Below, in pieces: positions 1-64,000 of a DNA stretch of 64,000 bases. Within the stretch, counting starts at the first letter, position 1. Every line of letters begins with the position of its first letter. Made by a program: the position numbers and the translations under genes. The DNA comes from Phoronis australis (taxonomy: Eukaryota > Animalia > Phoronida): assembly GCA_002633005.1 (NCBI GenBank), contig NMRA01000779.1:1-64000 (forward strand), written 5' to 3'. Below the pieces are notes generated by a model. The model was given only the letters and a program-made list of their open reading frames with translations, was not told the origin of the DNA and searched no databases.

Positions 1-891
1 CCCCCAGCAATCCCCCCAAACACAGATTTTTGTACAAAAAAATGCATAGACCAAGGTTTTTACATCTAAGTTTACAAAACAGTCTTCTGTAGTGAGCATT
101 TTTACTAAAAAAAAACTGTGTAGACCAAGACTTTTACAATGCTATCAACCAAGTGTGAGCATAGCAACATTGTATATATACTTTGTATTTCTTCCTGCTT
201 TGAAAAAAGAGCCACCACTGTGAGTCTTCATAGGCTTCCTAGTAATCATTACAATGTGTGTGTGTCCAAATGTGAAAGGTTCCTATTGATAGTGGGCGTC
301 CAAATGATACATTGAGGGTCCTTGCCAGGGCGTCCATGTTAGTGCTAGGAGGTCCATTTGGACGCCCGGGATGTACGCTGCATAAAGGCCTGATGACCAG
401 TACTGGGATTGGTTGTACCGATATTACGTAGTATGTATCGACCAATAAAATGCTTGGTAAGTCAAGATCAGCTAATTAACATATTGTGTCATAATGTTTG
501 TGGGTGTTCTAATTTAACAGCTGATCAACTGGTGAGGTTTTTGATATATAATTGATGATTTTAAGCATTTTAAAGGATGATGTCAACTTGCCAAAACGAA
601 CCTGGCAAAATTCCTTGGTTACCAATTAAAGGATATTGAGCTCTGTGCAGTCAAGGAAATGACGTATGTGGTGGTACTGAAGTCCTGACGTATGTGGTGG
701 TACTGAAGTCCTGACGTCTACAAATGATGCATAGTTGGCAGCTGTAAATGAAAAACCAAAATTCTATATCAGAAGTGGAAAACCTGGGCAGCTGGGCGAA
801 TGTCCGCTGGGACACTGGAAACTGGCAGGGCAGTGTTTTTTCATGGCCAATTCCTACTCTGCACAATATTCTGCCTGGTCTCTGATCCTCA

Positions 892-1102
892 ACAGACAGT
901 GACAGCGCCTCTGGTTCAATATTCTGACCAGTCTCGTCGCCTCAACAGACACTGTCCCTCTGGTCCAACATTCCACCCAGTCTTGGTTCCTTAGCAGACA
1001 CTGTCCCTCTGGTCCAATATTCCGCCCAGTCTAGGCTCCTCAGAAGACACTTGCAGCCCCTCTGCTCCAATATTTCGCCCAGTCTCTGCTCCTCAACAGA
1101 CA
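892..1102. repeat. Degenerate ~50-bp tandem repeat (cagacactgtccctctggtccaatattccgcccagtct...)
   Basis: About 4 diverged copies visible in sequence. Confidence 0.65.
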
Positions 1103-2119
1103 CAGCAAGATGGCTACATTTATTTATTTATCTGTGACAATGTGTACTGTAATAGCATCTCCAGCTTATGGAACTGCTACTGGCTCTAATCCTGACATTG
1201 TCTTCAATTTTTTCTCTCCTTGAAAAATGTCTTGAGCCATGTGTCTGGGTATGTTTGTCAGCTATAGCTGGTGTTAGTTAATCACATGATCTGTTTAATC
1301 ACATAGTCTGTTCAGTGCATCTTAGTGATTCATCGGCCATTTCAAAATTTTAACCATTCCACACTACCAGGGTCAGCCATTACTTTATGTCAAAGTTGTC
1401 CAGTCATACATTAGTAGAAGTGTCCTGTTCCCTAGCGTCACTGTCAAACTCAAGCCACTCATACAAGTAGAAGTGTCCTGTTCCCTAGCGGTCACTATCA
1501 AACTCAAGCCACTCATACAAGTAGTATTGTCCTATTCCATAGCAAATTCATTCAAATGCAAATAACTAAAAATGCACTCATGGAATGTGCCATATGGATT
1601 CGTGAGCGAATTGGTTTCCGGCACTCTCGGAATGAAAAACAATTAACGGGAACCAAGTTGTGTGTTGATAAAGTTTTGATAGTTGTTAACTCAAGTTCTG
1701 GTACTAAACAAAATGTCTCTGACTTAAAGTTACTGGAGATATAATTGCTAGAGTATCCATAGCTGGTTTATTTCACAATAAATATCTTTGACGCCCAAAT
1801 GTGAGGATTGAAACGCTAACTAGGTAAACGAACTCCAACCAGTGAGACATACTCTCACTGCTTTGTAAGGCAAATGGTTCATGTTGTCAAAAGATATGAC
1901 CTATGAACTGAGTTAATCTTCATCACAGGCCCATAGCTTCTAGTCTGCACTTGCCCTTAACCAAATGCTGCTTTGTTTACTTTTAAATTAACCTGTAACA
2001 ATTTGTTCTTTGTGAGTCACTGGTATGTGTAGTACACATCAATTTCTTGTTCTTGGTAAAATGGGAAAACCACCATTATTTCATCATTGTAATACATGTT
2101 TTTCAACTTTGTTCCACAG

Positions 2120-2320
2120 ATGGCAGTGGTGTGAAGGCAAAGGTACTTTGTGCCTACTCTAACTCGGGCTTTGTTCAGAACGGCATCTCAGAGTTCTCTG
2201 AGCCGGCCCAAAGTGGTCGAATTATGCCAGACAACAAGACGGTAGAGTGCCCTCAATCTGCGGGAGACAGTGGTGCAGGCTGCTTCACTGTCTGGAATGG
2301 ATCTGCCATCTTTAGACAGG
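2120..2320 (+). CDS. BMPR2: BMP type II receptor (BMPR2/Wit), ectodomain exon (first in window; signal-peptide exon lies upstream)
   Basis: ttccacag|ATGGC...CAGG|gtgagt, phase 1-1. Encodes LCAY...TVEC...GCFTVW...IFRQ, matching the BMPR2 exon-2 pattern LCAF...TILC...CYGLW...VKQG. Confidence 0.85.
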
Positions 2321-2800
2321 GTGAGTTATGTTGATTTGTCTCAACGAGGTGAGTTGTGTTGATGTGTCTGGTTTTAGGCAGAATGAGTTGTTTTGTTTTG
2401 TTACAACGGGGGTGAGTTTTGTTGGTCGGTCACAGCAGAGTGAGTTGTGTTGGTCGGTCACAGCAGAGTGAGTTGTGTTGATCTGTCACAATGTGTTGTG
2501 TTGATGTGTCACAACGGGGTGAGTTGTGTTGATCGGTCACAGCAGAGTGAGTTGTGTTGATCTGTCACAACAGAGTGAGTTGTGTTGATCTTTCACAACA
2601 GAGTGAGTTATGTTGGTCTGTCAGTCAGGAGAGTGAGTTGTGTTGATCTGTCACAGGAGAGTGAGTTGTGTTGATCTGTCAAAAGTGAGCTGTGTTGATC
2701 TGTCACAGCAGAGTGAGTTGTGTTGGTCTATCACAGGAGATTAATTTGTGTTGATCTGTTACAATAGGGTGAGTTGTGTTGATGTGTCACAACAGAGTCT
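2321..2800 (+). repeat. ~29-bp minisatellite (gtgagttgtgttgatctgtcacagcaga) beginning exactly at the exon donor site
   Basis: About 16 degenerate copies, most containing GTGAGT. Confidence 0.85.
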
Positions 2801-4879
2801 GAATTGCTGCTGAGTTATAGTACTGTGATTCTGTTTTAACACTGATGATGGTTTAAGCAGTATTTGAAATGAAACATTTGTTAGTATATTTATGTGAATA
2901 TGTTTGTAACCTTCCAGCTATTACTTGGTGAAATTTTTTTTTGCCAAGTATGTTGCTCTGTCACTGTTTTTTTGTTTGATACAGGGTGTAATTTTCGTCC
3001 TATCGTCACAAAATTTACTCACAACATGTAGTTTTGGAAGTACTGGAAGCCTATTATTTTTCGTCCTAATCAGATCCAAGATGGCGGACGTGGCAGCCAT
3101 TTTGTTTTCAATTTCAAATTCAAGTGCTCCTGGAGGCTACAATTTTTGACATACAAAACTGAAAATCGACACTACTATTTTACCAGACATGTGCTAAATG
3201 TGCACCGGAAATTGTTTACTTCCGGTTCAAGGTGGTGGAAATATTGGCAATTGCGCATGTGTACCTGATTTCGGGCTAAAAACGTTTTCTCGTGTAGAGG
3301 GCACATTATAAGATCAATTGCTTCGAAACTTTTCAGTTATTAGTTTCCTTTGACATGCTAGTATGCAATGCTAAGAGACCGGAAGTTGCTTTCAAGATGG
3401 CGGATCTGAAGCATTTTGACCCATTTTCAGTCGTGCTGGGGTGCCATTTTAAACAGGAAGAAAAAATGACGTGAATTTTTGCACGTGGATTCTCTGAGGT
3501 ATATTCTTTCAAGTGACCTGCAGCAATTTTTTCTCAGACTTACTGTTTTCGAGTTGACTTTGAATTTCAAAAAAACCCGCAAAATTTCATTTTTTTGAAA
3601 AATTTACAGAATTTTGCGATACTATCTCTTTAGATAGTTTTGAACTGGCTTTCAGAAGATATTTTCTATTTTTCGCTAGGCTGTCTATACTTTTTGAATG
3701 TTGATGTTGGTTTAGCTTCTATTGAACAAGACTGTAGCCTGTTTCTTACTGATTTATGACATCTAAGTTCGTCATATGAATGTTATGGTGTTGTTCATCA
3801 TCATCACCATCGTCATCATATTGGTCATCTTGGTCATCTTGGTCATCTTGGTCATCATCTCCGTCGTCGTCTTCAGTTAATTTCGCCAAGTGTCCCTCAA
3901 GACTGTAGCCTATTTCTTACTGATTTCTGACCTCTACGTTCGTCATATGAATGTTATCATTACTTGTATTGTTCATCATTGCCACCATCATCGTTGTATT
4001 CATCATCTTCGTCATTTCTCTATAGTCGTCTTTCTGTTAATTTCTCTAGGTTTCGCTCCTCGGAGCGCTTTCATTGAATTTTTTCCTCAACTGAAAAGAC
4101 TAAGAATCAAAGATCATGTAGTTTTTATCAGCTTTGATTTTCGTGAGCTTCAAATGAAACTTCACACTTCATTACTTTTCCAGTATATTTTTACATTTAC
4201 GAGCAGGGCTAGACATGTAAATGATCATTTTAACTCTAAACTGAGACCAAGAAACAAGATGAAGTTGTATAGTTACAGAGACCAGTTAAGAAACTGAATT
4301 TTCAGTAACATATTGCACTTAAGTCTCACTACTGATATGGTGGACAATGGACACTGCAGTTTTCTCTGCAACTAAAATAATTTTATTTCTGTTCCTGTGC
4401 CCACTGTTCAGCTGAGTGCCTGCCTTCTACTATTAATAATTTTCACGGCACTGCTCACCCACTGCTCACCCACTGCTTGGCCACTGCTCGCCCACGGCTC
4501 TGATTAGTGCTCACCTATACTTTACTTCATATAGTTAGTTGACTTTCGAAACAGTGAGGCACGTTTTCAAATGCAGAAACTGGGTGTGTTTTGTAGCAAA
4601 GGAAGCTAGTATATTCAAGTGCTTCACTAATGCTAGTTGGCGTTATCTCAAAGTCTTGTGTTTATACGAGGTTCTCCCATCTACAGAACGCAGACCTTAG
4701 AATCAATTTCACCTGTAGGTACGTCTTCGCCAGTGTCGCCTATTTTTAGTGTCTTCTGCACTGCTTTAAAGACAGGCACATTGTTGAAACTGACATTGGT
4801 GAAGGTGAAAATCATCTACTGTTTCTCAACTATGCTTCAACAAACTCGAAGTGACAGGTGCTCTACTCTTGACATTCTC

Positions 4880-5309
4880 TGGTTGTCCTATTGTTTGTTC
4901 ATGTATGACCTGTATTCAGTGGTTGTCCTATTATGTGTTCATGTATGACCTGTATTCAGCGGTTGTCCTATTGTTTATTCATGTATGACCTGTATTCAGT
5001 GGTTGTCCTATTGTTTGTTCATGTATGACCTGTATTCAGTGGTTATCCTATTGTTTGTTCATGTATGATCTGTATTCAGTGGTTGTCTTATTGTTTGTTC
5101 ATGTATGACCTGTATTCAGTGGTTGTCCTATTGTTTGTTCATGTATGACCTGTATTCAGTGGTTGTCNCATGTATGACCTGTATTCGTGGTTGTCCTATT
5201 GTTTGTTCGTGTATGACCTGTATTTAGTGGTTGTCCTATTGTTTGTTCATGTATGACCTGTATTCAGTGGTTGTCCTGTTGTTTGTTCATGTATGACCTG
5301 TATTCAGTA
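4880..5309. repeat. 40-bp tandem repeat (ttgtttgttcatgtatgacctgtattcagtggttgtccta)
   Basis: About 10 near-identical copies; single N at 5168. Confidence 0.95.
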
Positions 5310-5688
5310 CCAAGTCCCGTAACATGTTGAGGCTAACTTATTTTTTCCATGTATGACATGTTTTCAGTGCTATCGGAGTAAATTAGAATCGCCCAATAAT
5401 GGAATTCTGCTCTCAGTCAAGGTATTTTGATGCTTTAGTTTTTATTTCATGCGAAACTATTTTATGCAAGTCTGCTATGCAGTGATGTGTGTACACCCCC
5501 CCCAATCTCTTTTTCCTTTCAATCGTTAACTAGAAGTATAAACTTCTAATATCTGGTGTACTATGATTCTGTATGTCAGCACTGACAATGGTTGAAGTTC
5601 TACCTTAAATGTTGTTTATGTGTTGATTTAAATAATTGTGTTTATTAACCTGTTCATCATTACCTCCCTCTTGACCATAAAATGCTAG

Positions 5689-6790
5689 TTGAAATACACA
5701 AATCTCCTTGAAGAATGTAAAAATGCAGGATGGCAAACAGTACTGTTCCTTGTTGAAGTTGGCAGTAGAGGCTTCATCTACAAATCATTAAAGTAGGCTG
5801 CTCCTTGAGGTCCCCAAAGAAATCAAAAAACAAACATACCAAACGACCTCTCAGACAGCTCTCACATGTAGCTATATGATATATTTATCAAGAAACAACA
5901 ACTAATTTACGGAATGGCAACTCTGCAACATTTTTAAGCCAGTGATTGAAATGCAAAGAAGAGGTGAAACTATTCACAATCATGACTCAACAGAGAACCC
6001 TATACAATCAGCTACTTCGTCATCCCCGATATTAAGGAAGACGCAAAAAAATCAACAAAAGATAAAAGATTTGGTCTTCCGCAATGTGGAAACACGTGTT
6101 TTGTGAACTCTGCACTCCAAGCTATCTTTTCATGTAAACTCAACTGGCACAAATACAATATCAACAAGAAAAACAATATGAAAACCATCCTTGTGAAGAC
6201 ATATGAAGCAACCAAAAGGTATACATCAACTCCGTCTGAAATTTTGAATAAACTAAGATTACAGAACAACTCTCTTGTTAACGGAAGTCAACAGGATGCC
6301 CATGAGTTTTTACTATGGTTACTATGGTTACTGAACCAATGGTACATAGACACACTTGCGTACAACGCTGATAATCTGTTAAATCGTCATCATGGGAATG
6401 AATAAATTTTGATGACTCTACAGTCATAAGTACATCCAAGCCTCCCCTGGATGCCTACATTGCAATATATGAATTATCTTCTGAAATCCAACAAAGGAAG
6501 TCAACGTAAAAATATGGCACACTTTCAACATAGACGTCGCACATCACATCTGATGCAAACAAGTCAAGATATTTTTGAAATTCATCCTGGTATAGGAATT
6601 GGGCATAGTTAGGCCTATAAAAGATCTTAAACCCAGCCGCAGAGCGTCTAAAGCCGCGCACCGTACCAGTGACTGCTGGCAACTCATCGGAGACACAACT
6701 TTAACATCCTTCGCCGCAGAGATAACAACTCTTAGGCTGTCTCCGGTGAGTCCATTCATTCTTGAATGATGTTTAGGTAAAAGAATACAT
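5689..6790 (+). mobile_element. Decayed 3' fragment of an RLE-type non-LTR retrotransposon followed by a degenerate USP/peptidase C19 domain and a structured 3' region
   Basis: 5692-5796 reads KYTNLLEECKNAGWQTVLFLVEVGSRGFIYKSL (RLE C-terminal motif). 6070-6320 reads FGLPQCGNTCFVNSALQ...QQDAHEFL. ~6395-6480 reads WE*INFDDSTV...AYIAIYE. Stops and frameshifts are present. Confidence 0.7.
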
Positions 6791-7460
6791 AACCAACATT
6801 AGACATTTTCACTCATCAATATGTCATTCTGCCTGGGCATACAGCATCTAGCGTAAGTGTTTTGACAAAGTTTTTCAATCGCTCTAGTTGCAAAATTAGA
6901 GCAGCGCGGGCAAGTGGAGGGAGTTTGTGCTTAAATTTATACTTTGCATCCATTGACTTAGATGAAATTGTTGTGGTAGATCAGTCCTAGAATTATGGGT
7001 ATTTTCAATTCCTATTTCAAGTTGCATGCTTAGCTACTGGAATACACGAGTTTGTTAAAGAGTGCTTACGTAAAAAGCGTCAGCAACTAGCCTTGCATCA
7101 AATCCTTTGAATGTTGGATCTGTGGACTGTATTGTTAAGTGTTAGGTGAAGATGATTGAGTGGCTTGGATTAAGTGGATTATGCATCCATGTAAGTGCCT
7201 ATCTTATCCTATGTTAAGCAACCCACAGTTGTTGAAATGTCTCAGGTCTGATTTAAGCTCCCATTTCTAGGTTCAGCACCCCTAACCTGATTTCCAGAAT
7301 CACCAGTTTAAGTACGCAGATTGTTAATTTGAATGTTTATCGTATTTTAAATGAGTAAATGAGAGCTTTTTGTAATTATTAAATCGACACATAAAAAACA
7401 AGTAACAAATTACATAGCATTGAATGATGGCATAGCCTGTTTCTAAACAGGTTGGTATAT

Positions 7461-7787
7461 GCAGGTCGTTGGCCAATCAAACATATGTCACAAGTACTGC
7501 TAAGCAGGCCGTTGGCCAGTCAGACATGTCGCAAGTACTGCTAAGCAGATCGTTAACATGTCACAAGTACTGCTAAGCAGGTCGTGGGCTAATCAAACAT
7601 GTCGCAAGTACTGCTAAGCTGGTTATTGGCCAATCAAACATGCCGCAAGTACTGCCAAGCAGGTCGTAGGCCAATCAAACATGTCGCAAGTACTGCTAAG
7701 CAGGTCACGGGCCAATCAAACATGTCGCAAGTACGCCTAAGCAGGTCGTTGGCCAATCAAACGTGTCGCAAGTACTGCTAAGCAGGC
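7461..7787. repeat. ~41-bp tandem repeat (gcaggtcgttggccaatcaaacatgtcgcaagtactgctaa)
   Basis: About 8 copies. Confidence 0.9.
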
Positions 7788-7899
7788 TGCATAAACATGT
7801 TAAAAACAGGTAGTGGAGAACGGTGCATTTTATTTTCTCATATTTCCATAAAAGACACCTAGCTGCGTTCTAGTTCTGCAACATAGCTACTACCTCACA

Positions 7900-9120
7900 A
7901 TTCTGTAACATTACTGCTGACAGTTTTGTAACATTACTGCTAACCGACAGTTCTGTAACATTACTGCTAACCGACAGTTCTGTAACATTAGTGCTAACTG
8001 ACAGCTGTGTAACATTACTGTTAACCGACAGTTCTGTAACATTACTGCTAACCGACAGTTCTGTAACATTACTGCTAACCGACAGTTCTGTAACATTACT
8101 GCTAACCGACAGTTCTGTAACATTACTGCTAACCGACAGTTCTGTAACATTACTGCTAACCGACAGTTCTGTAACATTACTGCTAACCGACAGTTCTGTA
8201 ACATTACTGCTAACCGACAGTTCTGTAACATTACTGCTAACCGACAGTTCTGTAACATTACTGCTTACCGACAGTTCTGTAACATTAGTGCTAACTGACA
8301 GCTGTGTAACATTACTGCTAACCGACAGTTCTGTAACATTACTGCTTACCGACAGTTCTGTAACATTACTGCTAACCGACAGTTCTGTAACATTACTGCT
8401 TACCGACAGTTCTGTAACATTAGTGCTAACTGACAGCTGTGTAACATTACTGCTAACCGACAGTTCTGTAACATTACTGCTAACCGACAGTTCTGTAACA
8501 TTACTGCTAACCGACAGTTCTGTAACATTACTGCTAACCGACAGTTCTGTAACATTACTGCTTACCGACAGTTCTGTAACATTAGTGCTAACCGACAGTT
8601 CTGTAACATTACTGCTTACCGACAGTTCTGTAACATTAGTGCTAACTGACAGCTGTGTAACATTACTGCTAACCGACAGTTCTGTAACATTACTGCTAAC
8701 CGACAGTTCTGTAACATTACTGCTAACCGACAGTTCTGTAACATTACTGCTAACCGACAGTTCTGTAACATTACTGCTTACCGACAGTTCTGTAACATTA
8801 CTGCTAACCGACAGTTCTGTAACATTACTGCTTACCGACAGTTCTGTAACATTAGTGCTAACTGACAGCTGTGTAACATTACTGCTAACCGACAGTTCTG
8901 TAACATTACTGCTAACCGACAGTTCTGTAACATTACTGCTAACCGACAGTTCTGTAACATTACTGCTAACCGACAGTTCTGTAACATTACTGCTTACCGA
9001 CAGTTCTGTAACATTACTGCTTACCGACAGTTCTGTAACATTAGTGCTAACTGACAGCTGTGTAACATTACTGCTAACCGACAGTTCTGTAACATTACTG
9101 CTAACCGACAGTTCTATAAC
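7900..9120. repeat. 27-bp minisatellite (gacagttctgtaacattactgctaacc), ~45 copies
   Basis: Near-perfect array with a recurring variant unit (agtgctaactgacagctgtg). The long ORFs on both strands arise because the unit is a multiple of 3. Confidence 0.97.
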
Positions 9121-9382
9121 GTCGCTACTTTCGACAATTTTTAACATAGAAGTAAACATTCGTTGTTAGAACGTCTTGGAAAATGAAAGAATGATAATTT
9201 TGACAATCATATTTGAAAGAAATGAGTGAGGTATTATCCGAAGGTTTGGTAGCTTGTTTCTTAACTCTTCAGCTTTGATAAATTGGTTTCTTGTTCAGTT
9301 AATCTCTCAAGCTTGGTATTTGAACAAAAGTGGTTGTGTAGCAATTGATACACATTCATTGTATCTGTTGTGTGTCTTACTT

Positions 9383-9782
9383 TGTCAAATAGGAACTACA
9401 CAGTGAAACGAACAGAACTCAACTGAACACTGAACTGATTTATTTTACATATCACAACTATATACGGGTATATATACACAACTACATAACAACATATGAT
9501 GCATTACCAATTACACACTTCCTTTACCAAGAATCGCTTGACATAATACCAATTAAACTAATGAACTCGTAAACAATAACAACCTACAAACATCCTGTTT
9601 AAGTATCCATGTAAAGTTTAACTTCTCAAGTCTTGATTTGTGGCTCATTGCTGGAGGGCACCAGTACAGTAGTGTCAACTGGTGCCTCCAGGGGGTGTTG
9701 TTGGCAAGATGTGTTCTGCTGTTCATTCTGGAAATTGTACCCAAAATGATTATTGAAGTTCAATAAAGAGGTTGACGTGACA
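9383..9782 (-). mobile_element. Possible solo LTR
   Basis: TGTCA...TGACA ends; TATA-like and AATAAA motifs on the minus strand; no TSD found. Confidence 0.3.
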
Positions 9783-10646
9783 CATTACAGTGACAATAAA
9801 CTTACCCCGTACCTTCCATCACATAACTACCTTATTCTTTATTGTACCCCACTTACATACTTCTTCATTACTGTCTCAAATTGTTAGTTAGTCAAATAAC
9901 CAACTGTTCTTTTCAAATCTAGAAATCACTCTGTGTAAGGAACTTGTTGCGACTGGGGTAAGTTGTCATAATCAATCAAACATTTGCTTCTTAGTCAGTA
10001 CAAGGTAAAATGGCTTTAAAAAGAATGTTAGACTCGCATGTTTGATATGCGTTCAGACATCTTTAGTCACTGTATTGTTGTCAGGTGTATTATGTTGTTA
10101 AGTAGACCTGTGTTGTTTGATCACTTTTCCTGACAAATATTTTGTTCAACTTTTACAACTGTTGTCCTATGGTTTCCTTGTGGCAGCATTGTTAGTTACA
10201 AGGGATAAACATGTGGTGTGCAGGACTTGGGTTAAATTGTGGTTATTGAGAGACACAAGCTGAATGACTGTCTCTGGTGCTGGCATGAGGGGAGGAGTGT
10301 GGTGGGTTATTGAGAGACACAAGTTGAGTGATTGTCATTGGTCCTGGCGTGAGGGGAGGAGTGTGGTGGGTTATTGAGAGACACAAGCTGAGTGACTGTC
10401 CTGTGACCTGACTTCAGGGGAAGAGTATTGTGGAGCAGTCGGTCCTTTCTGATCATCTCTTGTTGAAGTGACGACACTGAATATTTTAAATGTAGAAAGA
10501 CTTTATTTTGCTACTGACATCTTTCCATTAATTCAATGTTATTTTACATTTTTAATGTCCAAGTATTCTCTATTTCTCATTTGTCTTCTCAAAGCTGTTG
10601 CCAAGCAACGATTTCAATAATTTAATGCTGTGGAAGCTGGTGTGTA

Positions 10647-10746
10647 TTTGAACGACACTTTTTGAATGACACTTTTTGAACGGCACTTTTTGAACGGCAC
10701 TTTTTGAACGACACTTTTTGAACGACACTTTTTGAACGACACTTTT
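10647..10746. repeat. Short-unit tandem repeat (tttttgaacgacac-like unit)
   Basis: 6-7 copies. Confidence 0.85.
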
Positions 10747-10909
10747 AACATATTAATCTTTCCATCACCTGTTAATCACTGCAGTTTCTGCGCATCTCAT
10801 GGTAACATCACCGTCCTCTTCTCAATAAAGAAGAAAAATTAGTCACCAGGTGTTGAAGTAGCCTCAGTTTTATTGTAGTGCAATCTGTAGTCTCACTGTT
10901 TTGTTGTAG

Positions 10910-11077
10910 ACTGTTGGTCATGTGATCCTAAGGATTGTACAAGCCAGTGCATAAACAAGGATACGAGGTCTTCCCAACTATCATTTTGCTCCTGCATAGG
11001 ACACCTCTGTAACGCCAACTTTACTGACGACTACAATGCTTCTATGAATACACCCACCAAACCTCCGACCCACCCTG
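10910..11077 (+). CDS. BMPR2: BMPR2 ectodomain exon (Cys box); not in ORF track
   Basis: ttgttgtag|AC TGT TGG...CCT G|gtaaga, phase 1-1. Encodes CWSCDPKDCTSQCINKDTRSSQLSFCSCIGHLCNANFT (activin-receptor-type C-x-C-x4-CN box). Confidence 0.85.
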
Positions 11078-12637
11078 GTAAGATGGTGTTATTTCTTTTA
11101 TGTGTTCTTGTTTAGTACTTCTTCACTCAAAGATGGTATAGGGTAGAGTTCAGTAGCTCTCTCATGACTAGAAAAATCTAACCAAAATCATGTGTTCTAA
11201 TTTAAAATACACAACAATATCTCACGTAATCTCTCAAAGTCTTGCTTTTTAGCGAGGTCCTAGCGTTAATGAACACTACCTAACTATTTATATGGAACCA
11301 CACATTTTCTTTGGATCATTTAACATTTGATTTAGTTTGTCCTTTTTCAGGCTATCCTGTCCAACCAAAAATCAGGGTTTCTCTCTTGTAAACCCAATTT
11401 TGTGGTTTAAATCATACTGTTAGGGAGAGTATGCCATTTCTTGTTTTGTTGTGGTGAGTGGCCTTGGTTTACCCAGGCGTCACTCAACTCGAGAAACTGA
11501 AAAGAACTGTTTTCACTTACAGTTTGGAGGTAGCTCTGTGCTATTGTACAATAGGTCTTTGTGGGTCAAACTGGTGTATGATAAGTTAGTGGATATTTGA
11601 ACCTTTATTTGTTCAAAACATACTTTACATATACAAGGACATTAAGCAATTACAATAGAACAGAAATCTGACATTTGTTTACGCTACTAATAAGTGGCAA
11701 GAAATAAATAATGTTTCATAATGATGTTTGACAAAAATATTTATGATAGCAGTGACCTCTAGTGGTCTTATAGCAAATTTCCTACTCAGTCTCCACCTTG
11801 TGGGCCAAACCTAAACAAATGTTTACTGTGCTAATATTTCAATGTCGCATTTATTCATGTCCATTATTATTTTCATCAATTTTACATTGTTGTGGCAAAT
11901 TGGTAACACTTTGTAAAATAGGTCTATCTTTCTGAATAACAATAAAGTTGTTCTCATCAGCCTACACCCAAGCATTGGGCACAAAGCTTTTGATGACTGC
12001 AGATCAGTGCCTGAGTGTTACTTGTGACTTTTACTGGGTCAAGAATATTGCTGCACTTTTTATGTAAACAATACTGTTTTGTCTACAAATTTGTGAAAAC
12101 AATGTTTCTTTAACGCATGACGTCCCAACCATGTAATTGTTATTCTTATGTAAAACTTGATATATAAGGTGAAATAATGCATTTTTGGAAACAGTTTAAA
12201 ATGCAACGACGTCAGAAAAGAAAACCATTTAATGAAAACATTGGATAATTAATGCTGTGAATATTCGTACTATTGAATGTGAATAATTATTAATCACAAC
12301 TTCATGACCTTGCTGAAAAATGGTTTTCTCTGGCTCCCTCTGTTGGACAGTACGGTAGATGTGTAATATTTTGCACCTGAAGTCTGTTTCATGAAAAGAC
12401 TTAGGACACAAATTTGATCTTACGCTCCACATAACTATTTCTGAAAAATAATTTAAACTGACTTTAGCAAAAGAATAAAGTATCTGAGAATATACCCATA
12501 ATTGTTAATTGCTGAGTAAATTTGTGCAAATTATTGCACTCATTGATGTGCCAGTAATCACGTGACTAAAGCTTTATGTAGTAGTTATGAAGCGGGAACG
12601 GTGGATCGCTACAACAAATTACTGCACAAAGTCTCAA

Positions 12638-14073
12638 AGGGAAGGCAACCTTTTTTGTGTCATTTTTAGTAAAAATACAGTTCGTTGATTATATGCTTCA
12701 GATAATGATGGTTCTTCGTGGTTTTATTAACTAGTCGTGCAGTAATCCGGAAGTGACGTTTAGCGGTTTAAGAATTTCCCGACATTTCGTTTCTAGTGCA
12801 TTGGAGTTACTGTGATGATCTGTTCTACTGTTGTTTTTGTGCTAGTCTCCTAATATTGTCGTCACCACTAGCCATCGACGAGTATTCTACGACAAGCTAA
12901 GTTGTTAGAGAACTCGATTACGTTGGATTGAGGAATCTTCTAGTTTGTTGTAGCAGTAGGTGGATATATGTTTGAGCCCGAGCATAGTGAGGTAGAATAC
13001 AGACAGCTGTTGAGAGGGATGAGGCAGCGACTGGGGACAGACGTGGTGGGATGTCTTGGTGCAAATGCAAGGTTTGCACTATGATGCCAACCTCAATGGA
13101 ATGACAATCCTGTTACCATTGGATGGTGACCTGAGCAAGCAAACTTCTTACACCCCACCGTGTGAATCCCTCGCCACACAATTGGCACCTTCTAAATACC
13201 TCCAATACTTTAGTCAATAAACTTATCAAATTTGGCTCACCAGCCTGACCACTGGACGCCAAACTGTCCTCCCCACTGGGTTTTGAACTGGACCTGTATT
13301 CACTCCCACTACTCAACATCGCAGCTGGGCTCCGTACAGGCTCTAAGCTGGAGATAACACCTGCACAGGGCAAATCACTGCTAGAAGAGGCCACAGTTGG
13401 CAAGGTCAATCACTTCAAAAATGCACTTTTTGGGGGTGGCGACGGGGCACTGCCGGGAATCAACAGCATTATTATGACACCCTTCTTCAGGCGTTGTATT
13501 GCAGGAACCTTCACCAATTCCGCGTACACATCTCTTTCGTAATCCAACGGCAGAAAATGCTTGCCACACGCTCTGTAATTCTCCAGTGCTTTGTACGTTG
13601 CATGGACAATAACGCTGCGTTCTTCACATGAACGAGCCAAGTATGGTAGAGCGTTTCATCTTTTGGAAAGCGGTGTGATGGCATACCCAAAGTGCGCGAG
13701 ACGATTATGGGTACACCTCGGTACACAGCAACCGTGCGACATGTTGACTGACTCGTAAACAAACGGAAACGACAACTGAACTTATCATAACCGAAGTAAA
13801 ACAATGAGTGACTTGACAGGTCACACAGTCAGACTAATGAAAACGAAATGACGGTAAATTCTAAACCTCCTAAACGTCACTTCCGGAGTAAGGCACGACT
13901 AGTTAATAAAGTTACAGGAAGCTGTTATTAATTGAAAGAAAAGTCTGGGATAATGTCTGGGATGATGTCTGGGATGATGTCTGGGATGATGTCTGGGATG
14001 ATGTCTGGGATGATGTCTGGAATAATCAACAAACTATATTTTTATTAAAACTGACATGAAAAAGGTTTCCTCA
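12638..14073 (-). mobile_element. Non-autonomous Kolobok-type DNA transposon (frameshifted THAP on -, KolX/P2X7-ballast-like fragment on +)
   Basis: Long imperfect TIRs (AGGGAAGGCAACC...ttcgttgattat). Broken THAP at 13410-13742 (-). GYMFEPE...WCKCKVCTMMPTSME at 12962-13110 (+). Homologous to the 21723-23376 element. Confidence 0.8.
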
Positions 14074-14301
14074 TAATGAAGCAGACATTGCTGCTTTCTG
14101 AGCATTATTAAGTCAAGTCAGAACTTTGGGAAATACTCATTCATCATTTTTGAAGAATTTCCTTCTGATTTTTGAGTTGCAGGGCTTTACATGTGAAAAG
14201 TGTGGCATCTTAAATGTGGTGTTTCTCAAGTGTGCATAATCTGTGACAACCTCTAACAGTGCGGTAAACAACTGAGTGATTCAATATCATTGATTTTTTA
14301 G

Positions 14302-14530
14302 AATCCAGTTATGTTCCCAAAGCCAGCGACAGTAACAAGATTATCATCATTGCCATATTGTCAGTGTCGAGTGTGGCTGCCGTGATCATTGTTGTCTTTG
14401 TTGTGTGCCGATTGTGTCCCTTGCCACGCCGGCGACACCTGGAGGTCACAACCCTGGTGGAAGAACCACCTTCTCAGCCAAGCTTCCAAACAGATGATCT
14501 CAAACTATCCTCACTTATTAGTAAAGGAAG
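14302..14530 (+). CDS. BMPR2: BMPR2 transmembrane/juxtamembrane exon and start of kinase
   Basis: tttttag|AA TCC...GGA AG|gtttgt, phase 1-2. TM segment KIIIIAILSVSSVAAVIIVVFVVCR, then DDLKLSSLISKGR. Confidence 0.9.
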
Positions 14531-14641
14531 GTTTGTACCCTAATTGTTTCTTGGTTTTCAAGGTTTGTATTTTTGGGTTATATTATAATCTGCCCCCTTC
14601 ACTCAATGAGTGTAAGGTGTCCCCTACACTCAATGACTGTA

Positions 14642-17600
14642 CGGTAAAGTCGCGCGATTTTCGGACACTGAAAATTAATTCCAATTGAAAAAATTCATTC
14701 TTGGAAGAATCTCGCAAAACATCATTTTTGTGGTGTCCGAATTTGGCAGACCTCCAAATTTGGGTTTCCGCTAGTGTCCAAATTTCGTGGGTGTACGTGT
14801 ACATTATTTCGATGAGCGGTCGTAGTATCAACATTGCTGGCTCGGTCATTTGATAGCAGTGTAATTGCAGGTAAATGAGACTCAAATGGTCTGCGCGATT
14901 AATTTTTGAAAATCTGGCTTTCCCAATAAGAAATGTGCGCTGTCGACGCACAAAGACCGTTCCCGACAAGTGTTGGTTCTTCTTTTCAAAGATGCACTTT
15001 CTCAATATGAAATATTAGGCTTGCATTGCCGATGCTCAAAAACCGTTCTCGGCAAGTGACGGAATCTTCAAAACTGCGCTATCTTACTTGAAATATAGGG
15101 CTACGTTGTGAAAAAAGTCTTCCTGGTGACAAATATGGGCTTTCCAATGAGTGGGTCTGGTTTGTGTTGTTGACGCTCATGAAACGTTGCAGACAACTAA
15201 TTCTCTTTTGTAAAAATGCGTTTTCTCAATAAAAAATGTCGAGTTTGCGCTGTCAACGCCTGGTTTCCCAATAAAAAGCTGGACTTGCGTATTCGACGCA
15301 CAAAGAGGCTTCCCGAGCATCAAAACATGCGCTTTCTCAATTTTAACGAATTTTGCATGAAACATAACAGTAATGGATGTGGGAACGAGTTCAATGAAGA
15401 AAGTGATGAACAATGACGAGAAAAAAAGCATAAGTTAAACGCATGCATTGTCTGCTGGTTACAAACGGAAACGCAAGTTAACTGTCACATTTATTTCCAT
15501 ATTAAGTGAAAGCTCAGTTTCAACATGAAAACTTTGAATGAACAATTACTCAAAATAGATTACAAAGACAATCATGATAGTAAAATGAGCAGTTTCTCAT
15601 TGACTCGTGATCCCCATTCGTCGTCCTGATAGTCGTCTGAATTGTTGAAGAAGCGCTGTCATTCTATGTGTTTAGGCCTACTGTAAACGATGGGAATGCG
15701 TCAACTAGTAACAGTGCTGCGCGGCTGAAGACACGATTAACTAACATATTGTATATATAAGGGTGTTGTCTAGAAAGCGAATGCAATTTCCAATGCTCCC
15801 AACATCAAATTCACCCAACCGTTTTTTGCAATTCAACCTTTCTCATCCACAGCCTTTGAAACACCCATTGTTAACTCAGTGATACACTGGCGCGTCTTCA
15901 TGCAACTGAGGTGACCTAACACATCTGGGTTCGCTTAAATTTTTAACCACAGTGAAAACTCTGACTTGTGAAATCTGTTTGTGGATGAAATGATTATCAG
16001 AAAATGTTAAGGATTATCAATTTGATAATCGTTAACATTTTCTGATAATCTGCATGGAAGATAACAGGGCCGTTTCTTCTGGTCGTCACCAGCTTAGCAC
16101 CGTCCACGGTCGTCACCAATTACGCGCAGCTTAGTCTCCCTCAGTCACTACTAATTTACGCCTCTGCCAAGACCGTTGTTGGGCACGTTAATACAATAGG
16201 CTACTGGGCAGATCACGACTGTTAGAAGAATCGACTAGTGACGACCTGAAAAGAAAAACGAAAGCATTCAATTTAGGACAGCGTGAACTCATGAAGGACA
16301 TAAACCAGGCAATTCAAGAACGGGTCTACTGTTTATAACTTAATTTTCTTTCTTAATATATACTTAACCAATTACAATCCATCTATGTCGACCTTTTTCA
16401 TTTCATCGGGTCATATATTTGCTACAGTTACGGAAAATAGTTCTTCCTACAGGTCTCTTCTGATGGACACTACACACTTCTGCTAACATTTAAAGTATGA
16501 ACAGTCGCGAGGTTACTGAAGTCTCATTATAACTACAGAAATGTTGTTGAAGAATAACAGTGACTATCTGAAAAGAGGAATACATAACAGAATAAAATAT
16601 GGAAACACCAAACAAAAATCAAAACAACACTTACCTGTTGCAATAACGCCTTAAACGCGAACGTACTGACCGACTTGCACGAACGGAATGTTAGTTGAAC
16701 ATGTTAGTAGAACAAAACTGTCTCAATGAAATTTTCATGGTTTACAGGTTTAAGAAGATCTACCGTAGATTTCCGTATATAAATCCAGAAGAAAATATGG
16801 CCAATTTGCGTATCTCAAATTTTTCTCTAAAATATACCTGGGATGTTTATCTGAGAATAAGAATGCATGCTTGAAATCTAAAAATAATGCTATTCCCAGG
16901 GTGTGCTACAGTATTGATACTGTGTTTGTGTATTCGGCATTGCTGAGTATAGGCCCTGGTGTATTTTTACATAAGACATTTGGTTTCCCGAACTTATGTA
17001 CGGAAATCGCTGGTAATACTTCCCAAAATTATTTACCCTTGCTGCAAGTAAGGCATCACCTCGGGTAAAAATAGAACAATAATTATTATCAATGTAACTG
17101 TCATCTCTTTCGAATCAAACACAATTAAACACACTTACAGGTGAAATGCCTCTAAAATTATCTCAGTAATACAAAAAGCATGGTCTGCATTTTAAGATCA
17201 CGTTTCTTTTTTGTCTCAACTATCAACTGAAGGCGGTGACATGGACAAAAAGACAAGGTCCTGTGGAAAGTAGATATGGAACTCCAGGTCGGAAACACCT
17301 ATAAGGTCCCAGCCTCGTTGCATCGGACTCCAGGTCCTGTATTCTTGTTAGCCTACCCCTAGGACCACAAGAAGCAATGACTACCAATTCTGATTCAACT
17401 GACTTGTCACTTTTCGAAATGATTGGTGGAGGATTTTCTTAGTCGCCACAGACAGAAAGTGCCACAGTGTCCCGGTGTCCTTGTCGGGATTCATCTTAAT
17501 CTCGGGACACCATGGAGTCCAGGGTGTTGTACCTCAGACGGTACAGGGTGTGAATTAACAAGACCAGAAGTACACAGACCAGTGGATGAGCAAGCAAAAT

Positions 17601-19076
17601 TGGGTCGTCGCAAGTTCAATCTTTTTTAGGTTTACATCTGTTTAGGGGTAAAGCTCGTAACGCTACGACTTCGCTAAAAAGCAAGAATTCGTGAAATTAC
17701 GTGATGTATTGTGTATTTTAATTGAAAGCGTGATTTTGGCTAGATTTTTGTATTTCCCAAGACAGCTACTGAACTCTACTCTAGTCTGCGACCAGGGGCG
17801 CAAGGGTGAGAATCTCACGAACACGCTAGACTGAAGACGTCGAGACGTATGGTCAAGTATTGCAAGCGAAGCACACAATCACACTATCTTCTTTAGCGAG
17901 ATTCTTGCATCTGTGATGCTTATCAGAGAGCAACAGGAAATTTGTAAGGGTAGTGAAGAGTGGTTATGTGGATATACATTAGTTTTTGATATGTGTTATA
18001 GCACACCGGCACTTACACAACATAGGACAGGGATGCAATTGTGTGTGCGCCGCGCGCCTTTCTGAGTGCTGGGCCTTGCACTAATGGTTGATTTGTAACC
18101 AGCTTTACTTTGGCTCCGTCTCATTCGGCTGCTGCTGTTCACTGTCTACAATACTTTGAACGCGCGATATCCTACGGCAGGGCTTGGAATTTTCCGCGGA
18201 AACGCGGATTTCCGCTTTTTTGAAATGTGCTTTCCGCTTTTTTTATAATATTTCCGCGTAAAAAAATCGGATTTGATATGAAATTTCCGCAGAAAATTCC
18301 TTTCTTACCGCGGCGTTGCAGACGACGTTCACCTCGGAAAGCGGAATTGCTCTTTATGTTTCGGAGGAACGTAAATTGTCAACATTGCCGGGGCATCTGG
18401 GTAAAGCGTGGTGTGATTTTCAATGGCGGCTCGTGTTATTGTTAAGCGCGGCAACAAATACTACCGCTCTGCAGCCAAAATTGTGTGGGTTGGGAGTGGA
18501 CGGGCGAGCTAAAAGGACGCAGACGTATGCTACTGATGGTGGTAACGTGTTTTTTTTTTTTAGTCCCGATTTTTGTCGCGGAAAGGTTCACATTGACCAT
18601 TTCAAAGGCTGGTTATCGGGCATGATTTGGGCCGTAAAAGTTTCCGCGTTTTTTGTCATTGGTCATTCCAAGCCCTGCTACGGACAGACTTGGCTGTAGC
18701 CTATTGTGTATGGGGGCCTAACAAAAAATATTTCTCATCGCGTCAAGGATAAAATCTGGACACGTTGTCTGGAGATTTTAGCCACTGACAAGGGCATTTG
18801 CAAAGGCCAGGACGTTTTAAAAATAAAAACGTTTCGTAATCATGCAAGTCCATGTCAGGCGTGCAAGTTCAATGTCACAGTCGGAAGTCGAACAGCACGG
18901 TCTAATTAAACCAGAGCACATGTTACGCTACAACGAAAAACTGCAGCCTTCGGTGTATTTCCCATTTGTATTTTCTGGACCTTGTACGAATTTAGTGGAC
19001 TATGAAAAACTAATTTCAGAAATATTTATTCTTGGTCGAAAATGGCGGGCCGTCCGAAAATCGCGCGACTTTACCG
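14642..19076. mobile_element. 4.4-kb non-autonomous TIR element with TA target duplication (Tc1/mariner-pogo-like)
   Basis: Perfect 25-bp TIR CGGTAAAGTCGCGCGATTTTCGGAC, TA on both sides, inserted into a short minisatellite (tgtaaggtgtcccctacactcaatga); no transposase ORF seen. Confidence 0.85.
18178..18677. mobile_element. 500-bp hAT-like MITE with 6-bp TSD, nested in the TA element
   Basis: 13-bp TIR CAGGGCTTGGAAT; direct repeat CTACGG at 18172-18177 and 18678-18683. Confidence 0.8.
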
Positions 19077-19369
19077 TAAGGTGTCCCCTAGACTCAATGA
19101 ATGTAAGCTGTCCCCTAGACTCAACGCTCAATGATTGTAAACACAATGTCTGGAATAGATCTTGTAATTTGTACTTGTATATTGAATATCTCAAGGACTC
19201 AGTTTACTGCCATGAGACATGTATGTGTTGGGAAGGACTCAGTTTACTAGCAGTGATTTGTTGTGAAAATTATGTTTGCTGACATTTACATGCTGTATAT
19301 TTTGTTCAGATATGGCGAGGTTTGGAAAGGTTCCCTCAGTGACATTTGCATGCTGTATATTTTGTTCAG

Positions 19370-19698
19370 ATATGGCGAGGTTTGGAAAGGGTCCCTCAAT
19401 GACAATGATGTTGCTGTCAAGGTGTTCTCACATGCTCAGCGACAGTACTTCAACAATGAACGGGACATTTACTCACTGCCTCTCATACACCATCCCAGTG
19501 TCGTTCACTATTTTGGTACAGAAGAACGGATAAGTGTGGATGGTAACCCTGAGTACCTGCTTATTCTGTCCTATGCATCACATGGATCGCTGCACAGTTA
19601 TTTGAAGAATAATGTTCTGGACTGGTATCAGTTATGCAACATGTCACGCTCCATCGCACAGGGTTTGTCATATCTACATACAGACTTAAGACCTGGAG
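19370..19698 (+). CDS. BMPR2: BMPR2 kinase exon (subdomains I-VIa); alternative in-frame acceptor at 19310
   Basis: ttgttcag|A TAT GGC GAG...GGA G|gtatgt. Encodes YGEVWKG...VAVKVF...NERDIY...GLSYLHTD. Confidence 0.93.
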
Positions 19699-20297
19699 GT
19701 ATGTACAGCAGGAGCTAAGATAGAGTACAACTACATAAACTATTGACAATCTTAAAAGTTCTTTAAACACTTGTGTGGGCTGTGGCAGAACACTCAGTGG
19801 TCAAGTGATTTTGCAATTTCAAGGTTTGAATTTAGTGCCGCCATAGCAGCAGTCAATATTACTATATACTGACTGTTATGTAGTGATGGTTGGGGAGTAT
19901 GAAACACAATAATATGTTAAATTAAAGTTTGTTTCTATTTGGGCGATTAACTAAACTATAAAAATATTTTTGATATCTGACAAATGAATGATTTCCCATA
20001 CTAGCAATTTGACGTTTGTGGAAAAGCAAAATCTTATACCAACTGTCCTGCTCATGTCGGGATTGTAGGGTGATTGGTGATAAAGTTTTATTAGTTTCCA
20101 GGATTATAAACAATTTATTGTCCATTTATTTTGTTTCTCGTGATTATGGTGTTTTCAAGCTTTGCCTCAGCAGTTCTCTGGTAGCTCAAAATTTTGTGTC
20201 AAAGAAGATGTGGAATGGACCACTCGCTGTAAGTCAGCATCACATACATAAGATCACTGTGATTAGATTTAATCTGCTATTCTAAAACTCGTTGCAG

Positions 20298-20467
20298 ACG
20301 TGTTCAAGCCCGCCATTGCCCACCGTGACTTCAACACACGTAACATTCTGGTAAAAGATGACCTCACATGTTGTATCACTGACATGGGCTTTGCTACCAA
20401 GATCATGGGGTCAAAGTTCATCAAGAATGGCCAGGAAGAAATAGCTGAGCAGTCTTCACTTAATGAT
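20298..20467 (+). CDS. BMPR2: BMPR2 kinase exon (catalytic loop)
   Basis: gttgcag|AC GTG...AAT GAT|gtaggt. Encodes KPAIAHRDFNTRNILVK...DMGFA. Confidence 0.95.
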
Positions 20468-20667
20468 GTAGGTTTGGCATGGGAAGTGATATTATGAGTC
20501 TGGTTTTATGAGAGCTCCGATCTTTGTTTTAAGCTATCTAAACAGGACAAAATACAACTTCATATTTAGAGTATGCAGATTCTAGCATTATCTAGCATTT
20601 TGTTTCTTGCTATTGAAAAATAAAAATTCTCATTGCTAACTTAGGCATGATTTCTTTTTTGCTTCAG

Positions 20668-20815
20668 GTTGGCACGCTGCGCTACATGGCTCCCGAGGTG
20701 CTAGATGGCGCTGTGAACTTGCGTGACTGTGAATCCTCATTAAAGCAGATTGACGTATACTCTATGGGTCTAGTGTTGTGGGAGCTACTGATGAGGACCA
20801 AGGAGTTATTTCCAG
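20668..20815 (+). CDS. BMPR2: BMPR2 kinase exon (subdomains VIII-IX)
   Basis: gcttcag|GTT GGC ACG...CCA G|gtcaga. Encodes [31 protein letters not shown] (BMPR2/Wit signature). Confidence 0.96.
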
Positions 20816-20985
20816 GTCAGAGGTCATGTATGGACTAGTTAAGGGTGCATTCACTGAGCAAACATTTGAAACCCTAAGTAGTCTTGCCCAAGCTTGATTA
20901 AAATGTTCACATACCAAAATTATGAACTCTGTTTTATCTTAAAAGCGTTGCCAGCACCAGTTAGTCTAATACACATTCACTAGGA

Positions 20986-21201
20986 CGTGAGGTAACCATG
21001 AGATCTCTGACATGAGGTAACCATCTGATCTCTGACATGAGGTAACCATCAGATCTCTGACGTGAGGTAACCATCAGATCTCTGACGTGAGGTAACCATC
21101 AGATCTCTGACGTGAGGTAACCATCAGATCTCTGACGTGAGGTAACCATCAGATCTCTGACGTGAGGTAACCATCAGATCTCTGACGTGAGGTAACCATC
21201 A
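20986..21201. repeat. 25-bp tandem repeat (tgacgtgaggtaaccatcagatctc) running into an N gap
   Basis: 8 or more copies. Confidence 0.92.
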
Positions 21202-21280
21202 NNNNNNNNNNNNNNNNNNNNNNNNNNNNNNNNNNNNNNNNNCCTTTCAAGTTGCATTATCTCACTCTTTTTCTCTCCAG

Positions 21281-21435
21281 GCTCCGTCGTTCCTGAGTAT
21301 TGTCTCCCCTTTCAAGCTGAGGTTGGCCTCCATCCTACCATAGATGAGATGCAACAACTGGTGTCTAAGAACAAACAGAGGCCCAGTCTACCCCGCATCT
21401 GTCATGCTGTCAACTCCACGCAGCCTCAACTGCAG
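21281..21435 (+). CDS. BMPR2: BMPR2 kinase exon (subdomain X)
   Basis: ttctctccag|GC TCC...CTG CAG|gttggt. Encodes [32 protein letters not shown]. Confidence 0.93.
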
Positions 21436-21994
21436 GTTGGTGTCATGGCAACAGGCTTGATGCATTATGGCTACTCTCCATTTAGTCTTCTTGGAGTCTT
21501 TCACCGTGTACTGTCAAGTAGATATATGCAAATATTAAGAAAATAAAATAGTGACTCACCTCTTCCTAATGGCTCACAGGCATTCATGTTTACAAGTGTG
21601 TGACATTGGAATTGGACACTAACAGTTAAGTGGAAGATTACTTGGTAACATGGGACACAACTATTTTTAGACATGCACATGTGACTTGAGTATCAAGTTG
21701 AGCATTCATTGCAAGCTTTTAAAGGTGAAGGCAACCATTTTGCATGTCATTTTCAGTTAAAATAAGGTTCGTTGATTATCCCAGACATGTTTTCCAGTTA
21801 AATACAGCTTTTCGTACTAATCTAACTCATTACTCGTCCACTACTCTTCAAGTGACGAGTGACGTTTAGGGAGTCAAGAATTTCACGCCATTTGTTTTCA
21901 TATAGTCTGACTGTGTGAGCTGGCGAGTCAGTCATTGTTCTACCCTGGTAGTGATCAGTTTGGTCGTCGTTTGCTTTTTTATGAGTCAGTCAAC

Positions 21995-22342
21995 ATGCCG
22001 CACAGTTGCTGCATACCAGGATGTACTCATTGTCGTCTCGCATGTACTCTGGGTGTACCATTACATCACTTTCCGAAAGATTACACACTTCGCCGTACTT
22101 GGCTTATTCGTGAAAAGAACACAGCGTTACCCGTCCAGGCAACGAAAAAAGCAGTGGAGAATTACCGAGTGTGTGGCAAGCATTTTCCGTCGTCAGATTA
22201 TGAAAGAGATATGTACCCTGAATTAATGAAAGTCCCTGCAAAACAATGCCTAAAGAAGGGTGCCATACCGTCAGTACTGATTTCCGACAGTGCCCCGTCG
22301 CCACCCCCGAGAAGTGCATTTTTGAAGCGAGAAACCTTGTGA
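21995..22342 (+). pseudogene. THAP zinc-finger N-terminus of Kolobok transposase (open 115-aa ORF, catalytic domain absent)
   Basis: MPHSCCIPGC...HHFPKD...W...RVCGKHF...LKKGAIPSV (C2CH THAP with AVPTI-like box). Confidence 0.8.
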
Positions 22343-22929
22343 GCTGTGGCCACTATAGTGAGTGGAGGCTCTTCATCTACTGTCACTCGGGCCTCTGAAC
22401 GTACCCCAGAGCGTGCAATGTCAAGAGCTAGCAGCACTTCGCCCTGTGCTGTTGTTGTAGCCCAGAGCCTGTAAGCAGCCCTGCAGCGATGTTGAGTAGT
22501 GGGAGTGAATACATGCCCAGTTTGACACCCAGGAGGAGGACAGTTCGTCGTCCAGTGAATAGGCTGGTGAGCCAAGTTTTTTTCGACTTGTATAAAAGAT
22601 TGGAACTGTTTAGAAGGTGCGGGGTGTACGTACATGTGGCGAGGGAGTCACATGGTGGCATGTAAGCAGTTTGGGTGCTCAGGTCACCATCCAGTGTGAA
22701 CAGCATAGGCATTCCATTGAGGTGGTCATTACAGTGCACACCGTTCATTTGCACCAAGACGTCCCACCAAGTCTGTCCTCAGTCTCTACCTTTTTCCTCT
22801 CAACAGATACCTGTGCCTGTGTGTACTCTGCCTCATTATACTTGGGCTCAAACATATACCCACCCATTGACTGTCCGTGAAAAGAATTCCTCGTCAACAC
22901 TGCTATGAACAATGTCTCCGTCACTCACG

Positions 22930-22999
22930 CATGGGCAGTGCACCATAGGGGGCTGGGGGGATATAGCTCCCCACTTTCTTCAGTGCTACACTACCTGTG
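22930..22999. mobile_element. Short GC-rich MITE relic with 5-bp TSD (TCACG) inside the Kolobok copy
   Basis: CATGGGCAGTGCACC...CTACCTGTG; related to 52876-52963; absent from the 12638 copy. Confidence 0.5.
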
Positions 23000-23917
23000 T
23001 CACGTCACTACGGTCACTGTGATGTGGGTCGCCGACTCCAGTCATTTTCAAGTTACTACAAACTAAACAATCCCTAAATCCAACGTAATTGAGTTCTCTA
23101 GCAACTTAGCTTGTCGTAGAATACTCGTCGATGGGAAGTGGTGACTACAATTTTAGAAAAACTGCAGGAAAACAACAGTAGTACAGATCCTCACAGTGAA
23201 CTCAAACGCAGAACCAAATTGGCGCGTAATTCTTGACTCTCTAAACGTCACTTCTGTAGTAGGCGACGAGTAATTAATTGAATTACCAGAAGCTGTAATT
23301 AACTGAAAAATATGTTATAAATAATCAATGAACCTTATTTTTCTAAAAATGACTTGATAAAAGGTTGCCTTCACGTTTAATATTCTCCAGACTCAGGAAT
23401 GCTTTGTTGTTAAAATTCTCTAAACCTATAACTGCCTGAGTGATAAAACTTGGCTCTCTTTAAGCAACTTCCATTGAAGAAATTAACTTTTCATTTAGAC
23501 TGTTTACCACTCTAAAACATAAGTGGCAGATCACTATTGTTCGAGACAATGTTTGTTGCATCAATTGACCCGCCACATGACCCGCTGTAGCAAGCCAACG
23601 TTTAGAACTAATATTGCTCTTCCGTCACAAATCTTCTCAATTTAACCAGGGAACAAATTAAGACCAATTTCACAATGTTAAAACAAAAGTTAGTTTGAGT
23701 GAAACATGTTGTGTTTATAACTGCTCTGAGAAAGGAATTTTACTAAAAAATAATATTCTTGGACCTGTCCAAGTGAAAGATTGCCAGACAGCCTGAATTA
23801 TAAATGTTTTGTATGGTGTTTTGCTTTAATGGTTTTCGCATAATGTTTTCATTTGTTTTCATATAATGTTTTCGTATGCTTTTGTATCTTGTTAGCTGTT
23901 GTCTTTATCTGTCTCAG

Positions 23918-24044
23918 GCTATTCGGGCTTTGAAAGAAACTGTTGAAGATTGTTGGGATCAAGATGGTGAGGCTAGACTTACAGCCATGTGTGTCGAAGA
24001 AAGGATGAGTGAGATAGCCTCACTTTGGGATATGCGCCATAAAG
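23918..24044 (+). CDS. BMPR2: BMPR2 kinase exon (subdomain XI)
   Basis: gtctcag|GCT ATT...AAA G|gtgtgt. Encodes [26 protein letters not shown]. Confidence 0.95.
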
Positions 24045-24329
24045 GTGTGTTGGCACTGTTTTATGCCACCGGTCACTTGTGTCCAGCTGTGTTGTGTTGA
24101 GCCTCAGCTTACCAGGAGTGAGGAAGGAGGTGTAGAGCTTTCGTTGTTAACTCTTAGCTGACCATCATTAAAGTGCCAGTTGTTCTGGTACACAGTTTAT
24201 AGATTATAATGGATGTCATTATTATGAATACAACTAATCAGTAAGTTGCATTCTATGCAAGAGTCCCAATAATTTCCATGGTAGATGTAGAACACTTAAG
24301 GGATTCTAGCATCTGCCCTTCTACAAGAA

Positions 24330-24445
24330 GAGGCAGTGCGGCCTAGTGTGATAGGTGCCCGATTTCTTTACTCGAGGTCGTGGGTTCGAGTCCCACTGGG
24401 CCACACTGCTAGACCCTTGAGTCAGGTTTTTAGCTTAAATATGAT
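24330..24445 (+). mobile_element. tRNA-derived SINE head (degenerate)
   Basis: A-box-like GGCCTAGTG, B box GGTTCGAGTCCC at 24383-24394, then ccctTGAG; no intact cloverleaf. Confidence 0.55.
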
Positions 24446-24536
24446 GTGCACTGATTTCACCACAACCATAACACTTATATGTATTACTCCAGATGTGCAT
24501 ATAATAATAATTAACATTTTTCATTTCTCATGACAG

Positions 24537-26263
24537 GTGTCACTCCCACTGCAATTAACCACACAATGAGTCAGCCAACTGTGACCACAGATGTTGTCAT
24601 ATCAACTACTACAAACACCATTGAGGAGCCTGAGAGAATGGTGCCCTTGTGTCGAAGTATGAGCGACAGTGACGGAGCTGTTTTGGGTCAATATACCCGC
24701 TTACAACCTAGGCAACGCGAAAGCTTGTCAACAGTCACCGTGGAGACCATCCTGTCACCCAGTACCGATGGCAACGATGTAGTACCAGCAGCAACCGTGA
24801 ATGCCAACAAAAAAGAGAATGTCAATCTGAAGTACGAGATGGCCCAGAAAGCAATTCAGCCGCATCAGGGGCGCAACCCTACAGTGGAGAGGAATACACA
24901 CAGGGGGAGTGAGGAGGAGTTGGCTGTGTTCGACAACACGCTGATGGATGCCAAGATGGCTGCCAAACAGCAGGCAGAGCGGGAGAGACAACGAGAGCAG
25001 TTGGTGCATGAGCAGGAGGCAGAGGAGCAAAGAGATGGGAGTCACAGGAACATGCGTGGGGCTGAGGGGGGGCTGGCTGAACCCGTCAATGTCTTCCGGA
25101 ATACGCCTATACCGTATGTACAGAACCGGGTGCACGAACCCAGTGTAGCAGTTGTGCGACCCAAGGTGTCTAATGTTCCAGGTAATGGTTCTCANCAGGG
25201 GCGCAACCCTACAGTGGAGAGGAATACACACAAGGGGAGTGAGGAGGAGTTGGCTGTGTTCGACAACACGCTGATGGACGCCAAGATGGCTGCCAAACAG
25301 CAGGCAGAGCGGGAGAGACAACGAGAGCAGTTGGTGCATGAGCAGGAGGCAGAGGAGCAAAGAGATGGGAGTCACAGGAACATGCGTGGGGCTGAGGGGG
25401 GGCTGGCTGAACCCGTCAATGTCTTCCGGAATACGCCTATACCGTATGTACAGAACCGGGTGCACGAACCCAGTGTAGCAGTTGTGCGACCCAAGGTGTC
25501 TAATGTTCCAGGTAATGGTTCTCACCATGCAGAGGAAGAGTCATGTTATGGTAAGCCACAGAACACAGACAAGAGTAAGAAACACAAGGACAAGCGGGGT
25601 ATCATGGGTATGTTGTCCAAGAACCTTAAATCATTTGGCAATCATTTTCATAGTGGCAGTTTGGATGACATGACATCGTCAGCTACTCATCACTATGATG
25701 TTGAGTCAGGAACTGGTGCAAAATGTAGTGTTGCTCCTGAAGAACGGAGACCTCTATTAACTGAGGTCTGTGTTGTGAATGGTTCCCCTGTGGTTAGACC
25801 AGCCACGTTTGCTGTCAATCACATCGCAGTAACAGGGGAGTCAAAGTTAGGAATAGCTGAAGTAGGCGTGGCTAAGCTACAGCCCGCCCACCAGCCTGAT
25901 AGTTTGCCATTCAGGGTCAAAGAGCGCAATAACAGGGCTCAGAGTGAAACTGATCTCAGCCCGTCTGGTGCTGAGAAAGCTGTACGTCCAAATTCGCTTC
26001 GTCTAAGGGGACATAACTACCGTTCTGATCCTCAGCTAAATCGCAGTGACCAGAATTCAATGCAGTGTCAAGAGAGAGGTCAGCGTGGACAGAAAGCAGT
26101 TCAGAATCGTGGTGTGCGAAGACTGCCTGTCCATGGCTCATCACTGTCTGTGGAGTCAAACTCTAATAATGGACTCAACCGGAACAGGGGAGGACAGCAT
26201 GCTAACAGCAACTCACATGGAACCGAAATGAACCTGTTGAATGTTACTGAGCCCGCCTTTTGA
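24537..26263 (+). CDS. BMPR2: BMPR2 last exon: long cytoplasmic tail (contains a 330-bp duplication joined by an N)
   Basis: catgacag|GT GTC..., phase 1, open to TGA 26263. Contains the QPHQGRNPTVERN (Wit-type) and RPNSL motifs. The nine exons sum to an intact frame. Confidence 0.88.
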
Positions 26264-27524
26264 TTGGCTGATTTTAGAAGGAAAGCAAACATGAAAGCAA
26301 TTGTTTTAGTGAAGTAGTTATTAATATGCATTTAGTGATGTTAGTTGGGCTGTGGGTCTTCTTTAAACGCGCATTGAAAGCATTTGGTATAATTGTGATA
26401 CACCGATTGTAATGGCTTGTGATAATTGAACCATGTGAAGTTTCCCAGTGATTATGACTTTGTAAACTGGCATTCTTCCCAATGACCTTGACACTAGAAC
26501 ACACATGTCATGAAATGGTCTTAGTTGACCCTTTGTGTCTGTAGGTTCAACTATACTTCCACTTTGCTCTTAAGTATTGCATTTTTTTAGTTCTGGCTAG
26601 TGTGTCTCAGATGACCAACAAGTGTGTGGTGAGGCATATCACCCTGGAGGTAGAGACATGTCACCCTGCAGGTAGACGTCTTACTGCCGGTCACCGTTGA
26701 ATAGCTAAGGAATAGTTCGTCAAAATGTTAAGTGAACTCAGTTGAATCAGTGCTAATCTGTTAATCATTGCATCAGGTGTATGTTAGCCACAGCTACATG
26801 GACAGTACTCTGTGTAGACACCTCTTTACAGTACTTAGTCTGAGCTGTTTGTTGACAGTTCAGACTTAAATGAATGTCTTACCTGTCGCAGGACACAGTT
26901 CTGGCACACAGTGAATATTGACATTTTTACAATTAGGAGTTTGCTCAATATCAATCGTCAACGCGACCTGTTGGCTGGATATATTTTCATTGGTTGGTAT
27001 CATTCTACTTTAGATCACAGGTATCCCACAATGCATTGCAATGTGATAAATCTGTCTTGTAGTGTCAATAGGGGTGTTTTAAATAGGTTAGAAACTGGTT
27101 CTTAACAATTTTTCGAACATGTTGTCTTGAAGTTGATGGGATATAGTGCGCTATGCTTTGTTTCTCAACTTCAAGTATATTATGATTCTGTAAGTCTAGA
27201 CTGGTTTGCACAGGATGTAACTGGTGACACCTTTGGTGCTTTTTGGTTAGCAGTGTATGTCCAGTGTTCATTTTAACTATGTTGTAGATGAATGTTAGAA
27301 TTTAATGTGTAAGTTTCAAAAATCTGTTGACACTGTTAGTATCAGTGTATGTTGATAGGTGGTGTTACTGAATGGTGCCAAATGTACACTTAATGGTTTT
27401 AAATGATTCTTCCCATGATGGTGTCCTTTGTGTAACAGTTAGTATTGATTGAATGCTACAGGTGGCGCTAAGTACGTGATTGTACCTGGTGTGATCTGGT
27501 GTAGCACGTTCATGCATCTTGTGT

Positions 27525-27711
27525 GTTCTGTTGGAGGTACACAGTGGTAAATCTGGTTACCATGCCAGGGTTCTGTTGGAGGTACAGAGTGGTAAATCTG
27601 GTTACCATTCGAGGGTTCTGTTGGAGGTACACAGTGGTAAATCTGGTTACCATGCCAGGGTTCTGTTGGAGGTACAGAGTGGTAAATCTGGTTATCATTC
27701 GAGGGTTCTGT
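27525..27711. repeat. ~40-bp tandem repeat (gttctgttggaggtacacagtggtaaatctggttaccatgccagg-like)
   Basis: 4-5 alternating copies. Confidence 0.85.
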
Positions 27712-30440
27712 AGATGCGAGAAAATTGCGAAAACAAGTGGCCACGGAAGACTTCGTAAAACCTCTCCATGTTTTACAAGCAAAGCATGTGGTCACGCTTG
27801 CTTNCATTCGAGGGTTCTGTAGATGCGAGAACATTGCGAAAACAAGTGGCCACGGAAGACTTTGTAAAACCTCTCCATGTTTTACAAGCAGAGCATGTGG
27901 TCACGCTTGCTTCCTTCGTGAAGTTCCAGCATTTCCAGAACTCGGCCATCTCGTTACTGAGCCCTCCTTCATTGAGAGGTCAAAGTTGAAAACTAAATGT
28001 TGACGAAGTTGGGAACCAGTTTCCACAGTTGTGTAGTTAGTAGAAGATTTGGCAATGAATCTGCAATTGGGGGTATTAATTATCATATTATTGCCACTTT
28101 CCCAACTGGGTGACTGCTGCCTTCCCTAGTCAGATGAGCCATGGGCGGGGTAGATGGACATCGTGGCCAGGAAGTCGCGGCTTGATCTATATGTAGTTTT
28201 TCCATACATCCTGTATGCATGTTAGGCACAGACCAATTAATAACTATCCATACCTTTGCCACTGTCTATATTTGACAGGCATCGCAACAAAACCACAAAT
28301 CACGCTGGAGCTGCCTGCTTGCAGGCGCGTGCGTTGGTAGCTACAGCTCACGTGGCGGTCAAGCCAATACAGATAAAAAAGTGTCAATTTTATCACAATT
28401 TTCCATGGAAATTCTTCTCATCGAAGGTTTCCATTTTCATCGTTATCCGGTCATATCTTTTATCGCTAAACAGTCTTATCTGAGTTTTTAAACTTATACT
28501 TCTATACAGTACCGAGAACTGATGTTTTCATATGATACTGAGAACATTGGATGGAGTTTTGTTTTTAGTAAAGCTCTGTTCACTTCATGAACACTACTCA
28601 ATATTTGGTGCGCGATTGTCTCTGTATCGTTTAACCATGCATGCTGTAATTGCCGAATATATGGCTATTATGTAACATGTAGCTGGTCAGTGTCATATGT
28701 TAACTGCTCTGCACTCTTCACATATTGTGCTTCTTCATCATTATATTTGTACCGTAGTTTCCTTGTGCCTGTGTTGTACTCGTATATTTGTACCGTAGTT
28801 TCATTGTGCCTGTGTTTAACACCATATGTTTTTATTGTCTGCAATAAAATTGCATCGTACGTACTTCACTGCTCTATCAGATGTCATCAAACGATTTAGG
28901 CCAAAAAGCGCAAATAGTTCCGAGCAATTGGAGTACTACCTGTATGTTTATTTGGATTGGATAGGATACGATCATGTAGTAAACAGTAATCACTTGGCAG
29001 GGCTGTAACGGGGATTTTTCCGCCAGGAGGCGCACGGCTCCTTGACGTGCCCCTCAGACGGCGGGCGGGGTTTTGTAGGCTACGTTTCATTGGAAAGGGT
29101 GCCTTACTGAACTTAGACCAGCTTTTGAATCGGATAGAAAAGCCGGACCTGTTGCAACAGAATTATACAGAAGGATTTTAGTAAATTGTCCAGGTACTTG
29201 AATAGCATGTTCAGTACCGGTGATGAAGTGTCGTAGACAGTTTTAACCCCCCACGAACTAGTGTTATGGGAATTAGATATCTGATCCGTTTTAAACGTGC
29301 TTATTCTGTTAATGGTTGATGTGTCTTTCCCACTCTTAACGGGGTCCAAATTTCTCTGAGCAGCTTGCTAGGTTTGTGTCACGTACGGGCGGGCGTAGAC
29401 TGTAGTTCCATATGGCAGACACAACAAACTTTTCTGGCTGATGATTGGTCATCATCACGCCTAGCAAGGCAAGGAAGGCTGCCTCCCTGGCAACCAGATG
29501 CATGTGTAGACTAGACTAGTTTCCGTTAATTAACGGCAGCACATTTATTACTTCGTACTGTCACGGTCCGCCTGAGAGAGAGAGGGAGGGAGGGAGAGCG
29601 GAGAGAGAGAGAGAGGAGAGAGAGGGGGTCTTCTTCAGGCTCATTCACTACACGGAAGTCCCTGTTACAGGAAATTATTGGTGTTCACAAAAACATCGAT
29701 GCCTCTCACAGTGCAGGGACCGCTGGTCCTCATGTGATAAGACAACGGACAAGCAATATTGTACCATAGTGAATTAGTGAAGGAACTCCATTATAGCAGA
29801 GTGGATAATTTTACAGAAAATCAGTACGCTTAATGTCTCGTGTTTTGAGTCAAACCAGGACCACCAGAACGACGACTGGGCGGGTTACGTAGGCAGTCGC
29901 CAAGGCGTAGTATAGTTGTCTGGCAAATTTTTATCCATTTTCCATTTGCGTAGGCTTGAAAAATAATATCGCCTATGGACATTATAACAACAGATACATG
30001 AATTTACGAGTATGAAGCACTGACGTCATTCTGGTGTCAAATTCATCATCCCGGTTTGCCAACCGAACCGAGCGATCCCTCTGAGTGAAGGAAACGTGCA
30101 TCTGAATTGGCCTACCACGTCTGCACCTGCTGCTGTAAGTCCTGTCAACCAAGTTTTACCACTCACTGTAGTTACAGTACGTTATCAAATTGTGCGTCAT
30201 GCAGTGTGTAGTAATTCCGGCTTCGCCTAATTCAGACGACAGGTTCTAGCCAGTTAAAGAGGCGATCACCAAACACCGTTTTGATGATTTCGACAATCCT
30301 ATCACTTGCTATTGGCGTCAACCTTGCAACTTAAGACAGCAAGGCCGCGACTAAGATGCGTAGGTCATGCTCGCAGGTTTAATTAATAGACTTGAAAGGA
30401 GTTTTCCAATTTTTTTAGCCGAACTGTTCAGGGCTGTCAA

Positions 30441-30589
30441 CAGTGCTGTAGCGGTAAAATTAGAGGTAAGTCCACCGTATCACCTTGAGCACTGAACGTA
30501 ACTTACGGTGCGTAGGCGCTATACGTTCAAAGAGTTGGCTGGGCCCGTTTACGTGCGCCTACGCGGCCCCACGCACGGTTACAGCACTG
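30441..30589. mobile_element. hAT-type MITE with 8-bp TSD
   Basis: TIR CAGTGCTGTA; GCTGTCAA at 30433-30440 and 30590-30597. Confidence 0.85.
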
Positions 30590-31265
30590 GCTGTCAAGGG
30601 TTAATTACAGAGCATTATTTTGCTTTAGAGAACTGGATGGGAAAGTCGTTTAGTTAATAAGCCAAAACCGGGTTTGGTATCCAGTTAACTCGCCGCCCGA
30701 AGTCACGCCGTGAGGCGACGCCGCTCAAGTGACTGTGAGTGAGTTCACTGACTTGGTCCGAGTCAGCCATATGGCCGGTGAATATATTCATTTTATTTAT
30801 AAATGACGTACCGTCATCGTTTAATTTAATGTCCGGAACCCAGTGCTCCTGGGCACATGGTCTATAGGCGGTGTACCACACTGCAGCTGGGCTGTAGTGG
30901 GCTATCATCAAGCCCGGCCCCACTTTTCAGTCCGTCTGCGCGCCGCCCAGCTCAGTACTAGCTCAGTCATGCCGGCCGGGCGGAATGGCCTCGTCCTGTG
31001 GTAAAGTGGAATGTGCAGTTGACCAGAGTCCGCACTAGCGGGCTCGGTATCTCAGCAGTGAGTAGAACCGGCACGGGCCGCCGAGACGGCTGGCGCCGGC
31101 ACGGCGGCCGCCCCACGCCGCCGCACTAAGGCAGGGCTGCCGCGGGCCGCCCGACAGTCAGCGGTCTCCGTGGAAGTTATGCGAGTTCAATTACTGTGTT
31201 TAGAATTTCTAGAATCTCTTCTGTAATGTAAAATAAGCTGGACATGAAGGAGGAATTGTCGTTTA

Positions 31266-31443
31266 CAGGGGCGGATCCCGCCAGGATTTTGAGTTGGGGG
31301 CCGGGGCCCGGCCCGGCGGCCAGAGTGGCATGATTAGCCAGGATTTTGCCCGTCAGATATTCGCACCCCCGTACTGCCAAATGGACTCTGGGAGAATTTT
31401 AGGGGGGCATGGCCCCCTTGGCCCCCCTCTAAATCCGCCACTG
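31266..31443. mobile_element. GC-rich MITE (CAGGGGCGGAT...ATCCGCCACTG) with 5-bp TSD GTTTA
   Basis: TIRs and TSD visible; a related copy lies at ~52100-52263. Confidence 0.8.
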
Positions 31444-31564
31444 GTTTAGATAACGTTGGGCGTCTCAAGCAGCGGCGACTCACCACCGTCCGGCTACAGT
31501 TGGTTGGAGTATTCACGGTGATCGTGAAGCGTGTCACCTATCGGGGATCTCCTTCTTCAGCATG

Positions 31565-31710
31565 TGACGTCATTGACAAGATTGGCTCGCTGCTATTGGT
31601 TAACTATTTTTAGCAACAAACAGTGGTATATAATATATGGGGAGCCGATCGGATTCAATTGTGGATCAGAGCGACTGTGCCGGGAACCGTTGTGTAGATT
31701 ATCTGAGGGT
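31565..31710 (+). promoter_or_regulatory. Candidate core promoter and non-coding first exon of the RhoBTB gene
   Basis: CRE TGACGTCA 31565-31572; reverse CCAAT boxes at 31581 and 31595; TATATAA 31627-31633; donor GG|GTAAGT at 31709; acceptor at 32259 just before the ATG. Confidence 0.6.
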
Positions 31711-32272
31711 AAGTTTGATGATTCTGAAGAAAACTACGGTTATTTAGAATTCTGGGAAACGCTTCTCGCAGTCGGAGCTGATCAGCTGCCCATTGTCTCT
31801 TCTAATGCAGCGTACATGCAGTCTAGACAAAAAACGTACTCAGCTAGCTGATTAGTCATTTAGCTCTGCATGAATGAACCAACATTCAGGCGTGAAACAA
31901 TCTTGTCTTAGTTGCTACAAAAAAGCCCTTTCGGACGTCATGCCGTAGAACTCTCATTCAAAACAAGTTGTAACCATTTTGATAACTATCGACCGGTACG
32001 TAGGTCCACTTAGAAGTATGGCAGTCACGCCCGGAGTATAGGGCCCAACTAGGCAAAGCTGCAGTGGGAGAAATTTACTGACACCAGTTTAATATGGTCC
32101 ACTATAGCTATTTAAACTGGATGCGTCATAAAAGTGAAGTATAGGCGCATTGCATTAGGGAATGGTTAAAAGACCAACGCATTAAGTTGATCTCGGAAGA
32201 AGCATGTATTTATTGACTGGTTTGATACTCCAGCCGCATTGCGCCTTCTTTTGTTCCAGATAAACTACTGAG

Positions 32273-32455
32273 ATGAAGAACATAAAGTTATTGGTGGTTG
32301 GGGACGGAGGGGTCGGTAAAAGTTGCCTGCTTATCTCGTATACTACGAATTCCTTCCCGGGTGACTACATCCCTACTGTGTTCGATAACTACTCTGCTAA
32401 TGTAATAGTCGACGGTAAACCGTTCTGCGTAGGACTGTGGGACACTGCCGGACAG
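32273..32455 (+). CDS. RhoBTB/RacA-like GTPase, coding exon 1 (G1-G3)
   Basis: [40 protein letters not shown]...LWDTAGQ|gtggga. Confidence 0.95.
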
Positions 32456-32750
32456 GTGGGACAGGCTTAATTGTTGAAGGTTATTTAATGAGCAAGAGAA
32501 CAACACGGTATCGCTAGGATTAAATTGAGCTTAAACTTGTTGACAATCTTATATCACGTAATAAATTCAGTTAAAAAACAGTTGGACCACCCGGCTGCAA
32601 GTCTTTTTGGTCGAGTTTTCTGCTTATGGAAATACAAAAGTCAGGTTGTCGTCAGTACCTTCCATCAGTTTCCGCAAGTTTTTCACTAGTTGATCAGATG
32701 TGTTCTACTAAGGTTTATCATCCGGTTGTTTCTCATCTTGTATCTGACAG

Positions 32751-32919
32751 GAAGATTACGATCGTCTGCGGCCCCTCTCATATCCAGCAACTGACATTGT
32801 TCTGGTATGCTTCGATGTCACAAGTTTTGACTCGTTTTCGAACGTAGAGGAAAAGTGGATTCCCGAACTGAATCACTTCATTCCTGAAGTACCGAAAATT
32901 TTGGTCGGATGCAAACAAG
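32751..32919 (+). CDS. RhoBTB/RacA-like exon 2 (switch II, G4)
   Basis: ctgacag|[15 protein letters not shown]...KWIPEL...ILVGCKQ|gtaaac. Confidence 0.95.
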
Positions 32920-34379
32920 GTAAACACCTACTGTAGGCCTACAACGCGTAAATACGTTAATCTTGGATTGTAAATTCAAATAGATGTCATTATGACTTTT
33001 GCGTTTTTCTACTGAGCGTTTCCTTTGTCTACTGATACGTCTTAGCCAGCAGGTGGTCAGTTTCATGGTTTTGCCAGCCAGAAAAAATAATTGCTGACTC
33101 TGACCAATGGTTGCGAGATTATATGGGGCGTCGTGGGAGACCATTTCCAACCTATAGGTGAAAAAAAGGTTCAGTCACGCACCTCCATCAAACTAAGAAT
33201 ATTCGCGGAACTGAGTTAATAAAAGGTGAAATGGCACGCAACAGGCTTCGATCTTTTAACAGAATAAAACTTGAATTTCCATAAGCCTGACGTCAATTTT
33301 GATTTCTTGACCTTTGCTCAACGATAAATATGGAATCATTGCCATATTCCATATTCCAAATAAGGGCATTTCAATGAGATTGTTAGTTTTCGATTGACGT
33401 ACACTGGGTCGCGATTACTAATTATCGTAAGACAACAACTGTGTTTCATAACAGAATATACGGAACTTTGAGTTGTATTCTACCTCAGCGGTTGCCGTGG
33501 CTTGTAAGGGAAGTACAGTTAAGACACGGAATTTTATCCATCTGTTTGAAATATCCTAATCTATTCTATAATTTCGATTTTTGTTCTTGCCCTTTATAAT
33601 TTGAAGGGACTATCGAGTCAAAGCATGCGCGGCGGATACCAGCACTTCGACCAATCAGATGATTGAACAAAACACAACAAAAACAGATGGATTATTTACA
33701 TAACCCGGTACAGTCCATATTTTCAAAGATGATCTAGGCTGTATTGAGCGTCTGAGTCTACCCTATCCAATGTGTTGTAATAATACAAAGTACTATTAAA
33801 GTAGGGAGTAATTGACTAATGAAGCTTGTTGTGTTCAAGAAGTTACGTCATCGGAGCATGAATATTACTGGTTTTCAGTTTGACGTGGAATCGTTCAGTT
33901 TAGGCTTAATTAGTCGGCGGCCCTGGCTGGCGGCCCTGGCTGGCGGCCCTGGCTGGCGGCTGGCATGAAAGAGACTGACAAGTGAATTCTAAAAAGCAAT
34001 ACCTCGTTTTTGCTCATTTGTGTTTTTTACAAATGTATTAGCAAGGAACCCAACAAAATAAATGGAATACCACAGTTTAATATAGGTTATATTGTAATTA
34101 TAATTATGAAGAATGCGCGTACATTTTTGAGAACTAATGAGTAACGCTTATAATAATTTTCGTTCTTCTATTAAGTCATATAGTCCTACAATTTACCTGA
34201 GTTCGACTGGGAGGTAGCATACACCAGTACATTTGATGTTTACGAATTTGAGAATACAACTATATGTATTATTAGAAAACCATGTAACATGGGAAACCAA
34301 TTAGGTGTTGAAACCAGTTTTTGTTTCACAACATAGTTTTGTTCTCAAATAACAAAGATTCCCTTTTGCTTTGTTCAAG

Positions 34380-34522
34380 ACCTTCGTTGTACCGCCACCG
34401 ATCCAACAAGGCTGACTTCGTTCGAAGAAGGCAGAGGTCTAGCCAAGAAACTTAATTTGGTGGCCTACCGCGAGACGAGCGCCCTCACACAGCTGGGTGT
34501 AAAACAATGCTTCGAAGATGCG
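34380..34522 (+). CDS. RhoBTB/RacA-like exon 3 (G5)
   Basis: ttcaag|DLR...EEGRGLAKKL...YRETSALTQLGVKQCFEDA|gtagga. Confidence 0.92.
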
Positions 34523-35289
34523 GTAGGACTGTTTAAATATCACTATATACCATTTCACGTTTTCAAGTGTTTTCTGTTACCGTAACCGGGTTATACTGTG
34601 TCACTGTTCGATGACTTTACCTACTAGAAGTGACTCAACAGGAAGTGCCGTACCCCAAAGCGAACAAAGGCACATGTATCAAAATACTGACAGAGTTACA
34701 TTCAATGCACTTAACTCCACCCAAGGGCTCAGTTTTGTGGTAACAATTTTTCGATTGAGTACATTTCTAAACGAATGTTCTAAACCTTTGCTTTTACCAA
34801 GAAAATTCAGAAACACAGCTTATAGCAGCGTTCGTATTCTTAACCATGGTGGCAGCTTGTCGAATTCGGTCCAAACTTGTTTGATTACCTCCCCTGGCTC
34901 TCTCCAGATCTATCATGTAAGCCTCGTTACACAAATTCGGAATGTGCGAGAATGAATGAAGCAGAATCAGCCGGAATGAAACATTTTACAAAATTCGGGT
35001 GTGAATTCGGCAAACCATATTTTGCGGGCCACAAGACTGGACGCGGATGTTTGGAATGCAGTCAGAATACAGTTAGCAGTTTTAGAATGCACTTGGAAAA
35101 TCTCCGAGTATACGAAGAATATTCATACCTGCAACCTTCCGTCTCATTCCACCTCTGGCGTGAGTACACTTCAAACGCCACTGTGGACGTCTTCATACAT
35201 ATCGGAAAATTCCTCACTAAGTTACAAAGAAAAAATTTTGTCCGCCTTCTCGACGTCACTTGCTAATCACGCAATCGCAATGTTTTCAG

Positions 35290-35392
35290 ATTCGAGCCAC
35301 CATTTGTTCGGACGGTTCTCCCAGAGCAAAGGGTGGATTCTTCTCAAAAAGCAAGAAACCTCTGCCGCTGCCACCCGTGATGCCCCCTGCTG
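35290..35392 (+). CDS. RhoBTB/RacA-like exon 4 (proline-rich linker)
   Basis: ttttcag|IRATICSDGSPRAKGGFFSKSKKPLPLPPVMPPA|gtaaga. Confidence 0.9.
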
Positions 35393-35697
35393 GTAAGAGG
35401 TTCAATCGATTTGTAACATAGGGGCTGCCCCCTAGTTTGCACCCTTGTTTGCCTTTCAGCATGCAATTTAAGGTTACTCCGGGACTTATAAAATGGACCA
35501 CAGTTCGTTCTTCAAGGGCTGAACGCTTTAATCTTACATACCGAATGTTTCATTTCCGAAATAATCCCAACAATCGAGCAGGCCTCTCCTTAAAGTCTTT
35601 TTCACCACAAGTCACAACAATTACTTACCTGGCAGTTTGTAAAGGGAACAGAACAATTAATTCAGGTGGAAGACTGATTGTGCTACTGTATCCACAG

Positions 35698-35888
35698 GGA
35701 AAGCTCCTTGGATTGAAATAGAGACCGCGTCGTTTGCTGACCACTGGTTGAAAGCGCTGCAAAACCCGAAACACACGGACATGTGTTTTCAGCTTGAAGA
35801 CGGACAACGTCTACTGGCACACAAGATTGTCATTTGCAGTGCCTCAAAGTACTTCGCACAAGTTCTGGGAGTTGAAACGGATGAGGGG
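35698..35888 (+). CDS. RhoBTB/RacA-like exon 5 (BTB1 start)
   Basis: ccacag|GKAPWIEI...HTDMCFQL...LLAHKIVICSASKYF|gtaaga. Confidence 0.92.
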
Positions 35889-36287
35889 GTAAGAAAATGA
35901 CATGTTATAAAGTCAAGCAAAGGTCTGGCTGGCTAAGAACATAGTTGTCCTTGTGCCTGCCTGTCTGTCTGCCTTCGTTTCAGTTAACCAATCACCCATC
36001 TTCACAGACGTATTTCAACAGTGTGTATGTATTTTGAAGTTATCTGCCCAGAAACGACGAAGGTGCATAGCGGCGTTTTTGCATTTGCGACAATCACCTA
36101 CAAAATTATTTTGCTGTGCAAAAGATGACAAATAAGTTGCAGGGATAAACAGATTTGCACACGCATTGCATATTATGCCAACGTCTTTCCTGGAAACGCA
36201 TTCGTCTACGTAGGTGTACAGTGAGAGCTATGAAACATTTGTTATTTGCCAAGATGTTACTCAAGTCGTGTTTGTTATTTCCTGTAG

Positions 36288-36477
36288 ATCAACCAGTTAA
36301 AATCCTTTCAAAACACCACCACTAATCGAGCCAGCATCAACGAGGGAAAGTGCGAGGGTCTGTCTGCTATTTTCGACGAGTTCGACGACCAATCGGGAAA
36401 GAGTATCTCGGTCATTCAACTAAGTGCCGCCATCACGTCACGTGCTGTGGTTCACCTACTTGAGTTCCTGTACACAG
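36288..36477 (+). CDS. RhoBTB/RacA-like exon 6 (BTB1 insertion and end)
   Basis: cctgtag|INQL...AVVHLLEFLYT|gtacta. Confidence 0.9.
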
Positions 36478-36558
36478 GTACTAGTTTCGTGCTATGTAAA
36501 ATGTTGTAAACCTTTATAAGTTTTTTATCAGGGATGAATTCAAAATAATGTCCATGAC

Positions 36559-36813
36559 CATGCGCGCACCCAGCCTTCAATGTGGGGGGGGGGCTCGAAT
36601 TCCTGGCGATATGGACCTTTTGGTAACAAAAAAAGCGGGTGGACTAACAAAAAAAAAACGGGGTCACCACTGTGAATTGCGCGTTTGTGCTTGTTTAGTG
36701 GACTTTTGTCTCATTTTCTTGGACTTTTTGTTTCTCAGAGTCGGACCTTTTTGCCCACTTCGCCAAATTTGGGGGCTCCTTCGAGCCCCCCGAGCCCCCT
36801 GGGTGCGCGCATG
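36559..36813. mobile_element. MITE with 15-bp TIR CATGCGCGCACCCAG and 5-bp TSD ATGAC
   Basis: Perfect TIR; ATGAC at 36554-36558 and 36814-36818. Confidence 0.85.
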
Positions 36814-37042
36814 ATGACGTCACTCAAATTTCCGCCATGCGTTTTACAGGGAGCTTAGTCGTATAAAATGCAGATCAAGCAAAAATCAGTAAGGGTTAGT
36901 TCTACGGTAGTCAACTATTTGTCACTATTTTGGAAACTCAACTCAGTACTGTTCTGTCGTAATTGGAACACACATGCGCAAAATTATGCATTGGCGCCAT
37001 GTATGTGCAACACTTTCACTTTGATTCCAATGTGTTTTGAAG

Positions 37043-37273
37043 GTCAACCTGATTTCCAAGAAACACCATCTGATGAAGTATTGGAAGACTTGAAGAACGT
37101 TTCCAAAACATTTCAACTTCCTCATTTAGAGACGATCTGCCGTAACATAGAGAAAGACGAAGACTTTCTAAATCCAAGCATTGGGACATTTTTGAACGAC
37201 GAGACTGCAAAGAGACTAAAACAACTCTTTCTCAACAAATCTTTGTATTCAGACATCACGTTTCAAATAGGAA
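37043..37273 (+). CDS. RhoBTB/RacA-like exon 7
   Basis: tttgaag|GQPD...FLNPSIGTFLNDETAKRLKQLFLNKSLYSDITFQIG|gtaagt. Confidence 0.92.
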
Positions 37274-37508
37274 GTAAGTAAATGATCACCTCAACTATGT
37301 ATGATACACATTTCTAAACAACACTCAACTAAAAAAGAGTGATAATACTGATACCGCAACTTCTCCCCATAGCGATATCATGGGCACGGAAACTGTATTT
37401 TGTCTCCGCTCTTTGACGTATTGTCTTGAGAAGTAACATGTCTTTTTTCTAAAGCAAATGTATAATGTCATATGTTGATGTAATACAAAATGATTGGTTG
37501 CCTTTCAG

Positions 37509-37858
37509 AATGCAAAATACACGCCCATAAAGTCATTCTTGCAACACGTTGTGAGGTAATGGCGGCCATGTTTTGCGGCCATTTTGCTGAAGGTAAAGGA
37601 GGGAGCAGTGCATGCACAGTTTCGCTCCCAGATGCCGAGCTTGACAACTTCTTGGCTCTCCTAGAGTATTTATATACCGACCATGCACCAATTGAAGAGG
37701 GTGATTCAGTGGGAATACTTTACACAGCGGATTTATACTGCCAGACACGACTCATTAATCTTTGCGAACTGTACATTTCAAAGGAAGTGGATCGGTCAGT
37801 TACAAAATGTATCGAAACATCACAGATTGACGTCATCGGACTCTTGCATCTAGCGCAG
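37509..37858 (+). CDS. RhoBTB/RacA-like exon 8 (BTB2)
   Basis: ctttcag|KCKIHAHKVILATRCEVMAAMF...LEYLYTDH...RLINLCE...LHLAQ|gtaacc. Confidence 0.95.
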
Positions 37859-38169
37859 GTAACCATTACAACTTCTACTTATTAGTATTGAATAGTTACT
37901 TAAGCTATTTACCTCTTCATTATAAAACGCTGGTTTTCCAGAAGTCTTGAATTACCGCGAACACACCCTTCGTTAATTTATGCATGCTTTAATAGTGTAC
38001 GTAAAGAATATCCTCATGTCCTGTTCTCACCACGCCTTCTTTTCGTTGGCTTTCAAGAGTGTCAGGTGACTGTGAAGTTTCTTCGATATCTATGAATCTA
38101 GATTTTTGCGATAACTTCAAAACCGGAAGATCGGCTAAATTTGGTTGTGTGAGGTTTAGACTTCGCAAA

Positions 38170-38428
38170 ATGACCTCTGTATTGGTATGACCTCTGTATT
38201 GGTATGACCTCTGTATTGGTATGACCTCTGTATTGGTATGACCTCTGTATTGGTATGACCTCTGTATTGGTATGACCTGTGTATTGGTATGACCTCTGTA
38301 TTGGTATGACCTCTGTATTGGTATGACCTCTGTATTGGTATGACCTCTGTATTGGTATGACCTCTGTATTGGTATGACCTCTGTATTGGTATGACCTCTG
38401 TATTGGTATGACCTCTGTATTGGTATGA
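38170..38428. repeat. 17-bp minisatellite (tgacctctgtattggta), ~15 copies
   Basis: Near-perfect array. Confidence 0.95.
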
Positions 38429-38925
38429 GCTAAACCAATACGACCTCTTGTAAACAGCCAACTAGCAAAATAAAGATCAATCGGATGTTTGGTCCACCAA
38501 CGTAGCGTTCTGTACATAACCTCTCTGGTGAGAAAAGCAAGATCTCGCAAAATCACGCGAGTGTAGAGTGAGTGATTCGCGAGTATACTCTGGCACTTAA
38601 TAGAAGTGGCTTAGCAACATGGCGGCCACTGAAATGATTGATCGGTGGGGTTAGAATTTTGAATTATGGGATAGAATTTTAACTGTTTGGGTTCCATAGG
38701 CGAAGTAAACGCTACAATGTAACGTACTACCATAACGGAACCCAGCCAATGGGTTTTCATTCTTTGTGTGAACGCCACATAAATTTCATACCTGTCTAAT
38801 ATGCCAAAATGATTAAATCACCGTCAATAATGCCGCTAACAATGTCATTGTTTTGGTCAGTCTCAACATTTCGTCTCATGGTAAAGTAAAGGTTTATCAA
38901 TCAAAGGTTTCGTGTTTGTCTTCAG

Positions 38926-39144
38926 CGCCACAACGCGGCTCAGCTGTCCACGTGGTGTCGCCACTTCATAGCCACCAATTACCTGGCCTTCCAGAAGAGG
39001 AAAGAGTTCGCCTTACTTGACGGTGAAAATCTGGATTACGTCACGGAACACCAATGGCCCCCAACTGACTACTTGAACGAAGTGGACGAGTACGAAAAAA
39101 AAGTTGCGGAAATAACTAAGGCAGAAAAATGCAGCATCATGTAA
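38926..39144 (+). CDS. RhoBTB/RacA-like last exon (C-terminal domain, CAAX)
   Basis: gtcttcag|RHNAAQLSTWCRHFIATNY...HQWPPTDYL...KCSIM*. The nine exons total 1779 nt = 592 aa + stop. Confidence 0.94.
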   Translation, partial: RHNAAQLSTWCRHFIATNYLAFQKRKEFALLDGENLDYVTEHQWPPTDYLNEVDEYEKKVAEITKAEKCSIM

Positions 39145-40234
39145 ACGTGTTACTGCTGATATGGCTATGCAGAGATACTCAAGGAACTTGTCTGAACAGT
39201 TCAGGACTTGTAATTTTAAGTTATCAGTCGATTATGTGTTTATTTATTAATCTAACTGTTGTTTATTGTGGTTCTCATTGTTACATATTTCCAAGTACAT
39301 AGTGACATTAACACATGTAAGTCACAATAATTAAATGTCATCTGACTATTAAAGATTTCTTTTGCACTGCAACACATGCCAATTCATGTTGGCAATTCTG
39401 TATTTTAAAAGATTTTAGGTGTAAAGGAGTAAAATTTACAAAGAAACTTTCTTTCAAGAGGAGTCCACTTTCAATTTGATCTTGAAGTTTAGAGGTAGAG
39501 AACACACGCATTTATAATAAAACTCTGCGCTTGCACGCGCAGAGTAAAAAATTTTCCTTTCAATGTTTTTTTTTACACCGGCGTTTCTGATTGGCTGGTC
39601 AAATTCTTAACAGGTAGCGCTTTACGCAAACAGATTGGTTTGACTGATGGATGAAGCGTTTATGTGGTCTGTTCAGACAAATCGATGCCTAATTCGTGTT
39701 CAAGAAATGTTAATTCCAGAAAATTGTGGTTTCACCTTTTCAGAGTACATCTTTATACTGTTGCTGACTTTTGTTTACGTTGCAAAACTATAAAGGTTCA
39801 CAAAATAACGAAGTTTGCGAAAAATTCAATGTTGGCATAGAGGTCGTCAATATGAAAGCCAATGCGTTACACACCGTGTAAAACAAATGTATGAGTACTG
39901 ACACTGAAGACGATGACATTGGATGCAAACAACTGTCGTATAATCGTCTGTTAGTGGCCGGAGACGCATTTACTCATACAGGTTAAGTCATCGTAGTTCA
40001 AATCGTTGCAGTATGGTTTCGTAGTTATTGTAACTATGTGAGAATGTAACACAAAGTGCGACAGGCTCTGTACAAATTAACAAATTGAAGATTAAGGCGA
40101 TAGTTTGTGCAAACCCACAAACCACAATTTTTCGCACAAACTTTGACAATATAACATTGTGTCAATTTAAGAAGTTGCGTCAGTTTGTCCCATTTTACAA
40201 AAGTTGCTCAGGTAACCATACTGTCGTGATAAAA

Positions 40235-40605
40235 CGCCGTCACTTATGTTGGAATGACGTCACAACATGACGTGTTGTATTCGAACGACACCACATGACA
40301 CTTTATGCTAGTATGACGCACTATGTTAGAATAACGCGTTATGTAACAGAATGACGTCAAATGACGCTTTATGCTAGAATGGCAGGCATGACATGTGGTG
40401 TTAGAATGACGTCAAATGACGCTGTATACTAGAATGACATCACACATGACGTGTTATCTTAGAATGGCGTCACATAACGCGTTTTTTCGAATGACTTCAC
40501 ATGACGCGTTATGTTAGACTGACATCGCAGGTGGCTTCATGCTATAATGACATTACATTACGCTTTATGTTTTATACGACGTCATATGACGCGTTATGTA
40601 CGCTA
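40235..40605. repeat. Degenerate ~30-bp repeat rich in TGACG/TGACGTCA
   Basis: Recurrent agaatgacgtca...atgacgc...tatg units. Confidence 0.7.
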
Positions 40606-40931
40606 TCACACCATTTCGAGGACGTTCAGCGAAACACCTTAAAAGTTAGCGAAAATTCAGTTATGGGTTCTGAAACTAGCGACGCAGATTGGCCCTCCAA
40701 ATGAGACTAGAAATATTACGAATATAAGAATACATACCAGTCATCAGAAACGACATAACTAGTTGTTTATGCATCATTTTGTTAGTAAGATTAACAATAG
40801 TTTCTTTCTTATCAAGATCCCATGGGATAACAACATTGTTATACTAAAAAAGGCTTATTCTGAATAAATATATCTTGCAATACAAAACCGGATAACGTAC
40901 CCAGACATTTAACCTGATGAGCATCTGTTAA

Positions 40932-41400
40932 AGGAGAATGCCACCCGATTTAATTAGTTTTTTTACCGTCTTAATCGGTCTACATCCACATCGCCTCTTA
41001 TACTGTCGACCTCACCTTGCCGAGAGGTGTCGCGTAACATGTGAGGAAGGTGGGAAACGACGCAGCGAAGTCAGTGGTTCGTCTGCAGAGTGAATGCCGC
41101 TATATTGCGATGCATCGTTCCCGCTTGTGTCCGAACAAGAAGCTGCGAAGAAAGCGGGTATATCGTTTTAGCGACTTCCTCGAGAGCCCTAAATGCTTAG
41201 GAAGTGGCTCGCAGTAGTGAAGAATGAAAGATACGCTGTTAATAGAAAGTATGAGGCCGTGAAACACCAACGTGTCTGTGGCCGGCAGTTCGTCGACAGT
41301 GAATTCTCTGACGAATTCCGGCTTACCAAAGAACTATCCATACGTTCCGTTGCCTACAAACAAAAGACTAAAATTCCCCCTGTGTCTTATGAAATGAAGA
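40932..41400 (+). mobile_element. Left part of another Kolobok-type element with a degraded THAP domain
   Basis: TTAA|AGGAGAATGCCACC terminus. MP..CIVPAC...GISF*RLP...LRKWL...RVCGRQFVDSEF at ~41094-41350. Right end not found. Confidence 0.6.
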
Positions 41401-41873
41401 CTTTACTTAGTTGTACTTTGCACCTTTTCACTTCTTTGATTACAATCTTACGCTTCCAGATTTTGATTCAATTGAAAGAGTACTTGGCAATAAGCCAATG
41501 ACCCAAGTGAATGCGTGAAGTTTACGATTTCACCTCTAGGTAAAAATGCAAATGGTGGAGTGAAAAGCGAACAACAAATTATCGAGTTAAGAAGGGCTTG
41601 CTTTCCGTGCAGTTTTATTCGCCGTATCGTTTTTACGAATATCTTTATGGGATCGTAATATGAACGTGTGGGGGTCAACATGCGATGTGCAATGGAAGTG
41701 CAATATATATGTCACATAATCTTACACGCTCCCAACGCAAGTACGTTCAACACTGTGTTTGCCATTTTGTGCTCACAGATTTCGACGTGATGACATCTTA
41801 TTAAAATTAGTAGTCGGCGAGCGAATTTATTTTGAAGCACGCAATTTTCGTGCATTCGTATTCGTTGTATCAT

Positions 41874-42264
41874 TTATATAGAATTTGTTATATGCACGAC
41901 ACTTTTCATTGTTCACAGTCTTTATTCCGTTACGTTCATACTTTCGGAACAAAACTCTACTCTCAACTGAACATAGATACAGTAACTGACCTAGAGACAA
42001 AAGACACACGATATTTCGAAACATACTTGTTTCATTCTCAAGTGAAGATAAAATGACGCAGTATTGCCACCACAGTTATTTTATCTTCACTGGAGAATGA
42101 AACAAGTGTGTTTCGAAATATCGTGTGTCTTTTAATTATGTCGCTAGGTCAGTTACTGTATTTACGTTCAGTTGAGAGTAGAGTTTTGTTCCGCAAGTAT
42201 GAACGTAACGGAATAAAGACTGTGAACAATGAAAAGTGTCTTGCATTTAACAAATTCTGTATAA
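41874..42264. repeat. Long inverted repeat (fold-back/MITE-like): ~185-bp arms, 17-nt spacer
   Basis: 41874-42057 is the reverse complement of 42075-42264, with a few substitutions and an indel; this explains the mirrored ORFs. Confidence 0.9.
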
Positions 42265-42804
42265 CCGAAAACTTGCTCCCGAAGTACAGCCAGTTGTATC
42301 ATATAGAAAGATAAAAATGTCTAGGTTACATGCTGCCTTAATTTGCACGCGTGCGGGTCAGTATCAAATGTGATATGTACGACACAATATCTACACTTTC
42401 GACGTACAGACTTTCCAACCCCGTTTAAGATTCACGGTTGGTTTATTGAGAAGCAGTAAATGTGCCAGTAGCAATAAACTTGCACAAGAGCAGGTAAGTA
42501 AGTATATGTAGAACAAAGGCACCCTTTTTCAACGCTGGCACACGCTGACTCAGTTGACATTTTGACTTTGTAGAGTGCCAGGTATCGAGATTGGTCATGT
42601 AGTTGATTGCTTACGTCAGTCAATTCTTGGCTCGAATGGAACTTGATCCGTTCAACGAATTTTTTTCGTGATTTTGTGAAATGAACATTAATTAAAGTCA
42701 AAAGAAATTTCGAGGATGGTAGAAAAAACTTGTTGAATGTACTAGTACAAATAAAATCAACTCAAATTGCCTTGGGATATTTAGGGAATCATAAATGGTT
42801 TTAT

Positions 42805-43173
42805 CCGGTCCCGTAGCGTTGGCCAAAGAGGTCAACGATACGCCGTTAACTTCCGCGCGTAAGTTAATTCTTGTTAGAGACGTTAAGCAATTATTTGCAA
42901 CGTAAAGTAATTATTTGCGGCGTAAAATAACTATTAACTGCTTAAAGTAAATACATCACGCCATAAATAATTAGTTTACGCCGCAAATGATTACTTTACG
43001 CCGTTAACAATACTTTACGCCGCAAATAATTACTTTAAACCCCAAGTAATTTATTTACGCCACAAATAACTACTTTACGCATCTAAATAATTACTTTACG
43101 CCTCTAACAAGAATGAACTTACGCACGTAATTTAACGTCATAACGTTCATCATTTGGCTAACGATAGTCCCGG
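42805..43173. mobile_element. MITE with CCGG termini, TTAT flanks and internal tandem repeats (piggyBac-like)
   Basis: Imperfect long TIRs; TTAT on both sides; internal taattactttacgccgcaaa units. Confidence 0.55.
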
Positions 43174-43359
43174 TTATATTTTCCCTCTTTTCAAATCGTC
43201 TAACATTCTGTACTCTCAGATTTTGACCGAATCAAATCATGAAAAACATTGCCTTAATGACAAGAAAGTGCAGTGGGTCATTGAAAAAGCTGATGTGTCG
43301 AGTTTTATTATCTCAGCGAACAGTAGAAACAATCCATGGTTCTTTAATTTGCAGGAAAA

Positions 43360-43414
43360 ATGTTGACCTGGCCCGTCATCGCTGTACAAGTGGTCATCCG
43401 ATTTTGTTTTGCCG
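43360..43414 (+). CDS. Mosaic receptor gene: putative signal-peptide exon
   Basis: MLTWPVIAVQVVIRFCFA G|gtggga; phase 1 matches the next exon. Confidence 0.5.
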
Positions 43415-43720
43415 GTGGGAACATGGTTTCTCATTACAGTGAGTAGACAGGACACTCGAGAGATGGCGCGATTATGGGAGCCTGTCCCTTTTTTGAAAAT
43501 TCGTCTTCAAAGACAATGGTCGGTAGATTTCAAGGTGAAAATTAAAGTGTTGGGAAGCAAAAACATTGAACCATATATTCCAACATTTCTGTACTGAGGT
43601 TTTAAAGTAACAACCCGTTGTAAATGCAGCTTTCATTTGTAGAAGTTCTAACTGCCGCTTCAGAACAGTTGCATACACAATGTTCTTCCTTTTCAAACTA
43701 ATACTTATTCTTGCGTCTAG

Positions 43721-43990
43721 CAAACCTTGCGTTCAACAGATACGCAGAGCAATCGGGCGTTTTCGGCGTCGTGACGCCTGACCCGAAGGTAATCTCGGCA
43801 GAGGCTAAAAAGGCTGTAGATAAATGGCCGGGCTACATAGACCACGTGACTATGGGTTACAACGGGTTGACCTGTTCCTATACGGCCTGGATGGTGCGAC
43901 CTTGGTGGAGAGTGAATATCGGGGGAGGAAAAGGCAGAGAGATGAACATGCGCGTACAATATGTGCAGATAACCAATGTTCATTTTGGAG
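43721..43990 (+). CDS. Mosaic receptor gene: F-type lectin (fucolectin) domain, first half
   Basis: gtctag|ANLAFNRYAEQS...AKKAVD...CSYT...PWWRVNIG...VQYVQITN...G|gtacag. Confidence 0.8.
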
Positions 43991-44109
43991 GTACAGTAGG
44001 TATACGCCATACGGCTCACGAGGTTCAAACAAGGCAGGCCTCTGTCATGGCCGCAAGTCGAGTTAGTGCCTGCAGCATATTACGTTCTTTCATGGCGTCA
44101 CAGGAGTGG

Positions 44110-45085
44110 CATAGGCGGATTTAGGGTGGGGCTCGGGCCCCCCCCCCCCTTGGCTGCCGCAAAAAAAATAAAACAGTGAGAGCGTAGGGAAATGGTGAGT
44201 TTATTAATTAACCCCGATAATTAAAATTATACGGATGAATAAAGATTTAAATGTGTGCAGGTTTAGTGTTTGGGGAGGGGNNNNNNNNNNNNNNNNNNNN
44301 NNNNNNNNNNNNNNNNNNNNNNNNNNNNNNNNNNNNNNNNNNNNNNNNNNNNNNNNNNNNNNNNNNNNNNNNNNNNNNNNNNNNNNNNNNNNNNNNNNNN
44401 NNNNNNNNNNTTTTTTAAAGAGAATGGAACCTGAGTGACGATGAAAAAACAGAAGCTGCTGGTAAGATGTGAATTTTAATCGAAACCTTAGTAAATCACT
44501 CAGAAACTCGCAATACTCTCTTTGTCAAACCTTATCTTAAGACAATTTCCAAAGCAATCCCGTCATTATCGCCAACACGAAAAACGGATTTGGTCTTTTG
44601 GGCATTTGAAGACTATTTTAAATACGACAAATTTGTTAAGAATTGATGGCACAAAATATAACACGTATAGCATTACGAAAAGAAGTAGGTTTCGCGCGCA
44701 AACGCTGTAGACCATAAACAAGTAGGTCTTTTAGTATAACGTTAGTAGGTAAGTCGTTGTGGTGTAGTGGTAACGCACGCGCTCTCTAAGCGCCAGGTCG
44801 TGAGTTCGCATCTTAGATACATTCAGATTTTCCTGTTTGACACGCTCTCCGACTTTTTTTTTTCTTTTCCTTTTTTTCTTGGATAATACTTCAGGAATCA
44901 AGGAAAATGCTTGACTTTTAGAGGTAGAACAGAAAAATTTCCTGAGCGGGAGGGGGGTTTGCCCCCCTCCCGACCTCCCCCCATTCGGTGCTATGCGCAT
45001 CTACAATCGTGGTTCAGTTTTGCGCAAATGCTTACAGCCGGACAAAATGTTGAGCCCCCCTTGTGATATCCTAGATCCGCCACTG
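44110..45085. mobile_element. GC-terminal TIR element (CATAGGCGGAT...ATCCGCCACTG) with 5-bp TSD AGTGG; contains an N gap
   Basis: AGTGG at 44105-44109 and 45086-45090. Confidence 0.7.
44754..44815 (+). mobile_element. tRNA-like/SINE relic
   Basis: A box TGGTGTAGTGG and B-box-like GAGTTCGCATC; acceptor stem not intact. Confidence 0.4.
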
Positions 45086-45539
45086 AGTGGCGCTGTCCAA
45101 TGTGATTACTCTGTTTCTCGGCCATTATGATTGAAGTTGCCAATAGTTAGGAGAGGTTCGCGGCTGCAGCAAACTCTAATAGACGTAATGGCTAACCAAT
45201 TGAGATGATATTGGTGCGGCCTTCAGACTGCACACCATTTGCATCCCTGTTAGGTTGCACTAAACAAGAAGTTCATAGTATAAAATGGCGATTGCCAATA
45301 AAATGGCCTTCTGTTAAAACGTCATATCTTGCCAAAGACAGAATCTATGGCAATGCACAACACTTTCAAATTTGTATGAATTTACGTTTCCGCGCAGTCA
45401 TGTACAATGTACCTGTTAGAACACGTTTCAAAATATATTTTACAGCTGAGATTATACACAGAAACAAAATTGTTTCTTGCTGATGGACCTTTCGAAAAAT
45501 CATAATTTTACGTAAAATGCGAAATCTATAATTCCGAAG

Positions 45540-45758
45540 GTAACCACCTGAGAAATTTCGAAGTGAGCGTGATTCGTAGCGATAGCGCCGTTCGTCACCG
45601 GTGCTACCATTTCGTTGGTGAGTTTCCCTCAGGTGAATCGCGGCTACTGCAATGCCAGCGACTCGTACCGCCAGCGAGAACTGTGGAAATACAACTGAAA
45701 GGCGAGGAACACGCCACGCTAGCTCTGTGTGACGTAGCAGTGTTTTACAAAGACCCAG
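45540..45758 (+). CDS. Mosaic receptor gene: F-type lectin domain, second half
   Basis: ccgaag|GNHLRNFEVSV...CYHF...LLQC...ARTVEIQL...LALCDVAVF...G|gtaaat, phase 1-1. Confidence 0.8.
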
Positions 45759-46199
45759 GTAAATTACATTCGAAGCACTATTTCGTGACATAAGGCTAAA
45801 ATGGTAGCGCCAGACGTTTATAGACACAGTCCTTAGTTTTACTTGCAATCAAATAGCTTACTTCTGTGTTTCTACAATAAACATTGAACTAATGAAAAAA
45901 TGTCCAACGAAACATACAAGTCCATCGTAAAGATAAAATCGGCATTGTCAACTTGTAAAACAACTACGTCTTTAAAATTAGTTGCCATATCACTTTGGTA
46001 AACATGACCAGCTTTTGTTTGGTTTGTGTCAGGGTTTACATTTTTGTTTTGCCCCAGTCTTTCCAAACACTGTAGAATGCCTTACAGAAATCATCAAAAA
46101 TGCAATAATAAAAGTGCAGATTTCAATGCACGGCATTAATTCAATAGAATACCATGATATGAGTTAAACATTGATCAAATTCTCGTGCAACTGATGACT

Positions 46200-46638
46200 A
46201 TCTCCCTTCCTCCTTTCACCAATCACTTCCCTTCCTGCATTCATCAATCACGTCCCTTCCTCCATTCATCAATCACGTCCCTTCCTCCATTCATCAATCA
46301 CGTCCCTTCGTCCATTCATCAATCACGTCCCTTCCTCCATTCATCAATCACGTTCCTTCCTCCATTCATCAATCACGTCCCNNNNNNNNNNNNNNNNNNN
46401 NNNNNNNNNNNNNNNNNNNNNNNNNNNNNNNNNNNNNNNNNNNNNNNNNNNNNNACGTCCCGGCCTTCCTCCATTCATCAATCACGTCCCGGCCTTCCTC
46501 CATTCATCAATCACGTCCCTTCCTCCATTCATCAATCACGTCCCTTCCTCCATTCATCAATCACTTCCCTTCCTCCATTCATCAATCACGTCCCTTCCTC
46601 TATTCACCAATCACGTCCCTTCCTCCATTCACCAATCA
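46200..46638. repeat. 25-bp tandem repeat (ccttcctccattcatcaatcacgtc) with an internal gap
   Basis: Direct observation. Confidence 0.92.
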
Positions 46639-47851
46639 TGCTCTTAGGCTTCATTTTCTGCTTGATGATAACACTTGTTCGTGAATTGGACCATTCTACT
46701 GAACAGGTTACGTCGAACCTAAAGTAGCGGTCAAAAGCGACGTTGATGTGGACTATGCCGGAGTCGAATGTGGAATGCTGGGCAACGTCTGCTTCCTGTC
46801 CAAAAACGGATTGTTCTCTGAGTGCCTCATCGAAGACAAGTCAAACGCCAACCCCAATGCAATTTCATTTGTGCCTTCACTCTGTACCATACCACGTTAT
46901 CATGGTTTGTGTGCTTTCAATTTGTTTTATCCAAAAAATTGTATATTTGTTTCTTTGAATCCCGGCGTGTATTTTAGTTTAGATGATTATGAGGAATGTG
47001 CAGTAGTAACTGCACTATCACGCAGTAAACATGCCAATGACAAGACGAGCCTCTCTTTAGTAATGTTGTGTTGTGAGGCGTAGGATTGGTTTGGTTTAAT
47101 TTTCTTGCATTTGTGACANGACTATGCCGGAGTCGAATGTGGAATGTTGGGCAACGTCTGCTTCCTGTCCAAAAACGGATTGTTCTCTGAGTGCCTCATC
47201 GAAGACAAGTCAAATGCCAACCCCAACGCAATTTCATTTGTGCCTTCACTCTGTACCATACCACGTTATCATGGTTTGTGTGCTTTCAATTTGTTTTATC
47301 CAAAAAATTGTATATAATTGTTTCTTTGAATCCCGGCGTGTATTTTAGTTTAGATGATTATGAGGAATGTGCAGTAGTAACTGCACTATCACGCAGTAAA
47401 CATGCCAATGACAAGACGAGCCTCTCTTTAGTAATGTTGTGTTGTGAGGCGTAGGATTGGTTTGGTTTAATTTTCTTGCATTTGTGACAAAAGAAACAGA
47501 CGGTAGGTACGTGAAGACATTACTGTCTTTGCTGATCACCATAATATTGGGAAATGGCGCCGAGATGTGATTCTCCTTTATTGAACCTCTCCCTCAAACT
47601 TTTCTCCGTGGGTTTATAAGCCCGATAATACTATGTGTGTGTGCACTCGGGTGTGTACCAGCGTGTGCATGTGCACGTGTGCCTGTGTTAAAAACAGACG
47701 TGATCAAAATGAACACTGCCATCGCGGGAAGCGTGCATGGGTTCCTTGTGTGACGATAAGCATAGAAGCACCTAATTAAATTGGTCAGGAATTGTAGTAT
47801 TATATTGACGACAGTCCTTATGAGTGCCAGTGTTGGCTTTGTTCATTACAG

Positions 47852-48040
47852 ATAACGATTTTGAGTACATCTTGGGTTGGTCCACGTGGACTCATTGTCG
47901 CTGTGGTAGATCTTGTATCGAGAGAAGTTACAGGACGTGCAAGGAGAACACATACAAAGGGACGACATGTCCAACCCTCTTCCTAGTCAGAAGCCGTGTT
48001 GTTCAACGTCTTCCCTGCCACTCCAAACATCCAATGGCAG
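47852..48040 (+). CDS. Mosaic receptor gene: thrombospondin type-1 (TSP1)-like exon
   Basis: cattacag|DNDFEYILGWSTWTHCRCGRSCIERSYRTC...C...PC...G|gttctc, phase 1-1; WxxW and RxxRxC motifs. Confidence 0.7.
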
Positions 48041-48737
48041 GTTCTCGATATTGTAACGTTTGCGTTTAGATCCGCCACCCCCGCCTTTGCCATCAAACCC
48101 AATTATGCTAGGGCAATGTCATGTAGCACGTTTTGCAGTCCTTAGTAAGACAACTGGCCACTGGGCGTGGATTGTGTGGTTGCATCGATATGAGGACTAT
48201 CACTACGTACACGTACCGGTAGTTGAGCAATAATTTCGGTTGACTTTAAATGTAACTTCAACGGAATTTTGTTATTTTAGGTCTATTGGGACAACCAAAT
48301 AGTCCTATCATAGCTAAGCAAAATAAGAAAAAGCGAGTTTAATCACTTAAATGTAGTCCTGTCAAATGATAGGTAAAGTTGCATTTTCGTGCCATATTGC
48401 ATCACTGCAAGATCCCAGCACAAACCACAAAATGCCAAAAGCAGTATAGAGGTCTGAATATAACACTACTGCGTGCGGGTGAGTGTAAAGGCAATTATCG
48501 CGGTGACGTACGTAGACAAAAGCAAGCCGATACGCCTGGCCGTTCATTGCATTTGGAAATTTATGGCACTAGTAGGCGCAGAGCGATGCTCTAAGCATAC
48601 ATGCACTGCAGGAACCAAATTTACAAGTGCTACGGAAACCGTTCAAGATAGGCTTTGTAATAATGGGACGAAAGTAGGACACCCGGTGTAACTGAGCAAG
48701 GGCCGTGTTAAAAAATTCTCATTTTTGTACATTTCAG

Positions 48738-48880
48738 CTACGGCACTTCTTGCAATAGATGGCTTTGCAATTCATCCTGCTAAAGTTTTAACCATTGGAG
48801 CAAACGTTAGCCTAGAATGTACCATCACGACACGTGACTGGCGCGACAATTACGATTCGGTGGAAATACAAAAGAGACAG
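48738..48880 (+). CDS. Mosaic receptor gene: Ig-like domain, strands A-C
   Basis: atttcag|ATALLAIDGFAIHPAKVLTIGANVSLECTI...VEIQKRQ|gtaatg. Confidence 0.7.
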
Positions 48881-49674
48881 GTAATGAGTACGCATGCCTA
48901 TAACAAAAGGTGAGAAATGTTCACATGAGGCGGCGCTCAATATCTTTTCTAAGTTTACGCTTGAAAAAAGGTCGTGTCACTGTTATATAGGATGCACAAA
49001 GTCTAAAATACGAAGAGTATAATGGGCCAAACATTTCCTTGTACGAAGTCTAAAGAAACTAATTTCGAAGTGAAATTTTCCGTCTTTTGGACTACCGCAA
49101 GTACATCTGGGTACGAGAGAAAAAAACCCCGCCGAATCATCAGTTTTCACCCCAAAACCACGGTTTGCATGCGAATATACGAACTGAGAGACAGAGCATT
49201 CCTACTGTCAAAACTCTCCACATTACAGAAATCGGGTGAAAAATGAACGTCAACCAGTCAGATTTTTTGCAAGAACAACGGGTCAGAAAAGAACCTGAAT
49301 TTCCTGTTAAATTTCGAAAACATTGAGCCAAGGTGTTAACAGCTGACTATCCTTCACTCAGAATAAATCCTTCACATGTAGCAACAAGACTTAAAAGCCC
49401 AGCCAAGTTCCAGCTTTTAATGATAAATTAGGGCAAGCTTATTCAAATGTGGCTAAAAAACTATTGAGTCCCACTCAAATATCTTGGGTGCATTCTGTTG
49501 AAGTGGAGCTTTAAATCACAAGTAGGACATGGAAGTGGGCTATAGTAGTACGAGTTGCCAAATAAAAAATATCAAATTTTTAGCCAAAATTTTGACGTTA
49601 CATGTATGCAAATTGTTTCGATGATTTTTCTTTTTTTAATTAAATCACGATCACTTTCACAATGTTTTTTCAAG

Positions 49675-49825
49675 GAGGATTCATGGATGTTCAACCCACT
49701 GAACGAAATGAGCAGTATCGCTGAACCTTTTGCATCGTCCGGTCGTTTCACTATTGTGTATAGCATCTTCAACATTCCTCCTGGCTCACCTATCTCAAAA
49801 ATAGTTGTGAAGATTTCCATTAAAG
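49675..49825 (+). CDS. Mosaic receptor gene: Ig-like domain, strands D-E
   Basis: ttttcaag|EDSW...SGRFTIVY...IVVKISIK G|gtagga, phase 0-1. Confidence 0.65.
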
Positions 49826-50079
49826 GTAGGAAGACAAAGTTAACACNCCAACCCACCCTCCCGGGTTTGCAAAAATCGTCATTTATGAATACAACCCGTG
49901 TATGTTGTAAGTTGCATATGAGGATATTTTAAGAGCGGTCTATTTTCAGACGTCACATTTAGCGACTACGGTGTATACAGGTGTATACACAGGCGTGTTG
50001 TGCGACTAATGGGTCGGCTGCCAGTACTGTATTCCTCAGAGAAGATACTACAAGGTCAGAGGCAGACGCATCATTGCTT

Positions 50080-50687
50080 TGTCAGGACTTATACACTGTT
50101 TTTAGTGTAATAAGGTTTATTTTATTGTTCCGTTTGTGTACTACCAGATATAGCAATGCTATTGCACTTGATTGACATGACCTGTGAAGTCAGAACAGTG
50201 ATGATGTCATTTGTTAACCATGGAATAGTACGGAACATTCTAGAAGATTCTAGTGTGTAAGTGATTGATGTAGAACCTATTATATGTTTGTAGAATGATT
50301 GGAGTTATCAGCCAATCATTCTGTGTTGTGGAAGAGCTTTAGTGAGTGATCAACCAATCATTCTGTATTGTGGAAGAGCTTTAATGAGTGATCAGCCAAT
50401 CATTGCATGTTGCAGAAGCGCTTTAGTGAGTGATCATCCAATCATTCTCTGTTGCAGCACCTCCCATAGCGCCGCCTGTAGTCGCGAATGTCTTGGACAT
50501 ACCCGGATATACACCAGGACAGGAATCAGGTGCGTCCCTTACCAGTATCTTAATCTTGTAGATTGACGTTCTGATATCCTCTCAATAAAATTTCCGATCA
50601 AGAATTGTCCAGAAGATTGACTTTGATGCCTTCCAACTCACTTTTATTTCCAAGATCTTTGTGAAATGTTGGGGCCCTCACATGACA
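50080..50687 (+). mobile_element. Solo LTR (Ty3/Gypsy-like)
   Basis: TGTCA...TGACA ends; internal CCAAT-containing repeats; AATAAA at ~50584; homologous to the inverted copy at 51414-51977; TSD not clear. Confidence 0.55.
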
Positions 50688-51413
50688 ACTCAATATAACA
50701 AATAAAAGCACACACGGTGCCTCTTTTGAGTTAACTTGAAATTGTTATGTTGAAAATGTTTTGGAAATCTGTAAGTCATTGTATGGGATTCGTAGAAAAT
50801 TCCCGGAAGCATACGCGTAGATATCCTAATTACGAGCAAGCGACAGACTATACATGGAGGTTTAGTTCCGTGCAAGATGAATGCCCTAAATTATTCGTGT
50901 TGGTGTTCATTCCATGACAGGGGAAGTAACTTACGGTTTACGTGTCAAACTTATTGTACAAAAATCGCTGAAATCTTTCTTTACACTGCCCTTCCATACG
51001 CATTGAGCACCTTAACCTCTCAGGCATGTGCACTGTACACGGTCATCATTATCATACCAGTGCATCCTCCTCCCGAGTCTGATCGACATGTTTGAGTTTT
51101 CTACACCTATGAACAACTCTCTCTTCCACTTCCAGAAGACAATGCTTCCCAATAATGATCCTCAGAAGAAATCTATTTCTATTTTAACCAATAAAACCAG
51201 CGAGAATATTGTCTTTGTGTTATTCTATCCTTTCGAGTGCCGTCAATGGCTTGGTATTGTAGTTTTTAATAGTTTTACATGCTTGGTCGTTTGGGCCGCA
51301 TGTCTTCATGTTGCTGTGCTTTACATGAAAAAATATTTTTTCAGAGACTTGAACATTATAAATTTCATGTACTTCTCCTAGTGAAAAATTGGCACTACCG
51401 GATTTGTAGGGAG

Positions 51414-51977
51414 TGTCACGTTTTTCCCCGTGCATGGGTGGGCGCAGGTTGTTATAGACCGGTGCTAATAGCTTTCGGGGCGACGACAGACTGAATACTG
51501 GTTCGAGTTAATCCTTTTATTAATCTCGACCGTAGGTTCACAAGCCTACTTCCAACGTAATGTCTGTTCTACACTCCAGTTGCGAAACCTTGACTTGTGA
51601 TGAACTTCTTAGACACGTTCAGCAACTCAACTGTAACTTTCCAGTAACTGACTGTTTTTCAATTCTTAACTAAGTCTCCCAAACCCGTGTCTGGGTATTT
51701 ATAGACTCATGCAACGTTCTAGAACTTTTCACCAATTCAAGCACATTCTGGAACTTCGGAATCTATCCAATCATTCTACAAACATATACTAGCCTCAAGA
51801 ATATTCCTGACTACATTAATCACTGACATGCTAGTGTCTTCTAGAAAATTCCACACTATTATGTAGTAAACATTTACATCATCACTGTACTGACCTCAGG
51901 GGTCATGTCAATCAATAATACAAATAGAACAATAAAACAAAATAATACTAAGAACTGTGTCCGTCAAAATTCTGACA
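51414..51977 (-). mobile_element. Solo LTR (Ty3/Gypsy-like)
   Basis: TGTCA...TGACA; TATAAATA and AATAAA in order on the minus strand; flanks GGGAG/GAGAG. Confidence 0.65.
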
Positions 51978-52099
51978 GAGAGGGATGATTGCGCCGGACC
52001 GCTTCTCCAAGCAAATACTCCTGCTGAAAGGGGCACCTTATTATGCTTGGTTGTATCACTGAAAATGAAAAGAGGTGACAGTCATCGGGTGACAGTCAT

Positions 52100-52263
52100 C
52101 ACGGACGGATCCAGTATTTTGAGTTGGGGGGAGGGGCATGGCAGAGTGTTAGCCAGGATTTCACCCATCAGACATTCGCACCCTCGTACTGCCGGATGGA
52201 ATCTAGGAGAATTTTAGGAGGGAGGGTCCATGGCCCCCTTACCCCCCCTTAAATCCGCCATCG
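52100..52263. mobile_element. Second copy of the 31266-31443 MITE family
   Basis: Shared gcggatcc...ttttgagttggggg...ttagccaggattt...aaatccgcca sequence. Confidence 0.75.
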
Positions 52264-52875
52264 GGTGGCCTAAAAGGTGTTCCTAGAAGAAGTGGCCTTC
52301 TTTAACGTGGAAGGTTAAACAATTTCACTAGAACAGAAAGAGGAGGAATTGACACTAAAGCCTCTTACGTGAGCGGACCCTTTAAGGGAATGACAATAAT
52401 AATAATGAAAATGATAATAATAAGATACAGGAAATGAGTGTCCATGAACACAAGGTTTGGGACCCCCGAATCATTAAATTATAAAAAATCTCAAAAACAT
52501 TAAATTAGCAGCACTTGATTCTGTCTCGTTTCGCCAGGGTCCCAAGTTGTATCACGTGCTATAAATTTTTCAGAAAAAACAGAAAAGAGAGCTACAGGTG
52601 ATTCTTATTATTGTTCTTATTATCCCATGCCAGCGATGGGTCCCAGACATTCAATGTCCTCTTGGATTTAAATATCTGAATCAGTTTGCTCTTCAATATC
52701 TGATGGTAACAAATATTTTCGAAGCTTCTTAAAGTATACACTGGATTACGAGTTTTCACAGACATTGTGACGATCTGTACTGCAAAACTGGGGCCCCAAC
52801 AGGTGTTCTGACCGGAGATACTGAGGGTAGCACCAGCACTGGTAGTTGACAAATGTTTTCTTATCTACATCCTAC

Positions 52876-52963
52876 AACGGGCGCGGCGCAGCACTGCAAA
52901 ATTGGGGGGGGGGGAGGGGGGAGGGGGGCTATAGCCCCAGTCCCCTATGGTGCGCCGCCCATG
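52876..52963. mobile_element. Short GC-rich MITE with 5-bp TSD CCTAC
   Basis: Ends in GGTGCGCCGCCCATG; CCTAC on both sides. Confidence 0.6.
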
Positions 52964-53728
52964 CCTACGCCGTGCGTTTTCTTCCCTTTCCCTATGTAGA
53001 TGTGTGCTGTCGTCTCGCTTTACACCGACACATTATTAGGCAGAGGTGACAGGCACCTGTCCCTATCGTCCCCCCAATTCCTTGTGCTCACGTGCAGCAC
53101 TAGCACCAATAACTGAAACGGAAGAATTTCTGTGCTGTTTCAGATCACGTAGTCTTTGGAGCACTGCAGAATTTTGGAACATTCCACAGACGTTTTTCCA
53201 TAAATCGACATTTTTTGGAGAAATTTCACAGACATGTCCCAATTGACCCACCCATTACGGTGTTTCCTCGCCTTTGTTTGCACTATCTACCTTAAACTTG
53301 CTCAAATTTCCCGGGTGCACTTTATCTAAAGTTGCATTTTAACCCATTTAGCTGACTAAAATCGATCATCGATTCAAGCCTTTTTACTACCATAATGTCG
53401 GTCTACTAAGGCGGCTTATCGTGATAGGATTCTACTTCTGTTACCAACAACGATTTCAAATTTTCGAAACCCTAATCGACTCAACAAAGCACATCTGAGT
53501 TTGTTAGGGCTGGCCAACCCTAAAATCGTAAATTCAAAAATGGCGCGTGATCTCAGTTAAACATGGAAATTGAACCCTATCGCGGTAAGGAAGCCAATAT
53601 TGTGAGAGTAATAGGCCTGAATCGGTTTTCAGTTTATCCACCTAAACGGGGCCAATTGCAGCTTTACAGGAGCCCTTGCGGATACAGCTTTATGACGAAT
53701 TTGTTAATAAACCACTCGCTTTCCCCAG

Positions 53729-53855
53729 TTCCGCTACATCTGAAACGAGATTGTGCTGCGCCCATCTGGTTCACGGCTTTGGTTTTACAAGTACTATTTA
53801 CGACTGTGCTGGCCACGTTTATATGTTCGTGTTGTATATACAGCGAAATGAATCG
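53729..53855 (+). CDS. Mosaic receptor gene: putative transmembrane exon (GC-AG donor)
   Basis: ttccccag|PLHLKRDCAAPIWFTALVLQVLFTTVLATFICSCCIYSEMN CG|gcaagt; phase 2 matches the next exon. Confidence 0.5.
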
Positions 53856-54064
53856 GCAAGTACAATCTATTTCTTTCAATGTACTGTGTTAATGAGCTCT
53901 GTGTTCAATTGCCGAGTCAGTTTCTGAATTGTTGAAGCACCGTTTCTACACTTAAGAATTTGCTTCATGCTCGCCACCACTAACCTGGCTGTCTCAATGG
54001 ATGTATGCACTTACTGAGGGTAAATGTTGGTACTTCATGTCTTGAAATACTTTAACACTTTCAG

Positions 54065-54174
54065 TCACCAATATCTTGACTCTTTTAATGAGGACGAGGA
54101 TACGGAAATAGCAAGGAAGCCCAAATCCGGTACCTTTGTGCAACTGGTAACAGACTGGGTTACTACGAAGACAC
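54065..54174 (+). CDS. Mosaic receptor gene: putative cytoplasmic exon
   Basis: ctttcag|T HQYLDSFNEDEDTEIARKPKSGTFVQLVTDWVTTKT C|gtaagc. Confidence 0.5.
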
Positions 54175-54546
54175 GTAAGCTATTCAAAATTCTGCGCTAT
54201 CGTGATTTTAATAATTGTTTCAGTATATGTTATTGTGTCGCCTTGCCTTAATTGAAAAGAAAAACTGGAGCAGACCCAGTTTTAAATTTGAAATACAACA
54301 AAAATTTCTGGTGGTGTAACATTTGCGACATCCTTGTCTCCGGATTGTTTTCAAAGACGTTAATTCATGATTTGGTTGAGCTTTTGAATTACGGAGTGCT
54401 CCCCACCCAATTCAAAGTTTTGTGACACCAAACTATACTTCTTAAAAGCTTTAAAACTAAACATTTATTTATTTTAGTGAAATCTTGCGATTACCGTCAC
54501 TCATTTGGTGTATAAAACCTGTGGGTATCTTAATAACTCTATTCAG

Positions 54547-54842
54547 TGAAAAGGCCGGACTGGCTCGACAAGATCCCGTATGTTAGTGTTACTGAGAGAC
54601 AGTTGAGAGTAAAGACTAGCAGTGACAGCAGTGGGGCAGATAATAAAAATATCAACTGCGCCATGGGAGAAACGGAATCTGTAGAACTCAGTGGCAGAGG
54701 TCATTACTGGAAGAACGTGTCACGTGCAGCCAACTGCCCAACAAGTCGAGTGCACGAGAAAAGTGGATTAAACAGCAGCCTAAGGAAGCAACAGTCAGGG
54801 TGTAATGGTAACTCTGCATCTTTTTGTGCGTATTTATTATGA
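54547..54842 (+). CDS. Mosaic receptor gene: putative terminal cytoplasmic exon
   Basis: ctattcag|TG AAA, phase 1 matches the previous donor. Encodes LKRPDWLDKIPYVSVTE... to TGA. Confidence 0.45.
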
Positions 54843-55799
54843 TAACTTCGCACACCTACACACGTTTTCTGAGTTGACGCATACCTTGCATTCTTCCTAT
54901 GTATGTGTTGATCACTGGACGGGTGGGGGGGGGGGCTCAACGCCAACCTTTTGGCTAGGGTGGGGAAGATAAGTGCGGGGCAACCTTGGGTACCGTGCAA
55001 AGATCATGGGCTGAAACGCGAAATTCAAATGTTTGGATCGTGAGAGAGTGCTTTTTAAAATAAACTAAGGGCATGCACGGCCTGTTGTTCCCCTGCTCTC
55101 CCGCCAGTGACCTGGATGATCATCGTGCACACCGCATTCTTCACTTGCTTGACATAAGATATTTAGTATCTCTTCGTGTGTGAAAATAACGTTAACTGCG
55201 CACCCCGCTACCTCTCGGGTGACTCATTCTCTTGCTGTAGGCATTTGCCGACAGGTGTCAGCGTGGAAAGGTTCAGCAAAAACTCGGATTTCTCACATTT
55301 AGCTTAACGTCGAAAACCTTGGAAATTACTATCTCTGTTTTACTTATTGACACTATCGTAACTGAGAGATGATTTACTTCAACTAGACAGCGGGGATATA
55401 ATCTCGATACCAAACACATGTACTTGCAGTGAGAGATGTTCTCGATCGTTTGAAGATGAACGATAAAGTTACGAAAGATGACCTCACGGTGAGAACGCAA
55501 AGAAAGCGCAATACACCAAGGCACATATCGTCCTGTGAACTGAACCCGTAGTTTTGTTTACGAAAACATGTTCTTAAGAAAGAAAGAGCGGTGCGTGCTT
55601 GAATTATACAGATCGGGGAAACAAATTATTGTGGTTTGGAAGGATAATTCTTGATCGCTTGGGACTTAACAAAACCCATGCAACACGGGCATTAAAACGA
55701 CATATGCGCGATTATGTCATTTATCCTATAGTGCGCAAAGATAACAGAGACTTATACGCGACAAACTCACAAAACATTTAATGCCCAGAGCTTTCTGGA

Positions 55800-58201
55800 A
55801 GATATTGTTGCGTGTCCCTGAGATGTTGTCAATCTGGGCATAGATGCTAATGCATGCTGGGAAATTGGACACTCATGTTGTATTTCTAAGTCGGTTTGTG
55901 ATAATCACGCACGATTCACGTCAATTAAACTCAGAGCTGACCGACCTCAATGGTTAACGGATGACTATATTGCCCTCTCATTGAACCGTGAATATTGGCA
56001 TACCAAGGCATGGAAATGGGGACTTGCTGATAATTGGTCAAAGGCTAAAGACCTCAGAAATCGTTGCAATAATCTAATCAAAGCACTACCAAAGTGCAAT
56101 TGAAAATGCAAATGGTAGTAAATAACTATGGAAAACTTTTAAAAAGCTTCTAACCGAAAAGGGTAATGATCGAATCCAATCTAGTTGGCGATGCTGAATC
56201 AAGTGATCTCAAGAAAATAGCAGAAGAGCTGAATACATTTTATTTCTTCAGTTGGTAGGAAATTGGCCCAAAAATTCTCTGGTGTGCATCAGCCAAATGA
56301 TTCCAGTCTATTACTTTTCAAAGCGTTTAAGTGTTGTGATATCTCTGGGGATTTCACCTCAACACTGCTTACCAAACTTAACGTAAACAAGTCTACTGGC
56401 ATGGACGAGATTTCATCTAAATTACTGAAACTCGTGGGACCGTTGATCTGTAAATCACTTACATTCATTTTCAACAAATCGTTGGAAACACAGTTCGTAC
56501 CAGCAGCATGGAAGAAGGCCAAAGTGACACCCATTTTTAAGGTAGGCGATGAAAATATTGTAAACAATTATCGTCCAACCTCAGATGTCCCTGTTGTTAT
56601 GAAACTTTTTGAAAGAGGTGTACACTCACAACTGTACTCTTATTTAAAGTCAAACAATTTTTTATTTGACGAACGGTCGGGGTTTCGCCCTGCGCACTCT
56701 ATAACTACTTCTCTTCTTGACATAACTGACTACTTACTTGACAATACGGACAATGGTAATATTACTGGTGCAAACTTTCTGGACCTGAAGAAAGCTTTCG
56801 ATGCTGTTAACCACAATAGCTTAGTATTAAATCTTTCTAGATGTGGTGTACGCGACGCCGAATTCGACTGGTTCTAATCAGTAATTATTTGAGTAACCGG
56901 AATTAAGTTACTATTCTGAATGGGGCGATATCAACACCACTTGACATTAAATATGGTGTCCCCTAAGGGTCGATACTCGGCCCAGTGATATTTTGTGTAC
57001 ACGTAAATGATTAACCCCCGTCAGTGAAACAATGTAGAATTAATTTGTGTGCAGACGACACTGCCGTCTTCTTTGCTGCCAAATGAATGGATGAAGTCAA
57101 GCACCTTAGCAGAAGAAATGAATCGTGTTTATGCTTGGCTTGTGAAGAACAAACTGACACTGAATAATGATAAAATCAAAGCTATGATTATTGGTAGCAG
57201 ACAGAGGCTGGCTGTTTAGTCTCCAAGCAACATTGCCATTACTATCAACGGCACCCAACTGGCAAAAATTGAGAAATATAAATATCTAGGTGTTATTGCT
57301 CAGATTAATCTAATGAAATTTGTATTTCACGCCACTGCTCTCAGGGAAAAGCTGCTCAGCTTTATCCTGTAAATTTTATGTAACATGTGGGCCAAGGCCT
57401 TGAATGTTGAAATACATGAATTTGAATTTGATTGATAATAATTTATCGTGGGACAAACATGTTGAGTATATATGCAAAAAAAGTTTCTCTGTACAAGAGT
57501 CTAATTGTACAACACTTTGATTACTGTGATGTATGGGGTGACTGTGCATCATACCTTCAAGATAGACTTCAAAAATTACAAAACACGACTGGTGTGCTGA
57601 TACTCAACTATAGTAGCCTTTATAATGAGTTTCCTCATTTCAGAAATCCTCGATAAGCACTGTTGGTGCAGCCTAGTTAGCAGGCGTGCCTTTCATTTAA
57701 ACGTTGTGGTGTAAAAAGCCACACATAGCTTCACACCAGTTTACCTAACTACTAAATTCAAAGCAGTCAGAGATTCAAAACCAGAGCGAGTGTTTTTGGC
57801 TACCTGGTATCAGATATACTTAAAAACAACTGTGCGAAAAGAACTTTTGCCTACATATGTGCTGTCGCATACAAAGGTCTGGGGATTGTCATCGCGAACC
57901 CGCCCTATGTCTTCAAACAGAATTAATGGGATTTTGTGCGTGGTTTGGGATTCTAGGCCTCAGCTCATCATTATTTTACTCTATTTTATCCTATTTATTC
58001 ATCTAATTGTACATATCATCTATTTTTATACTGATATATTTTATTTAATAATCTTTTCAATCTAATTGTACATACACGTAGCTGTCTGTATTTTACGTCA
58101 TGTAAATTTTTCCTACTGGGCCCACTTGAAACTCAATGTATTCACTGACGTGGTCACCCAGACTCTTTTAAAGAAGTTTGAATAAACAAATAAATAAATA
58201 T
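55800..58201 (+). mobile_element. 5'-truncated, decayed CR1/L2-clade LINE (RT pseudogene)
   Basis: KSTGMDEISSKLLK, WKKAKVTPIFK, NYRP, GFRPAHS, FLDLKKAFD, GVP*GSILGP, CADDT, YKYLG motifs with stops; tail gaataaacaaataaataaata. Confidence 0.9.
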
Positions 58202-58392
58202 ATTGTCCCATGGTGCACGAGGAATAAAGAGACGTATCCCATAGTGCGTAAGACATTCGTAGTTTTAAATTCTGGATTAGTACTGCAATTACCTTGTGCT
58301 TTCCAGTTTGTCGAGCTTGTTTTTAATTTTAACTGCATGACCTTCGTCAACTGACAATAATCAACAGTATTCACGGTGGTGACAAAATAAAN

Positions 58393-59862
58393 CTACTGGC
58401 ATGGACGAGATTCCATCTAAATTACTGAAACTCGTGGGACCGTTGATCTGTAAATCACTTACATTCATTTTCAACAAATCGTTGGAAACACAGTTCGTAC
58501 CAGCAGCATGGAAGAAGGCCAAAGTGACACCCATTTTTAAGGTAGGCGATAAAAATATTGTAAACAATTATCGTCCAACCTCAGATGTCCATGTTGTTAT
58601 GAAACTTTTTGAAAGAGGTGTACACTCACAACTGTACTCTTATTTAAAGTCAAACAATTTTTTATTTGACGAACGGTCGGGGTTTCGCCCCGCGCACTCT
58701 ATAACTACTTCTCTTCTTGACATAACTGACTACTTACTTGACAATACGGACAATGGTAATATTACTGGTGCAAACTTTCTGGACCTGAAGAAAGCTTTCG
58801 ATGCTGTTAACCACAATAGCTTAGTATTAAATCTTTCCTGTAAATTTTATGTAACATGTGGGCCAAGGCCTTGAATGTTGAAATACATGAATTTGAATTT
58901 GATTGATAATAATTTATCGTGGGACAAACATGTTGAGTATACATGCAAAAAAAGTTTCTCTGTACAAGAGTCTAATTGTACAACACTTTGATTACTGTGA
59001 TGTATGGGGTGACTGTGCATCATACCTTCAAGATAGACTTCAAAAATTACAAAACACGACTGGTGTGCTGATACTCAAATATAGTAGCCTTTATAATGAG
59101 TTTCCTCATTTCAGAAATCCTCTATAAGCACTGTTGGTGCAGCCTAGTTAGCAGGCGTGCCTTTCATTTAAACGTTGTGGTGTAAAAAGCCACGCATAGC
59201 TTCACACCAGTTTACCTAACTACTAAATTCAAAGCAGTCAGAGATTCAAAACCAGAGCGAGTGTTTTTGGCTACCTGGTATCAGATATACTTAAAAACAA
59301 CTGTGGGAAAAGAACTTTTGCCTACAGATCTGCTGTCGCATACAAAGGTCTGGGGATTGTCATCGCGAACCCGCCCTATGTCTTCAAACAGAATTACTGG
59401 GATTTTGTGCGTGGTTTGGGATTCTAGGCCTCAGCTCATCATTATTTTACTCTATTTTATCCTATTTATTCATCTAATTGTACATATCATCTATTTTTAT
59501 ACTGATATATTTTATTTAATAATCTTTTCAATCTAATTGTACATACACGTAGCTGTCTGTATTTTACGTCATGTAAATTTTTCCTACTGGGCCCACTTGA
59601 AACTCAATGTATTCACTGACGTGGTCACCCAGACTCTTTTAAAGAAGTTTGAATAAACAAATAAATAAATATATTGTCCCATGGTGCACGAGGAATAAAG
59701 AGACGTATCCCATAGTGCGTAAGACATTCGTAGTTTTAAATTCTGGATTAGTACTGCAATTACCTTGTGCTTTCCAGTTTGTCGAGCTTGTTTTTAATTT
59801 TAACTGCATGACCTTCGTCAACTGACAATAATCAACAGTATTCACGGTGGTGACAAAATAAA
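58393..59862 (+). repeat. Near-identical second copy of 56393-58391 with a 529-bp deletion (probable haplotype/assembly duplicate)
   Basis: Begins at single N 58392; offset is 2000 before the deletion and 1471 after. Confidence 0.85.
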
Positions 59863-60259
59863 CTTTGAATTAAGTTCGAAGCGCGTTCCCCCACGTGACG
59901 TACCTTTTATGAATTACTGTGATGCCAAGCCAAGGAACGTTACGCGATGGAATTTATTACGAACCTTTGTGGAATTGACAGCACTATGATTGCAAAGAAT
60001 CGCACATGGCTGTTTGTTTGAAAAAGTACTGACTTACAAGTAGGCGTCCCATACACTTTGCTGAAATTACGCACATGTAGCATTCAGTCAAAGTTTAACT
60101 TAGAAGCGACTAATATGTAGGCAGCACTTGCAAAGAGTTAAGTTTATGTAACACGTCGAGATAGTAAGGATCAGTTACCCATAAAGCACAGGGAACACAG
60201 TGCGATCTAACAATAACTATTCTGCGTTCTACCGTGTCTCAGACATGTTTGTCGTCACT

Positions 60260-60974
60260 TTAACGGCATCTACCAAAATAACACCTGCCCCGACAACAGG
60301 CTGGTCTACCTCTACCGCAGAGAGCACTGCGGCGTCCACAAGGCCGACATCGTCCGAAGGAACAATATGGTGTGTATCGGCAACAGCTTGGCCTGCCCCT
60401 ACCGCACAGAGCACCATTTCCACCGCAAGGCCGACATCGTCCAAACAAACAAAAAGGAGCGTTTCTGCAGCAACTGGGCCTGCCTCGACCACACAATGCA
60501 CCATTGCGTCCACAAGGCCGACATCGTCCGAAGGAACAATATGGTGTATATCGGCAACAGCCAGGCCTGCCCCTACCGCACAGAGCACCATTTCCACCGC
60601 AAGGCCGACACCGTCCAAAAGAACAGAAAGGGGTTCTTGCGCAACAGCTTGGCCTGCCCCTACCGCACAGAGCACCATTTCCACCACAAGGCCGACATCG
60701 TCCAAATAAACAAAAAGGAGTGTTTCTGCAGCAAACGGGCCTGCCTCGACCACACAATGCCCCATTGCGTCCACAAGGCCGACATCGTCCGAAGGAACAA
60801 TATGGTGTATATCGGCAACAGCCAGGCCTGTCCCTACCGCACAGAGCACCATTTCCACCGCAAGGTCGACACCGTCCGAAAGAGCAATAAGGGGCGAACC
60901 TGCAGCATGGGGGTCTTCCTCTGCCACAGCGATGTCCGATCCGACCGCACGCTTGTCTCCTCTGGAAGTCCTCA
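60260..60974 (-). CDS. Last exon of a secreted-type precursor: RR|Q site plus eight tandem 29-aa knottin/ICK-type domains
   Basis: ctgattgtag|T GAG GAC TTC CAG AGG AGA CAA GCG TGC... gives EDFQRR-QA-[CX6CX6CCX5CX4C-RP]x7-CX6CX6CCX3CX4C-R-stop. All 48 Cys are invariant and there is synonymous variation between repeats. AATAAA at 59953-59958 (-). Confidence 0.85.
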
Positions 60975-61389
60975 CTACAATCAGAATAATTCTCTTGATA
61001 TCATTTAGTTCAAGCCCGTGCTAGGCATTCGTATGGGAAGTGCAATATTTGTAACTAGTGCACCATCGCATTTACTCTTCAGATTTATTTGAGAATTGTT
61101 CACCCTGGCGTCGCCGATCCTTCTTACCGTTCCGGCTACGTGCATGAAGTCATAAAATAAAGCGACACACTAACACCAATTCTGGCCTATTCTTCTTATT
61201 TTATGCAACAGTTCGTTGGTCCTAATTGAACACCAAATGAACAATAACTGAACACCAAATAAACACTAAGTGAACACCAAATAAACTTGGAATTTACCCA
61301 AGATCAACATTATGCAGTATTAGCGTTAGGAATTAGGAGCATTAACATCGTAAGCACGGTTTTATCTGATGCAAGCTAGACATACATAC

Positions 61390-61483
61390 CTTCGTAAATC
61401 TTTGTCTTGAGGTCTACCTTTGAAGTGCACTGAGTCGTCTCCCATATACCGCCGAATAACAACTTCCTGAAGGCTAAGTTGGT
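61390..61483 (-). CDS. Knottin-array precursor: pro-region exon
   Basis: cttttgtag|AC CAA...CGA AG|gtatgt; phase 1-2 exactly bridges the flanking exons. Encodes DQLSLQEVVIRRYMGDDSVHFKGRPQDKDLRS. Confidence 0.75.
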
Positions 61484-62203
61484 CTACAAAAGCGGCACTT
61501 ATGTGAAAGATTGGTCGGAATAATTTAGGTTTCAACTTCCGTCTTGGAAAATCAAAGAGATGGATTGAAAGAGAAGTAGAAGACAACTTAATTCCAATCT
61601 TGCCATGCAATGTATTAGTTTAATGCTTTACCGACAGGAATCACTACATTCATGTGGGATTTCACATAATGACGTCCTTCTTCTTCCCCCTACCTGTTTT
61701 TGGGCTGGCTTTAAGTGGTCAGACGTCGGTCCAGTGTATCTCTTGTACAGCATATTGTTCTTATTCATTGAAGATAAAAGTAACAGATGTACCATCTCAG
61801 GCACAAAATAACTTCCAAAAGGTCCTCACAAAAGTACATACACCAAGCATGGTAATGAGTAATGGTAAAAACATTGAAGGGGACATAGGAAATTACAATA
61901 TTTGATAATGCCAAAGCAGGGAGCTTACATAAAAATGATAAGATTAAATACATCGAAGTTAAGTAGAAATATTTTAAATAAAAAGATAAAAGCATTGTAC
62001 ATATAATTATGGCGTTGTCACATACATCCCGTATAATTATTAAGTTGAGCAAAGCTGGCTGTATAAACTTTTCTTCAATTGTTGAAAGTAGTTATGTATT
62101 TAATGTGACCAGGGAGATAATTCCATTCCCTAATGGCAACAACAAAAAGGCGTTGCATAAAAACCAATTCCTCGCCTGTGGAGCAATTATTTGCTTCACT
62201 TAC

Positions 62204-62524
62204 CTTCACTGAAGTCGTCGCCAGACTGCTCGTCTTCTTCCCGTCTCTCGTAATGGTCAAGTTCAGAATCGTCATTGTTACCGTCATCATCAGACATTTT
62301 TTGGTCTTCATTTTCGCGATAAGTCATGTTTATATCATCTGCTCTATTTTTCTTTGGTTTGGCTTCTTCGTCATTTACGTCTGCTTCATCCTGTTCACGT
62401 GACGTCATATCCTGTACTTGATCCTCCGTGTCCAACGGAGACAAGTGATCATTTTGTTGATCATCGCTGAACTCTCGGGTGTCAGCGAACTTACCGGATT
62501 GGCTCCAGCTAACTTCAAAATCAT
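62204..62524 (-). CDS. Knottin-array precursor: acidic pro-region exon (5' boundary uncertain; alternative acceptor at 62552)
   Basis: ttttcag|AT GAT...GAA G|gtaagt; about 39 of 107 residues are D/E. Confidence 0.7.
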
Positions 62525-63339
62525 CTGAAAATTTCCCACCAAGTAAGAAGCACTTGTTAAGGAATTGGCAAATACGAGAATTTAGAGTCCTGTGTGACCG
62601 ATTATATCTTTCGTCTTATTTTTTGTTTTGACTAGTTATGACAAGTACTGTTTTTCTAAGCTTCTATGCAACTCACCCTCTGTAAGTCAAGCCCGTGGCG
62701 ACTTTTGAAAGGAGGGAATACTTGCAGATCGGCCAAGCTTTGTTTTGTTTTCGTGTTTAAAATCCCATAGTCATGCAGGATCGCAGTACCTGTTTTCCTA
62801 CCACCACTATTGGGAAATGGGTCTTAAGGTACATGTACTAACATATCAAGGGATTCATTCATCAAGAACACATGATTAAATGTGAACACAACGAAAAAGG
62901 CTCACTATGAAGACTTAATAAAACCATAGGAAACCATATTTTAGCCTCATCGACCTTCAAAATTTAGGAGTAAGTAAGAAAACTACTTGAAAATTTTACA
63001 AAATCGGCATGAATTTTGTAGGGGCACATTTGAAACGAAATTTGTCTCGAGTGCCGAAGATCGCAAGAAATTATTGGCGAAAAATCTTCGCTTAATCTCA
63101 TACTTCACTCTAACACGTAATTAACTCTAACACTTATCTTTAACACGTAATTAACTCTAACACGTAATTCCCTCTAAGCTCGCCAACCAATCACTTGACT
63201 TGCCAACATTTTACTAGGATAGGCTAGTACCCTCGCGAACATGTGCATACCTATGCCATTCTGCGATCTTTCGTTACTTGCAAGAAACTGTATCCACGGA
63301 TCGCTCTGCAAGACTGCGTCCATCCGTCCCTTATTTGAC

Positions 63340-63627
63340 CTCCCGCCCCTTTTTCTTTACCCTTTCTTCCTTAACTCTTTCCCTTCTTCCTTACCCCTCC
63401 CCTTTCCTCCTTACACTCCCCGTTCCACCTTACGCCTCCTCTTTCCTCATTACCCCTCCCCTTTCCACCTTATCCCTCCCCTTTCCTCCTTATCCCTCTC
63501 CTTTCCTCCTTACCCCTCTCTTTTCCTCCTTACCCCTCCCCTGTCCACTTTACCCCTCTACTTTCCTCCTTACCCCTCCAGCTCCCCGTTCCACCTTACC
63601 TCTCCCCGTTCCACTTTACCCATCTCC
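63340..63627. repeat. Polypyrimidine low-complexity repeat (ccttaccctcccctttcct-like) running into an N gap
   Basis: Direct observation. Confidence 0.85.
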
Positions 63628-64000
63628 NNNNNNNNNNNNNNNNNNNNNNNNNNNNNNNNNNNNNNNNNNNNNNNNNNNNNNNNNNNNNNNNNNNNNNNNN
63701 NNNNNNNNNNNNNNNNNNNNNNNNNNNNNNNNNNNNNNNNNNNNNNNNNNNNNNAAAAAATAAGGACATAGACGACACGCGATCATATCCAGTGAATCAT
63801 GACCAGTTCTTTTTAGCATCATATTTGTTTGTACCCTCTGGAAGTTATTGCCGCTGGAGCCTCTTCAAGGTAAACAGTGGAATCTATTAATGACTAAAGC
63901 CACCTTAACAACTGCAACAATAATAATAGCAATAACAACAATAATGTAAACAATTATATTTTTGTGCAAAATCATTACTAATATCATTTACAATTACTGC

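Follow-up and report, generated by a model that had tools for sequence, protein, structure and literature searches.

The capture of ubiquitin proteases by transposons is already known for Ulp1, Josephin and OTU domains and, in Helentrons, for ubiquitin-specific proteases (USP, family C19). NeSL and Utopia-1_TSP carry an Ulp1 protease N-terminal of the reverse transcriptase (RT) (PMC4640811), and Dualen (RandI) and Chlamys-1_cBra carry a Josephin-like domain that is proposed to interfere with the degradation of proteins (PMC8557442). UCH domains are reported in HLE2 Helentrons (PMC11417382), a C-terminal OTU or Ulp1 domain in Ginger1, and a Trichomonas transposase_11 combined with Peptidase C19 (PMC2836005). 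A USP behind a restriction-like endonuclease (RLE) was not found in the papers searched, and passages of PMC6431247, PMC13708176 and PMC13580325 mention no USP in RLE elements; the layout is new relative to these papers, and Repbase and Dfam entries or RLE surveys may already list it.

Here we describe such a layout in a 64-kb window of the Phoronis australis genome (64,000 nucleotides, the whole stretch of DNA analysed). We read the locus, with a probability of about 0.7, as a dead copy of a likely HERO-like non-LTR retrotransposon whose sister copies likely encode an RLE end, a linker and a USP in one frame, the USP likely deubiquitinating the element's own protein-RNA complex. NeSL and Utopia-1_TSP resemble it in being RLE elements whose protein also contains a protease for a ubiquitin-like protein, but theirs is an Ulp1 (SUMO, C48) N-terminal of RT in target-specific elements, whereas the window element has a C19 USP C-terminal of the RLE. 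Dualen and Chlamys-1_cBra are likewise retroelements with a deubiquitinase-type domain, but the protease family is another, Dualen has two endonucleases and Chlamys is Penelope-like. The Helentrons of the HLE2 group, the Trichomonas transposase_11 and Ginger1 are alike in having captured a ubiquitin protease but are DNA transposons, not retroelements.

The element lies in an intron of a BMPR2-like gene and on the same strand as the gene, the setting recognized by a first-pass annotation of the sequence. The kinase exon (19317-19703, + strand) has BMPR2 as its best match (E 1.1e-30), and the intron is bounded upstream by an ectodomain exon at 2120-2320 (+; assigned by eye from its Cys pattern and splice sites) and downstream by a second Cys-rich, ectodomain-like exon at 10910-11077 (+), the two giving no significant Pfam matches. 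A long BMPR2-like tail exon (24515-26260) repeats a stretch of itself exactly, with a single N (25195) at the joint, and this is probably an artefact of assembly. Other features of the window, recognized by eye, are the exons of a BTB-domain gene of RhoBTB-like appearance (36859-37882), THAP-domain-like fragments at 13116-13828, 21911-22339 and 41193-41498 (among them one related pair, its members on opposite strands), and two near-identical RT fragments of CR1/L2 type (56233-56874 and 58383-58871). Each RT fragment is followed by a similar stretch (57715 and 59186; a local duplication or assembly repeat), and as far as seen they bear no relation to the element described here. Tandem repeats occur at 4880-5300, 7460-7790, 7900-9160 and 60185-61020, with units of ~39, 50, 24 and longer, Cys/His-coding letters.

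Steps in depth and diverging copies delimit, at 5690-6781 (+), one copy of a repeated mobile element, truncated at its 5' end and carrying an internal deletion. Public reads and contigs from six different runs of nine were aligned to the window; runs X1-X3 belong to one study and may include the assembly's own source, and the RNA runs come from another study. Read and contig depth rises at ~5690 and falls after 6781, other copies extending upstream of 5690 and diverging after 6781. Over 5660-6379 the median depth, which is summed contig depth and not copy number, is 1524 in X2 (17-20 in single-copy flank bins) and 113 in X1 (8 in the flank bins), and throughout the interval from the RLE-like part to the USP it stays above flank level. 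The copies found here are dispersed, share a 3' end at 6781-6782 before diverse flanks, break off at several points on the 5' side, have a tail ending in A and include 3' pieces in excess, a pattern that fits a non-LTR element; dispersal, a fixed 3' end and variable 5' truncation are expected of an RLE-type non-LTR retrotransposon. No target-site duplication was found around 5690-6781; such duplications are not obligatory for RLE elements, and Utopia rarely shows one (PMC4640811). Nor was a second copy found in the 64-kb window or any Rfam match at the 3' junction and tail (6450-6850). The copy sits in a protein-gene intron and the family has diverse 3' flanks, rather than the SL, U2 or rDNA targets of NeSL/Utopia or R2; dispersed, non-rDNA insertion fits HERO, which includes "many non-specific retrotransposons" (PMC4640811). 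Shorter derivatives of the family also exist, in which joints at 6034-6508 and 6035-6520 (in DNA contigs and a few RNA reads) leave out the entire USP. In run X6, which bears a second organism label, the USP half (6104-6311) is matched at 95-99% identity by eight short contigs lacking the RLE part, and these may derive from a close relative or from contamination.

On six-frame translation the coding remains of the window copy, all on the + strand, fall into pieces in different frames. RLE-like piece A (5689-5793, frame +1) ends in a stop, and a stop and frameshift (5794-5801), private to this copy as judged from reads and contigs, separate it from RLE-like piece B (5798-5905, frame +2), which contains the last helix (TAL..SY.IYLSR) and ends in a further private stop. 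A poorly conserved linker (5906-6060) with a private frameshift near 6045 leads into the N-terminal half of the USP (6061-6375, frame +1), containing the Cys codon (6097-6099) and QQDAHEFL (6289-6309) and assigned by Pfam, PDB and tree: it scores 48.3 bits against Pfam UCH (E 1.3e-12; cut-off 23.9), far above chance, and matches 13 PDB USP sequences at E<=0.001, with USP46, USP12 and USP2 the nearest. The C-terminal end of the USP (6378-6476, frame 0) carries W*INFDD...AYIAIY (6393-6476). The Cys box, the QQD motif and this end had been placed correctly in the first-pass annotation, but the HHG it took for the His box is a wrong-frame reading behind a deletion at 6375/6377, where the USP frame reads VKSS. 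The breaks also outnumber the stop and frameshift it named: besides those at 5794-5801 there are others at 5903, 6045, 6079/6086 (a compensated pair), 6310 and 6399, and the deletion. Its description of the copy as dead and internally deleted holds.

In other copies the RLE-like part and the USP share one frame. This frame was pieced together from short reads and contigs that overlap one another; in the window's species none of them was found to cover RLE through USP by itself. Most other copies lack the stop at 5794-5801: five extra letters at 5796-5801 are carried by 830/830 of the depth in X2, 160/160-176 in X3 and 66/83 in X1, and by 22/35 reads in X8, where 7/35 have a different indel at 5801. 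The stop at 5903 is missing in 61/63 X8 reads and in the DNA contigs, one extra letter near 6045 is present in X1 (79/79 depth), X9 (10/10 reads) and X8 (29/35 reads), and some copies have an in-frame form of the linker shorter by 51 nt. Within the USP, a 9-nt duplication at 6310 is absent from 41/56 X8 reads and the stop at 6399 is missing in 15/16. In many other copies the frame ends directly behind 6476, with loose ends behind 6477 (X8, 25 reads; X9, 14 reads; X1, one contig; translated by hand) starting with a stop.

The middle of the USP can likewise be followed in the sister copies. Loose ends behind 6375 (41 X8 reads, 15 X9 reads and three X3 contigs) enter the start of the fingers region, and those before 6377 (15 X9 reads and two X3 contigs), translated by hand, read GGHY in the frame of VKSS..W..FDD, the His-box GHY thus recurring in two runs with silent letter differences within it. 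Reads thus depart on both sides of 6375/6377, into the start of the fingers and into GHY, which shows that the window copy has lost the USP middle. The loss at this junction (6375-6377) takes in the fingers region and the His box and amounts, as estimated from the outside relative P0107 (below), to some 120-130 codons. The sister reads show only the first residues of the fingers subdomain deleted here. The Cys/His/Asp triad motifs are present in the sister copies when read by hand; the window copy is without the His box.

The same layout recurs in one protein from outside this genome. An exhaustive protein search with the window's USP half returned 103 proteins, and for 30 of these matches the clusters were examined; both parts occur together in a single outside relative, from one of the 30. 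This protein, P0107 (ENA, 428 aa, on a contig of 2316 bp), came from the cluster of the best single-domain match and comprises, in one frame, an RLE end, a linker and a complete USP. The USP scores 100.2 bits against Pfam UCH (cut-off 23.9), and its residues 121-412 align with USP2 at Cys130, His378, Asp393/394 and both CxxC pairs of the fingers, so that the intact triad sought in the first-pass annotation is found in full in the same layout; a predicted Atlas structure of P0107 superposes on USP models with TM 0.58-0.66. Piece B of the window copy matches P0107 residues 4-26 at 12/23 identical positions (E 9e-06), P0107 scoring highest of 125 proteins (55; the next reaches 42), and at 3/3 amino-acid differences between the window copy and its sisters, the sisters carry the residue of P0107. 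The window USP half is ~40% identical to P0107. P0005, a second USP of this type (42% identical to P0107), has no visible RLE. With P0107 alone as scan query no loci were retrieved, and metagenome, viral and prokaryote scans with the USP gave generic USPs only (24, 38 and 1 loci), flanked by neither an RLE nor an RT motif. Two further matches, P0002 and P0004, are proteins of ~2000 aa with six or seven tandem USP domains, P0002 coming from fish with a cluster member named USP18-like.

These data bear on whether the two halves are neighbors by chance, a LINE fragment beside a processed USP pseudogene. In PDB the USP half comes closest to the host proteins USP46 and USP12, as such a neighborhood would predict, but the RLE-like part, linker and USP are multi-copy together and P0107 has the same layout. 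The window USP, P0107 and P0005 form a clade (starred, 95/83) apart from the USP12/46-like and other host clades in a careful tree, whose 29 rows were chosen from the 59 of a quick tree (88 there). P0107 is ~25% identical to the host and viral USPs (USP2/8/21, USP12/46, USP36/42 and those of giant viruses), which share its fold and triad but fall in separate clades. USP12/46, suggested as donor by the PDB matches, is unsupported by the tree, and no host donor is resolved among its 29 rows. A processed pseudogene of a host USP was also rejected, the domain being not close to any one host USP and repeating together with the RLE-like part. With other genomic copies carrying both parts in one frame, the fusion perceived in the first-pass annotation holds against chance juxtaposition, which we consider highly improbable.

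The USP could instead be a separate second frame, or a passenger carried along without selection. RNA reads over 5958-5967 show the letters of a linker stop in 20/24 (X8) and 31/32 (X7, at 5966), if the third letter is unchanged, so that copies dominating the RNA reads possibly have a stop here, and the USP-skipping derivatives described above exist; but the DNA contigs over the same positions (depth 98-501) have an open linker without the stop letters, and P0107 is a single frame. Selection was gauged from 37 sites, a small and tool-selected set (51 listed, minus seven beside indels and seven outside the frame): in the domain cores 6/9 of the sites varying between copies are silent, against 4/18 of the window-private changes (Fisher p 0.039), and in the linker 2/8 are silent. 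This silent excess and a triad kept across about 40% identity make a second frame or a passenger quite unlikely, and we retain the reading of a single RLE-linker-USP frame.

The assignment of the N-terminal part to an RLE proceeds from its motif. Piece A contains KY..L...C...GW....VEVG.RG, which we take to be the C-terminal RLE motif of the HERO/R2 group. In three contigs, loose ends before 5690 (30 letters, translated by hand) read E.AH.RKR into KY, and the HERO motif runs E.AH.RK..KY..L...GW...VEVG.RG. The likeness to HERO lies in this motif and in the dispersed insertion; the differences are the linker and USP behind the RLE, and the last helix, AL..SY.IYLSR, unlike the HERO ending. The CCHC knuckle and PD..D core of an RLE element would lie upstream of 5690. 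The first-pass annotation had named the RLE end from KY...VEVGSRGF, and the motif stands where it was seen, but its label received no support from Pfam (0/2 RLE-like pieces matched) or from PDB (no R2 match); a word-based search of the protein collection with the RLE part scored 0/3 candidates, and eight loci in viral contigs fitted a degenerate RLE pattern, none of them RLE (seven read in frame, one not). To go by the letters of the motif, the C-terminal part of the element's frame is likely the end of a restriction-like endonuclease, and by motif and ends together the element likely behaves as an RLE non-LTR retrotransposon, likely a HERO-like one.

An RT beside this USP was absent from everything reached: 0/103 representatives by motif and 0/23 by Pfam, 0/10 long matches and 0/71 loci, with no RT or RLE motif among the 103 USP-half matches. 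A word-based search of the USP half against longer proteins scored 0/124 candidates, and a profile search of proteins of 750-2140 aa scored 10/7987, all ordinary USPs. Five multi-stretch top matches were tandem-USP or host proteins without RT. Of the single frame of RT, CCHC, RLE and C19 envisaged at first pass, the RLE-like end and USP are found in frame, but the searches yielded no RT-bearing protein.

The family might accordingly be one that does not encode RT, either a non-autonomous composite or another class of transposon (e.g. Helentron-related). Besides the missing RT, the lack of a target-site duplication and an RLE label without tool support speak for it, as does a group of USPs (P0007 from JGI, with P0023, P0108 and P0103) preceded by the C-terminal half of an AP-endonuclease-like domain (in P0007, Pfam E 0.002, under the cut-off). 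These USPs, possibly of Helentron type, lie near the RLE-type USPs in the quick tree (95), and UCH domains are reported in HLE2 Helentrons (PMC11417382); but the link falls to 79/88 in the careful tree, the RLE motif continues upstream in other copies, and variable 5' ends with a fixed 3' end fit retrotransposition. We regard an element that encodes no RT as unlikely, and proceed with a retrotransposon of RLE type.

The 3' untranslated tail (6477-6781, +; delimited by depth and loose ends) has features of its own, its last ~190 nt being far commoner than the element body. A TATAAAAG box at 6616-6623 (+), a likely promoter, lies in a stretch translating to GIVRPIK, which equals the C-terminal end of P0107 at 7/7 residues (1/2000 shuffles as good; the comparison with P0005 was not significant, at 392/2000 shuffles). 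That the TATA-bearing stretch encodes the same seven residues as the P0107 end suggests conservation as DNA. Downstream are a stable hairpin (6681-6752, +; z -3.0, 0/200 shuffles) and, at 6746-6751 (+), a splice-donor-like GTGAGT from which sense RNA reads exit to diverse sequences. Loose ends behind 6745, 6746 and 6747 number 152, 74 and 50 in X7 (276 reads) and 131 and 58 at the first two positions in X8, with agreement of 0.38-0.49 and one partner common to both RNA runs. In X7 sense depth climbs from 34 at 6604 to 378 at 6734, against 31 to 45 for antisense, and the bin depths fit, roughly, a transcription start near 6646-6652; no sharp start is seen among the loose ends listed (22 of 200). 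The tail is likely a promoter with a first exon. A spliced-leader RNA or an internal exon was considered but is not favored: ~100 nt or more precede the donor, and none of the 22 of 200 loose ends listed is a matching one on the acceptor side.

RNA from the body is mostly antisense, with strand inferred from the splice donor: mean depth is 41 against 2 in X7 and 40 against 4 in X8, an excess over 5690-6500 of about 9-20 times in the two samples. Such RNA is as would come from copies inside opposite-strand transcripts or from small-RNA precursors, and the samples therefore give little sign of element mRNA.

A full-length element would encode a single protein with RT, presumably upstream, followed by RLE and a terminal USP. 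Insertion would proceed by target-primed reverse transcription, with early stops leaving 5'-truncated copies such as that of the window, and the USP, if active, would free the element's own protein-RNA complex of ubiquitin and thereby slow its removal by the host. Since fusion ties the protease to the transposition protein, action in cis is favored, and we give it about an even chance; removal of ubiquitin from chromatin or repair proteins at the nick has a clearly smaller share, and other roles the smallest. More broadly, the same element could direct its USP at the host, whether at histones and repair factors at the insertion site or at innate-immune signaling. A position directly behind the endonuclease would place the USP at the nick, and Bao et al. 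propose a role for transposon proteases in DNA repair during transposition (PMC2836005); but apart from the fusion itself the USP has no recognizable targeting domain, and we think a host-directed USP improbable, if less so than an element without RT. Deubiquitination of the element's own complex remains the preferred reading.

In this family the RLE would not be the end of the protein, and would tolerate a roughly 300-residue enzyme behind it. R2-group proteins are being engineered for gene insertion (PMC13580325), and with a USP fused to an R2-group protein end, the idea of host control is testable by one catalytic mutation. A C19 protease at this new position joins Ulp1 and Josephin among the protease families taken up by retroelements, and the added family strengthens the case that hosts generally restrain transposition by ubiquitin-dependent removal. 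Should the tail be a promoter, the host would also gain new first exons from the family. A wider proposal, to us doubtful, is an old, widespread and undescribed RLE lineage with an active terminal USP and a conserved TATA promoter and splice donor in its tail, the USP perhaps drawn from a pool shared with Helentrons. If true, such a lineage would both disarm ubiquitin-based control and, in the manner of an LTR, seed many promoter-first-exon units that splice into host sequences.
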